Source of the DNA: Tubulanus polymorphus
Lineage: Eukaryota; Animalia; Nemertea
Reading direction: 5' to 3'
Assembly (NCBI RefSeq): GCF_964204645.1
Contig: NC_134034.1
Span: 12,968,962-13,032,961 of the forward strand
Length of the DNA: 64,000 bases
Each line of letters opens with the position of its first letter. Position 1 is the stretch's first letter. A program made the position numbers and the translations under genes. Below, in pieces: positions 1 to 64,000 of this stretch. The notes beneath the pieces are model-generated. The model worked only from the letters and a program-made list of their open reading frames with translations. It was not told the origin of the DNA and searched no databases.

Positions 1-25
1 AACAGTCAACTAACTATTACAATAC

Positions 26-445
<420 letters not shown>

Positions 446-759
446 TATCTGCAAGGCCTCTATAACAACAGTAGAAACGCAGTATATGAATAAATATATA
501 TATGCATATATACATACTGACTCCTATGACTAAATCAACCGTTTGTGGTTTGTGGTTTATGTATTTAAAAGTTATCAAACAAACAACAAACTGTTAAAAG
601 GTTCCTGTTGCTGATTGGTTGCTTTGATGTTAGATTTTGTATATCTGCTGAACGGATTTCTTAGTAATACAGTTTTATCGTTTCAAAATAAAAAAAAGGT
701 TCCTGTTGCTGATTGGTTGTCTTATCTAACGGATTGCTCAGTCGTGTTCTGTAGTCGAC

Positions 760-1743
760 ATGATGCAGTCGACTGCAAACGTAACCAGTCTAAGGCCGAT
801 AGGACGTCCATACGCTTCGTATTACCTATTGGACGGGTTACGCTTCTTACACGGGTCAACGCTTCACGTCGCTACTGTTTCTATGACTACGATCTTCGGT
901 CTAGGTTTATTCGGAAACGCGGCGACCTTTTTCATAATGACGTCGCGGCGATTTCGGCATCTTTCGTATGCGATCTATCTGACAGCGCTATCCGTGACGG
1001 ATTTCGGCTCGACTGTGTTCTTGACGTGTTTACCCGTTTTGAACTACTACTATGTGAAATTTCATGGATCTCGGCTGGTAGATTTCCAGAACAGGGTTCA
1101 GTGTATTCTATTTGAAATGCTAGCTTCTGAGTTGATAATCTGCAGTTCGTGGTTCGTCGTTATAATCGCCGTTGAGAGATTCGTTCTCGTGTTTTTCCCT
1201 TTCACGGCGCGAGTCGTCTGCACGGCGAAGTTCGCTCGTTCGACGTTAGGCGGCGTACTCGTCGTTAACGCGCTAATTACCGCAATAATCGACACGCGAA
1301 CTGGGTACACCGACGCGCTTGGTTGCCACATAACCTTGAAACACCAACAGCGCGCTTTCCTATTTTTTGTAACCTACGTTTACGTGATTCCGATTTTAGT
1401 CGTTATTTTCGCGAATTCCGCGATTTCCGTAAAACTTTACACGAACCGTCGATTCGGAGGAAACGAGGCTAAATGCGCGAAAACGAGGCGCGCAACGGTC
1501 ATGCTGTTGGCCGTTTCCAGTGTTTTCTTACTGACCGCGTCACCAACTACAATATATACCTTCATACCGAATATAGGTGGCGCTGCTATGAAATTGATCT
1601 ACGTAACCCTATCGTTGCTACTGAGTTGTAACTACGCGGTCAATTTCTATGTTTACTTACTCATGGGTCGGGAGGTTAGGGGTTATATTTACAAACGGGT
1701 TATCAGCTGCAACAACGCATGGACCAAACCCGGTCGATTGTGA
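760..1743 (+). CDS. Intronless class A (rhodopsin-like) peptide GPCR, FMRFamide/sex-peptide-receptor-like group
   Basis: 327 aa with 7 hydrophobic segments: GLFGN (TM1), LSVTD (TM2), AVERF (DRY equivalent), LTASP (TM6), NYAVNFYVY (TM7). Confidence 0.88.
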   Translation: MMQSTANVTSLRPIGRPYASYYLLDGLRFLHGSTLHVATVSMTTIFGLGLFGNAATFFIMTSRRFRHLSYAIYLTALSVTDFGSTVFLTCLPVLNYYYVKFHGSRLVDFQNRVQCILFEMLASELIICSSWFVVIIAVERFVLVFFPFTARVVCTAKFARSTLGGVLVVNALITAIIDTRTGYTDALGCHITLKHQQRAFLFFVTYVYVIPILVVIFANSAISVKLYTNRRFGGNEAKCAKTRRATVMLLAVSSVFLLTASPTTIYTFIPNIGGAAMKLIYVTLSLLLSCNYAVNFYVYLLMGREVRGYIYKRVISCNNAWTKPGRL

Positions 1744-1866
1744 TTCCACGAATGTCGCACGGCACCGTGGACGTTGCACCTGCGGCTTTACATCTCACCC
1801 CTTTCAGATTTCCGGACATCAGAGGAAAGCAACGCGCCAGATATTTAAATCTTTATGCATTGTTTT

Positions 1867-2232
1867 AGACGATAACTCGTAATACATAGACCCGTCAGCA
1901 GACGATTACTCGTAATACATAAACCCGTCAGCAGACGATTACTCGTAATACATAAACCCGTCAGCAGACGATTGCTCGTAATACATAGACCCGTCAGCAG
2001 ACGATTACTCGTAATACATAGACCCGTCAGCAGACGATTACTCGTAATACATAGACCCGTCAGCAGACGATTACTCGTAATACATAAACCCGTCAGCAGA
2101 CGATTACTCGTAATACATAGACCCGTCAGCAGACGATTACTCGTAATACATAGACCCGTCAGCAGACGATTGCTCGTAATACATAGACCCGTCAGCAGAC
2201 GATTACTCGTAATTCATAAACCCGTCAGCAGA
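1867..2232. repeat. 33-bp tandem repeat, about 11 copies (ctcgtaatacatagacccgtcagcagacgatta)
   Basis: Period 33 from 1876 to 2206; the last unit overlaps the stop codon of the minus-strand PAN gene. Confidence 0.95.
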
Positions 2233-2939
2233 GGATTTGGTATCGTCCGAATGATCGTCAATGTTTATATCGTTTAACTCACAAATCTGTGTCGTATCGT
2301 GAAACTGGAACGATACGCATAGTGCCGTTCTCTGACACCAGGCGGCACAACTTATCATATTGTGACCGGAATTCGATGCTATCACGTGATTCGGAGTGAG
2401 TTTAACGTTTTCCCGACCGTTTGAACTGAACGATTTTGAAATATAAGTAGAGTCACTTATAGACGCAGTAGTTGTAGACGCAGTAGTTGTAGACACGGCA
2501 GTTGTAGATGTGGGAGTTGTAGAATTATCTGTAAGTAGAAATGAATTTTACCCAACACGGTGACCTCATTTAGTGACGTCACACGGGGACCTCATATGGT
2601 GTCCTCACATGGTCATACCGATGTTAAATTCTTACCTAATTTAGCTAAAAGTGAGAATTTTTGACAAACCAAATCCTGCCCGACACTCAAATTATAACTG
2701 TCTCCTATTTTAAATTGATCTTGCCTAAAACCTGTGAGTCTTTCGGTTACATCGACACAATTCTCCAGGCTCGAATTTAATCTTAATGTGGAGATACATA
2801 CGCCTAGATGTAGTGAGTAAGGATCTTCGTCATCATGAGTTATAGCGATAAGGTCTCCTGCTTTGACCTTCAAAATACAATTAAAGACATCCAATTTATA
2901 CGAGTGTAACCCATGTTTTCCCTCTGATGCAGGGGTGTA

Positions 2940-3403
2940 CAGCTAAGCATACATCGACAAAGCGACTGGAGACAACTAGTTGCTAGTGAGCGAGTACCCC
3001 GCGCACATCGAAAATTTAGTAAAAACCAGCAACTGCGTGGCTCATGCCGGTCGCTAGGTCCATAGCGCACACATCGACAGCAACTGAGATGTGGTTAAGC
3101 AAAAATGAGGGCATCACAAGTCACGTGACAAATAGCTTTGTTTTATTCAGTTACAACCATGTGTTGTTGATTATGGAGCGCTCACATCGACGGATATGAG
3201 AGCAACTGAGTACAACTAGTTGCTCAAAAGTAGAACATGAGCAACTGGGTGGAACTGGAGATAGATGGACGCTAACCAGTCGTAAGCTAACTCACATCGA
3301 CACATTCGAGCAACTGATCGTATCCAGCCAGTTCCTCTCATGCGCCGAAAACTGCCCGGCAACTAGTTGTCTCCAATCGCAGTGTCGATGTGCGCTAGGC
3401 TTA
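2940..3403. mobile_element. Degenerate MITE-like element with repeated cacatcgac / gtcgatgtg inverted motifs
   Basis: agctaagcatacatcgac at the left, gtcgatgtgcgctaggct at the right; internal caactagttg palindromes; intronic. Confidence 0.45.
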
Positions 3404-4097
3404 AGAGTGTATCCCAAGTGCACCCCACTTCCTCCCCTGGGGTAGGGGTGAGGGGGATGATTGGTTTACCTGCACGTCGCTACTCAAACGGTTGTATTTT
3501 TCCCCTCCACTGCAAGTTTTCTTCTAGAAGTCAACACTAGGTGGCGTTGTGAAGTGGTTGATGTCGATTCTACCCGCCAGGTGGTCACATAACTTCTACA
3601 TGGTCTCACTTGAGTCAAAAAATATTTCCATCCGAGCAATGCGCCATCTACTGGGAATGTGTAATTATATAGAAAATAAGTTTCCAAGCCCTGAATTGTA
3701 CCGATGTCTACAGCCGGGTTCCCGAACTCAATAATATCAGCACGATTTAATTCTGGACCTAAAAATAACATACCTAAATAATCAACATATTCTGAATTGA
3801 TTATCAGATTGATTAGAATTAATTTACATATTTTGAATAGATGATTTGATTTATTAGAATACATTGTCTGTGTATTGTGCGCTTTCTCAGGAAATCAATA
3901 CAACTGTTCATGCGTATGGTGTAAATATTTTATCGATTTAACAAAAGTTCTTCGACAGGAAGGAATATAATTGTTCGCTTATGTATATTTTACCTCGTAG
4001 CCCACAGGTTTCTACAGAAACTCCCTGACAATGAACTACCGGGGTACTGAATGTTTCCGCGTAACGGGAATTTTATTAAAGCAGTTCTTCGATACAA

Positions 4098-4238
4098 GAT
4101 GAAAACCCACTATCTACAGAATAAAAGAATTTAAAAACAAGAATTTATCTATTAGTCGATCTAGAATATTGAGAATACACGACGTTTCCGCGATCTCGCC
4201 CTAGAGATCATCGTCAGGTGATCTTTAGGGTGAGAGCG
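4098..4238 (-). mobile_element. Penelope-like terminal fragment with degenerate minimal hammerhead (family A, copy 1)
   Basis: Shares gat(g/a)aaaacccactat...aagaatttatctatt...cacgacgtttc...gatcatcgtcagg with 44725 and 62645. Minus strand reads CUGACGA-UGAUCUC...GAGAUC-[GCG]-GAAACGUC, with a 3-nt insertion before GAAA. Confidence 0.65.
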
Positions 4239-5146
4239 TGGGATCTAGTTCTTCGATTTGTTTGGACATTCTAATGATAGATTCACCTGATGGAACTGAT
4301 GGCCACTTACGTATGACATCATTAGGGTATTAACTACAGGGCCGGCGTAAGGTATGAACTATAGCTCTGGTTCGTCACAATTGTGCGTAAAATTTTGAAA
4401 AAATGGACTTATGATACGCATTCTGGGAGCATTTCAGAATGCATTGTAATATTCAATTTTGTTTCGTTTCCATCAAGCTCTATAGCGGTGTCCCGTGCAC
4501 CGAAAATTTTTGGAGGTCACTATTTGCCGGTTGTATAGCCACGCACGTCAATAGTATTATTGTCATGGCCACTATCGCATTGTGGCGATATACACCCGAC
4601 ATTTCGGACTCTATATAGTGTGGGTTTTAAACTTATCATCTGTTCTCCACGTCAGAGTGTACCGGGGCTATTCTACAATTATTACGATGATGATGATATC
4701 AAAACATTATCTTTGATTTGTAGCGTCTATATCTAATTACGTTGATGATGATAATATCAGAACATTATTTCTTATTTGTGGCGTCAACGCTGATGAAAAT
4801 GTTGAGAAGTTGAGAGGCAAACGATGATTCAACTGCAGAAGAAATAGCCAAAAGAAATTGCCGACGGACTTAGTCGTCGCGGCGCATACAGTGGCTTAGT
4901 AGGGGTGATAAACCGATTGCTCAGTGGATAAAATGATTCCTCAGTGGATGAAATAGAGTTTCCACATCATGTTATATGTATGAGTCGATGAAATAAAATC
5001 TTGATTGAAGGTCAATAGCAAAATTTGATATTCATTTCATTAGAATTAAACCCATAACTTAATGGGACTGATTGCAGGAGGCTTTGACCAGTTCCACACC
5101 CGTTTTTGTATAATTCAATATTCAAAACCGGGCTTTCATTTTGCCG

Positions 5147-6145
5147 CTATTTTCTACTGAATAATTCTTTCGCTAGTTTTCTAAACGTGGCATTTGTCAG
5201 AAAAAATACGACGAAATTGAAACTGGAATTTATTTGTGAGAAAATTCTCTGGATCGAGGTCATAACGTCGGCCGTTACTTTCGCGTAGTCTAAAATTCGA
5301 TCGGCAACCTGAGGCCCTTCGCAAACTAGAAACATAGCAACCGTCGCAAAGGCCAACATGGCCGCCTTCAATTCATGCTTCCGACTTGTGCCGCTAGTGT
5401 CGCTTGTCCCGACCGACGGCGTCGCCATCTGGCGGCGTCTTCGTGACGATTTAAATATAGCGTAAAGTAACGCTGAATTCATAAAACAAAGCGTTACAAA
5501 CGGTATAATCACTATAGCAACAGCGTTCATAATTATTCTCTTAAAAATACGGGTAGTTTCGGAGGCCGGTAAAACTAAATTAGTCAACATCAACCGGTCG
5601 TACGGGCACCTGAAATAGACGTAACCCAGACGTTTAAACCAAAACCGAAACATCTGAGACAAAACACAGAATACGAATAGCGCGACGGTCAACAGGTTAC
5701 AGCTAAAACGCGTACAGTACACACGGCCTTTAAACGGATACCAAATTTGAAACAACCGTTCACCGCAGAGAACAACAACGAACCAATTGCGGAACATCTC
5801 AACGATATGTTGAATAATGCTAAAATAGAGCGGAATTTCCGGTACGATAATCCGTTCCGACATGTAGTAGAAATATCGACCGTGTACGGCGAGACCGATG
5901 TACGTGTGACCTTGAACGAACACGGCCAGGACGAGTAGATAAACGATATCGATACCGGAGACCAGGGTTAACAGATAGAACGTCGTCAAACGTGATCTAA
6001 ACCGACAGAATACTCGAATTGTGACGATATTTAGAGGGATTCCGGTCACCAGTAAAACCGTACCGATAAACGCGTCGTACCGAACAGACTGTAACCTACA
6101 GCTTGTATCAGCACCACTCCTAGACCCGTTAGAAACGAACCGCAT
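5147..6145 (-). CDS. Intronless class A GPCR, FMRFamide-receptor-like
   Basis: ORF 5147-6277, first ATG at 6145; GIPLN (TM1), CGERL (TM3), CEGP (TM6), NSSFNFVVF (TM7), then FRKL helix 8. Confidence 0.87.
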   Translation of the reverse strand: MRFVSNGSRSGADTSCRLQSVRYDAFIGTVLLVTGIPLNIVTIRVFCRFRSRLTTFYLLTLVSGIDIVYLLVLAVFVQGHTYIGLAVHGRYFYYMSERIIVPEIPLYFSIIQHIVEMFRNWFVVVLCGERLFQIWYPFKGRVYCTRFSCNLLTVALFVFCVLSQMFRFWFKRLGYVYFRCPYDRLMLTNLVLPASETTRIFKRIIMNAVAIVIIPFVTLCFMNSALLYAIFKSSRRRRQMATPSVGTSDTSGTSRKHELKAAMLAFATVAMFLVCEGPQVADRILDYAKVTADVMTSIQRIFSQINSSFNFVVFFLTNATFRKLAKELFSRK

Positions 6146-7138
6146 CTTACGGATTGTCCTGAGTATGAGGGAGCCTGGCGTGACGGACAGGAAGATTGCA
6201 GTAGCTGCCTGAGTTATCCGGAGTAACTGCCTTGCGTAAATTCCTCGGGTCTCTAACGGATCTGTTCCTGTTGCCAATCAGCCAATCAGCGTTCAGCCGA
6301 TATAAAAACTAGTAATGGTATTTTTATATCGGCTGCTAACGGTCTCTAATGGACTAAAAGCCCAATATTCACCGGAATGCATTAATCCACGAAATACGAT
6401 TATCTAGACTTTATCTAGTCTAAACTGTTCCGGAGTCGGTGAATACCTCCACTGGGGAACAAAATAATATGGAGAATCTATGTCAATCTGTTCCTAGCCT
6501 TTAACTTGCCTTCTCTATCCTCCAGGAGCGAGTGAGAAGGGATATCATTCTCCTTCCTGCAGGGGCGACGATTTGAAGATTCTGCGGGGGATTTAATCTT
6601 TAGCAACAGATGGGGTTTTGGAAACTGTCAAATAATGCAGAATTCTAAACCACGAAAAACTTTGAAATTAATATATGCAAATTTATTCATGATTTACCGT
6701 AATAATGTTAATAATGATCTGAATACAACAGGCATGCATAACAACCATTTTAAATTTGAGTAAAATCGAATAATAAACAAGTGTCAGTAATGTTTCTGTA
6801 CAAAGACGAGGAGCCGGGTGAGTGTAAGGAAAGCACCGACACGGGGTTAGGGTAAGGAAGACACCGAGCCGGGGATAGCGTAAGGAAGGCACCGACCCGG
6901 GGATTTGGTATGGAAGGCGTCGACACGGGACGGGGTAAGGAAGGCACCGCTTTAACACAATCACAATAGTTTATCATAATTTAGGTCATTATTCGATTAA
7001 AGGTGATCAATTAAAACCGGTTTCACGTCACGTGATTTTAACATAACCAACTCATTAGAATCTGAAATCAATAACTGCTCAACATTTCCATATAAGGAAG
7101 ACACAAAATGGCGGATAGACGCCGCAGTGGATTGTGGG

Positions 7139-10100
7139 TTATGAGATGAGGCACGCACGGGATTGTGGGTTCTGTTTTCGTCGATGGTTCATTTTCCCCA
7201 CCTGCCTCGCTATTAACATGGCCGCGTTAACTGACGTCCTGCGAGCAGACGATGACTGCTGCTGCCCCCTATCATCAGACGTTTGAACTAAATCTTCAGC
7301 TGATCGCGATTTATATTTTTGAGTTTCCTCAGTTAATTTCGATGCTAAATTCTTACTGGCTTTTCTAACTGGGCCGCCATTTTGAATAGAATTAGCGGAA
7401 TCATCGTTTTTGGTCGCCGTTGTGCGCGATGCTGTATTCCCTGGCGATTTGGTCACGTGGTTATTTGAGTTTTGATTCCCTGCATGAACACTAGTGGTCG
7501 AACTGGACTGTGGGGTATCTGAACGAGACTGTGAGGTATTTGAACTAGACTGTGGGACATTGGAATTAGACTGTGAGGTATTCGAATTTATTATCTGTTT
7601 ATCAGATTTGTCTGCTTTGGCGTTGTCCTGATGACCGTTAGGTAACTTGCTGGCAGTAACAACCGCTTCTGTTGGTTTATTGGGACTAGATATGGACTTT
7701 TCTGGGATTTTCCAAGACTCCCTGGTATCAGGTACGATTGTTTTTGGGATTTTCTCGGATATCTTGGAATCTGAAACCACAGTTTCTATTTTATGATTTT
7801 CTGACATTTTTTTCTTGGTTTCTGTTGTGTCTTCGGCTCTCGCAGAATAACTCGTAACAGTTTCTGGAACTTCGTCTGATTTCTGAGGATCAGTTAAATC
7901 ACTTTTCAGTGACTTCACTTGTTCTGATGACGCAGTTTGCTCATTCTCCACGGGTGGTTGTTTGATGCGCTCGGATTTTCCCTGATCATCATTTGTTGGT
8001 GTCTGGTTAGTTTTTGTGCCACCAGGTGGCGCTGATGTTGATACCTCAGTGGTTTTTATGTCACCAGCTGGCGCTGATGTTGATATCTCGATAGGTTTGG
8101 TGTCACCAGGTGTCGCTGCTGTTGAAAACTCGGTAGTTTTGGTGTCACCAGGTGTCACTGCTGTTGAACTGTCTGTAGGTTTGGTGTCACCAGGTGTCAC
8201 TGCTGTTGAACTCTCTGTAGGTTTGGTTTCGCCAGGAGTCGCTGCTGTTGAACTGTCTGTAGGTTTGGTTTCACCAGGTGTCGCTGCTGTTGAACTGTCT
8301 GTAGGTTTGGTGTCACCAGGTGTCGCTGCTGTTGAAAACTCGGTAGTTTTGGTGTCACCAGGTGTCGCTGCTGTTGAACTGTCTGTAGGTTTGGTTTCAC
8401 CAGGTGTCGCTGCTGTTGAACTGTCTGTAGGTTTGGTTTCGCCAGGTGTCGCTGCTGTTGAACTGTCTGTAGGTTTGGTTTCACCAGGTGTCGCTGCTGT
8501 TGAACTCTCTGTAGGTTTCGTTTCACCAGGTGTCGCTGCTGTTGAACTCTCTGTAGGTTTGGTTTCGCCAGGTGTCGCTGCTGTTGAACTCTCTGTAGGT
8601 TTGGTTTCACCAGGTGTCGCTGCTGTTGAACTCTCTGTAGGTTTGGTTTCGCCAGGTGTCGCTGCTGTTGAACTGTCTGTAGGTTTGGTTTCACCAGGTG
8701 TCGCTGCTGTTGAACTCTCTGTAGGTTTCGTTTCACCAGGTGTCGCTGCTGTTGAAATCTCTGCAGGTTTGGTTTCGCCAGGTGTCGCTGCTGTTGAACT
8801 CTCTGTAGGTTTGGTGTCACCAGGTGTCGCTGTGATTTTATCAGTCTCCATTGACTTCGTCTGGTTAATCTTCACTTCCGGCTCGGATGGACTAGCTACG
8901 GTTATATGGACGGGTTTCGTCGATGACGTCACCGGTTTTTGCGTAGTCGATGACGTCAGCGGTAGTTTGTGCGTAGTTGTTTTGACGGGACTAGCGGGCG
9001 GAGTTTCGAGTCGCTCTCGTATCGTTCTCAACACTTTTCTGCCTTCTTCATAAATCGGGTCGGCGATATTAAACATCGTAACACTTCCGTCCGTACAACC
9101 CAACACTACACCAGCGCCATCTGGTGCGCCGATTATAGCCGTGACGTCAGCGTGCGCTTTATAATTAGCGATACGTTTGCCGTCTGCGACGCGGAAAACG
9201 CGTAGAGTTCTGTGTCCTGAGTGATAGTACAACACGTGTTGGTCGTTACGAGTAAACAATGTCTTCACGCTAAACACTCCCTCGGCTACTTTAGGTATCA
9301 ACTGGTGTACCACGTGACCGTTGTTTTTCAGGTCGAGCAGTTGTAGACCCCCGCGCGTCGGCGCGTACAGACCGTATTTACCGTTCTTCGTGCACTGACC
9401 GTTCCATTTCAACACGGAACGCACGAACGATTTCTTTTTGATATCCCAAATGTTGCCTTTCTCGTGATCGATCAGACCGACTTGCGTCGGTTCACCGGGT
9501 ATCGCTATAAGCCGGTTGTAATCGATATAATTGTTATATTTAGGGATCGTATCGTACAGGTGTGTCCCAGTTTTAGCGTGATACACACTCAACACTTCAA
9601 CGCCTTTTTTATCGACAGCAGGTGTTACTATGAATAGACCGTCGGTAGTTATTACCGGTTCCAGGAAACGAGACCCGTATGTATAATTCATAGCGAATAT
9701 AGTCGAACCGCTCGGGATTCCCCTACAAGTCATAACAGCGCCATCTGTCGTCGATTTCGAGACGGTTACGAATTTGCGGTCGTCCCCGGTGATGACTAGA
9801 TGCAATACGTCAGGTTCTACTGCGGATTTGATAGCTTTCTTACTTTCCACATCCCAAATAAGGACTTTCCCCGATTCGGCGCTGATGACGTAACGGGCGT
9901 CTGTCGTTATCTGCGCGTGCGTAACGATAGCGCTGCTCCCAGAATGCATCAACGACGACGTCATCTGGCCGGATTGTAAATTCCACAATCCGACACAGTT
10001 CCTGGCCACAGCTGCGCCTATACAATCGTTACCGGCTAAACTAACGCCCTCTATCGGCTTCTCGTGTCTATTGATATGGTTGACGCTCTCACGGATGTTG

Positions 10101-13100
10101 TCGAAATTCCAAACTTTGATAGATTTATCAATGGATGACGAAACGACGATATTAGCACCGACGGGCACGGAGGTTAGAGCTATAATTCGACCGAAGTGCG
10201 CGTCCAGCGATCTCAATAGCTCACCGGTCTTCGTCTGCCATACGTACAACACCTTCCGCACTCCGGCGATGAAGTATTGATTATTCTCGGAGAACGCCAC
10301 TAAACTCGACATCGGGTTTTTGTTTGGAATGTTGCGGATTCCAGGCGGTAGACGCATCAGGGTCATCGTACAATGAAACAGATCGATCATCTCCCAAACT
10401 CTGTATCCTAACATCCCAGTCGCCGCTACATACCTACCATCACTCGACAGCGTCAGGCAGTACACGTTGTCCGTATTGTCCGGTAGGGTGCGCTCGTATT
10501 TCCACGTGTTTCCGGTTCGTCTGTAAGCGGCCACGGCGTTATCGCTGATAGCTATGCAGGCGTACAACATCAAACCGTCTTTACTCACAGCTATAGCGCT
10601 GTGTAATTCAAACGGCTTCATTATAGATGGCGCAGTTGTCTGACCGTTTGCGACCGCTCCTGTAGGCGACTGTTTACTAGCGCCCTCTGTCGGTATTGTG
10701 AACGCATTAAGAGTCATATCGTCATCAGTTTCACTTCCGGTTTTATTCAAACAATAGAATTCTCGCCCCGCTATCTGTACGTGTATGATCGGGTTGCTAT
10801 GGTTACCGTTATCGTGTCGAGCGACGAGCTCTCCGTTGCAGTCGTAGACAGCGACTTCCTGATTGGACCAGACGGCGAACAGCAGGTCAGCTGATACGCA
10901 CAAACCGATGACGTTTGATTGCCCGAAGAGCGGTTGGTCGATGATCGTGAATTGACCGGTGATTATGTTACACAATAAAACTTGATCGTTATTGGTAAAA
11001 CTGACCGCGTTCAAATCGTTGTCGAACAACATCAGATTACTCATAATCCCCTTAATCCCCGGATTAATAACTCGGAATATCTCGCCGGTTTTTAAATCCC
11101 AGATTATGAACTGGTTGCTGGCGGAGACGAGGTATTTCAGATCGGAAGTGATGGCGATACCGAACGGAGCGAACGGGTGGCCCTCTAGTGAGTAGTGCAG
11201 CGGACCTCCGGGGGTATGCAGGTAATGATGCGCGGGAACTAATGCGCAGTCGTTCAGCCCGTCCGTATCGCATTGTTTCAATAAAGCGTTGATTTTCTTA
11301 CTCCTGGAGTAGTACGGCAGTAGTCGACCCAGTATCTGCGGGGCTAACATGTCCGGGTATTTGGAAAGGACCGAACTGGACAGACGTAACGCGTCGGCGA
11401 CTAGAGCGATATCCTTATCGTCGGGCATCGCGTTCAGTGCGTCTTCAAAATCACCCAGTACCATTTGTAACGGCATACAACTCAACTTAGCGTGCAACCA
11501 CTTATAGTTAAACAGCACCTCGCTGATTAACAGCTCGTATCGATGCGAACGCACGTAGTGATGCGGTAACTCGTTCAGCTTACGTAGATTATACCGCGTG
11601 ACGTCACCCGAATCGTCCGTGAACGCTAACGGTTGAGCCGACACCTTCCGATCGGACATGCCTCCTCTTTCTTCGGTGTTGAACCTCTGTCTCTGTAAGT
11701 CGGAGAACTCGTACGGTTTCGGTTTACCGGCCCACGTTCCGCGGTAGTATTCGGCCAGGTTCGAGTGTATCTCCGACAGTAGGTTTACGTTCCGGAAGTA
11801 GCGTTCACGTGACGCGTCGATGAACTGACGGTGGTACCAGTCGATGACGTTTATACCGTCAGCCTCGCGTTCGCTTAGATACCCTACAAAATATAAGATA
11901 AACGTGAATGAGCACCCCCTGGTGGTTTGTGAGTGAGGGAAGACCCTGGACACAGTTACAAAATTAAAGGTCAGTCTTTATCTTTATTCTATAATCAATG
12001 CAAACAGGTTAATGACATATCGGCCGAGTATCATATTTAGGACATAGATGGCTGGTGACAATTGGTCAAAAGTTTTAACGTTTAAGGCGTACAAAACATA
12101 TACCGCTTAAAAGATGGATCATTGATTATGATAATCTCTAGATAGTTTAGATTAGGGAGGCTTAGGGGGATTATGAGGATTATGAGTTATTTACCTGGTA
12201 AATCGTTCCTGATACGTGTCCATAGTAACGGCGGTATTCTACGAACCGGCGGTAAATGCCATTGATAAACGTCGTTTAAAACTTTCTCGTCTAAACTCAA
12301 CAAATCCTCTAATTCCGCTTCGGATATACCGCTCTTAGACGCGGTTATATAACCCAGCGCTCGGGATACTAGAGTTCGGCCGTGTTGTTTCTCGATTTTC
12401 TCGAAAAGCTGCACGATATTGTCGTGTATGGTGAACGACAGTTCGCATGATGCCGGACTGCTGTAACTTTTCCAGCGGCAAATCTCATCGAATACCAGTT
12501 TCACGAACAAAGGCAGGTTACATTTAGAAATCGCTTCGGTCACGATCGACCATTGTTCCGCTGTTATCTGCCGATTGGCGTTGTTTAACCAGCTCGTCAA
12601 TATCATGCTGCTTAAATTCGGCCCTAACGGCGTCACTTGTACGAAGTTGCCCTGTTGCGGCACGGCCCGCCGCAAGGTGTCCAGCAGCCCGTAATAGTTG
12701 GGCAAAGTCGACACCACTATTTTCATATTGGGCGGAAGTTCTATCGGTAACCATGCCAACGAATGAGCGCCATCCGCTCCGGACAGCTGGTCGAGCGAAT
12801 CGAGGAATAGTAACAGCGGTTTCTCATAGGTGGCGCATGCGGCGACTAGACGTTTGAAGTATTGGCAGAGCGGCGCCAGTTCGCTGGGAATCTCGTCCAG
12901 TGACTCGCCGTACACGGTGGATATCTGAGTACACAGACTCTGCAGTAGAGGCATTATCGTCGAACTATTTGGCGACGTTCCCAGAAACCTGAGCACTAGA
13001 ATCGGTTGACACGTTTTTGAAAATTTCCATTTCGCCACCTACGAACATAGATAACAATGAATATTTTTTTCATATAAACAATTTAGCGCTCTCAATTTTT

Positions 13101-16100
13101 TTCAAATTCAAAGGACTAAAAGCTTGGTCAAATAAATGGTATATAATAGTAATATCTTAGCGAGCCAATGAAAACAAAATTCGATAAAATTCGACTTTTC
13201 TTTTTCAAAATAACGGTTTTAAACCCGTATGATAGTAATGTATATATATATACCTCGCTGGCAGCTTTAGCCAATAGGGACGTTTTACCACACCCACTTT
13301 CACCGTGTAGAACCAATGGCAGTTCAGAATCCCCGGTGACGTAATCCCGTATTTTCGCGACGACCTCCTCGCGGCCTTGGAATATTTTGCAGAAGTTTTG
13401 ACAGGCGTGCAAGTGTTGCAGGATCTCGATGTAAACACTGTCTGTTCCGAGAGCCTCGTTCTTAGCCACAGCTCTATCGATTAGTTCATTTACGTGTCTG
13501 AAAAAATATTATCATCTATATGCAACTGTGGCAATCGAGGATTCCCCTTATGGCAAGCGAGGATCCACTAGGCGTGCTAGTTGTATTTCCTTGAGATAAT
13601 GTAGTGATTCTAAAGCTTGAAGTCCGGTCAAACGGATCGAGGTTCGTAATAGCCCCGATAGAAAGAGGGCTCTCTGTAAACTAAGACACTTACTCGTGAA
13701 AATGATCGCAGAATTTCTGCAGATATTCCGCGTGTGTGACATTGTCAACACCCTCACGGCTCCACTCGACCGTGAATCGCGCGAGGTTCGATTCGGGTAG
13801 TTTTTTCGGCAGTCTTTCATCCCTCAATTTCGCCAACAATTTCGCCGCTTCTTCGTCCGCCTAAAATACACAATCAAACCAATCCTCAATGCGGGGAGAT
13901 TTATCGAAATTATAGTTAAAAAATAGCGCCATCTATCGGACGTACCTTTCGACCGGAGAAGTCCATAAATTTGCAGGAATAGAGGAAGGCGCTTTTATTC
14001 ACGTTTTCGATGATTCTGATGTAGGCTAAACAATGATCAGTAACGTCCTTAGCCGTTAGAATTCCGTGCACGATTTCCCTCTCCGTGACTGGAACAAATC
14101 ATAATCAAACCCTCAATATAGACAGACATTATTCGACCTCTGGCAGTCGAGTATCCACTAGGGGCGCCAGTAGTCGCTCAGTTTCCAAATATTGTGCGCG
14201 TTATCAAAGCTTGACCTAACTTACTTCTTAATAACGACTCTTTCCATCAAACAATATTACTTATTGCAAATGGCTGAACGAATATGATGCCGCCTAGCGG
14301 TATAGATCGTTACCTGACATGAAAAAGTCGTGCATTTCTTCTTTGTTGATTTTGCGAGTAAGTTGAAGAACGTAGGAGCACTTCCGTAGAATTCTCGTTA
14401 TTTTACCGAATATTTCCCACCATAAATTACGATCTTGTTCCATTTTCAATTTATGACGCTGTTTCAAAAAAAAAATAAGGAATCACGTTTAATCGATTAG
14501 AAGGTTGAATGACCGACCCCGTATTAGTCTAATTCTATTCACCCAGGTGACGCTGTTGTTTCCGTAAGGTCATTAGACTTTAATTGGCATGAATTCTTTG
14601 AATATATGAGAGAATAGTATATACATATTTCGGGCAACGTTTCGGGGAAATTCTGATAATTTCCAAGGTATTGTGGGTTCGTTCATTTTAGCTTTTGGTA
14701 GATATTTCGATTTCAAAACTATTCACCCAATCAGAAGTAATGTTACGAATAGGGCAGTCGCTTACCTTGTTGTTGTAGTTAGTAAGAATGGAGCTGATTG
14801 GTTGTAGTATATACACAGCAGGTATCGAGTTGTTGTCTAGTTTATACCACTGACGCAGTAAATCTAAATCACCCTTCGAATCCTTGCTAGCGTCACATAT
14901 TGCGTCGAATAAAGTGGCCAGAATTTTTGTAGGCATCGGACGATAGCCGTATTTCTGTCCGAGAAATACCTGAGCGTAAAATAGAAAAAAGGCCTTTGAT
15001 ACTTTTGTACGAATGTTTGTTGAATGCGTTTGACAATTCAAAATTCTATAACGTTTTAATACAAATTGTAGACTTATTGAAAGCATTTGAAAGTTCTAAC
15101 TAAAAACACTTGACAAAGTTTGGACGAGTCGAAAGCTTTGGAAAGCTCTATAATACACTTGTTTCTATCTCAGACGAATTTTAAACCGGCTGAAAGCCTT
15201 TAAAAGGTCTATAATACATTTTTTTATTCTTACGACAATGTTGAGAGCGGTCGAATGCCTTTAGAAGGTCTGTAGTTCTTTTGTTTTTACTTACGACGAA
15301 GTTTGGACCGGTCGAAAGCCTTTGGCAGTTTTCGATTTCTTTCATGCATAATTCAGTGGTCATGTGATCGTCGGTAGCCTCGTCCCTGACTCCCCATCTC
15401 ATATCAACTACCTACACGAATAATATCAATAAAATACGGCGTTCAGTCCTAGTTGATTTCTTTCAAAATGTCTATTTGTTTTTCGATGCACCGTCGATGC
15501 GATAAAAGCCGGATATTTCTTTTTTTAGGAAAGCTAGGAAGGAGATAATTGTTCTGGCACGTTGCCAAGGTCAGTGAGTTCGGCCTTTTTTAAGATAAAT
15601 CGGTTTTTGGCGTTTTTATGAGAAAAACAAAAATTATCCATAATTTTCTCTAACTTCATAAAACTCTCGCCCATATAATCACTGCGCATGACGTCCGCGC
15701 AATAAAACCGGAAATGGACGTTGACGGTTATTCGGTAAATTCCTCACCGCAACCGGAAGTGACTTATGACATTTGTCGTTTATCGAATGTCGTGAATCGA
15801 GACGGATGAAAAGCAAATGGATTTTTTTGCGACTGATTTTATAGATGAATCGTCAAAAGACTCATTAAGTTCAATCGACAGCCGTCACGCAGGGAGAGAG
15901 GGGAAAGGGGGAGAGGGGAGTGAAGAAGGAAGGGAGAGAGGGAGATGGAGAGGGGGATATATTGGAAGTTGGAAAGAAAAGGGAGGGAAGTTAGAAGGGA
16001 AGGGGAGAGCTGAGAGAAAGAATAGAGACGATTCTCAACTAGTTCGAAATAAATTAATGACATTTTCTGATTCGATTAGAAAAAAAACGTCACCTTTTCA

Positions 16101-19100
16101 TCAATTCTCTGAGCATTGATTATTATTAATTTGATTGAATCGATTCAGACACGCGATACAGTGTAATTACAACCAATACCGGTAGAGGGCGCCACGGGGA
16201 GATAGTTTACTGGATTCACAGGGAGTGTTCATATATTAGATAAAGAATATGATTCGCTCTGTTTCAAACTGATGTTGATAGAACACGAAATTTGATATCA
16301 ACCCGAGCAACAGTCGTAATTAATTACTGACCAGCTGATGCTGCCACCTGGTGCAGGTTAAACCAGTGCACGAATAATGACGTCATCGTATATCGTGTAT
16401 ACACAGGCAGGCAGGAGTTAGAGAGCTGCTGCTGAGGTCGTATCAAATCAGCCGGATAAATACCGCAGTCGATCAGTACCTGAACAGCTCGTAAAACTAA
16501 TTATCGATAAATGCAAATTGTTTAGAAATGACTTCAATAAAATTCCCAGTCATTCGCACTTTTCAGTAGGTGTAGCCCAGTCAGGAGGTAGCCCAGTCAG
16601 GAGGTACCCTGTCAGGAGGTAGCCCAGTCAGGAGGTAGCCCATTCAGGAGGTAGCCCAGTCAGGAGGTGGTAGGCTTTAGCCAGTCTGTAGATGCAGCCT
16701 ACTCAAAGATTAAATCTTTCACTGTATATTGATCGCTTACCTATTATATACTACATATTGATTGACTGATTGTCTGACTCAGGAGTCGGACTGACTGCGT
16801 TGACAGACGAGTGACTGACTCTTGAGTCGGACTGACTGTTGATAGACATACCGGCTAGCAGCAGGCGCAGTTTAAATGCATGGATAGCAGTAATTACTAA
16901 CTAGAGGCCATACCCTAATAATACTTGTTGTCACATAAACACCGTGTTGTATGAGCAACGATTAATGGACAATAAAGGCGTTAAGAGACTTATGTATCAC
17001 ACACGATACAGAGGGAAATGGGAATATGGGAGAGAGATGAGAGGGAGGAGGAGAGAGAGAAGAGAGGGGGAGAGGAGAGAGGAGAGGGGGAGAGGAGAGA
17101 GGAGAGAGGATAGGGGAGAGGAGAGAGGAGAGAGCAGAGGGGGGAGAGGAGAGAGGAGAGAGGAGAGAGGAGAGAGGAGAGAGGAGAGGGGGAGAGGAGA
17201 GAGGAGAGAGGAGAGGGGGAGAGGAGATAGGAGAGGGGAAGAGGAGAGAGGGGAGAGAGGAGAGAGGAGAGAGGAGAGAGGAGAGAGAAGAGAGGGGAAG
17301 ATGGTGAGAGAGGAGAGAGGGAGAGGAGAGGGGAGAGGGGAGAAAGGGGGAGAGGGGAAGATGGTGAGAGAAGAGAGAAGATGGTGAGAGAGGAGAGAGA
17401 GAAGAGGGGGAGAGGAGAGAAGAGAGAGAAAAGAAATAAACAATGAACTATACCTGAAATTCGAGTCCATGTTTTTCTCGGCAATATTTTTTCAACAGAG
17501 GATACACATTTTCCATCAATGCATTGCGCTCTAAAGTCGTATCTGAAATTTATTATGATCATTATCATTATTATCAATCAGAAATGTTGTTATCAATTCC
17601 GTCATTTTTCCATCTATTAGAGGTGAATTTATAGGACTCTGCTTCAGTCCAGCGTCCGCCATTTAATCAGACCCAATATGGCGAAAGTACCGCTACCAGA
17701 ACCTTAAATGTGCTTGAATTCGTTTTGTAACTTCATTGACTTCATTCTAAAGTGAATTCGCGATAAATAAACTGATCAGTTTTCTGATGATTACTACCAG
17801 TTTGATTGGTTGATTGTTTGATCGTCGTTAAGGTGATAGATTTAAATTAATAGCTTGTTTAAGTGCGTTCAACCGCTACGATTATTGTTCCGGAAGTAGG
17901 AACGTGACTACGATTAAATCGCAGTATTTATCACCGAGCGAGCTGCGGCAAGCGAGCTGTTGAATAACGCTTTGCTCTGTGAGTCAATTCGGTATTTGAC
18001 AGAATAAATAATTGCTGGAATGGATCTAGAAGTCACAGGTAGCAGTGAGGCAGTAGCTGCTGCTGCTGCTACTGCTGTATTTTATTTGATCTGTAACGAT
18101 ACAAAGATCGGATAAAAAACATCTATCAAACGCGAGTCACACTCAACTGAGAAAACGCCGGGATCCAACGCGTTTACATCTACTCGACTCCGGGTACACG
18201 AATTTCTATTTAGATAAAATGTGATAAACGAAAATGATATCTCGTTTCTCCTAATCGCTGAGGGTCACTTTGGTAAACTGCGATGAAATTTGTAATCGGT
18301 TAATTTCTATGCATATCGGGTATGTTATGGTTAGCTTAATGATTATTTAAAAAAGTAAACCGGGTAGATAGGCGGCCGGCTGGCTTTACTTAAGGAGAAA
18401 TAAGGTACCAGTTTTTAGCCTGTAAATTGATTATGTAAACAAGAGTTTGTAATATCGTCGTCCTGCACGTTTTCTTAACGAACACGAAGAAGTCGTTAAG
18501 AATTAGAAATTCTAAGCCGGCGAGTCGTTATAATTGAACTGACCACTCGAATTTCAGAGATGTAAAAACTGGGTGACATTTCCATTCTCTACAAATATCA
18601 GGATATAGTGAAATAGTGAATGATAACCTTTAAATCAAATTAAGCTAATTCTAATGGACTAAATCCCGTAAATACCCCTTGCATACCGACACATACATCT
18701 GCGGACAATACTCGCCTCCATTTCCCTAGAAACCAAACAACCACTTCCTTAGCAACGGAAGTTTATTAAACGACAAGAAACTGACGCGTGAATTCGGAAT
18801 TAATCCGCTTTTGATGAACGGCTGTGGCTAGACCAAGCCTTACTGAAACTAGAGTTATACACAGCGAGTACCCGAGCCTCCTGGAGTTACACAGGGATAA
18901 CCCCAGCCCCATCGAGATACACGAGGAGGGCCCTATCCCCATGGAGTTACACAAGGGGGACCCTAGCCCCATGGAGTTACACAAGGAGGGTCCTAGCCCC
19001 ATGGAGTAACACAAGGAGGGTCCTAGCCCCATCGAGTTACACAGGGATGACCCCAGCCCCCGTACAGGGAGAACCCGAGCCTTGTAGAAGTACGGAGGGA

Positions 19101-22098
19101 GAACCCGAGCCTCCTGGAGTGGCACAGGGAGAACCATGGCCTCCTGGAGCTACACAAGGAAAATTCTAGTCCCACCGAGGGACACAAGTTGTGCTGTGCT
19201 GTGCTGTGCTGTGCTGTGCTGTGCTGTGCTGTGCTGTGCTGTGCCCGCTATTGCGGTGCGTCGAACACCTGTCTAAATACACACAATTCACCAGCAAAAA
19301 TTAATCAATTTCATCCCATTTTTCGCAACGGTTTTTTCCCCTTAAACAAATAATTTAAAGATCTAAGGATTTCATTTGATATTCATGAAAAAATAACATA
19401 ACCGACTATTAATCGCCCGGGACGTTGTCGTGTGCCTCCGTGTGCGCCAAGGGCGTGTGCCCGCGGCGTGTTTGGGCGCGATTTATTCTAGTTTACAAAA
19501 CAATTTCGTTGTCATCGTAAACAAATTGGTTACAATGAAAATTCTTTGAAAACAGAAATTTCGCCGAGTAATTAAAAACGAAACGTCATTTCCGAAGAGT
19601 TTATTAAGGATTATTAAGGAGTTGACCGTGAAATAACCACGTGACCACTCCTGAGTCAACGGAAGAACGATTTTATTTGTAATTTCATGGGTTTTTAAAC
19701 TCTCAATATTCTGAACAATAACACGATTTAAATCTCTGCCTAAATAAAAAGAGAAATTATACTTGTTATAACAGTCTCTACCGACAAGAGATGTTTGTCT
19801 TAAATTTCTAGATATCTAGATATCTACGTACGTATGCGAATGGTTATCACGCTATTTCACTCGACAAGACTTAATGTAATTCGGCGATTTTGATTGTAGA
19901 TAAATATTCATTTCAAATGGACGGATGAAATTTGCACATTTAATTCAGATAATTGAATCTCATCGACACAGATACTGTTTATTTACTGGTTTTTCGTGAA
20001 CTTAAACAAGTTTTATTGGAAGATTTATTGAATGTCTGCGAAGCCGGTTTTTATAACTAGTTCTAACTCAATAAGACACACGCATTTTATTCTCCATTCT
20101 ATTCTATTTTATTTTACTGGTTTTATTATCAATTTAACAATAAAATACTGACAATCAACGACAATCAATGCTATACAAAGTGTCATCCATTTTATAATTC
20201 AATTTTCCCGGAAATTGTGACCGTGTGTGCCACAAATAACCCCCACCCACCCCCATACAGCTGTACGAACTCAGGCCGTGTAGCAATTTGGGCCCCCGAT
20301 ACCCGAATGCCCTTAAATGGAGCGTTCAGACTGGCCAGACTAATCGATAAACCACGTCAGTCACTGCTAGCGGCTTGTTAGCACGTTCAGGTCCAGGGTG
20401 TTGCTAGAACCAGGCCTACGAACGAGCTAGGGTTATGGTTACTTTTCCAGGGTTATTTTTAGCCGTATTTGGGACGAATTTAATTCTTTTATTGAGCCAT
20501 CGTTGTTGGTGTAATAATTTCAGGAACTATTACAGGTAATCTACCCCTAGCGGCGGTTTATACAGAGTAAATAATTATACTGCTCCGCGATTTATATTAC
20601 AATTATAATAAATATTTACTCCACGAGTTGTGAGTAAACTATGAATAATTATTCAGGATCGTGTAATTAAACTCTCGTCGTATATTGAAGTCTATGAAAG
20701 TCTATGAGCCACTTATACGTTTAGACACACAGTGTCTGTTGTTATACAGATTGTTTTCAGTGTTTGATTTCGGGGGTCAAAAGATCACGATTCTACATTG
20801 AATAGATATGTAATGATTTTGTTTGCGCAGGTGGGAGTTAATCCATTTTATAACCCAAATATTTCCGGCGCATATATTAGATAATTAGTCAATATTCTAT
20901 TTATTTTCTGTTCCTATCTCGTGGCCGATTTTGGTCCGATCTTAGGGACTCGTTTTGGTACTATCTCGGGACTGCTTTTGGTTCTATCTCAGGGACCGCT
21001 TCTGGTTCTATTTCAGGGACTGGTTCTGTTCTATCTCGGGTACTGGTTCTGACCTATCTCGGGACCGCTTGTGGTCCTATCTCAGGGACTGGTTCAGGTC
21101 CTATCTAAGGGACTGGTTCTGGTTCTATCTCAGGGACTGGTTCTGTTCTATCTCAGGGACTGGTTCTGTTCTATCTCAGGGACTGGTTCAGGTCCTATCT
21201 GTGGGACTGGTTCAGGTCCTATCTGTGGGACTGGTTCAGGTCCTATCTAAGGGACTGGTTCTGGTCCTATCTAAGGGACTATTTACAGCACTCGGTGGGT
21301 AAATTTCATTTCCTTTGAATTGTGTGAGAACATTAAACACATTTTCACTGTAAACTCACCTGTAAAAGTTGAACTGGTGAATATTCTAACGATTCTCGAC
21401 CCTAGCGGCGGCAGTTCGTCTAAACATCCTCGAAATACTGAATCCGTTTTCGATAGAACAGTATCGTCCTGATCTGCGGGTGAACCCAGCGAGTCGACCG
21501 TCGAATCTAAATCGGATTTTTTCTTATTCGAATCCGATTTCCGATCTTTTTCATCATTCTGCAGCTGGTGCTGCTGCAGCTGCGTTTTATCCAGTAATTC
21601 GTCAATTAAAGTTTTGCCCCGTTCCACGCACGAAGCCTTAATGATAGCCGAATGTTTACGTTCCCCTAAAGTTCTCGGTCGATCTGAACTAGTTTTCGGA
21701 CGGTCCGAACTATACAGATCGGACCTGGTTTTCCTGCGCACTAGATGGGGTACCGCAGGGGTCGGTTTTGAGGAGGACTCGTTATCGCTGTTACTATGTT
21801 TACCCCGTTTATCAGTCGTCGCTGTTTTTGCTCTAAGTTGTTTCTTACTCACAATCGGCGACGTTTCTTTATCCTTGTCGGCATCGTGTAATCCTAGTTT
21901 AGATTTACGCCCGTCTTTAGACGTCCGTTTACCGGGTTTAGCTCCTGCACCAGTAGCCGCTGCAGCTGCAGCCGGTACGGAGATCTTTCTCCGACCCGTC
22001 GGAGGCGGCATCGTGAGATCAAGTTCTGTTTTTGCGCGGCGCACTAGTCCCACTTTCTCCGGATACTGGAAGGGAGTTTTATTGATTTTTGCTTCCAT
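7139..22098 (-). CDS. NWD2: NACHT and WD40 repeat protein (NWD1/NWD2 family) with a mucin-like C-terminal insert and CaaX box
   Basis: Phase-compatible exons: 22098-21360, 17542-17454, 15411-15295, 14969-14766, 14458-14314, 14088-13946, 13860-13694, 13497-13254, 13038-12195, 11883-7139. Motifs RIFTSSTFTD..ERN, DMRWGVRDE, FLGQKYGYRP (DUF4062-like), Walker A GESGCGKT, Walker B LFLDSLDQL, WD repeats (AHFGRI, SIKVWNF); ends CLIS*. Confidence 0.9.
8016..8832 (-). repeat. 42-bp coding minisatellite (TPGETKPTESSTAA x about 19) within the NWD last exon
   Basis: Period 42, open in the NWD frame. Confidence 0.95.
15000..15330. repeat. Degenerate ~60-bp tandem copies of the NWD exon 3' end and splice donor
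   Basis: gtcgaaagcctttgg (exon) recurs as gtcgaatgccttt, gctgaaagccttt and gtcgaaagctttgg; the cttacgac donor recurs at 15229. Confidence 0.55.
16573..16668. repeat. 16-bp minisatellite (gtagcccagtcaggag)
   Basis: About 6 tandem copies. Confidence 0.85.
17028..17430. repeat. GA-rich (GAGAG)n simple repeat
   Basis: Direct observation. Confidence 0.93.
18858..19165. repeat. 30-bp minisatellite (ccctagccccatggagttacacaaggaggg-like)
   Basis: About 10 diverged copies; followed by (ctgtg)n at 19190-19244. Confidence 0.85.
20944..21280. repeat. ~23-bp minisatellite (cctatctcagggactggttc...)
   Basis: About 14 copies in an NWD intron. Confidence 0.9.
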
Positions 22099-22939
22099 GT
22101 TTATCTGAAGGTATTTACGGCGCGTCAATATGAATTAAACCTCGATCGGGGGGGGGGGGTAGGGGTGTAGGGGGAGCGGGGGGACCGGTGATAATTAGAA
22201 CACGTCGAATCAGTAAAGTAATAATCCTCGAATTGCGCGTTCAATCACTGATTCTATTTCATCGATTCATTCTGATTCCCGATTCCTCCAGATTCCATTT
22301 TCCCTGATCATAACAAACTCAATCGAATTGTCATACAACATACATACATTATACGATATGCAAATTAGCACCGATGACGTAATCTCTTATGTAAATTGAA
22401 CGCGTGCGTGTGTTATCAGATATTCTTACCCGTCACAGGATCGCACCAGCACTTTAAAAAACTCACTGTCGCTGCTGTCCATTATAAAGGAAACTGTGCA
22501 TTAGCGGTAGCTGTCCATTAGCAGAAGCTGTCAATCAGAGAAATAGCGGCCCGTAACTTCCTTTTTCCTGTTAAGCGTCTGCGCAGTTCGCGATCTTCAC
22601 TCGTGAAACTACAAACTCGTAATATCCAATACCCCAGACCAGTAGTAGACCCCTCTCTACTCTCTCTGTCTACCCGTGTCTGTTGACAGTCAGTGCTTTA
22701 CTGGTAATCAACTAATCCTATATCGTCACCGGGCAATTAATCCTCGGGCGGATTAGCCTAATCGGTTTATTACGATAGTAATCCGACGAGAACAAAGCTT
22801 GGGATTTAACGTGTTCAGGCGATTAGCTGAAAACACGCGTAAACAAATTACCGATGACCTTTACAATCGGCGGAACAAGGCGCACCAGGGTTCGAACCCG
22901 TCTTGTAGGCTCTGCTAATTACATAAACATAGACCACGA

Positions 22940-23642
22940 ACTTAAAGGCACAAATTCACTTGACTTGTCTGTTAACTCAAACTCACAACTTTGGAACTGG
23001 ATCCAGAGTTAACTGTAACTCACAACTGTGGGACTGGATCCTGAGTTAACTGTAACTCACAACTGTGGAACTGGATCCAGAGTTAACTGTAACTCACAAC
23101 TGTGGAACTGGATCCTGAATTCTGAGTTACCTCGAAATTAACGGCACAAATTCGCTTGACTTGTCAGTTAACTGTAACTCACAACTGTGGAACTGGATCC
23201 TGAGTTACACTCACAACTGTGGAACTGGATCCTGAGTTAACTGTAACTCACAACTGTGGAACTGGATCCTGAATTCTGAGTTACCTCGAAATTAACGGCA
23301 CAAATTCGCTTGACTTGTCAGTTAACGGTAACTCACATCTGTGGAACTGGATCCTGAGTTACACTCACAACTGTGGAACTGGATCCTGAGTTCACAGTTA
23401 CCTCGAACTCACAACTGTGGAACTGGATCCTGAGTTCACAGTTAACTCTAACTCACAACTGTGGAACTGGATCCTGAGTTCACAGTTAACTCTAACTCAC
23501 AACTGTGGAACTGGATCCTGAGTTCACAGTTACCTCGAACTCATAACTGTGGAACTGGATCCAGAGTTACACTCACAACTGTGGAACTGGATCCTGAGTT
23601 CACAGTTAACTCTAACTCACAACCTGTTGAACTGGATCCTGA
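22940..23642. repeat. Satellite of the aactcacaactgtggaactggatcctgagtt unit, matching the end of the MITE family at 41817 and 62056
   Basis: Many copies of variable length; the core matches cacaactgtggaactggatc at 62148-62168. Confidence 0.9.
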
Positions 23643-24681
23643 GAGATTTGAAATCCTAATTTGCGCGATTAAGTGTTAAATGTCCGCACGACTGTTCCTG
23701 AACGAAGCTATTTTTCTAAACTTTGCACTGCGTGTTTTTACGACGATATTCAAATATTTTCCTGTTTCGATTTCGAAAACCATTGATGAATAGAAGACAG
23801 GTTTATAAAAACACCTGCTCGGTATTTGTATTGTATACACACGCGTGTAAGGAGGTACCGTGTTGTACTGTGTAATATAATACACCAAGTGTGGTCCACG
23901 TTGGTCGTCCGCGTTCGATTTAGTTCACATTGCAATTATAACTGAATGAACTTTTTTTAAACAGATCGATTATTCGTGAAAACTATGCCGATATCGAGAA
24001 GAAGGATGCGATATTTTCTTGGGGGGGGGGGGAGGGAGTGTGATTATATATGGATTAAGAGTCTTAAAGTACAGTTCAAGGCTCATTGGAAATTGACTAA
24101 TTCTGACTACGGCTACGGGCGACCTACTGCTCGTCACGCCATCTGGCGGGATAGCTGGCTTTGCGGGTTCCCGTTGGAGAAGTATCTGAATATTTCTGGA
24201 ACGAATAGATGTTTCATGATTTATGGATGATTGGGCGGTTTTTTTAAACCCGTGACTGATGATTCAACTATGGAAGCGGATTCGAAGCAAAAAATCGAAT
24301 TAGAAACACTCTCCAGGGAATAATACAACCAACGCTAATTTTTTTCTTTCAACGAAGATTTATCTACACATAATTAAATACAGCGTAGATAACATTGAGA
24401 CATGCAATATTTATACAATTGGAAATTCGGTTGATGTGTTAATTCCGCTAGATGGCGCACGATTCGTACATGGTATCGATATTTTCGCTCGGCCTCCCAG
24501 GACGAATGAGAAAACGCAGAAAAAACCGGTACTTTAATATTTAATTTCTACACGCAGAATAGCACGCAGAAGCTGCCCATAGCCGCTGTATTGGTTTTCC
24601 AGTCAAAAACTTTACAACGGGTTCAAAAACCTCCCGACTAGATATGAGTAAACCATCGATTAACTGATACGACTGAGTTTT

Positions 24682-25886
24682 TCATGTAGAATATATAGAA
24701 TTGCGGTACGAACCACCGCAAATAAAACTTGGAGAATTCAAACATTTCATATTGCATTCAGCGTCAGCGACGCGTCCATGTTTGCCGTAAAGATTACCGC
24801 AAAAACAGGAGTATGAGTACTGTACCGCGGCGTAATAGAATCCTGAAATACAACAATATGTATATCAGTAATATAGATAACAATCCTCCCTAACCCCCTG
24901 GGTCCTGCTGACACTCCCTAATCCACTGAGTCCTACCGACTATCACTATTCCCCTGGGTCCTGCTGACCCTCCCTAACCCCCTGGGTCCTGCCGACACTC
25001 CCTAATCCACTGAGTCCTACTGACTATCACTATTCCCCTGGGTCCTGTCGACACTCCCTAATCCACTGAGTCCTGCTGACCCTCCCTAATCCACTGAGTC
25101 CTGCTGACCCTCCCTAATCCACTAGGACCTGCTGACTATCACTATTCCCCTGGGTCCCACTGGTTCTCCCTGTCCACCCGACTATCTCTCAGTACCCGAC
25201 GTGGCGCTTATGAAGGGGACAGTTTCTTTTTTAGACAAGTATGCATTATGAATTGAGTTAAAGGTCATTCAAGTAAACAAAACCAACCCGTGCTCTCAAT
25301 TGCTCTCAGGTGTCGCTGCCATCGAATTGTTACCTTTTTCCAAACAGAACTGGCGGCAAATATCGGGCGTTAATTGCTTAAAATCTGATTTCTCTAGACC
25401 ATTGACATCTCTATCCGCCGTATCTTTAAAACATCCTCTGTATTCTGTGTGGAGAATAATGTAAAACACATTCTCTTTAGAAAAAAATTCTAACCCTTGT
25501 ACCGAGCTCTAAACCCTAGATCGAATCCTATATCCGAACCCCAAACTATACAAATTGATTATAATTGAACTTAATTTTTACAAACCTTTACAGTAAACAT
25601 CTTTCCGGAATTGTCCGGTACTTGTCGGTGAAGTTCGGTTGACGCCATGGTATAATTCACAATCACAAGAACCCGGTTTAAACCGGTACGCACCGCACTT
25701 TGTATCGTCTATGCAAGCCATTGCGCAATCTAACCATTTTCTAGTGTTTGTGGTTGAGTAGACGCTCCCCTCATTCTCGCCCGGCAACAGGTGACGAAAG
25801 CGCATAGGTTTTTTACTTCCAGTCGCCACTAGGGGGCGTATTAAACAGGTAAACGAGAGAAGGAAAACTCGAACAAACAATTTCAT
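24682..25886 (-). CDS. Secreted PAN/Apple + WSC domain protein (about 190 aa)
   Basis: Exons 25886-25586, 25444-25334 and 24842-24682, phases match. Signal peptide MKLFVRVFLLSF...; PAN CAMACIDDTKCGAY..CELY; WSC YRGCFKD...TPDICRQFC...YAAVQYSYSCFCGN...CNMKC...ICGG..RNSIY. Confidence 0.88.
24885..25160. repeat. ~27-bp intronic minisatellite (ccctaatccactgagtcctgctgac-like)
   Basis: About 10 diverged copies. Confidence 0.8.
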
Positions 25887-25949
25887 GATCGACTCCACAA
25901 AACGCACAATCAGAATTATCCGTTATCTTAAAATGCAGTTCCACTCTAT

Positions 25950-26545
25950 TCCACACTTCCGCCAGGATCTGTTGACTCGGGCGGGCGGTTCCACAAAGCT
26001 CCCACGGTACCACACTGATCCACACTTCCGCCAGGATCTGTTGACTCGGACGGGCGGTTCCACAAAGCTCCACACGGTTCCAGACCGTTCCACACTTCCG
26101 CCAGGATCTGTTGACTCGGACGGGCGGTTCCACAAAGCTCCACACGGTACCACACTGATCCACACTTCCGCCAGGATCGGTTGACTCGGACGGGCGGTTC
26201 CACAAAGCTCCACACGGTTCCACACCGTTCCACACTTCCGCCAGGATCTGTTGACTCGGACGGGCGGTTCCACAAAGCTCCCACGGTACCACACTGATCC
26301 ACACTTCCGCCAGGATCTGTTGACTCGGACGGGCGGTTCCACAAAGCTCCACACGGTTCCAGACCGTTCCACACTTCCGCCAGGATCTGTTGACTCGGAC
26401 GGGCGGTTCCACAAAGCTCCACACGGTACCACACTGATCCACACTTCCGCCAGGATCGGTTGACTCGGACGGGCGGTTCCACAAAGCTCCACACGGTTCC
26501 ACACCGTTCCACACTTCCGCCAGGATCTGTTGACTCGGACGGGCT
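25950..26545. repeat. 69/70-bp tandem repeat (about 8.5 copies) with a 279-bp higher-order period
   Basis: ccacacttccgccaggatctgttgactcggacgggcggttccacaaagctc...; directly upstream of the PAN-WSC start codon. Confidence 0.93.
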
Positions 26546-26747
26546 TATTAGATACGCGACAAATAATTGTCGCGACAACTTCATAGAAAAAACATATGAA
26601 GCAAAAAACCAACCAATCAGCACCTATCAATCCTGTAACTCTATTCATCTGCCGTTACTGCTAATCAATATTACCCTCAACCTGTAACAAAATAGCCTGA
26701 ATAATGGATATAGAATATCTGGTTTCAATACTTGTGTTGCGATGGTG

Positions 26748-27418
26748 CACGGTGGAACTGAGCTAGTGGAGCTGAGTCCACGGTGGAACTGGAACATGGT
26801 GTGATTGGTGGAATGGGTGGAACTGGGTGCACGGTGGAACTGAGCTAGTGGAGCTGAGTCCACTGTTATGAAATGAGGATTTTACACTATAGTTTCATTG
26901 TCAGATGTATTTCTTATGATCATCAGTAAAATAACAATTGTAGTAGATACGGTGGAACTGGTAGAACTAGTGGAACTGGTAGAACTAGTGGAACTGACTC
27001 CACGGTGGAACTGGTAGAACTAGTGGAACTGGCTCCACGGTGGAACTGGTAGAACTAGTGGAACTGGTAGAACTAGTGGAACTGGTAGAACTAGTGGAAC
27101 TGGCTCCACGGTGGAACTGGTAGAACTAGTGGAACTGGTAGAACTAGTGGAACTGGCTCCACAGTGGAACTGGTAGAACTAGTGGAACTGGTAGAACTAG
27201 TGGAACTGGTAGAACTAGTGGAACTGGCTCCACAGTGGAACTGGTAGAACTAGTGGAACTGGCTCCACGGTGGAACTGGTAGAACTAGTGGAACTGGCTC
27301 CACGGTGGAACTGGTAGAACTAGTGGAACTGGCTCCACGGTGGAACTGGTAGAACTAGTGGAACTGGTAGAACTAGTGGAACTGGCTCCACGGTGGAACT
27401 GGTAGAACTAGTGGAACT
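26748..27418. repeat. gtggaactg-core minisatellites (gtggaactggtagaacta / gtggaactggctccacg)
   Basis: Blocks at 26748-26862 and 26950-27418. Confidence 0.92.
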
Positions 27419-27832
27419 TTATGAGTTCCCACGGTAGGGGTTCAACAGTTGAACTGTAGAATTGAGGATCGATACTTGTTTGTTATATTCAGTTTATAAC
27501 TGGTGACTCGTGATCCTAAACCATTAACAGATTGCGGGTATAGCTTCGATAAAACCTAATCGAGTGTTTAAAGTCAGCGCCGCAAAAAATAAGTCATCGT
27601 ATATTTCAAGTGCAAACAAATTAATTTTAGATCGAGGAATTTTATCAGGAAGTAGATTTTGATAAAGGTCGAATTAAACGAATTAGTTTGAACCAATCAT
27701 AGAAAGCACCTATCACTATTAACCTTACTGATAAACTGATAAGGATTACTATTATAGACTGGTATTACTGTGCGGTTGGGCTTGTATTTATCATTATGTT
27801 AAAGGATTTTATTGAATGAAATATTCAAAATC

Positions 27833-30800
27833 ATGGTTAAAGATAAGGTTAGTTTCATCCCTCAAATATAATTAATATTAATATCTATCATTATGATAAG
27901 CGTTATTATCATAATGACTATGATAATTCATATAACGCCTGAATGTTCTCTAACCTAAATCAGTTCCTTCTATTTGTGTCGTCAGACTTCACGTTCCGTG
28001 CTACCAACGCCATCTATCGATCAGACTTCACTTTCCGTACTACCAGCGACACCTAACGATCAGGATTCACGCCCCGTGTTACCAACGCCACCTAGCGACC
28101 AGTCGGATACACTAACTAATGAGAATGATACACAAATACACATCATATACCAACCGAAAGAGGGCGCTGATGTACGAGGCGCCAGTGATGCGCACGCACC
28201 GACAGCTGATGATAATGACGATGAAACTGACGATGAGATTCTCGACTACAGCGCCACCGGGTGTCAGAAACCCGTAACACACATCAGCAATTATATCAGA
28301 CAGTTTTACGAGGCAAACAGGAATTCGATATGGCGGATATTCTACGCGATTCTATTGGCTGGTTACGCTGTTTATTTCGGGTTCGCGATGGACTATAGTT
28401 TCGGAGATGGTCCATCCGTCTGTTTACTGGTTTTAACCCTACTTGTAATTATCGGTTACGCGATTGTTTTGATTCACAGAAAGTTCGGCGATAAAATCGT
28501 CGCATTTTTTGATCCGTTCGAATTTTTCATACTCTCCTATTACACGTTCCTCAGAAGGTACAAAAACAACTCGAAATATTTGTTATTTCACAGCGAATTC
28601 CGAACCAAAACTCATATAGATAAGCGGTTTATATTTCAGAGGTTTTATAGTGTTAGTTGTTATCGGCGTGATACTTGTGCTAGTGTTCGAGGTCGGTTTG
28701 AAAAATCCACGAAATCTCATATCGCTGTCCGGTGTCGCCGTCTATATTACACTTTTCTACATATTTTCCAAACATCCGGCTCGGGTAAGTATAAAATAAA
28801 GACAAGACAACTAACTTGACATTTTTATATTGAAAAATAACACATATACCGTTCAATATTGTCGACATCGATAATTGAATTGAATTGACCAGTCTAGCCC
28901 GGATATATTGATGACGTAGTACACATCTTCCAAAAAATAATTATTGAAATTTATCGAAAATGAAATAATATTAATGAAATGTATCTGAAACAAAGCCCAA
29001 AATTCACGTTTGTAATCGTTAGTTTGAACCGTCAATATTGATGACGTAGTGCACATCGACTCACACAGAACCCCTTGAATAAAGCATACTAGGTATCGAC
29101 GTGTATAAACATTATTGTAACGGTTTTTACGGCGTAAAAATCCATTTCATTCCTAGGTGAAATTCCCAACTAAATAAACATGTTTTATTTCTTCTGGTAG
29201 GTGAAATGGCGTCCAGTATTTTGGGGTTTAGGTTTACAGTTTATATTCGCTCTGCTGATACTGCGCACTGTTTGGGGATATGCCGCGTTTGATTGGGCCG
29301 GTAAACGAGTTTCCGAATTCCTCGCGCATGCCGACGCCGGTGCCGAATTCGTTTTTGGCGAGGCTTACATAGATCATCCGTTTGCCTTCAAGGTATGTTT
29401 TCAGTTATGTTTTTTTTTTGTGTAGAAAGAATCCCACGATAATAACAAAAAACAGCCCGAAAGTGTTATTTTAAGCTAAATTTAGTATTTAATTCAACGT
29501 TTCGACTATATCCTAATAGTCATCTTCAGGAATACTGTATTCCTTGAGCTAGTGTAGTTTATTCAACTTTTCGACTATATCCTAATAGTCATCTTCAGGA
29601 ATACTGTATTCCTTGAGCTAGTGTAGTTTATTCAACGTTTCCACTATATCCTAATAGTCATCTTCAGGAATACTGTATTCCTTGAGATAGTGTAGTTTAT
29701 TCGACGTTTCGACTTTATCCTAATAGTCATCTTCAGGAATACTGTATTCCTTGAGCTAGTGTAGCTTATTCGACGTTTCGACTATATCCTAATAGTCATC
29801 TTCAGGAATACTGTATTCCTTGAGCTAGTGTAGTTTATTTCAACGTTTCGACTATATCCTAATAGTCATCTTCAGGAATACTGTATTCCTTGAGCTAGTG
29901 TAGTTTATTCAACGTTTCGGCGATATCCTAATAGTCATCTTCGGGAATACTGTATTCCTTGAGCTAGTGTAGCTTATTCGACGTTTCGACTATATCCTAA
30001 TAGTCATCTTCAGGAATACTGTATTCCTTGAGCTAGTGTAGCTTATTCGACGTTTCGACTATATCCTAATAGTCATCTTCAGGAATACTGTATTCCTTGA
30101 GCTAGTGTAGTTTATTTCAACGTTTCGACTATATCCTAATAGTCATCTTCAGGAATACTGTATTCCTTGAGCTAGTGTAGTTTATTAGACGTTTCGACTA
30201 TATCCTAATAGTCATCTTCAGGAATACTGTATTCCTTGAGCTAGTGTAGTTTATTTCAACGTTTCGACTATATCCTAATAGTCATCTTCAGGAATACTGT
30301 ATTCCTTGAGCTAGTGTAGTTTATTAGACGTTTCGACTATATCCTAATAGTCATCTTCAGGAATACTGTATTCCTTGAGCTAGTGTAGTTTATTTCAACG
30401 TTTCGACTATATCCTAATAGTCATCTTCAGGAATACTGTATTCCTTGAGCTAGTGTAGTTTATTCAACGTTTCGACTATATCCTAATAGTCATCTTCAGG
30501 AATACTGTATTCCTTGAGCTAGTGTAGTTTATTCAACTTTTCGACTATATCCTAATAGTCATCTTCAGGAATACTGTATTCCTTGAGCTAGTGTAGTTTA
30601 TTCAACGTTTCGACTATTTATCCTAATAGTCATCTTCAGGAATATTGTATTCCTTGAGCTAGTGTAGTTTATTCAACGTTTCGACTATATCCTAATAGTC
30701 ATCTTGAGGAATACTGTATTCCTTGAGCTAGTGTAGTTTATTCAACGTTTCGACTATATCCTAATAGTCATCTTCAGGAATACTGTATTCCTTGAGATAG

Positions 30801-33800
30801 TGTAGTTTATTCAACGTTTCGACTATATCCTAATAGTCATCTTGAGGAATACTGTATTCCTTGAGCTAGTGTAGTTTATTCAACGTTTCGACTATTTATC
30901 CTAATAGTCATCTCCAGGAATACTGTATTCCTTGAGCTAGTGTAGTTTATTCAACGTTTCGACTATTTATCCTAATAGTCATCTCCAGGAATAGTGGAAC
31001 TTCTTGCTTCAGTTACATTTTCGAACTGTTTTTCGTTATTATTGTGGGATTCTCTCTACGTCGCTTCAACACGGATATTGTGTTTTATCAATCGTGATTA
31101 TGTTTTCTTGGTTGTTCCGCTTACAAAACTCTACTGTTTATATCTTATATATCTTATCAAATATCAGATTAATACTTTTGTACGGTCACATTTTAAAAAT
31201 AATCTTGAAATGATTTGATTATTTTTATGAATTGAAGTTTATTTAAACACGAAAGAACAGTACAGGGCATAATACATTACGCAAATATGAATTAGTCATT
31301 AATGTACAAAAACGTGTCGAGTAATTGTCCCAAGCCAAACAAGGCTGAACTCAGAGAGGGGATGAACCCTGAAAACTGATAATGAAAATAAAAATAGATT
31401 ATGAAATATACATGTAATAATTCTGATAAATGAGATCCTTACAATAATGATGGTGTCAGTGATTGTTTTCATTTATTACAGGTACTACCAGTGATAGTAT
31501 TGTATTTATTTATTACAGGTACTACCAGTAATAGTATTGTATTTATTTATTACAGGTACTACCAGTAATAGTATTGTATTTATTTATTACAGGTACTACC
31601 AGTGATAGTATTGTATTTATTTATTACAGGTACTACCAGTGATAGTATTGTATTTATTTATTACAGGTACTACCAGTAATAGTATTGTATTTATTTATTA
31701 CAGGTACTACCAGTAATAGTATTGTATTTATTTATTACAGGTTCTACCAGTGATAGTATTGTATTTATTTATTACAGGTACTACCAGTAATAGTATTGTA
31801 TTTATTTATTACAGGTACTACCAGTGATAGTATTGTATTTATTTATTACAGGTACTACCAGTAATAGTATTGTATTTATTTATTACAGGTACTACCAGTG
31901 ATAGTATTGTATTTATTTATTACAGGTACTACCAGTGATAGTATTTTTCAGCGCTACTGTATCCGTGCTAACGTATATCGGTATAATGCAGATAGTTGTA
32001 CAGAAAATCGCCTGGTTCATGCAGAAAGTGATGGGTACAACTGCTGCCGAATCCGTTAACGCCGCCGCTAATATATTCATCAGTCAGGTAAGAGGCCAGC
32101 TGATTGGTTAGTCGATCGAATACAGGCCGTTGATTGGTCGATTCGAGGTCGATTTATTCAAATGAGCTGAAATTCAACAAACAATGCGATAATGAAACAC
32201 GTTTCTAGGTGGTTCTAGATGGTTCGTGTGTTTTTTTTTGCAGAGTGAAGCGCCGTTGATGATTCGCCCTCTAATTCCTCACATGACTCGATCTGAACTG
32301 CATTCAGTCTGTACCGGTGGCTTCGCGACAGTTGCCGGAAGTGTCATGGCCGCTTATATCGAATTCGGGGTAAATAATACCGGTCCGACAGTCTCGTTTC
32401 GGCTAGAATTCAAAATCAGTAAAATTGCCTCAATTCAGACTCGTAGACTCACCGTAGAATTGAGAGTCCATTCTGACGTGCTTTATCAATTCGGCGATTT
32501 TGTAAATTCGCATATTTGTTTTTTTTTTCTAGGTACCTGCTAATCATTTGTTGAGCGCATCTGTAATGTCAGCGCCAGCTGCACTCGCCATGTCGAAACT
32601 ATTCTGGCCGGAAACAAGAACATCCAAAACGACGACTGATCACGTGAGGAATATGGAAAAACCGTAACTATCTTTGAAACTACAATTACAAATACAAATA
32701 CAAATACAAACAGTCTTTATTGAACTTCATAATCACCATAGGAATGATGATAACGATGATGAAGACATTACAAACAGATTTGAAATTTGCAATAGTCGGA
32801 TATGATAATCATGCATTTAGCCATCGCATGCACAGCTTCCAGTGAGTTGAGCACAGGTTCAGAGTCTGGCTTCACGAGGAGTAATAACTAAATTATTTAT
32901 CGGTGGATACGCACAGAGAGGGAGCGGGAAGGGAATCTGGGACGTAGGGAGTCAGTCAAACTAATCACTTCAATGTTGTAATCTTCTTTCCAGGAAAGAG
33001 GGTAATATTTTAGAAGCTGCATCAAACGGTGCCTCGGCCTCTATCAAACTGGTAGCCGGAGTCGCTGTGAATCTAATCGCGTTTATTTCAATACTTCACT
33101 TTATAAACTCCAGTCTGATGTGGCTCGGAGCTCGAGTTGGATACCCTTATCTTACATTCGAGGTAACATCGCATCGATTCTTTGCAACCCGGCGCACTAA
33201 CTATTTGTAAACTTTCAAAAACTGATCGTCCACACTAAACTAATCTGTTAACTCAGTTTGTCCCTCACAGATCCGCACCTATAATACTATTCTCTCCTCA
33301 AATGATCTGCTCCTAGATTCTTATTCTCTTCCGCTTCCAGATGATCTGCTCCTAGATTCTTATTCTCTTCCGCTTCCAGATGATCTGCTCCTATGTTTTG
33401 TGGCCGTTCTCGTTTGTAATGGGTGTGGATATGAGCGACTGTCGCGCCGTCGCGGGACTTATCGGAATTAAAGTGTCGATCAACGAGTTCGTAGGTTACG
33501 CAGCCCTATCGACGCTTATAGAAAACAGAAAAACGTTTCAAAAATACATCGCAGCTACCGGAAACGGAAGCGTTGTGTATCATAACGATGACGTCATATT
33601 GGAAAGTTGGAACAAAACGCTGATTGGGGGTTTCATGACGGTAAGCCTCAGAACCATAGATTGAACCCTAGAACCATTGAGAACCATTGAGAACCGTTGA
33701 GAACCATATAACTCATAGAACTCGAGCGTCATTGAATCCAGGAACCTGAGAATCCTAGAACCCTGGAATCAAACAACCATAGAACTCATAAAATTCGAGA

Positions 33801-34983
33801 ACCATAGAATCCCAGAACCTGAGAATCCTAGAACCCTGGAATCAAAGGATCATAGAACTCACAGATTTCGAGTACCATAGAATCCCAGCATGGAACTCAT
33901 GAAACTCAAGAACCATAGAATCCTAGAACCTGACAATCTTAAGGACCCGAGAACCATCTTTAAGTCCTAGAATCCTAGAACCCTATAGAACTTATATTAT
34001 ACTAAGCTACCCTGACACTAAGGTTCTTAATGAATCCTATCCGATTTTTCTATAAAAGATCTGCTTCCAGTCCTGTTTGCCACCATCATTAGCACTATCT
34101 CTCTACCCACTTGCCCTTAACACCAGAGGACGCTCCTGATCGTAGAAATTGAGATCTCGCGAATAAACTCATGCTCCGTTTCTGTTTACAGGTTCGTTCT
34201 GAAACGATAGCCACGTACGCTCTGTGCGGGTTCAGTAATTTCGGCTCTATAGGGGTGATGTTAGGAGCTCTAGGAGCGATGGCTCCTAACCGCAGACAGG
34301 ATATATCACGTGTCGTACTGAGAGCTATGATAGCTGGTAATGTTGCCTGTTTTATGACTGCCTGTATCGCGGGTGAGTTCTCAGCTCCCATCTGCACCCA
34401 TTCCCACTGTGCGCCCCACTCCCCCTGTCCACCCCAGTGTGTCTTACGCACCTACTCCCCCTGTGCGCCCCACTCCCCCTGTGCGCCCCTCTCCCCCTGG
34501 GGCCAGTTGCACAGTCGTGACTTAAGTCCAAAAGTGGTCTTAAATCTTAAGACTGGTCTCAAGTTGTTAGATCGGCTATAGAACTAAGTTGGTCTTAGAC
34601 TGGTCTTAAGTCTAAGCCATGACTATGCAACTGGCCCCTGGTCGCGAGTCTTGCTTGGGGGTTAGGGTCGATGGTCTAAAAATGTTAACATACGTAACTG
34701 ATGAACGGCAGGTCGCGTGTTCGAATCCCGTAAGTGTTAGGGTGGTCACCCGTCTAATCTTTTGGGCTAATTCTGGCTCGGTTTGACATGTGGTTGGGCC
34801 TGATTTTGGATGTCTGTTGAAAAGTTCAACCTTCAGTCTTCAGTTCTCTGAACCCTCTTATTCCTCCTCAGACCTCATCACGCGAGACGAGTTCATTCGA
34901 AATATTAAATTCCTTTCTTTTTTTCAGGATTATTATTCGACTCTGATATCGACAATATGAACGAAGCGCATGGTTTAGCGTAG
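27833..34983 (+). CDS. SLC28A3: Concentrative nucleoside transporter (SLC28/CNT family, SLC28A3-like)
   Basis: Phase-compatible exons 27833-27847, 27986-28557, 28640-28784, 29201-29392, 31926-32087, 32244-32369, 32533-32663, 32994-33162, 33380-33640, 34192-34372, 34928-34983. Motifs WRPVFWGLGLQF, FAFKVLPVIVFFS, ESVNAAANIF, GGFATVAGSV, SVMSAPAAL, NEFVGY, YALCGFSNFGS. The first exon is less certain. Confidence 0.92.
29492..30992 (-). ncRNA. Tandem array of 22 minimal type I hammerhead ribozymes (69-bp unit), antisense in CNT intron 4
   Basis: Minus-strand unit: stem I UAUUC, core CUGAAGA, U, stem II GACUA-UUAGGAUA-UAGUC, GAAA, CG, UU or UC cleavage site, stem I partner GAAUA. About 14 of 22 copies keep the core and the ACGU palindrome intact. 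Confidence 0.85.
31471..31944 (+). repeat. 37-bp tandem repeat made of the CNT exon-5 splice acceptor plus the first exon bases (13 AG acceptors)
   Basis: tatttatttattacag|GTACTACCAGTGATAGTA repeated; acceptor G at 31481 + 37n up to 31925. Confidence 0.95.
33302..33394 (+). repeat. 39-bp tandem duplication of the CNT exon-9 acceptor and exon start
   Basis: ATGATCTGCTCCTA at 33302, 33341 and 33380 (true exon start). Confidence 0.9.
33648..33990. repeat. Degenerate agaacc(at/ct) low-complexity repeat
   Basis: Intronic, many gaaccatagaa/gaaccctgg units. Confidence 0.7.
34497..34640. mobile_element. MITE with TIRs ctggggccagttgcacagtcgtg / catgactatgcaactggcccctg
   Basis: Terminal inverted repeats around a palindromic cttaagact-rich body. 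Confidence 0.75.
34660..34760 (+). mobile_element. Possible degenerate tRNA-derived SINE head
   Basis: A-box-like gatggtctaa and B-box gttcgaatcc; no clean cloverleaf. Confidence 0.35.
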
Positions 34984-35460
34984 TTCAGGTCCATGAAAAC
35001 CCTTCATAATCCTCTCTGAGTAACACTGAGTTCAACCCACAGATATACAGTGACAATTTATGTTTAATTTCGCGAGTTTTTAAACGAACTTCAAACTTTT
35101 TTCCAATTTCTCTACGTTATCTTTATTACTTGATAATAATGCGCTATCAATCCATAAAATCTATCTTAATAGTATGCGATGATAATCTATGTAAATATTG
35201 TAAATAAAATAATATATCAGATCAATTTATTGTAAAATCGGTTGTTTTTAACCCAGTTCGTGGATTATACTGCCTCAAGAATAGTCGTTTGGATGATATT
35301 TCAAGTATTTTTTTGGACGGTAACATTCCCACGGTTTTGTTAGTCTCTCGGTGACATCAGCGACACTGTGTAATATTCAGACACTAAACACATTGCCTGA
35401 AGACTACAACCCGTTCGGTCGACTTCTATCCGGTGAGAGTTCCGTTTTTAGTCTAATTTC

Positions 35461-35825
35461 GTTGCCAACTTGTTGGAGTGGGCAGTTAAGATTTGTACCA
35501 ACTTGTTGGAGTAGGTAGTGAAAATTTGTACTAACTAGTTGGAGTGGGTAGTGAAGATTTTGCGCCAACTAGTTGTAGTGGGTACTGAAAATTTTGCGCC
35601 AACTAGTTGGAGTGGGCAGTAAAGATTTGTGCCAACTAGTTGTAGTGGGTAGTGAAGATTTGTGCCAACTAGTTGGAGTGGGCAGTTGGAGTTGGATTTG
35701 CGCCAACTAGTTGGATTGGGCAGTGAAGGTTTTGCGCCCACTAGTTGGAGTGGACAGTGACGATTCGTGCCAACTAGTTGGAGTGGGCGGTGACGATTTG
35801 TGCCAACTAGTGAGGTTGGGCAGGA
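35461..35825. repeat. ~35-bp minisatellite (ccaactagttggagtgggcagtgaagatttgtg)
   Basis: About 10 copies, with the caactagttg palindrome. Confidence 0.9.
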
Positions 35826-36914
35826 GATTTTGTGTCAAGTAATGGCCAAAAGGTTTATGGCAAGTCCAGGCAAATTATAGTCTAGACAGAGGGCCCGAAG
35901 CATGACACATGTTAGTTTGCTTGTTATATTATATACGGGCGAATGCTGTACAATTAATTCATTTTATTATCGTTAGTTTCGAGATCCGTCAGGCTGTTAC
36001 ACTTAATGTATGATAGTAAGCTTGCGTCATTGTTACATGATCAATTGCTTGTCGTATGACTCAAAAATCACCCGGCTTATTTCTCATTGTCCTATGAGGT
36101 TTCTACAGGTTTCTACCTCGGGTCTCTAATATCTGTTTGGCTCGGGTTTATGAGAATTTCCGCGTCCGCTCGTAGGGTGACTAGTAGACTCTATTCACGC
36201 TAGTTACGGTCGGGGGCTTCCCGCCCCATGGTTATATTTTCTACCAATTGACGCAATTTTTAACGTTTATTTCTATTACTTACTAATTTGTTTTGGGTTC
36301 TACCCGGTTGGATTTTTGCCCCAGGGATGAACTTGTACTGTTGTAGATTAATGATTTTGAGACCTGTTTTTGGATATCTAGCACTTACATACACTAGTCT
36401 TCTTCTCACGATTTTATGAGTTTTGGGAGAAGTGTTTACTGCTAAACCTTTTATCTTAGATAAACCTACTTATCCTCTCATCCCCTTTTCGGTAATGAGT
36501 TCTGGGAATAGAAGAGGGGAATGAGAAGGATAGATAGTCGATCATTTAAGTCCCTACATATCCCATTGGAAAGCGCAGGTCATTTCCTCACAATACTCTC
36601 CAGTTGACGAGGATGCGTTGCAGGAGTTGGTGTCACTGGGGAACCGGATAGTTTCTCAGTGACATCAGCGACACCGGTGTAATAATCTGTCACTAGACGC
36701 TACGCCTGAAGACCCCGGCGAGTCCGTATTGTAGACGGGCCTCACGTTTCCCCTCTGGTGTTCGCTTCTTTCAGCACCCTACCCCCTATCTCAATCTGTC
36801 TCGCATCCATGTACTATGTATCGGCGATAAGTCATTTCCTCCTTATGTTCTATAGTGGGCGAGTATACTAACGCAGGAGTAGTTGATGTCACTGGGGTAA
36901 CGGATAGTTTCGAT

Positions 36915-39710
36915 ATGGAAGTTGATAAAGCTCTGTCGCTGGTCGGAGGTAAACGCAGTCTTTGGCAGTTGCAGAAAGCAACTATAATGACTGTATTCGT
37001 TTATCTAACATGTCCGTTCTTTGCTTATTTAAACGTCTTCGTCGGTAAGTTTTAGATACGTTCACGATATTCGTCTTAGCAGCTACAATTAGCCCCTCGA
37101 GCAGGCATCCCTCAGACAATCTGCTCTCCGGAAACCACTACCAGTAACGAACTATTTAGACTTTTTGCACAACAATGCTGAATGTCTGAATAGGATGGTT
37201 CCAGAGGTTGAAGATTGTTTGAGAGGGTGGCTCCAGGTTACAACCGGATGATTTTCTAAGAGGGTGGCTCCTGGTTGTTTTCAATGATGTACAGTTTTAT
37301 TGCAGGTTGGACTCCACCTCATCACTGCACCACACCTAATAACACTTCCTCCAATCAAACGATCCCGTACATTTACAATAAGGAAAGCGTCCGCACCTTG
37401 GATCAATGTCACGTGTACGTGACTTCATCGATCGATAACCGCACCCGACTGACCAATCAGACGACCGGTTGTCATGACTACACGTATAACGCGGATGGAT
37501 ACACGAGTATCGTTACTGAGGTATGACAACCGAATTACTCACTGCCTCGCGGATAAATGATTTTATAAGAATCTTTTTTTTTGTTTTTTAGTTCGACCTG
37601 GTGTGTGATAAGTCGTATCTCTCCGCTCTCAGTCAGTCCTGTTATTTTTTCGGAGTTTTATGCGGAAGTTTGATTTTTCCTACGATTTCTGATATGTTCG
37701 GGCGGAAGTTGACGGCTCTCGGCGCCCTCTGGTGTGCCGGACTCACTTGCCTGTGTACGCTAACGGTTCGCGACGCCTACGGTTATATCGCCATCAGATT
37801 CTTCAGCGGAGCATTTATAAAAGTACGTTTTCATATAACTAACAGCACACTAGCGCACCTAGCGGATTCCCACTTGCCATAGGAGGAAACGTCGACTGCC
37901 ACAGCTGAATAGCCTGCCTAGTATGATGATCTGTATGTTGTGTGTATTTCAGGGAAGCGGACTGGCACAGTTTACACTAAACGCCGAACTATTCCCGTCT
38001 GATAAGCGCTCATTCGCTGCTAGTTATCAGTTTTTCTGGTATTCAATTTGGTTATCCGTTCTGTCATTGGTCGGATATTTACTCACAGATTGGAGGCATG
38101 TTATATTACTGGTTGGATGTAGCTGTTATCTCTCCATTATCGCTGTCTGGTAAAGTTCAAATCTTTTTAGCCGTTACTTACACTTCTAGGCCCACTTCCC
38201 TAGTTTCACAATTCACCAGTTCCACAATTGAACTTTTCCACAGTTGATCATTTCCACTTCAACAGTTCCACAATTGAACAGTTCCACAATCAAACAGCTC
38301 CACAATTAAACAGTTCCACAAGTCAACAGTTCCACAAGTCAACAGTTCCACATTTAGTATTTGTGTATTTCGCCACAGGTTGCTGGAGGAATCAGTCCCG
38401 TGGTTGGTCGCAAACGGTCGCGGTAAACAAGCCGTCGCTATTCTAGAGAAAGCCGCAAAACGTAACCGAGCGACTCTACCCAGCAACGTTATCGATGACG
38501 TCATAATGGCCGCATCGCGTGATGCAAATCAGCCCGAAGATGGCCAAAAACGCCGCCTAGCGGGACTTAAGAATATCACCGCTGTATTGAAGCTGAAATG
38601 TGCTTGTACTAAACAGGGTGACGCGGATATTGGAGTTTTGGATATATTGAAACATCCCAAACTACGGATTTGGTCGCTATTAATGCTATTCGTTTGGTGA
38701 GTGCATCCGACGAGCTTGATCTCATCGACTGAAGCGCCCCCTATAAGTCATTGATATGTTAACTCTCCGTTCATACAGGATGAATACTAATATCGTCTAT
38801 TACGGACTGTCGTTCAGTTCAACGGCGTTTGTTGGAAATCGATTCGTAAACTTCTTCCTAACAGCAGTAGTAGAAATACCCGCGTATATATTCCTGAAAT
38901 TCTCCATTGAAAAGTGAGTCGTTTTCAATCCATTTATTACAAACAGCTCTCCATACAGTGAATAAAGTTTGATTTGTATTTGTATTTGTAGATTTGGTCG
39001 CCGGTACTGCGTTTTGTCGTGTTATATTTTGACCGGGTTATTCGTTCTCATCAGTAACTGTTCACCCAGACACGGTAAGGCTCGATCGATAGGTGGCGTT
39101 GTCACTGTTCCAGGTGGCGCTGTGCAGGCGTCTGATTTCTATTGTTATTTTCTAGTAAATGGCATGAATTTGGTGCCCGTTGTCATGGCAATGAACGCGA
39201 TGGGAAAATTCTTCGTAACAACGGCATACGGCGCCATCTATATTTACACGAGTGAACTATATCCTACCAATATCAGGTAAGTATGAGGTCTGCAATACGG
39301 AGATGAGTTTGTGAAATGATTGTTGGTTGTTGATTTTTTTTTCATTGTTTTTGTTTAGAACTCGAGGAATTGGTATGAATTCGATGTTCGCCAGATTCGG
39401 TTCGATGTTGGCGCCATTTGCGGAGGTTTTGGCGCGTAAATCCGCCGTGTATCTCGGCGTGACGCTAGGGGTCGCAGCAGTCGTCAACGGAATACTCGTT
39501 TTACCGTTGCCAGAAACGAAAAAGCAGCCACTTCCCGAAACGATGGACGATATCGATTATCTGTCGCGCAGGACCATCTCATGCAAATGTAGTCGACCAA
39601 CTGAAGATGACGTCACCGGTCATGAAGTCACCGGCGATGACGTCACACGCGAGAAGCGAGAAAATGATGATAACGCGGCTGAAACGACGATGATGTTACG
39701 ACAAATTTAG
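36915..39710 (+). CDS. SLC22-family organic cation/carnitine transporter (MFS)
   Basis: Exons 36915-37044, 37306-37520, 37592-37822, 37953-38149, 38379-38696, 38779-38913, 38992-39074, 39156-39276, 39359-39710. Motifs SIVTEFDLVC, SDMFGRK, ELFPSDKR, EESVPWL, KFGRR, SELYPTNIR, LPETK. Confidence 0.92.
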
Positions 39711-41459
39711 TTTATAGTCTTTTGCTAGTCCACACGATCGATATTCGATCATACGTTAAAAATGATTAATGTATCTATTAAAAGTTATTCTTTAGAAGGG
39801 GAAAGATATAAACATCGCTTAAGAGCGAGACGAGTCAGCACTAGCAGCAATCCTGCAGCTACTGTGACGTCACGTGTAGAGGGCAGAGACGACTGTCAGT
39901 AAGCACTATCATGAGTGTGTTACGTGCTGGCTGCTACTGTACTGCCATATACCCTTCGATTGTATTTTTTTGTCCTTTCTTTTATTTTATCCTTATCCAC
40001 ATTGTATGATTATCTTGTGTGTACTTTTTTGCTGTCACACTCGACTGTTTTGTATTATAAAAGTTTAAGAGTTCAATAAAGTGTTTTGTATTGTATTGTA
40101 TTGTATCGTACTAGCAGCAATCCCGTAGTTTCTGTGACGTCACGCGTGGAGGTTTCCTGTAGAGATGGACGTGGGTAGAGGGATATAGCTGTATTCGCGT
40201 TGTTTGTAATAACCCGCCAATAGTTAATCAATTCAGTTCACCTCAGGCCATCCTTAGCCATCAAATACGTACATCTTAATCACCCTTTGTAGCCAGGTAA
40301 CCGGGATCTTTAAAACGGTCTAAAAGAACGCGGTTCAGTACACGACAGCGCCACCTACCTTCAAATGGTCATAGACGGTGTTGAAAATGAGATCTTATTT
40401 TACGTTTTACGTGTATTCTGTTTAAAGTTATAAAGTCCAGTCCGATCATGTAAAATCTCTTTAATCCCCCAATTTAGACTCTAATCAATAGAAACCAGAA
40501 CCGTGGAATTATTAATAGATTCCTCTCGTGACTTTGTCGGAGAAATCAGTCAACCGTAATTACTCCAAGTATGTCACAATAGATCTAGTTATAAACCCCT
40601 ATAACCCCGTTCTATATCAGGTCAGAGACCGGCACCATACTATATTTTCTATAATCCTTACTTTTGTTTGCCATGTCCTAATCGTATGGATACTCCGTCA
40701 TATAGAATATTATTATAAGTCGGTTTCGAAAGTACAAGCTTTTGGTCGTGGTCTTTAAAAACTCTTCTGGACCAGCAAGAATTTCTCTTTAAGGCCGATT
40801 ATAGCTGAATGTGCCGTTATCGATTCTCTCCCAGGTATAATGTATATGTAATGGCGCGCAGGTGCGGGGTCGGGGATTATAAATAACAAACCAGTTTTTG
40901 TAGGATCTGATATCAAAACAGGGCGTCGGATGTTTTGCTATTTTGCTGTTTAGTTCTTATGAGTAGTAGTGTAAGTAATGCATATTATAAATCAGAGTCG
41001 CGTTTTCCACTGTGGATTGATGTATCCACTGTGAGAGGAATTTAGGGTCTTGTATGTAGATTAGTATGCGTTGGAGGGGGGGGGGAGGTGGGTGTTGACG
41101 AGACCAAAAGATGTGTTCTAACGTGAAGATATGATAACTCTACGGTCTGTTAGACCTGGCCCGGCCTATCCTCGCCCTCCACCCATCGCTCCAACCTCAG
41201 GGGCGGATCGAAGAATTTGGGGGGGGTTCATAGGCCTAGTGTTTTTAATATTATTATAATGTATACAAAAACTAGGCCTCAAAATGGCCTCACTATAATA
41301 GTGCACGAAAGAGCGAGCGCCATTTTGTGACCTATCTTGGCAAAAATACGATTGCCCGGGGTCCGTCCTGCCCCGCACCCTGTCTCTGATGCATTTATGT
41401 AATCAACCCGGCTTTCAAATTGCAGCACGAATATTAGATAGATTGATCTGAGAAGAACA

Positions 41460-43276
41460 ATGGGAGCTTTTCAAAGTCTTATGAAATCTCTGTTCGGCAA
41501 GAAAGAGATCAGAATCGTGATGGTCGGTTTGAACGGAGCTGGTAAAATAACGATCTTACACAAACTGAAATTAGGTGAAATAGTTACGACTATTCCAACC
41601 AGCGGTGAGTGTATGTGGCCGGGGTAGAGAGGGGGAGGGGGGGGGGCTGCTGGGTATAGTTTTCTCAGTAGAGGCTTCTCTCATTTCTGTTGCAGGATTC
41701 AACGTAAAAACTGTAGAATATAAAAACATTAGTTTCACCGCGTGGGACGTCGGCGGTCAAGACGAAGTCAGACCTCTGTGGCGACAGTATTTCCAGAACA
41801 CGCAAGGTTTGTAGATCTGGGGTCCAGTTCCACAGTTCCGAGTTAAGATCTAACTCCGAGTTAACTCATTGAAAATGAACTAACTTTAACTCAAACTCCA
41901 ACTCAGAGCTGTGGAACTGGGTCCAGGTATTTGACTTACTTGAGTAATCCAGGCACGGTTCAACGGTTTGAGTTTGGATTTGACTCCGAGTCAACTCACT
42001 GAAAATTCACTAACTTTAACTCAGAAACAACTGTGGACCTGGGTCCTGATCTGAAACACGATGAGTTATTAATGATTTGAGGTTATGATTCGAGGTTGAT
42101 TTCGTCGTTTCGTAGGTTTGATATTCGTAGTCGACAGTAACGATAGAGAACGTGTCGGCGAAGCTAAAGAAGAATTAAATCGATTGTTAAACGAAGATGA
42201 GCTCAGAGACGCCGTTTTATTAGTGTTCGCCAACAAACAGGTACCGTAACAACGGCTCTTTCTAATCTCGCCGGCCATCACTCACCCTATGACGTCATCA
42301 ACGGCTACCGTCCAGATTCTGTTCGCACAGAATCATATTCGAGATATTTGAAGACTCTTCAGCTCGATTTCGATATCATCCGGGGGACCACATTAGAAAT
42401 CACTTTTTTCCTTACAAGTACATTATGCTTGAAATGGGATACTGGCACCACCAGATGGCGCAACAAAACATCGGGTTATTCGTAGTAAATATCCGACTGA
42501 CTGACTTGGTTTTGAGGTTTCCAAATCCGAAAATCATCAAACGAGTCATCAGGTAGATACAACATTGCCTACTCACTCGGTGTATGTGTATTGATTTCAC
42601 TGAAAATTTATAATCGGAAAAGTTGACTCGAATCTAAATGAGATGTAGATGTCGAACGAAATTGAAGTTCGGTAACCCGATAGTGATCCTGCTAGCGGAT
42701 TATGGCTGAATCATTAGCCTTGCCTTTATCCCTACCAATTGTTGTTTTATCAATCTGTGGGGCGGGTGCAGGAAAACCCTGTTAGCCTAACCGTGGTTAG
42801 TGGCTTATCCGTGGTTAGGCTAACCAGCTTGAAATACGAGGCTGCACGAAGACAATGGTAGCTAACAGCGTTTTCCTGCGCCCACTTATGCCTAACCACA
42901 GTGTACTAACCACAGTTAACGCCTTAACAGGGTTTTCCTGCGCCCGTCCCCCGCAGATTGTTAAAACAACAATTCGTTTGGGATAAAAATGTGTGTTCCT
43001 CTGTCGCACGAGTCGAGTCAAATAACGACTAGAAATTCACCGATTCAAATGGCAGACATTTTTCCCATTGGGACCACGATTCATCGTTACGTTATGAAAC
43101 GCTTTTCGTTTTAGGATTTACCGAACGCGATGAACGCCGCGGAGGTCACCGACAAATTAGGACTTCACGATATTCGTAGTCGTAGCTGGTACATTCAGGC
43201 GACGTGCGCCACGAGCGGGGACGGACTTTACGAGGGTCTCGATTGGCTTTCGAACGAGTTGAAAAAACGAAAATAA
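41460..43276 (+). CDS. ARF: ADP-ribosylation factor (ARF1-like small GTPase) with a divergent G1/switch region
   Basis: Exons 41460-41604, 41696-41806, 42116-42240, 43115-43276. MG myristoylation start, WDVGGQ, FANKQD, TCAT; the P-loop reads GLNGAGKIT. Confidence 0.93.
41817..41927. mobile_element. MITE with TIR ...ccagttccacag / ctgtggaactgg... (a second partial copy extends to 42047)
   Basis: Inverted termini, gagttaactc internal palindrome; same family as 62056-62168. Confidence 0.75.
42759..42951. mobile_element. MITE with TIR ggggcgggtgcaggaaaaccctgtta / taacagggttttcctgcgcccgtcccc
   Basis: ~27-bp imperfect terminal inverted repeats in an ARF intron. Confidence 0.78.
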
Positions 43277-43469
43277 TCAACAGCAGTTCAACAGTGGCAG
43301 TAGCAGCAGCAGCGGCAACAGCAGCAGTAGCGGCAGCAGCAGCAGCAGCAGCCGGTTCATATGTAGAACTATTTCTCTCTTAATATCAACTTTTAAGAAA
43401 ATCAGAACACAAAACCTAACTTCGAACAATTATAGACGCCTTGTAAATTAAAACATATGTATTACGTAA

Positions 43470-43660
43470 TATTGTCGACAATGAATAGAACAATATAAAT
43501 TATATAGTATTAATGGATCAGTGAAGTTATTTTGGTTTTGAATATATCGACAATTGAATTGGATTGACCCGGCAACCAGTCTAGCCCGGATATATTGATG
43601 ACGTAGTGCACATCCTCGCAAAAATAACAATCATCGAAATTTATCGAAAATAAAATATGA
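43470..43660. repeat. Dispersed repeat, also present at 28855-28990
   Basis: Shared cagtctagcccggatatattgatgacgtagt..cacatc and gaaatttatcgaaaat. Confidence 0.75.
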
Positions 43661-44724
43661 GTTATGAAACTTATTCAATTACGAAATAAACGCCAAAATT
43701 CCTAATTGTAACTGCTATTTAGAAACGCCCATTGAGAGCCATTTGGGTTGAGAGGGAGAGAGGGAGGGGAGTTGCTAGAAAGAGAAGGGTAAGGGAGGGT
43801 ATGGGGTCGTGAACTCAATCTGTTGATTTTAATCTCTCAGATCGTAATATTAATCTCAGCTGATAAGAAGTCAGCCAGCGATTCCCGCCGACAATATCTT
43901 AATTAGATAATGTCTAATTAACTAAATGCTATTAATTGGTTTTATCAATCAGTCGAAGCTTTGTTGACTCGAGGCTCGCAGTGAAGATGTGGGAGGTGTA
44001 TATACTGCAGACATTCAGACATTGACACATGTAAATAGATTGGGAAGCTGACGAGACTTAAACAAATGAGAAATCACCAAAAATAGGTGTAATAAAATAA
44101 ATGTCCTTTCTCTCTCTTCCGTGTCTGATATATCAGATAAATATACAGAGAATATCATGTTCAAATATATATATATGGATATAAGGTATATTGATTGCCG
44201 ACGCGCACACTTGCCACAGACTCTTTCTATTCATATATAGTTCGATCAGAGTTCAAGCAGCCACAGAACGGAAACCTACGATTAATTTCGAAGGTTTCAA
44301 ACATCAAAGGTAGTTCAGCGAGCTACGATACGTGCATCACGAGACGACGACGGTTTCTCCCACGCACCGAATGACGTCATACAATTCCAAGGAATCCCCG
44401 CGATCTAGAAAGACCACGAACACTGAGAAGAACCACAGATTCCTGACTGCCGAGAGTCTATTCACGAACTTTATTACTCCCCGTAAAATGGTTATCAAAG
44501 TCAGTTCACGCGGTGCTCTTTAAAACCCAAACCCCTCGAACAATAGTGCAGTAAAATAAGTGACATAAACTATCTACCCGTCAGCCAGGGCCAAATTCGG
44601 TGTTCGTATCTAGTCGACTAACGGTCGAAACTAATAACCGAATACGCTTAATTTCCGAATAATTTCCGAAATATAGTTCCGACTAGAACGACAACCACAC
44701 TCAAACGTGGTGAACGGATAATCA

Positions 44725-44972
44725 GATAAAAACCCACTATTTACAGATTAAAAGAATTTAAAAACAAGAATTTATCTATTCAATCTAAAATTTAAAGAAT
44801 TCACGACGTTTCGATCTCACCCTATAGATCACCGTTAGGTGTCACACAGGCGTCACACCTGACGATGATCTCTAGGGTGAGATCGAAACGTCGTGTATTT
44901 TTGATTGAAATAAATAAATTCTTGTTTTTAAATTCTTTTAATCTGTAGATAGTGGCTGGGTTTTTTTTTATC
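44725..44972. mobile_element. Palindromic Penelope-like terminal element carrying head-to-head minimal hammerheads (family A, copy 2)
   Basis: ~115-bp arms inverted about 44848. The + arm has an intact ribozyme; the left arm core is mutated (CUAACGG). Confidence 0.75.
44855..44896 (+). ncRNA. Minimal type I hammerhead ribozyme
   Basis: ACAC-CUGACGA-U-GAUCUC(UAGGGU)GAGAUC-GAAA-CG-UC^GUGU; predicted cleavage after 44892; stem I ACAC/GUGU. Confidence 0.8.
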
Positions 44973-45959
44973 TCAAAGTTCCGACTAACTGAAATCCGGT
45001 TTCGCTTATTTCGACTTATAGTCGACTAACTCAGATAACCGAAGTTGGCTCTGATTATCGATCGCCCATACATAATTCCTGATGCATTATATTAATGACA
45101 AATACATAGGATTCACCGCCAGCTTCCCACGCCATCCTATAGCCCCACAACTTCCGGGACAGGCTGCTTTATCTATTCACCTTTTTGTCTGATGTATACT
45201 AGGTTACACTAGGATCTCGGTACATGTATTGTGGCGACTGTTATTACGATCACCGAGGGTTGTTCGAGTTAAAATGCCGCTGATAAAACTGTAAATTCCA
45301 GACTGTAATAAACTCGCAATTAAAAACCGCACGAAACCAGTTCAAAAATATCGAGATCTATTTCTGTACGTGAGGCCGCGTTATCTGTAGATACCGCGCA
45401 TACACAACTCTCCTATAGTGTCACTAATAGAACCCCGCCCTCCATCCATCAAAACCTGAGTACCTTTGGGTGCAAGGACGACGTGAATACCCTGACCAGG
45501 GAGAGGTGACTGAGTACCCGTGATGGGAGGCGAACTTTTGTTCGGAATAGCGATTCCACAACATCACGACACACGTGACCGGTCATCACATGTCACAGTT
45601 TACGCAGTAACTGACCCCTGACAGGCGGGGATTCAGACGCTGTAGTACCACTAGGCGTGTGTTACCGTCGCTCTCTTTTGTCTCGATCAATCGCAATGAG
45701 TAGGAAAGGACACATGTTTACAAGACGATGCTGATAATTTTTTAACAAAAAGTCACCAGGCATTCTTTTCATCTTTATCGCCTGGAAACTAACTACATCT
45801 CGATGCAGTAAACTTTCTAGAAAGCGCATTTCACCAGGACTTCACCTATTGTTTCGAAATTGCACCAAAAAGCAGTACATTTTTCAAACTTTCCTCGGGG
45901 AGGACCCCCAGGCCCCTCTATTGTAGGAGGGGTTTAGGCCCGTTTTTTAAGTGGTCCCT

Positions 45960-46265
45960 GGATCAGCCCTTTGGCCAGTGGTTTTGGGAAGCCGGAGACC
46001 CAGGTTCGAGTCCCTGTCGGAGCTCGTTCGGAAAATCTAGGTTTTATAGGGTGAAATTCATTTAATGTTCGTGATATTTCACCGGACGTAAAAACGTAAC
46101 ATTTTCTCGTTCGTGAGTACACCAGTACCGGCACAGTACCCAGGGTCGTCCAGGTAGTCCAGGAAGGCAGTCGGCATTCAGGTTTAACCGGAGCAGTCCA
46201 GGGTAGCAGTGGCCGGATTCCCCGGGGCAGTGCGTCTTGCCGGTCATGCATACACATGATATCAA
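45960..46265 (+). mobile_element. Probable 5'-truncated tRNA-derived SINE
   Basis: ggagacccaggttcgagtccc B-box and T-arm-like segment followed by a GC-rich body. Confidence 0.4.
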
Positions 46266-49200
46266 TTAAAACACAGTTTATACGCCGTCGGCACGCTCTA
46301 TGTCACTCTCCTTCTCTCCGAGTCTGATCTCCTCCGAACAGCTGTTTTTTACACAGCGAACCGCTGCGCAATGCTAAACACACACACATACAGCTCACTA
46401 TACAGACACGCACGTATATACATAATGTGTTTTATCGCGCTGAAAAATAACCGCAGCAGTTCCAGCACAAGAGGAGTCTATAGTATAGAGTGTTACGTAT
46501 AGCGCAGTGACTATATCGTACTGACTGGAGCGGCGTATGGAATCGTGCTGTGATTGACTCTATGTTTGTTACAGATCTATATAAACGGGTATCACTGATA
46601 GTTATTGGATATCTCACACTGAGGAGACTTGTAGTGTGACACGTGGATTCAGGGTCACGAGAGATAGTTGATCTTTGTTCAGAACTTCAATCTGATTGCG
46701 ACATTGTATCCCTCTCTCACTCTGCGTTGTGCAATATTGTTACATTCGTTTATCGTTGCGAAAGTCGTTGAACGTTTCACATTGTTTTCAGTAATTACGA
46801 AATACGAAAGTTCAGTTGCGGTGTGGTTTTTGTTTTAATATCGAAATAGATTTTGATATTTCTAAAATCGAGTGGAACGCGACAGGAAGTAGTGAAAAGT
46901 GGAACAGTGGACGCTGGACTGCCTGGTGATACAGGGCGCCAGGGATTAGTGAAACGCTGGGACTAGTGACTAGAACACGACTCTGGACTGTCTGGTGACT
47001 AGTGGAACTGCAGGGATACAGGATTATAGTGACTAGTGAATAATGACTAGTGTTTTTAGTATATTGATTCGAGCGAGACGCAACACTATTATTAGAAGCT
47101 TTGTCGTGTAGAGTCGTGTAGACGCGCGTCGAGAGACAGAGAGAGAGAAAGCCGAGAGGGAGAGAGCTATATTATTTTACGAGTCAATTATTATTCATCG
47201 GTTTATTGATCGCGCTGTGTTGCAGTCGCTCGCGAGGACAGCCTCCAGTGCGACGACGGAGCGCCGGATACTGCGTCTGCTGGGATTGATAGACCGCTAG
47301 AACATAAAAAAGGCTCGAGATGTTTATATCCGCGACTGTTGGAGGACGTGTCCATCCAGCCGCTAATAGTGCGCCGGTTAGGATACAATACACTCGGTTG
47401 TAAAGCGACAAAAAGTAGATAACTAAACCAACTGGGTCAATCGCGGATATCTATCGGACGTGAAGTCGAGTTAATTTAGGTCATAAATTTAGGGGCTATA
47501 AAACACACACACGCAGACGCCGTACGCACACACACATCGAGTTGTGGGAGACTTGTCTGGTAGGATGTGTTCGCTTGTCTCTGATCTACCGTTTAACAAT
47601 GGAATGATATTTTATGACCGTTTCTCGACGCTGCGCAGGAAATGAATAACCCCTCATTTAATACAGTTTTCAAATTCTGAGAATTTCATATCTGTGTTTG
47701 TGCGCATATATACATATACGTGTGCGCATAGTGTAGGCGAGGGATATAATAAAATGTTGTGTGTCCTGGTTTAAATGAAATGCTAAGAGATAAAGGTCTC
47801 TCGGGCTACGTAGTTACACTCGGTGATATCAGACATATATAGGAATTACGCCACCAACCACGGACAGATAGGATTTCAGTTTCTCTTTATTTAAAAAAAA
47901 AACTGACTGCTGAGATATGAAGCCTCCTCTATTCGCTGTAGCTGTTGTATTAATTATAGTCAGCGTTCTTTTTCACCCGGTAAGTTAAAAGAGTAGTATA
48001 ATCGTCTTTATTTCAGTTGTGGGTTCTTTGGGACGTCTCTGCAGACTCGCGCAATGCCCACCTAGCCCCCCTTTCCCTTAGGGAGACTGTCAGGACTTAC
48101 TGCGTCACGTTAACGCCACGTAAGGACTGTGGAATCTCGCAGGTTCGAATAGGGATATGATGTATTTTTCTGAATGAGAGACGTCGTCGCTAGGTAACGG
48201 GCTATTAACGACAACAATGTGAATGTCGAGTCTGACACAGGATGAGACGCCGAGAGGTCACGTGATACATCCCCCATTCACTGATCGAGTGAATAATCCG
48301 AGAATCTCAACGGGCGATATATCAATATCATCAAAATACACAGTGCGGCACGCGTCTGATAGAAAATCAATAAGTCATTCATAATAACCGATTCTGAATG
48401 ATTGAAATCTGCGAGAAGAAAAAACTGGGGGCATCTCAGCAACTGGGTGAGAACAGAGGATCAGGGGTTAATTAATTAATCGGAGACGTTCCCCGAGGGA
48501 CAGATGCTTTCATTTTCGTTTCGAAGTGACATCAAGGACACGTAGCAGCGGCAGCAGTCAGGAGGGAGGGGGGGGGGGTGGTTTAATGTCGCGCTATGGA
48601 TTTTATTGAAAAACGAATGCGGGACGTAGCCTATAGGGGGAGGTCACAGTCAGCGCTGTAAATATCGATTTCCAAACGCGAGTTTTATCGCCGTTTTTCT
48701 AATCATGTGATATTCTTTTATTTTATTGCAACATAAGATACACTATTGTGTAGACACGTATAAATATGCGCGGGTCGTGTCTTCAATTATAGACTTTGAT
48801 TGTTCCCTTTCTATCTCTCTTACCTCCCTCCCCTCTCTCTGCTCCCTCTCTCCGCTCCCCCTCTCCCTCTCTCCGCTCCCCCCTCTCTCTCTCCGCTCCC
48901 TCCCTCTCCCTCTCCGCTCCGACAACATCCGCCTCCTAAATTCCACTCGGGTTGTTTATCTATTGTTCTATATTAGACACTGTTTTGAGGCCTAGTTTTC
49001 TCCACTGCGCGCTATAATGAATTTACTGGTATGCGCCGGATACCGGGGTCGCAATGTCAAGGTCATAAATAATGATTTATATGTATGTACACTAAGAAGC
49101 TTCGTTACGGGATCAGGTTTGACATCTCAGAAGAGAGGTACAAATATACAGAGTCAACACTGTGAGTCTGACTGACTGACACTGACCAGCTACTGGTGAT

Positions 49201-50810
49201 GGTCATTAAAAGTGACCAGTCACTGGTGATCTAGAGTGACCAGTCACTGGTCATTAAGACTGACCAGTCACTATCAGGAGGGACCACCTCGCCCTTCGTA
49301 AGGCTAAAAGGTCCCTTTAACCTAATTTTATCCGTGATGACCCTAACTCTGTTCAACGCAAGTCTCGCATTGTTGTTCCTTACGTCCCTTGTTAAGACAC
49401 ATTGAAACCTACGCTCAAAAGCTCTTAACACTGATATCATATTCAAGTATAATAATTAAATCTCTAGTCATTTATCCAAAAAATAATACTCTGTCCAACA
49501 TACACTGCCGGTGTTTAGATTGTGATAATTTTTAGAAACCGGGCGCTCCATCAGTGTTCATATTAAAGAACATAAGAAAGATATATAATTCATCAAAAAC
49601 CCTAAAGTGCTGAGGCTACCCGAGTTTGGGAATTCTCGTAGAATTTTCAACAGTACTACCCGACATTGTCACATAGTTGAGTCGCCTTTAATAAGTACCT
49701 ATTCTAATCCCTGTGTCAATGGTACCTTGGTTTCACCCCCCATAATAAACTTTTTTCCAAATACATTTCCTCTCTGGTCGATATCATCTAGTTTTATGTG
49801 TAATAGTGTGTGTCGTTCTGGTTGGATATATATATATATATATATATACTGTGATAGTCCATTCTTGTAGTTACTCCTTGAAAATTTTTTTTTTAGCGTA
49901 AACCGAAAATTCGGGTTTTTAATTAATTCTAAACTGTTTCGATTTTTTAAAAACTTTTTCGATCTCGTGAATTGTGGGGGGGATTTATATTCTAGTCATT
50001 GCGTAGTTTTACTTGGTTCAGAATGATCTGTCACCGGTGGCCAGTAAGTGACCAGTGACTGGTGGTCAGCGTGAATAATCCGTCACTGGCGGTCAGTGGG
50101 AGTGACCGATCACGTGTGATCGGTAGGTGACCAATCATTGGTGGTCAATTACAGGAGTGGTGTTGGAACCGCAGCGACTGCGCAGCGGCCAAAGCCGCAG
50201 CAATAATTTACTGAATGACTTTTTCTTTGACTACCACGTTTTTGAAGAAATTAAGTTAATTTGCCGCGGCAATATTTAGAACCTGTCCAAAATCGGTATT
50301 TGGCCGCAGCAAATCAGAAATTGCTTCCAACCCGCCTGTTAATGGAATGGAGTTAATTTCCATTCCGGAATGGCACGTACCGCCCACTGTCGACCTTCTA
50401 ATGAGAGCACAATATATTCATTGTATATATGTACTGCAGAGATCAGGATCGGGGACAGTGCAGAAATTGCTTCCAACCCGCCTGTACCCTGTCATTGTAT
50501 AGTTTCTTGTACGGCTGAACGATGAAGAGCCTTGCGCGGCTGCTCAATGTTAGAAACGACTGTAGTATTTATTACGATACTTTGACACCTTCCCCGATTG
50601 TTTAACTGAAACCTGCGCGGATTGATTAAAAAAAAAAAACTATCCTGTAACGTGTGACGTCATCGGCTTATATATCACGTGATAACGCTAACATCCTTCG
50701 TCACGTGGTAAATAGATACCGTCTGCTCGTCGCGTGTGTAGCTGGTCAAAAGAGACACATAGTTTTGATTAGTGGCAGTAATTGTATTAGAGACGCGCAT
50801 TACTGCAACA

Positions 50811-50863
50811 TCAGTGGCAGCGGCGGTTGCAGCGGCAGCGGCAGCGGCAGCGGCAGCGGCAGC

Positions 50864-50906
<43 letters not shown>
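50811..50906. repeat. (CAGCGG)n(CAG)n trinucleotide-type repeat
   Basis: Direct observation. Confidence 0.9.
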
Positions 50907-50908
<2 letters not shown>

Positions 50909-51218
50909 TCATCCATCAGTACAGGTGTAAAACCTTTGATTAACGCCACTAAGTCGGAACAGACTATAGAGCAGGCGATCACTAATAACACGTAATCTAA
51001 TGTAATTTATGTTTCCCGTAAAGTAACAATTCAGCGAGAATCAGAGTTTTTATTCCGCTTCACCATGAAAATCGATCCAACCAAAGAAGCGTTTAAGGGA
51101 CGATGTACCTTCCTGGGGTATGGGGTGAAGTGGGAATTACCGACGCGCCAGTTCGTGTTTAAATGATTCTCCGAATCCAGTTTCAAACCTCGCTCAATGA
51201 CGTAACTCTCTGTTTCAG

Positions 51219-54200
51219 GTTGCCGTGGAAGGAACCGCTCAAAATTGCTATCTAAGCAAATTCGGTTATTTCAACGAAACGGATTTTCAGACTATTTCCT
51301 GTTCGTACTGCTTCGTGGGGGTGTTTTTCAATCGTAAAAACCTGACGATCAATACGACAATGGTTTACAGTCGGACTCAGTTGAACCTCGTCTTAAAAGA
51401 GAACAACAGTCGGTATTTAGTCCCGGACGCGTTCAAGTCGAATTCGCTCGTCTGTAAAAAATATCTCAGCGATCAAGAGTGTGAAAAATGGCGTTCGTGT
51501 TGCCGGGCAGCCCAACAGTGCTGTGATCGACAGCTGAAGAACACGCCCACGCCCACGCAGGCCACACCTACAGGTATCAACCCTATCATTGAACGTTATA
51601 GCCGCGATCACACGGACACGATTTGACCCGGGCCAAATATGCACGGATCAGGCTCGGGCCTAATTTGGCCCGTGCCTAAATAGAGAGCGCGTTCACACGC
51701 AAACCACTCACTCGATACTAAACAATGCTCAAACAAAGCGAAGTGGATCATTTTCGGTGCCAGTCGGTATTCAAACGTAATCATTTGTCCGGTGCTAAAA
51801 TTTGGCTCGGGCCTGGTCCGACGTTTTTTGTTCGGGCCAAATTTGGCCCGGGCCAAAAATGCTCGTGTGATCGCGGCTATTGTCATGTCCACACTAGTGC
51901 CTCCCCTCTGCACTGTTTATTTGTTTTATTGTCTATCGCAGGTGGACCGACACACAATTATTGTCCGATGGCGTGGGACGGTGTTAGCTGTTGGGATCAT
52001 ACGCTAGGTGGCGTTACTGCTACACAAAATTGTCCCTTGTATTACGTAGGACATGGTCTGGAACTACTGGGAACTTGTAAGTATCACGTGCTGACCGGTT
52101 TCCGGGAACTAAAACATTTGAAAACATCAATACGTTCATTTCTAATGCCGACTTAAATGTATTTTATTAATTTGAATGTAAAGTATATGTTTTAAATGAT
52201 AACTGATAGGCTTACTGATAATTGATAACTGATAAATGATTTAAACGATAGTTTATAGTTTGACACAACCTTGAACCATATACTCGGAAATAACCGAAAA
52301 TTTGTCGTAGAATAGAATCATAACATCGTCTACATTAGGTGAATGTGATATAGCTCGAATGATTATCAATCCCGTGGAACCACCCGTTTATACCACGGAG
52401 CCACCCGTAAATCATCCGAAGCTATACGTAGATCCCGTGGGGCCATTCAAATTTGCCTCAATGCCATTTTCAAGTCATGAAATCTCCGTCGAACCATTTC
52501 CGCGGTTTCTTTTACGAAATTGAAGATCAGCAATTGGTTTTGTTTTGAGAACCTGGGTCTGGGATGAGTGTCTAGCCACCTCAGTTCTTTGGCCTCGTCT
52601 CGCAAATGATTTGCGCTGGCGTTTTGTAAACTTTCACAATCTACGTGTTCCAGTGGTGTCTCCAACGCTTCGCCGTACCACTTTTCGACACGCAAAGCAA
52701 ACTACAATTAAAGGAAAAAATTACTTCTGTCTGTCACACATGCTCTTCGTGCGACGTTTTGGTCCGTAATTTCGTTAATAATCGGTTGATCTGTAAATAT
52801 TATGCATCAATTTGTTCAGTAAGGAATTTGCATTCAGAAATAAATCATGAACTGGCAGAAATTTGTTTGTGTTTTCTTCTATCAGCGATAGTTTACCTAG
52901 CATACGCTCGCGTAATGCTGAAAAACGGCTTTTATGGCCCGTCACGTGGCGCCACCTACTGTATTTTGATATGCTAATGAGCAGGTGATGACGTCACTGT
53001 AACGTTTCCGAGCGTCCGCGGAGCGGATTTTTCAGCATTACGCGAGCGTATGCTGAGTAAACTATCGCTCATAAATGAAAACAAAAACAACTTTAGTGAA
53101 AATTGTTGTTTATTTCTGAATGCAAATTCCTCACTGAACAAATTGATGCATAATAAAGGTAGATAAACCGATTATTAACGAAATTACGGACCAAAACGTC
53201 GCACGGAGAGTAGGTGTGACAGACAGTAATTTCTATTTCAACCTGACTTGAGAGCATACAGGGTGGCCTAGCTCCCTCATTTGTGGTAGTACAACCTGAT
53301 AATGGTCTTAATGGGACCAGAAAGGACAAGCAGTCGACCTAAATCATCATTTTTTAATCCATTTGAAACTGTATTGAAGGATACCCAAAAAGTCTTCACT
53401 GAAAGGGGTTAAATGAAGAGAAGTGACTCCATGATTTGAAAGTTTAACAATATGTTTCCATGCCTACGTATAAAATTTCAGTTGGTAGGCATGGAGACAT
53501 ATTGTTAAACTTTCAAATCATGGAGTCACTTTTCTCTCATGAACCCCTCTCAATGCAGATTTTTTTAGATATCCTTCAATACAGTTTCAAATGGATTAAA
53601 AAATGTTGATTTAGGTCAACTGCCAATGCATTCTGGCCCTAATAAGACTTTTATCAGGTATGTACTACCAAAACTGACTGAGCTAGGCCACCCTTTATGC
53701 TCTCAAGCCAGGTTGAAATAGACATTAGTATTACTAGTTCTTGATAACCCTCGATTAAGTCGAGTGAAATAGTGTATTTACCGTTTTGCACTCAATACTA
53801 TCTCCTGGATGAAGGGCATCGGTCGACGCGCAGAAAACCGCCAGAAAGACTATCAATAAACTACTCGAATTCATGCTGTAGGCTAAACTGCAATCAGATC
53901 ATAGAAATAGATACGTACGTGCTGCTTCCCGGCATTCAGAACTAGAAACTGGTTCCCGGTAGTGAGAACTAGAGACTGGTTGCCGGCCGTGCCGGAGTGT
54001 CAGATATATAAGCGATGTTCTTACCTGTGAATGATGGGCGTTGAGATGTAACGTGCTGTTAAAGCTACCGCAAAAACGTCTCGTTTTTTTCATTCGATCT
54101 TGCGAGTTTTATACATCTTTTTGACTGAAAAATATTTGATCAGATGTCGATGAACGGCTTCAGGTTAAACACTACACCGAAGAATAGATTAAATTCCTTC

Positions 54201-57200
54201 TATTTACAGAATCGATTCAGCTATTTTACGTTTGTTGAATCTTGATGCATTGAACTAATTGCACCTGTTTTGCTATGGTTATATTGTTCGAATATCTAAG
54301 TTGTTTTTTTTTGGTAACATTTTGTGAAGATTTTGTTCGTAAGGATGGTAAACTGAGGTCCACGCAAATATGACTAAATCTCGTAAAGGCTGCTGAAGAT
54401 TCAATCAGGTTTCAGTTCCACAGTTTAACAGTTCCACGGTGTAACAGTTCTACGGTGTAACCGTTCCACGTCGTAACAGCTCCACGGTGTAACAGCTCCA
54501 CAGTTCCACAGGAGTTCCACGATGAAACAGTTCCACAGTGTAACAGTTCACTTGAATTGAACAAAACATTTGACTATAAGAAATCTAGTTATTCCACAGT
54601 GTTCTACAGACTCAGTTCTGGGTCAACGAATTTCAACTCTAGACTCAAATTTAACCAGCTGGAGCCATCCAGCACAGTGAAACCTGTCTCCACGACTGTT
54701 TAACTTGGCTCTAGGGCCGTGGAACTGGTTCTAGGACTACTGCTAAATTGGCTCCAGGGCTGTTGAACTTGGCTCTAGGACTGTTGAACTTGCTCCAGGA
54801 CTGTGTAACTGGCTCCAGGACTATGGAACTTGGTGAAGACTATCTTTTTAAAGTTTTCACATTCGGAATCTATTCTCGTGTTACCTATGTCGTTTGTTTT
54901 CTGTATTTGCAGTTAAATCGACACGAACTTGTTCAATTTGGGGAAAATGGGCGAAAAAAACGAATTACAAAAATTGTTTCAACGCAGTAAGTATCAATAA
55001 AATCCTTGATTGTATTGCTCACTAGTTATGCTCCTTTCAAACCGACCCTACTAGTCTAATTTAGTCCACTTGTCCAATTATAAATACACCCTTTAATAAT
55101 TGGTCCATGCCCTTGAAGTTATCAGCCACGCCTGTAATACAGGCTATATTCGTGAGTCAGTAATTTCTGCCACGTTTGAGTTGCCTGGAAAACTGCATGA
55201 TTGAAAATAGTTAACCTTAGGAAATGTAATGAATGAATGATATAGGGTTATAATAGAGTGGTCGTTGTCTTTAACACAGAACCGTATTGTGATTGGGGTT
55301 GATTGTTTATGCAGGGTTGTTCGTTATACCGAGATCCAGATATACTCAGCTCCTGCGGGTCGTTTAACACAGAACTGTATTGTGATTGGGGTTGATTGTT
55401 TATGCAGGGTTGTTCGTTATACCGAGATCCAGATATACTCAGCTCCTGCGGGTCGTTTAACACAGAACTGTATTGTGATTGGGGTTGATTGTTTATACAG
55501 GGTTGTTCGTTATAGCGAGATCCAGATATACTCAGCTCCTGCGGGTCGTTTAACACAGAACTGTATTGTGATTGGGGTTGATTGTTTATACAGGGTTGTT
55601 CGTTATACCGAGATCCAGATATACTCAGCTCCTGCGGGTCGTTTAACACAGAACTGTATTGTGATTGGGGTTGATTGTTTATACAGGGTTGTTCGTTATA
55701 CCGAGATCCAGATATACTCAGCTCCTGCGGGTCGTTTAACACAGAACTTGTTTGTGGGTTGTTCTTTAGTGTTTATACAGGGTTGTTCTTTGTACAGTTC
55801 AGGCAGCATACTGAGCTCCTGCGGGTTGTTTGCTTTGACGCAGAACTGTTTTGTGATGGGGTTCAGTATAGATTGTTTACGCAGAGCTGGTTTTTCAAAT
55901 ATCGTGTTTAACTTTTTTTTTCAAATATCTGCTGTTCAAATAAACGCATACGCGTGGCATAGCGCGTCAGCACAACATAGATTTATTATATAGCTGACTC
56001 AAGTTGTTGTTTCAGAAAAATCAGAATTCTGAAAAATCTACCTTTTTCGAGTGTAACATTGCAATGATTTATTTTGTTTCAGGGTGAGATGAAGGTTATT
56101 CTAAAGATCGCGGTTTATGTCGGGTTTGGTTGTAATATCACCAGTATGGTTTGCCTAGTGTTGGCCACGTTCATTTATATTTACTTCAGGTAAATCGTTT
56201 AAACGTTTCTAATTTATCAAAACGGCCCCACCGCCGCCGACACCACACTGCTCGACCATTCAGGAGCCAGTTCCACAGTTGTTACGAGTGGAACTCATGG
56301 TCCGCCGGTTTGTGGAAATGATAAATTTTCGTTTCGTTGTATTATTTTCTAGCGTTCCGTTTACAGCGAGTTTCGGGTAAAACGATTATTTCTGAACGCA
56401 GTATAATAATCCGTACTAATTTCCGGTCTCCTGTTCGGGAGATTTTTAAAACCGCTTTTGAAACCGAGGTCGCGTCGACTCGCTTCTAGTTCCCGTCATG
56501 CCGCGCGCGCACTTGTGCATTGATTCAACACTGACAACATGACTTACTCCGGCAGTCGACCATCCACCAGGGGGCGCTAGTGGGCCTTCATATTCTAAAG
56601 TAACTTGTGTGTATTTTCTTTTTTTTGGTTTCATCAATAGAAAAAAAGGAATTTATTTGCACTCCAACCATTTCCGCGGTATGCGGGGGGAGACAATGAA
56701 ATATACCATAGTTACAAAACTATAGAAAGTAAAAATTTTTAATGAAATAGTTAGAAATACAAACATACACTGTTTACAATAGAAGACCCACTGTGAATGA
56801 CGCCACCTGGTGGGAACCATCGGAAATACGAGTCATATATCCATCCATTAAAAAAACTAAAGCATTTTTCAAGCACTCGGAATTCAAACAGTCTGCTGTT
56901 GGATTTTACATTAACGCTTAGATTTGAAATACGTTTATAGCGAACGAGTATTTATAGTAATAACGATTATACTTATAATATTGATAATATTAATAGATTA
57001 CTAAAATTAATCGAAATATTTACGAATACAAGAAAAAAAAATATATTCAAACCATGAAATCTGAGTAGAATAGCGTAGTGCGTATTAACACGGCGGCCAT
57101 ATTGGATCTCGCGAGATTGTGATGAGTTCCTTGCGCGAGAATCAATTAGAGGCAAGATTTCAGTTGCTGAGCGAATAACACGAGCTTCTCACATAAATTC

Positions 57201-59565
57201 GTCATCAAAATCCAATATGGCCGCTGTGTATATCTCGAAATCCAATATGGCCGCTGTGTTATTGACAGTTTATATTGGTAGAGGGCGTGACTGAGTAATT
57301 ATGTTGTATATTTCAGGGGTTTACGCAAAGATGAATCGTCGAAGTTCCGAGCTCGTCTTCACTTGAGTTTATTCGGCTCGTTTTTCCTCTTACATTTTGT
57401 ATTATCGATTTGGGAACCGGTTTTCTATCTGGACGGATTAATCAATAGTTCGAACGCGAGAATTAATCAAAATACGGTAAGTGGCGCCGTCTAGCGGGTG
57501 AATCTGCAATCAGGGACTACCGTTGAGCGTAGTACAACTTACGTATTCTTCTCTGCTTTTGGTATTGATGGGGACGACTTGAAGTGCCCGGCGGCATTCT
57601 TTTTTTTTCTTGAAATTAAAACACGAGTGTACGCGCCGATTTTATCGTCTCGTAAAAAATGTGCCTAGTTTTCTAGTTTCGGAATTGAACCTGACGACTA
57701 AAAATGTGCCATGAGTTTAACTTAGGCGTTGAAAAAATGGACAACGGCACGAGATTTTCGCGACGGTAGCCTACAGTTCAATCGTCTGCTCTGGGGATAG
57801 AATCCGACTCTTATACAGTTGAAACATAGTAGATCGTTAGTAAATGTATCAGAGTCACACTGTGTACAGGCTTGTCCCGAGCTTTATTGAGGGGCAGTTC
57901 TATTTCAAGAAAAAGGCACTTTCTTATTGAAAAAGGATATCTATATAAATATGAAGTGTATCTCTACGCAGCTACTGTATCTCTCTTTTCATCTGCGCGC
58001 GCAGGTCGGCTGTCGGTTCCTTCACTCGTTTCTATGGTTCGCTCGTGGCGCCACCTACTGGTGTTTACTGTGCGAGAGTATATATCTACACCAGAAGATC
58101 CACGCCTGGTCGATCAGCAACGTCACTGAATCGATTAAAAAATACGTCATCATCGGCTGGGGTAGGTCACGTGATCGATAGAGAGCGCCGTTTATCGGCC
58201 GCGGCTAGGAGGTCAGTGTGTAACTAATCGTTGGTGGTTATGACTATTTTCAGGAATCCCATTAATTCCGGTGATCACGTGGATCATTGTGAAAGTGCAG
58301 CTCGATAATGAAAAGTGAGTATAGCTTTCCCCATATGACGTCATTGATGACCGCCGTGCCAACTGATCATTATTATTGGTGATATGTTTGTTTTGTAGTT
58401 GTTGGATGCGTTCACACAATGGCAACTCAAACCTTAACTTCATTGTTCAGCTTCCAAACATACTGACATTACTGGTAAGTCCCTTTCCTCTCTACCCCCA
58501 CTCCCCGCATTCCCGCCTTCTGTCCCCCACGCTCTAACTCCCTCAAATAAACATCATCTTTATCTAAACTGATCGTATTTTCAGATTATATTGATTTTAA
58601 TGTGCAATATACAAAGAATACTGTTAACAACAATGCGAGGTCATGGTCAGGATCGTGACGTCATGATACTGAAGTAAGTGTCGATCGAACGGACTGTATA
58701 GTCGATGAATATGTTCGGCGTATAGGTAGCGCTGTATGTATCACTCTATCTCCCTCTCTCTCTCTCTCATATAGACGGGTGCTGCGAGCTACAGTAGCTA
58801 TGGTTCCTATGTGCGGCTTACAGATGTTATTCCTGATGTTCAGACCGGAGAACTGGTGGCCTTATGACATCATAGAGAACGTATTGATCGGCACACAAGG
58901 GATGTTCGTATCGATTTTCTACTGTTTCGTGAATAAAGAGGTAACCGTCTTAAAGTCCGTTCTTCAATATCTGGCTGACAAATCGAACTTTTCGGTTATC
59001 GTAGTTAGTCGACCAAAGTCGAACACTGTGAAAGGCGCGACGACAAAACTATGGCCGCGATCACACAGCGCTTTTGGCCTGTTCACACGGGTGCCGAATA
59101 TGGGCCCCTGGTTTTTTGGCCAAATTTGGCCCGACCAAAAACAAATTTGGTGCGAGCCTCGGCCAAATTATCTCCGTCATGTGATTGCGGCTTATAGTGC
59201 GTTCGGTTAATAGCTCCGACCTTTAGCCCTATAACTACGAAAACCGAAGTTCGCCAAAAATACGTCCCGATTTCTAACCGGTTTGATATCACTATTTGTA
59301 GGTGCGGAACGAGATCCGGGCGTCGCTACGTCACGGACGACGGGGGAGTTTAAACTCGACGTTCAACACGTATTCAACTCGTTTAACGTCGACCGAAACT
59401 CGTAACGGTTCGGTTCAACTCCGTCCTAGTGAGTTTAGTCGCAACTCGTACGCGATGCCCGATCTGCACGGTAGCAACGAGGATTACCTGAACGCCTACA
59501 GCACGACACCTAACGGACAAAATCAGAAGCTTAACGATAACAATACGACGGAATGCGCCACCTAG
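51219..59565 (+). CDS. Class B (secretin-family) GPCR, calcitonin/CGRP-receptor-like, with an extended Cys-rich N-terminus; 5' exon not resolved
   Basis: Exons 51219-51573, 51942-52076, 54913-54986, 56083-56189, 57317-57476, 58005-58161, 58254-58314, 58399-58474, 58585-58673, 58775-58940, 59302-59565. HRM domain CPMAWDGVSCW..CP..C..W..TNY..C; RLHLSLF, CESIYLH, IGWGIP, QGMFVSIFYCFVNKEVR. Confidence 0.88.
51599..51880. mobile_element. MITE with TIR tagccgcgatcacacg / cgtgtgatcgcggcta (PIF/Harbinger-like)
   Basis: Inverted termini; ggccaaatttggcc internal palindromes; a second copy lies at 59051-59195. Confidence 0.75.
52708..53232. mobile_element. Foldback/MITE with ~215-bp inverted arms; left end ttaaagg (Kolobok-like)
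   Basis: ctgtctgtcacac...gcattcagaaataaa...gcatacgctcgcgtaatgctgaaaa is mirrored at 53028-53231. Confidence 0.75.
53233..53721. mobile_element. Near-perfect ~490-bp palindromic foldback element
   Basis: ctatttcaacctgacttgagagcat... / ...atgctctcaagccaggttgaaatag, centre near 53478. Confidence 0.8.
55265..55850. repeat. 93-bp tandem repeat (5 full copies plus 1 degenerate)
   Basis: Period 93; intronic in the class B GPCR. Confidence 0.95.
59051..59195. mobile_element. MITE, same family as 51599-51880
   Basis: ggccgcgatcacac ... gtgattgcggct termini. Confidence 0.7.
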
Positions 59566-60266
59566 GCGATCGACTAGACACTAAACTATCGAACGAAGCA
59601 TTTCGATCGGACTGATCGTGTCACGTGACGACTGGGAATGTAAGTGACGACACGCGGTCTGTGATTATGTCACGTGACCTCTGATGTGTATATTAGCAGC
59701 ATTTATAACGTGACCGCGTGAAAGAAATTAAGTACGAGGGACAATAGGTGGCAGCACAAAGCAGGCGCATAGACGTTATAGTCCGAGATCCGGTGAATTA
59801 GGAAATCCATGAAAAACAGTTGTGTATATATTGTGTGCATGTACCCGGAATTCCTAAAAAACAGCCATCTTTATTATCAAAAAACCTCTATTCCATCTAC
59901 TCAGTATTCCAGTAGGTGGCGACAGTGGTCACCCGTATTTCTATGAAGCTCCTGTAGGGGGCGCGTGATGTGTGGTTATTTTGTAAATATTGTAAATAAC
60001 TCATAAAATCCAGACAGGAATTAAATATATATCATTCTTATAACAACATTTACACTTAAGCCTCGTTCTCATCTTTATCGGGGTCAGTAAAACACGCCAT
60101 CTATCGGCATTCGATGAGTGACGTCACAGCTAGAATTCATTGCAGAAATGTTTTTCTTTTGTTTCAAAATCGAAATTTATTGACCAGAAATTGACCAGAG
60201 AAAAAAAGCAGAAATTAAATCAACACGTGATTACTCGTATAAATACGCCAGAAAATAGTACCCTCG

Positions 60267-61802
60267 TTAGTATTTCGATTTGAAAAGCGTGTATCCCGTC
60301 GCGCGTGAACTAGTGCGAACTGCGAAGTCGTTTAAGCTTTCAGCCGCGTGCTGGACCACTCGTCTAGGACTGGAAGCTTTCGTCCCGGACGACGCCGCAT
60401 CTTTAGCCAGTTTCATCACTTGTGCCATCATCTCTCGTATACCGGTAACGCGGAACACGGCGGCCGAGTGGTCGTTGATATGACCCCCCACGACGATCGA
60501 GTCGTCTGTCTCTAGATGGATACTGACGGGAAAGAAGAACTCGTCTGCTATGTACAAATGTCTGACGATCGGACACGATTTTAAAACTAACGGATGAATA
60601 TTGATCGCTTCTGTCATGTACTCGATTTTAAACACTGGATCCACGGACATCACCAACAAGTGAAATATGTAGTATCGTTTATATTTCGTATCGATTTTTC
60701 TCGTTATCGTAGAATGTACTGCGCTTATATAGAACGGCCATTTATACAGGATAAACGGGGTCCCGCCTCGAACCGATCCGACCCCCGCCAGCGGTATACG
60801 AGCGCCCCCTACGTACGAGCAATGGAACTCGTCTGTAACGTTGCATTGCAGTACCCGCAACGGTTCTAAAGTTTGAACCATGAACAGTTGATTTCTGTCG
60901 ATCAGCGCCATCCAGTGTTTATCCCTGCGCTGATACCCGCTAGCGGTACTCATGTTCAACACGACACTACCGCCCTCTTTTATCTGCGGCGTCATCACAT
61001 ACTGGCGGTGGTAATCCCAGATGAACGTGTAATCGAGGAACGATTGTTTACCGGGTCTGTAAGCCATGTTGTACGATACTAACAGCCGGTTTTTGAACTG
61101 GAACAATCTCGGTTCGATCGGTCCGGCGCCGATCTGACCGCTAGACGGCGACGGGATTCCTATAAAGTGGCCTTTATCGATCGGTTCCAGTTTATCGTTC
61201 GCTCTGACAGTGAAGAATAGATTATCCTGGTAAACGTTTAACGGGGCTTGACGTTGGTTTAAAGACGCGTAAGCTTCCGCTTCCTGCCACATTCGCGCCA
61301 CTATCGTGTAATTACCGTCTCGTTCCTGATAAAACGCGGGACTATTCGCGTACATCAGGTTATCCCCGGGAACTCCCAGGAAGTGACGTATAGCTAGGTT
61401 CTCTAGTTGCGGAGATAGGAATCTTAGCAATGTGACGTTGAGCGGCGTTTTGAAACAGTTTTCGACGGAATCCTCGTAGAACATACAGCCCTCGCTGTTC
61501 TGATATTGCGGATGCGATCCCGATAGTCTCAACTTTGTGTTCATTCGCTTATTCAATTTTCTAAGCGGCCTCGACGATTTTTTGATTTTCTCGGTTTTGA
61601 AATTTCTCAAAATTTTCTCGAAATTTCGTTCGATTTTCGAGTCGATATCCATATTATTCGTCCAAGCTGGTTGTTTGTCGTCTATTTCTGCGTTGTACGT
61701 CATCGATTCTTGCGTTGAGTGCAAATTACTGACGATAACGACGAACGCGAATAATCCTACGAATCCTATAACCGCGCCTTTCAACTGCCGCCCTCTAGGC
61801 AT
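60267..61802 (-). CDS. Type II membrane protein with a GH130/DUF377-like five-bladed beta-propeller (beta-mannosyltransferase/glycosidase-like)
   Basis: Single coding exon (ATG 61802, downstream of an acceptor near 61825); N-terminal TM AVIGFVGLFAFVVIV; motifs ANSPAF, GPIEPRLF, DKHWM, VRGGTP, FPVSI resemble the EDPRLF/EKNW/RGGT pattern. Confidence 0.65.
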   Translation of the reverse strand: MPRGRQLKGAVIGFVGLFAFVVIVSNLHSTQESMTYNAEIDDKQPAWTNNMDIDSKIERNFEKILRNFKTEKIKKSSRPLRKLNKRMNTKLRLSGSHPQYQNSEGCMFYEDSVENCFKTPLNVTLLRFLSPQLENLAIRHFLGVPGDNLMYANSPAFYQERDGNYTIVARMWQEAEAYASLNQRQAPLNVYQDNLFFTVRANDKLEPIDKGHFIGIPSPSSGQIGAGPIEPRLFQFKNRLLVSYNMAYRPGKQSFLDYTFIWDYHRQYVMTPQIKEGGSVVLNMSTASGYQRRDKHWMALIDRNQLFMVQTLEPLRVLQCNVTDEFHCSYVGGARIPLAGVGSVRGGTPFILYKWPFYISAVHSTITRKIDTKYKRYYIFHLLVMSVDPVFKIEYMTEAINIHPLVLKSCPIVRHLYIADEFFFPVSIHLETDDSIVVGGHINDHSAAVFRVTGIREMMAQVMKLAKDAASSGTKASSPRRVVQHAAESLNDFAVRTSSRATGYTLFKSKY

Positions 61803-61943
61803 CGACAGCGATACTAATCGCTGACCTGAAATAGAAATAGGATTTAATCTTCTCAAAACGCAATTATGAAATAGAGAATCCTATAAGTTCGTTCTTTACC
61901 TGTGAACCACGTTATAACAGATTTCATTAAAACCAGACAAACT

Positions 61944-62168
61944 CCAGGGGCTGCATTTGCTCAAAAATTGGTTATAGTTAACCAGTGGAAATAAAAACTT
62001 CAGTGTAACATCCGTCAGGCGACGTTTATTAACCAACTTTTGAACAACTGGCTCCTGGACCCAGTTCCACAGTTGTGAGTTTAGAGTTAACCCCGATTTG
62101 AAATTAGTTCATTTGCGATGAGTTAACTCTAAAGTCAAATCGTAATTCACAACTGTGGAACTGGATCG
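61944..62168. mobile_element. Two adjacent MITEs (ccagggg...cctgg and ctggacccagttccacag...ctgtggaactggatc)
   Basis: Inverted termini; the second element matches the 41817 family. Confidence 0.7.
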
Positions 62169-62644
62169 TGCGGATCCTGAGTCTGAATCGTTGAGTTTTG
62201 AGATTTTATATGATTCTAAACATTGTTGCTAGTTTACGCGTAGGCCTACAATATCAACCCGGTCAAACGAAGCTAGAATCATTTTTGAATCGAATGAAAC
62301 AAGTCAATCCTATCACTTACTAGTCGAAAAGCCCATGTTCGATATCAACTCGTTCATTCAGCAACGGCTCGAAGCGTAATGAATATAAATTATTAAAAAC
62401 CGGACAAACAATTACAGGCAGAACTCAGTAAATATACGACGGGTTTGTACTGATCTGCTGTTGTATGTATGTATGTATGTATGCATGTATGGGCGTGTAC
62501 AAGTCTGTGCGCGCTCTACACGCCGAGTGAGTCTATATATGGTTCACTAGTCTCATACTGCGACTAAATCCTCTTTCTTCGCAGACCGGACGTAAATAAA
62601 TCTATTTCATTTTATAACAGATTCGATTCTTTTAAGCTAATAAG

Positions 62645-62762
62645 ATAAAAACCCACTATTTACAAATTAAAAGAATTCTAAACTATCGAGAATTTATTTA
62701 TTGAAACAATCTCAAATATTAGAACACGACGTTTCGATCTCACACTAGAGATCATCGTCAGG
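62645..62762 (-). mobile_element. Penelope-like terminal fragment with minimal hammerhead core (family A, copy 3)
   Basis: Minus strand CUGACGA-U-GAUCUC(UAGUGU)GAGAUC-GAAA-CG-UC-GUGU followed by the tail ...AGUGGGUUUUUAUC; truncated just before the core, so stem I is lost. Confidence 0.7.
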
Positions 62763-62863
62763 GTCTTTTATGCTTGATACGACGAATCTTCGGTCGTTTT
62801 TTATTTACAAAACTAAGGCTAAGACAATAATACATCGTTTCTCCTAATCGGCCGGGTCATTTT

Positions 62864-63218
62864 CAGGGGCGGATCCAGGGGCATGGGTAGACAGTATTGG
62901 AAGAAAATTTAAGGGCACCTTTCTGATCTTAGGGCACACCCAGTATCCAGGTCAATGCGAGTGCCGAAGGCGCAAAGTCCTTCGAAGGGGGTAAAGGGGC
63001 CCTCCCCCAGAAAATTTTGAAAATATGGTACCATTTAAAGGCTTTTAGAGGGCTTCTAGAGACTAATTCAGAGCAATCCAGAATAAACGACCCGGACACG
63101 GAATTAGTGGTTGCTGAAATAATGCCTTTAAAAATATTGCCGGTGAAATTTCGAAGGGCACTTAAAAATTCTAGACCGTATTGGGCAATACGGCTAATAC
63201 GGTCTGGATCCGCCTCTG
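62864..63218. mobile_element. MITE with TIR caggggcggatccag / ctggatccgcctctg flanked by ATTTT direct repeats
   Basis: 15-bp TIR with 1 mismatch; atttt on both sides; inserted in a repeat whose empty-site-like copy is at about 18242-18380. Confidence 0.8.
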
Positions 63219-63469
63219 ATTTTGTAAATCGTAATAACACCTGTAATCAGTTCATTTCTATCCGGTCTGTCGGGTCTGTTATTGTCAGCTCGATCACGAT
63301 TTAAAAACAGTTAGTTATGTACAGGGTAGATAGGCGGCCGCGGCCGGGTCGACATTTTTAAGCTCAGCAGAAATGAAAAACAAGGAATCAATCTTTGGCC
63401 TAATTCTTAAAACCGATTTAGAGGATATTTTTCTAATTTGACTAGGTTAGATCGCTAGAGATGGCGGCA

Positions 63470-63723
63470 TTATGTTGGGTACGAGGGCTGTATCGGCGGG
63501 TAAGCAGCACCCGGAGGTGTATAAGCAGGACCCGGAGGTGGATAAGCAGGGCCCGGAGGTGGATAAGCAGGACCCGGAGGTGGATAAGCAGGATCTGATG
63601 ATGATAACTGATGACTCGGATAAGCGGGTGGATAGGCTGGTTGATAACTGTTGAATCCGTTAGATGTCGCCTCGGCGTATGACGGTAGTTTCACTGCTCC
63701 GGGATGTGGTGAGTTGAACTGAT
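63470..63723 (-). CDS. Last exon of a gene extending beyond the window; Pro/Tyr-rich cytoplasmic tail (LPSY motif, PAYPPPG repeats)
   Basis: Acceptor tttctag at 63724-63725; ORF ends at 63470; WW-ligand-like motifs. Confidence 0.55.
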
Positions 63724-63785
63724 CTAGAAATAGTAAACACAATTCGAGTAAAGCAGCCATGAACAATTCAGCTCCTTCACACATT

Positions 63786-64000
63786 TATTCAGCCCCCCAC
63801 AAGTATTCAGCCCAATACTCCCCAAATACACAAGTATTCAGCCCAATACTCCCCAAATACACAAGTATTCAGCCCAATACTCCCCAAATACACAAGTATT
63901 CAGCCCAATACTCCCCAAATACACAAGTATTCAGCCCAATACTCCCCAAATACACAAGTATTCAGCCCAATACTCCCCAAATACACAAGTATTCAGCCCA
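63786..64000. repeat. 31-bp tandem repeat (caagtattcagcccaatactccccaaataca)
   Basis: At least 6.5 copies, running off the window end. Confidence 0.95.

Follow-up and report, generated by a model that had tools for sequence, protein, structure and literature searches.

Minimal hammerhead ribozymes were described in Penelope-like elements (PLEs) by Cervera and de la Pena in 2014 (PMC4209133; reviewed in PMC6765202). These motifs have a type-I topology with CUGANGA and GAAA boxes and lack a helix III hairpin, a palindromic ANNU sequence permitting dimers; helix I is short (~5 bp), an unpaired base lies 5′ of stem II, and the motifs are found in the terminal repeat or at the 3′ end of RT/GIY-YIG elements, at massive genomic copy number. 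All of these features recur in the tandem array analyzed here, which lies in a 64,000-nt stretch of Tubulanus polymorphus contig NC_134034.1 (the window, whose numbering is used throughout). The array departs from the published motifs in that the ribozyme segment is reiterated at a 69-nt period, up to ~40 times in this genome, whereas the published pairs lie ~100-700 nt or ~3 kb apart, and in that stem II has 5-6 bp compared to 7-8 bp in the schistosome families (PMC4209133).

Metazoan non-LTR retrozymes (PMC7229834; bioRxiv 10.64898/2026.07.22.740005) are likewise non-coding tandem repeats with one type-I hammerhead per unit at many loci; as here, they contain PLE terminal-region sequence and co-occur with autonomous PLEs, and their multimers seem to gather near chromosome ends, whereas monomers are scattered. 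In contrast to these retrozymes, the unit described here is approximately the ribozyme itself, a helix-III-less hammerhead of the PLE type. Its 69 nt fall below the 170-400 nt reported earlier (PMC7229834) and within the more recent consensus range of 51-972 bp (bioRxiv 10.64898/2026.07.22.740005), so that the statement in a preliminary description of this locus that retrozyme units are typically a few hundred nt is outdated. A further difference is that the present arrays keep a PLE body, tail, inverted arm and target-site duplication, and are therefore tied directly to PLE-type insertion.

Canonical EN+ PLEs (PMC8557442, PMC11167929) encode an RT with a C-terminal GIY-YIG domain in one ORF, and such an ORF is present in the same genome. 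The copies studied here share with them heavy 5′ truncation, an inverted 5′-truncated copy that forms inverted repeats, two alternative 3′ termini corresponding to two RT start sites, a hammerhead near the 3′ end, and a tail of 30-40 bp at one end only, which is a published hallmark; unlike them, the copy in the window lacks any ORF. Newt satellite 2, schistosome Sm-alpha and the cave-cricket satellites are also transcribable tandem or dispersed repeats with type-I hammerheads, which have a weak helix III and act as dimers (PMC4209133, PMC7229834), but their units span 300-500 bp and possess the canonical short helix III hairpin, and flanks of PLE tail or body, present here, are not described for them in these two papers.

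The hammerhead array and its fold

Tandem Repeats Finder identified a repeat at 29485-30993 with a period of 69, 21.7 copies, 96% matches and a score of 2739, and a 278-nt higher-order period scored equally; higher-order periods of 139 and 278 nt are seen in the array, where identical variant units occur in blocks. By direct reading, the minus-strand unit is UAUUC-CUGAAGA-U-GACUA(U)-loop-(A)UAGUC-GAAA-CG-U-U/C, followed by GAAUA. The 22-copy, 69-nt minus-strand array of minimal hammerheads in the preliminary description is thus recovered by both approaches.

29485..30993, minus strand: array of 22 tandem units of 69-71 nt, each a minimal type-I hammerhead motif plus linker, with predicted cleavage after GUU/GUC in every unit
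30739..30782, minus strand: fully intact example unit, bounded by the 5′ and 3′ strands of stem I and predicted to be cleaved after 30744; F1 of the covariation alignment

The window units are confirmed as minimal type-I hammerhead motifs of the PLE kind, with a palindromic ACGU in place of the stem III hairpin. Under a strict test (CUGANGA, GAAA, a 5-bp stem II, ACGU, H17 other than G, and 4 bp or more in stem I), 9 of the 22 motifs were intact. Four more deviated solely by a bulged A in stem I (GAAAUA), a state that is also seen in the autonomous element, so that 13 of 22 are plausibly intact and the earlier figure of about 14 was a fair one. The core lesions named at that time were all present, namely CUGGAGA (twice), CUCAAGA (twice) and CCGAAGA (once, in a unit that also has a broken stem II), as was loss of the palindrome, which takes the form GAAAAGU in two units; two other units each have one stem II mismatch. 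The CUGANGA box is retained in 17/22 units, the GAAA box and the NUH triplet (GUU or GUC) in 22/22, and ACGU in 20/22.

The motif is not a product of chance, since the pattern CTGANGA-N14-24-GAAACGTH had 4,184 matches genome-wide compared to 26 for a reversed control. The Rfam hammerhead models gave no match to the window array at the gathering threshold or at E<=10, which is expected because these models look for the stem III hairpin that this hammerhead lacks. In an alignment of four PLE hammerhead families from the genome, 94% of cells were paired compared to 29-44% in slid controls, and 10 of the 13 hammerhead pairs showed compensatory changes (stem II, 100% paired with 5/6 pairs compensatory; stem I, 85% paired with 4/5). 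The CUGANGA and GAAA boxes were invariant across the four families, and in another family ACGU is replaced by AUAU, which keeps the palindrome. On the reading favoured here, the fold is maintained by selection in the active PLE lineages, and the inserted array units are no longer under that selection. Within array units, mutation events per position were equally frequent in the core (1.8) and the linker (1.92; p=0.89), which indicates neutral decay.

The insertion in the window

The whole insertion spans 29422-31096 and is a head-to-head pair of PLE copies, of which the array forms half: arm 1 comprises the array and a 3′ body module, and arm 2 a body module and a 37-nt PLE tail. Its parts and surroundings are as follows.

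29249..29392, plus strand: host exon, nucleoside-transporter-like, ending ...AEFVFGEAYIDHPFAFK, with a GT donor at 29393
29405..29413, no strand: target-site duplication copy 1, AAAACATAA on the minus strand, with an identical 9-mer at 31098-31106 (direct reading)
29414..29421, no strand: filler of 8 nt, ACAAAAAA on the minus strand, separating the element end from the duplication
29422..29488, minus strand: PLE 3′ body module (B) of the array-bearing copy, terminus ...GGGATTCTTTCTAC, without tail
30990..31059, plus strand: second PLE copy, inverted and 5′-truncated, consisting of the last hammerhead bases and body module B and meeting the array head-to-head
31060..31096, plus strand: PLE tail (T), 37 nt, terminus ...CAATCGTG, only on the plus-strand arm
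31098..31106, no strand: target-site duplication copy 2 (direct reading)

The window B module together with the last unit matched the 3′ terminus of L077, a copy of an RT/GIY-YIG element, at 88/101 aligned positions, and the plus strand of 30990-31096 aligned to positions 42-142 of the 3′ module of the same copy at 86/99. The insertion holds ~110-150 nt of PLE 3′ end and the amplified ribozyme only. At the junction between element end and duplication, other copies have 0-4 extra nt. The 9-bp duplication in the window sits in an A-rich, low-complexity context.

The element lies ~30 nt inside a host intron, antisense to the nucleoside-transporter gene, in agreement with the earlier reading of the host gene, and the array units therefore cannot cut the host transcript. 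The next host exon continues with VLPVIVFFS..., a signature of concentrative nucleoside transporters. A contig of sequencing run X2, which behaves like RNA although no listed run is on record as RNA, departs from the genome at 29395, as spliced cDNA would.

PLE copies across the genome

In the RT/GIY-YIG elements, the stop codon of an ORF for RT with a C-terminal GIY-YIG domain is succeeded after ~315 nt by the hammerhead (H) and a body of ~60 nt (B), to which a 37-nt tail (T) may be joined. The link to such elements that had been suggested for the array is borne out by an H-B-T module, 87-91% identical over ~145 nt, downstream of the GIY-YIG ORF in 8 of 19 distinct loci examined. The open frames that contain the GIY-YIG matches are 817-841 aa long and frequently arranged as head-to-head pairs, and the partial ORF of copy L080 matched Pfam RVT_1 (E 4.6e-10) and GIY-YIG (E 7.3e-6). 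Four copies terminate with the 37-nt tail (L064, L075, L077, L080) and two stop at the end of B (L066, L071). Among the loci examined, which included no full-length element, none had the form of a master copy in which an array in the 3′ region accompanies an intact ORF.

Hundreds of other copies fall into three forms, all with duplications of variable length: one arm alone, a fold-back, or an H array borne by a fold-back or by a truncated element. Many short fold-back copies are present in the genome. Exact flank matches of at least 8 nt were found at 15 of 31 family loci compared to 5 of 2000 shuffled flank pairs (0.25%), and the duplications vary in length (9 bp in the window, 8-14 bp or more at other loci). 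A MITE or fold-back DNA transposon, in which terminal inverted repeats and an internal satellite are moved by a transposase, would account for the 45-nt inverted repeat (29422-29466 and 31015-31059, 87%) that brackets the array and for the many short fold-backs. However, this reading, to which we give next to no credence, is refuted by duplications of 8 to 14 or more bp where a fixed length would be expected, by asymmetric ends with the tail on one arm only, in the window as at other loci, by one-armed copies that bear duplications (L034, L039, L041, L048), and by the homology of the arms to the 3′ end of RT/GIY-YIG elements.

Arrays elsewhere in the genome

The F1 hammerhead had 2,462 matches genome-wide, and the array-specific junction between units occurred 1,531 times over many contigs and loci, with no control matches in either case; this junction was absent from single-copy elements. 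An identical consensus unit was found at 21 of 25 loci, and the number of differences per 69 nt was 1.64 for units of one array and 1.95 for units of different arrays. Eleven locus-private variants were borne by at least two units, which indicates duplication in situ. Of 21 arrays, ~15 lead into a B-type module at one constant phase, while the other ~6 (L003, L013, L016, L027, L029, L006) have no recognisable B module on the 3′ side. Among the matches listed, arrays cluster near the ends of large contigs.

These data bear on whether a single dead PLE end at each locus was expanded independently, by slippage or unequal crossing-over, with the arrays never mobilised as arrays. The preliminary description had associated such an outcome with a single-locus array whose mutations are spread over core and linker: the mutation rates do have that pattern, whereas the array is far from single-locus. 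The neutral spectrum, the locus-private variants, the 139-/278-nt periodicity with its identical blocks in the window array, and the location towards contig ends are all in keeping with passive expansion. On the other hand, a junction that single-copy elements lack would have to be re-created independently at every locus, which is implausible; divergence between arrays barely exceeds that within them; and arrays of 4-22 units lie within duplication-flanked insertions (the window, L004, L026 and L030) or directly follow a truncated PLE 3′UTR (L012, L015 and L059). Such an origin is thus highly improbable, and passive expansion as the sole process is largely refuted. The variable 8-14-bp duplications that flank the arrays indicate instead that they were spread by the PLE machinery.

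Proposed self-cleavage and circular RNAs

The preliminary description had proposed an active ultra-small retrozyme, in which minus-strand transcripts would cut themselves through dimers of neighbouring units, and the resulting 69-nt monomers would circularise and be retro-copied, possibly by a rolling-circle process, to generate and spread arrays. The motifs are complete and more than half are plausibly intact, the family is young and dispersed, and the ACGU palindrome permits a 4-bp intermolecular helix III between neighbours, for which a dimer model of minimal hammerheads has been published (PMC4209133). Circular RNAs are made from hammerhead tandem repeats in other metazoans (PMC7229834). 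The contigs of run X2 contain unit words at a depth of 10^2-10^4 compared to ~50 for the host exon, which is suggestive only; neither RNA ends nor strand are visible in contigs. The arrays that have no recognisable 3′ PLE module would also fit this proposal.

In the predicted fold of two units, however, the double-hammerhead form reaches -8.3 kcal/mol compared to a minimum free energy of -36.1; stem I has a probability of ~0, and the near-palindromes of the linker pair across units with a probability of ~1. In this prediction the linker near-palindrome ties up C3 and the stem I strand, and the active form would be disfavoured in the array context. The equal mutation of core and linker also speaks against an active retrozyme. 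Cleavage by minimal hammerheads of PLEs is poor in vitro, even for dimers (PMC4209133); one PLE hammerhead required the protein of its element, and RNA-seq reads were not found to end at its cleavage site (PMC11167929); and 8 of 9 Xenopus retrozyme dimers did not cleave (bioRxiv 10.64898/2026.07.22.740005). Furthermore, most arrays end in the PLE body and bear the signatures of PLE insertion, all of which a linear template that terminates with the PLE 3′ end is enough to explain, and rolling-circle copying of 69-nt circles would not give arrays that enter the 3′ module in one constant phase. We therefore regard an active retrozyme as unlikely. In a narrower version, minus-strand array RNA would, in spite of its predicted misfolding, be cut in vivo with the aid of a PLE protein or a chaperone to give 69-nt monomers and then circles, and some arrays without a PLE 3′ module would stem from rolling-circle reverse transcription; we hold this to be very unlikely, although such circles would be the smallest ribozyme-bearing circular RNAs known in an animal.

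Discussion

We think it likely that the array is the amplified hammerhead module of a PLE 3′ end, inserted as a dead-on-arrival head-to-head pair of 5′-truncated copies. It is bounded by B and T modules, an inverted 5′-truncated arm and a target-site duplication, which argues for an ordinary target-primed PLE insertion whose linear template had the PLE 3′ terminus at its end, and against the free-standing near-minimal replicon that had been envisaged. We propose that the PLE enzyme copied a PLE-derived RNA with a tandemly duplicated H segment by target-primed reverse transcription, with priming on each of the nicked strands and two possible start sites, located at the B end and at the T end. 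Inverted arms, of which a single one bears the tail, would be explained in this way. Two RT start sites that bracket the tail, with extension of both strands, have been reported (PMC11167929), the priming of both strands being an in vitro finding on a lizard element; snap-back synthesis or template switching would yield the same inverted arms. Unit numbers would differ through different 5′ truncation points, and unequal exchange or slippage could later have remodelled each array in place. For the ~6 arrays without a B module there may have been a second route of spread, or a later truncation. In active PLEs, the hammerhead is probably a site at which multimeric transcripts of the element are processed, as a dimer and with the help of protein.

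The array fits the published picture in which a non-LTR retrozyme is a non-autonomous PLE derivative; this kind of element is already described, and the window array does not amount to a new class of replicon. By their own account, the authors of that proposal had not tested it outside vertebrates. The locus is an unusually clean invertebrate case of a hammerhead "satellite" born from and spread by a Penelope-like retrotransposon, since it has kept the element's 3′ body, a 37-nt tail on one side, the truncated arm in inverted orientation and the duplication, and matching autonomous RT/GIY-YIG copies are found in the same genome. The tail on one arm, the two alternative 3′ termini and the head-to-head arms form the genomic pattern that is predicted by two RT start sites and both-strand extension in vitro. 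For annotation, this means that the "hammerhead satellite" and "fold-back hammerhead" copies of this genome belong together as products of PLE insertion.

The tandem array and its hammerhead motif

Tandem Repeats Finder identified a single array at 29485-30993 (period 69, 21.7 copies, 96% matches, score 2739), in which a 278-nt higher-order period scored equally to the 69-nt period. On the minus strand, each unit runs from the 5′ strand of stem I (UAUUC) through CUGAAGA and an unpaired U into stem II, GACUA(U)/(A)UAGUC with a 6-8-nt loop between its strands, and continues with GAAA, CG, U, U or C, the 3′ strand of stem I (GAAUA) and the linker. The array holds 22 motifs, of which nine passed a strict intactness test (CUGANGA, GAAA, 5-bp stem II, ACGU, H17 not G and a stem I of at least 4 bp), while the sole deviation of four more was a bulged A in stem I, the same state as in the autonomous element. 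Core lesions were found in five motifs (CUGGAGA and CUCAAGA twice each, CCGAAGA once), the ACGU palindrome was gone in 2/22, and 2/22 had one mismatch in stem II. The preliminary description of the array and its motif was thus accurate.

The Rfam hammerhead models gave no match to the window array at either the gathering or a permissive threshold; these models look for a stem III hairpin that the units lack, so the missing match is a matter of the models and does not mean that the motif is absent. The motif agrees with the descriptor of the minimal hammerheads of Penelope-like elements (PLEs) in lacking helix III and having a palindromic core extension, as well as in its helix I of about 5 bp and the unpaired base before stem II (PMC4209133). 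Across the 268-Mb genome, the pattern CTGANGA-N14-24-GAAACGTH had 4,184 matches compared to 26 for the reversed control, and the hammerhead motif is no chance match. Minimal hammerheads with the ACGU palindrome thus number more than 4,000 genome-wide, in several families and 160-fold above the reversed-pattern control, and head-to-head pairs 10-150 nt apart are common.

Anatomy of the insertion

The architecture of the element was derived by comparing about 45 further genomic copies.

Parts of the basic element and of the window copy
Hammerhead (H): about 55 nt, hammerhead sense, first part of the basic element
Body (B): about 60 nt, ending ...GGGATTCTCTCTAC, hammerhead sense, second part
Tail (T): 37 nt, ending ...CAATCGTG, hammerhead sense, third part
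29422-30993, minus strand: B and 22 units, the window copy without tail
30990-31096, plus strand: last bases of H, then B and T, adjoining the minus-strand copy
29422-29466 and 31015-31059: inverted repeat of 45 nt (87%) bracketing the array
29405-29413 and 31098-31106: 9-bp target-site duplication AAAACATAA, with 8 nt of filler at one side

Copies take three forms: a single H-B-T arm; a fold-back, in which an inverted T-B-H arm is joined head-to-head to an H-B arm; and a fold-back or truncated copy in which H is repeated at the 69-nt period. Exact flanking direct repeats of variable length (8-14 nt) were present in 15/31 loci, and several additional loci had flanking repeats of 12-13 nt with one mismatch, while only 5/2000 shuffled flank pairs reached 8 nt. 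Both arms of the window insertion match the 3′ end of an RT/GIY-YIG copy (88/101 and 86/99 aligned positions). The inverted repeat had first suggested a MITE or fold-back DNA transposon, an idea that we rejected in view of the variable duplications, the asymmetric tail and the homology to PLE 3′ ends. In the contig joints of two sequencing runs, X1 and X2, we found no empty-site allele for the window insertion. The insertion is present in an independent data set, as a 406-nt contig of X1 reaches from the exon through the intron and the B arm into the first unit (29250-29518).

A second hammerhead family lies at 44725-44972 as a head-to-head fold-back (core CUGACGA, stem II GAUCUC/GAGAUC, GAAACGUC); it shares its architecture with the array family's short fold-backs and is therefore probably another PLE insertion product. 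At locus L004 (G000:C8:1352012-1355212), a copy of the array family has inserted into the hammerhead of the other fold-back family, and its 13-bp duplication, CGTCGTCAGGTGT, is part of the invaded ribozyme. PLE insertion into or beside older PLE copies has been reported.

Relation to an autonomous Penelope-like element

A GIY-YIG profile search of the genome returned 150 scored matches of 310 candidates, many of them inside open frames of 817-841 aa and often as head-to-head pairs. Hundreds of RT/GIY-YIG ORFs of this size in the genome look intact. The ORF of copy L080 matched RVT_1 (E 4.6e-10) and GIY-YIG (E 7.3e-6), and RT and GIY-YIG are the domain pair of canonical endonuclease-positive PLEs (PMC8557442, PMC11167929). 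The H-B-T module lies about 315 nt past the ORF stop in 8/19 distinct loci examined, with 87-91% identity over about 145 nt. Some RT/GIY-YIG copies terminate at the B end (L066 and L071) and others at the T end (L064, L075, L077 and L080). Published hallmarks of PLEs are heavy 5′ truncation, an inverted 5′-truncated copy giving inverted repeats, a 30-40-bp tail at one end only and a hammerhead near the 3′ end (PMC8557442), and this family has all four. Furthermore, both nicked strands are extended by a lizard PLE in vitro, and reverse transcription proceeds from two sites bracketing the tail (PMC11167929). Two convergent 5′-truncated cDNAs, one starting at the B end and the other at the T end, would give a head-to-head structure with a one-sided tail, just as in the window. 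The proposed link to PLEs is borne out by the alignment of both arms to RT/GIY-YIG 3′ ends and by the H-B-T modules that follow the ORF stops, and we regard PLE insertion as a likely explanation of the window array.

Spread and origin of the arrays

The junction between array units, which is not present in single-copy elements, occurs 1,531 times genome-wide at up to 2 mismatches, with 0 control matches, confirming that the array has spread over many loci; the hammerhead of the family occurs 2,462 times. The consensus unit was identical at 21/25 sampled loci, and divergence between arrays (1.95 differences per 69 nt) was slightly above that within arrays (1.64). Duplication-flanked insertions holding arrays of 4-22 units were found in the window and at L004, L026 and L030, while the arrays at L012, L015 and L059 directly follow the last ~110 nt of the PLE 3′UTR and, judged by this arrangement, would be 5′-truncated copies of PLE-derived RNA already bearing an array. 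About 15/21 arrays pass in constant phase into a B-type module; about 6/21 have no recognizable 3′ module, which may reflect later truncation or another origin. The junction count, the shared unit, the duplications, the 3′UTR lead-ins and the constant phase together indicate that the PLE machinery copied templates that bore arrays, and did so from a linear 3′ end.

Arrays have also changed in situ. Eleven locus-private variants occur in at least two units of one array, including the CUCAAGA lesion and a linker G-to-T change in the window, and the window array contains alternating two-unit blocks. For the origin of the linker we considered template switching at the fold-back junction, where there is CTTCAG microhomology. 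A simpler origin, in keeping with the 3′ ends seen at L014, L021 and L022, would make the first ~20 nt of the linker the start of B; the rest resembles the bases upstream of H, and the unit would then have arisen when a 69-nt segment that spans H was directly duplicated.

Among the places listed on contigs C1, C2, C3, C6, C8 and C10, array units are concentrated in the low- and high-coordinate parts of large contigs (for instance C1 31.2-31.4 Mb, C2 30.7-31.7 Mb, and C10 1.06-1.9 and 12.99-13.05 Mb), positions that we infer to be terminal, and single hammerhead copies are dispersed along C1 and C2.

Conservation, decay and predicted folding of the hammerhead

Covariation was analyzed across four PLE hammerhead families, namely the array family, the fold-back family at 44854-44897 and the families in L068 and L079. 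Pairing was found in 94% of cells across the four families compared to 29-44% in slid controls, and compensatory double changes were found in 10/13 pairs, including the change of the palindrome from ACGU to AUAU. By this comparison, the hammerhead fold has clearly been maintained across four PLE families of the genome. The UAG that opens loop II is invariant in all four (alignment columns 25-27), although their stem II sequences differ completely, and might make a tertiary contact or bind a protein. Within array units, mutation events per position were 1.8 in the catalytic core and 1.92 in the linker (p=0.89). As the core is mutated as often as the linker, the units decay neutrally, as any retroelement copy does once inserted.

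GGAAUAC in the linker lies directly before GUAUUCC, which is a strand of stem I plus C3. In a nearest-neighbor model of a two-unit RNA, which leaves out tertiary contacts and proteins, the linker near-palindromes pair between units with a predicted probability of ~1, while that of stem I is ~0 and that of stem II is 0.98; the double-hammerhead fold has -8.3 kcal/mol compared to an MFE of -36.1. By this prediction, the linker traps the ribozyme in a fold that is inactive. Published cleavage data point the same way as this unfavorable fold: minimal hammerheads of PLEs are poor at cleavage also when dimeric (PMC4209133), one PLE hammerhead needed its own protein and RNA-seq read ends were not found at its cleavage site (PMC11167929), and 8/9 Xenopus retrozyme dimers showed no cleavage (bioRxiv 10.64898/2026.07.22.740005).

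Possible transcripts and the host gene

None of the listed runs is recorded as RNA, and X1 and X2 are contig sets of unlisted kind. A 1,711-nt contig of X2 departs from the genome at 29395, which is the exon end at 29392 plus GTA, the three bases common to the start of the intron and of the next exon. Since this exit is at a splice donor, as it would be for spliced cDNA, X2, whose kind is unlisted, is probably RNA. Unit words in X2 had depths of 10^2-10^4, compared to ~50 in the exon and 0.3 in unique intron. These depths are a hint of unit-bearing RNA, in contigs that carry no strand, ends, level or locus; a small amount of DNA carry-over, multiplied by ~1,500 copies, could explain much of the unit signal. 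The array lies on the minus strand and the transporter exon on the plus strand, so the orientation antisense to the host transcript holds.

In the sense of the host pre-mRNA (plus strand, 29485-30993), every unit contains an acceptor-like CATCTTCAG/G; 22 sites that could act as cryptic acceptors thus follow the real donor within 1.6 kb, and the X2 contig is spliced normally past them. Thirteen tandem 37-nt units at 31462-31945 each consist of a ...TTACAG acceptor and the 17 nt (GTACTACCAGTGATAGT) with which the next transporter exon begins, and the last copy alone reads on in frame (VLPVIVFFS...). Elsewhere in the window, the minus strand of 7139-13038 contains what looks like one large gene of NACHT-WD40 (NWD-like) type: a 283-aa frame, in which NACHT and NWD1-like winged-helix domains were recognized, comes before an open frame of 1,604 aa that has WD40 repeats and an NWD2-type beta-propeller. 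At 760-1743 there is an ORF for a rhodopsin-type GPCR.

Comparison with known retrozymes

Tandem hammerhead repeats of animals are non-LTR retrozymes of 170-400 nt, for which circular RNAs have been shown (PMC7229834). A 2026 preprint (bioRxiv 10.64898/2026.07.22.740005) reports that retrozyme consensus sequences are 51-972 bp long and homologous to the terminal regions of PLEs, with multimers at chromosome ends or centers and monomers evenly spread; it proposes that retrozymes are non-autonomous PLE derivatives, a proposal whose testing, its authors state, was confined to vertebrates. The 69-nt unit is below the former range but within the latter, and the window array is a new member of an already known kind of element. 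The earlier interpretation stands in part: its dimer-type hammerhead, its link to PLEs, the spread over many loci and the orientation antisense to the host are retained, while an ultra-small replicon making 69-nt circles found no supporting evidence here and has several lines against it. What the window array contributes is the combination of a preserved tail, an inverted arm, a duplication and matching autonomous copies, which ties it directly to PLE-type integration, together with a linker that is predicted to hold the ribozyme inactive.
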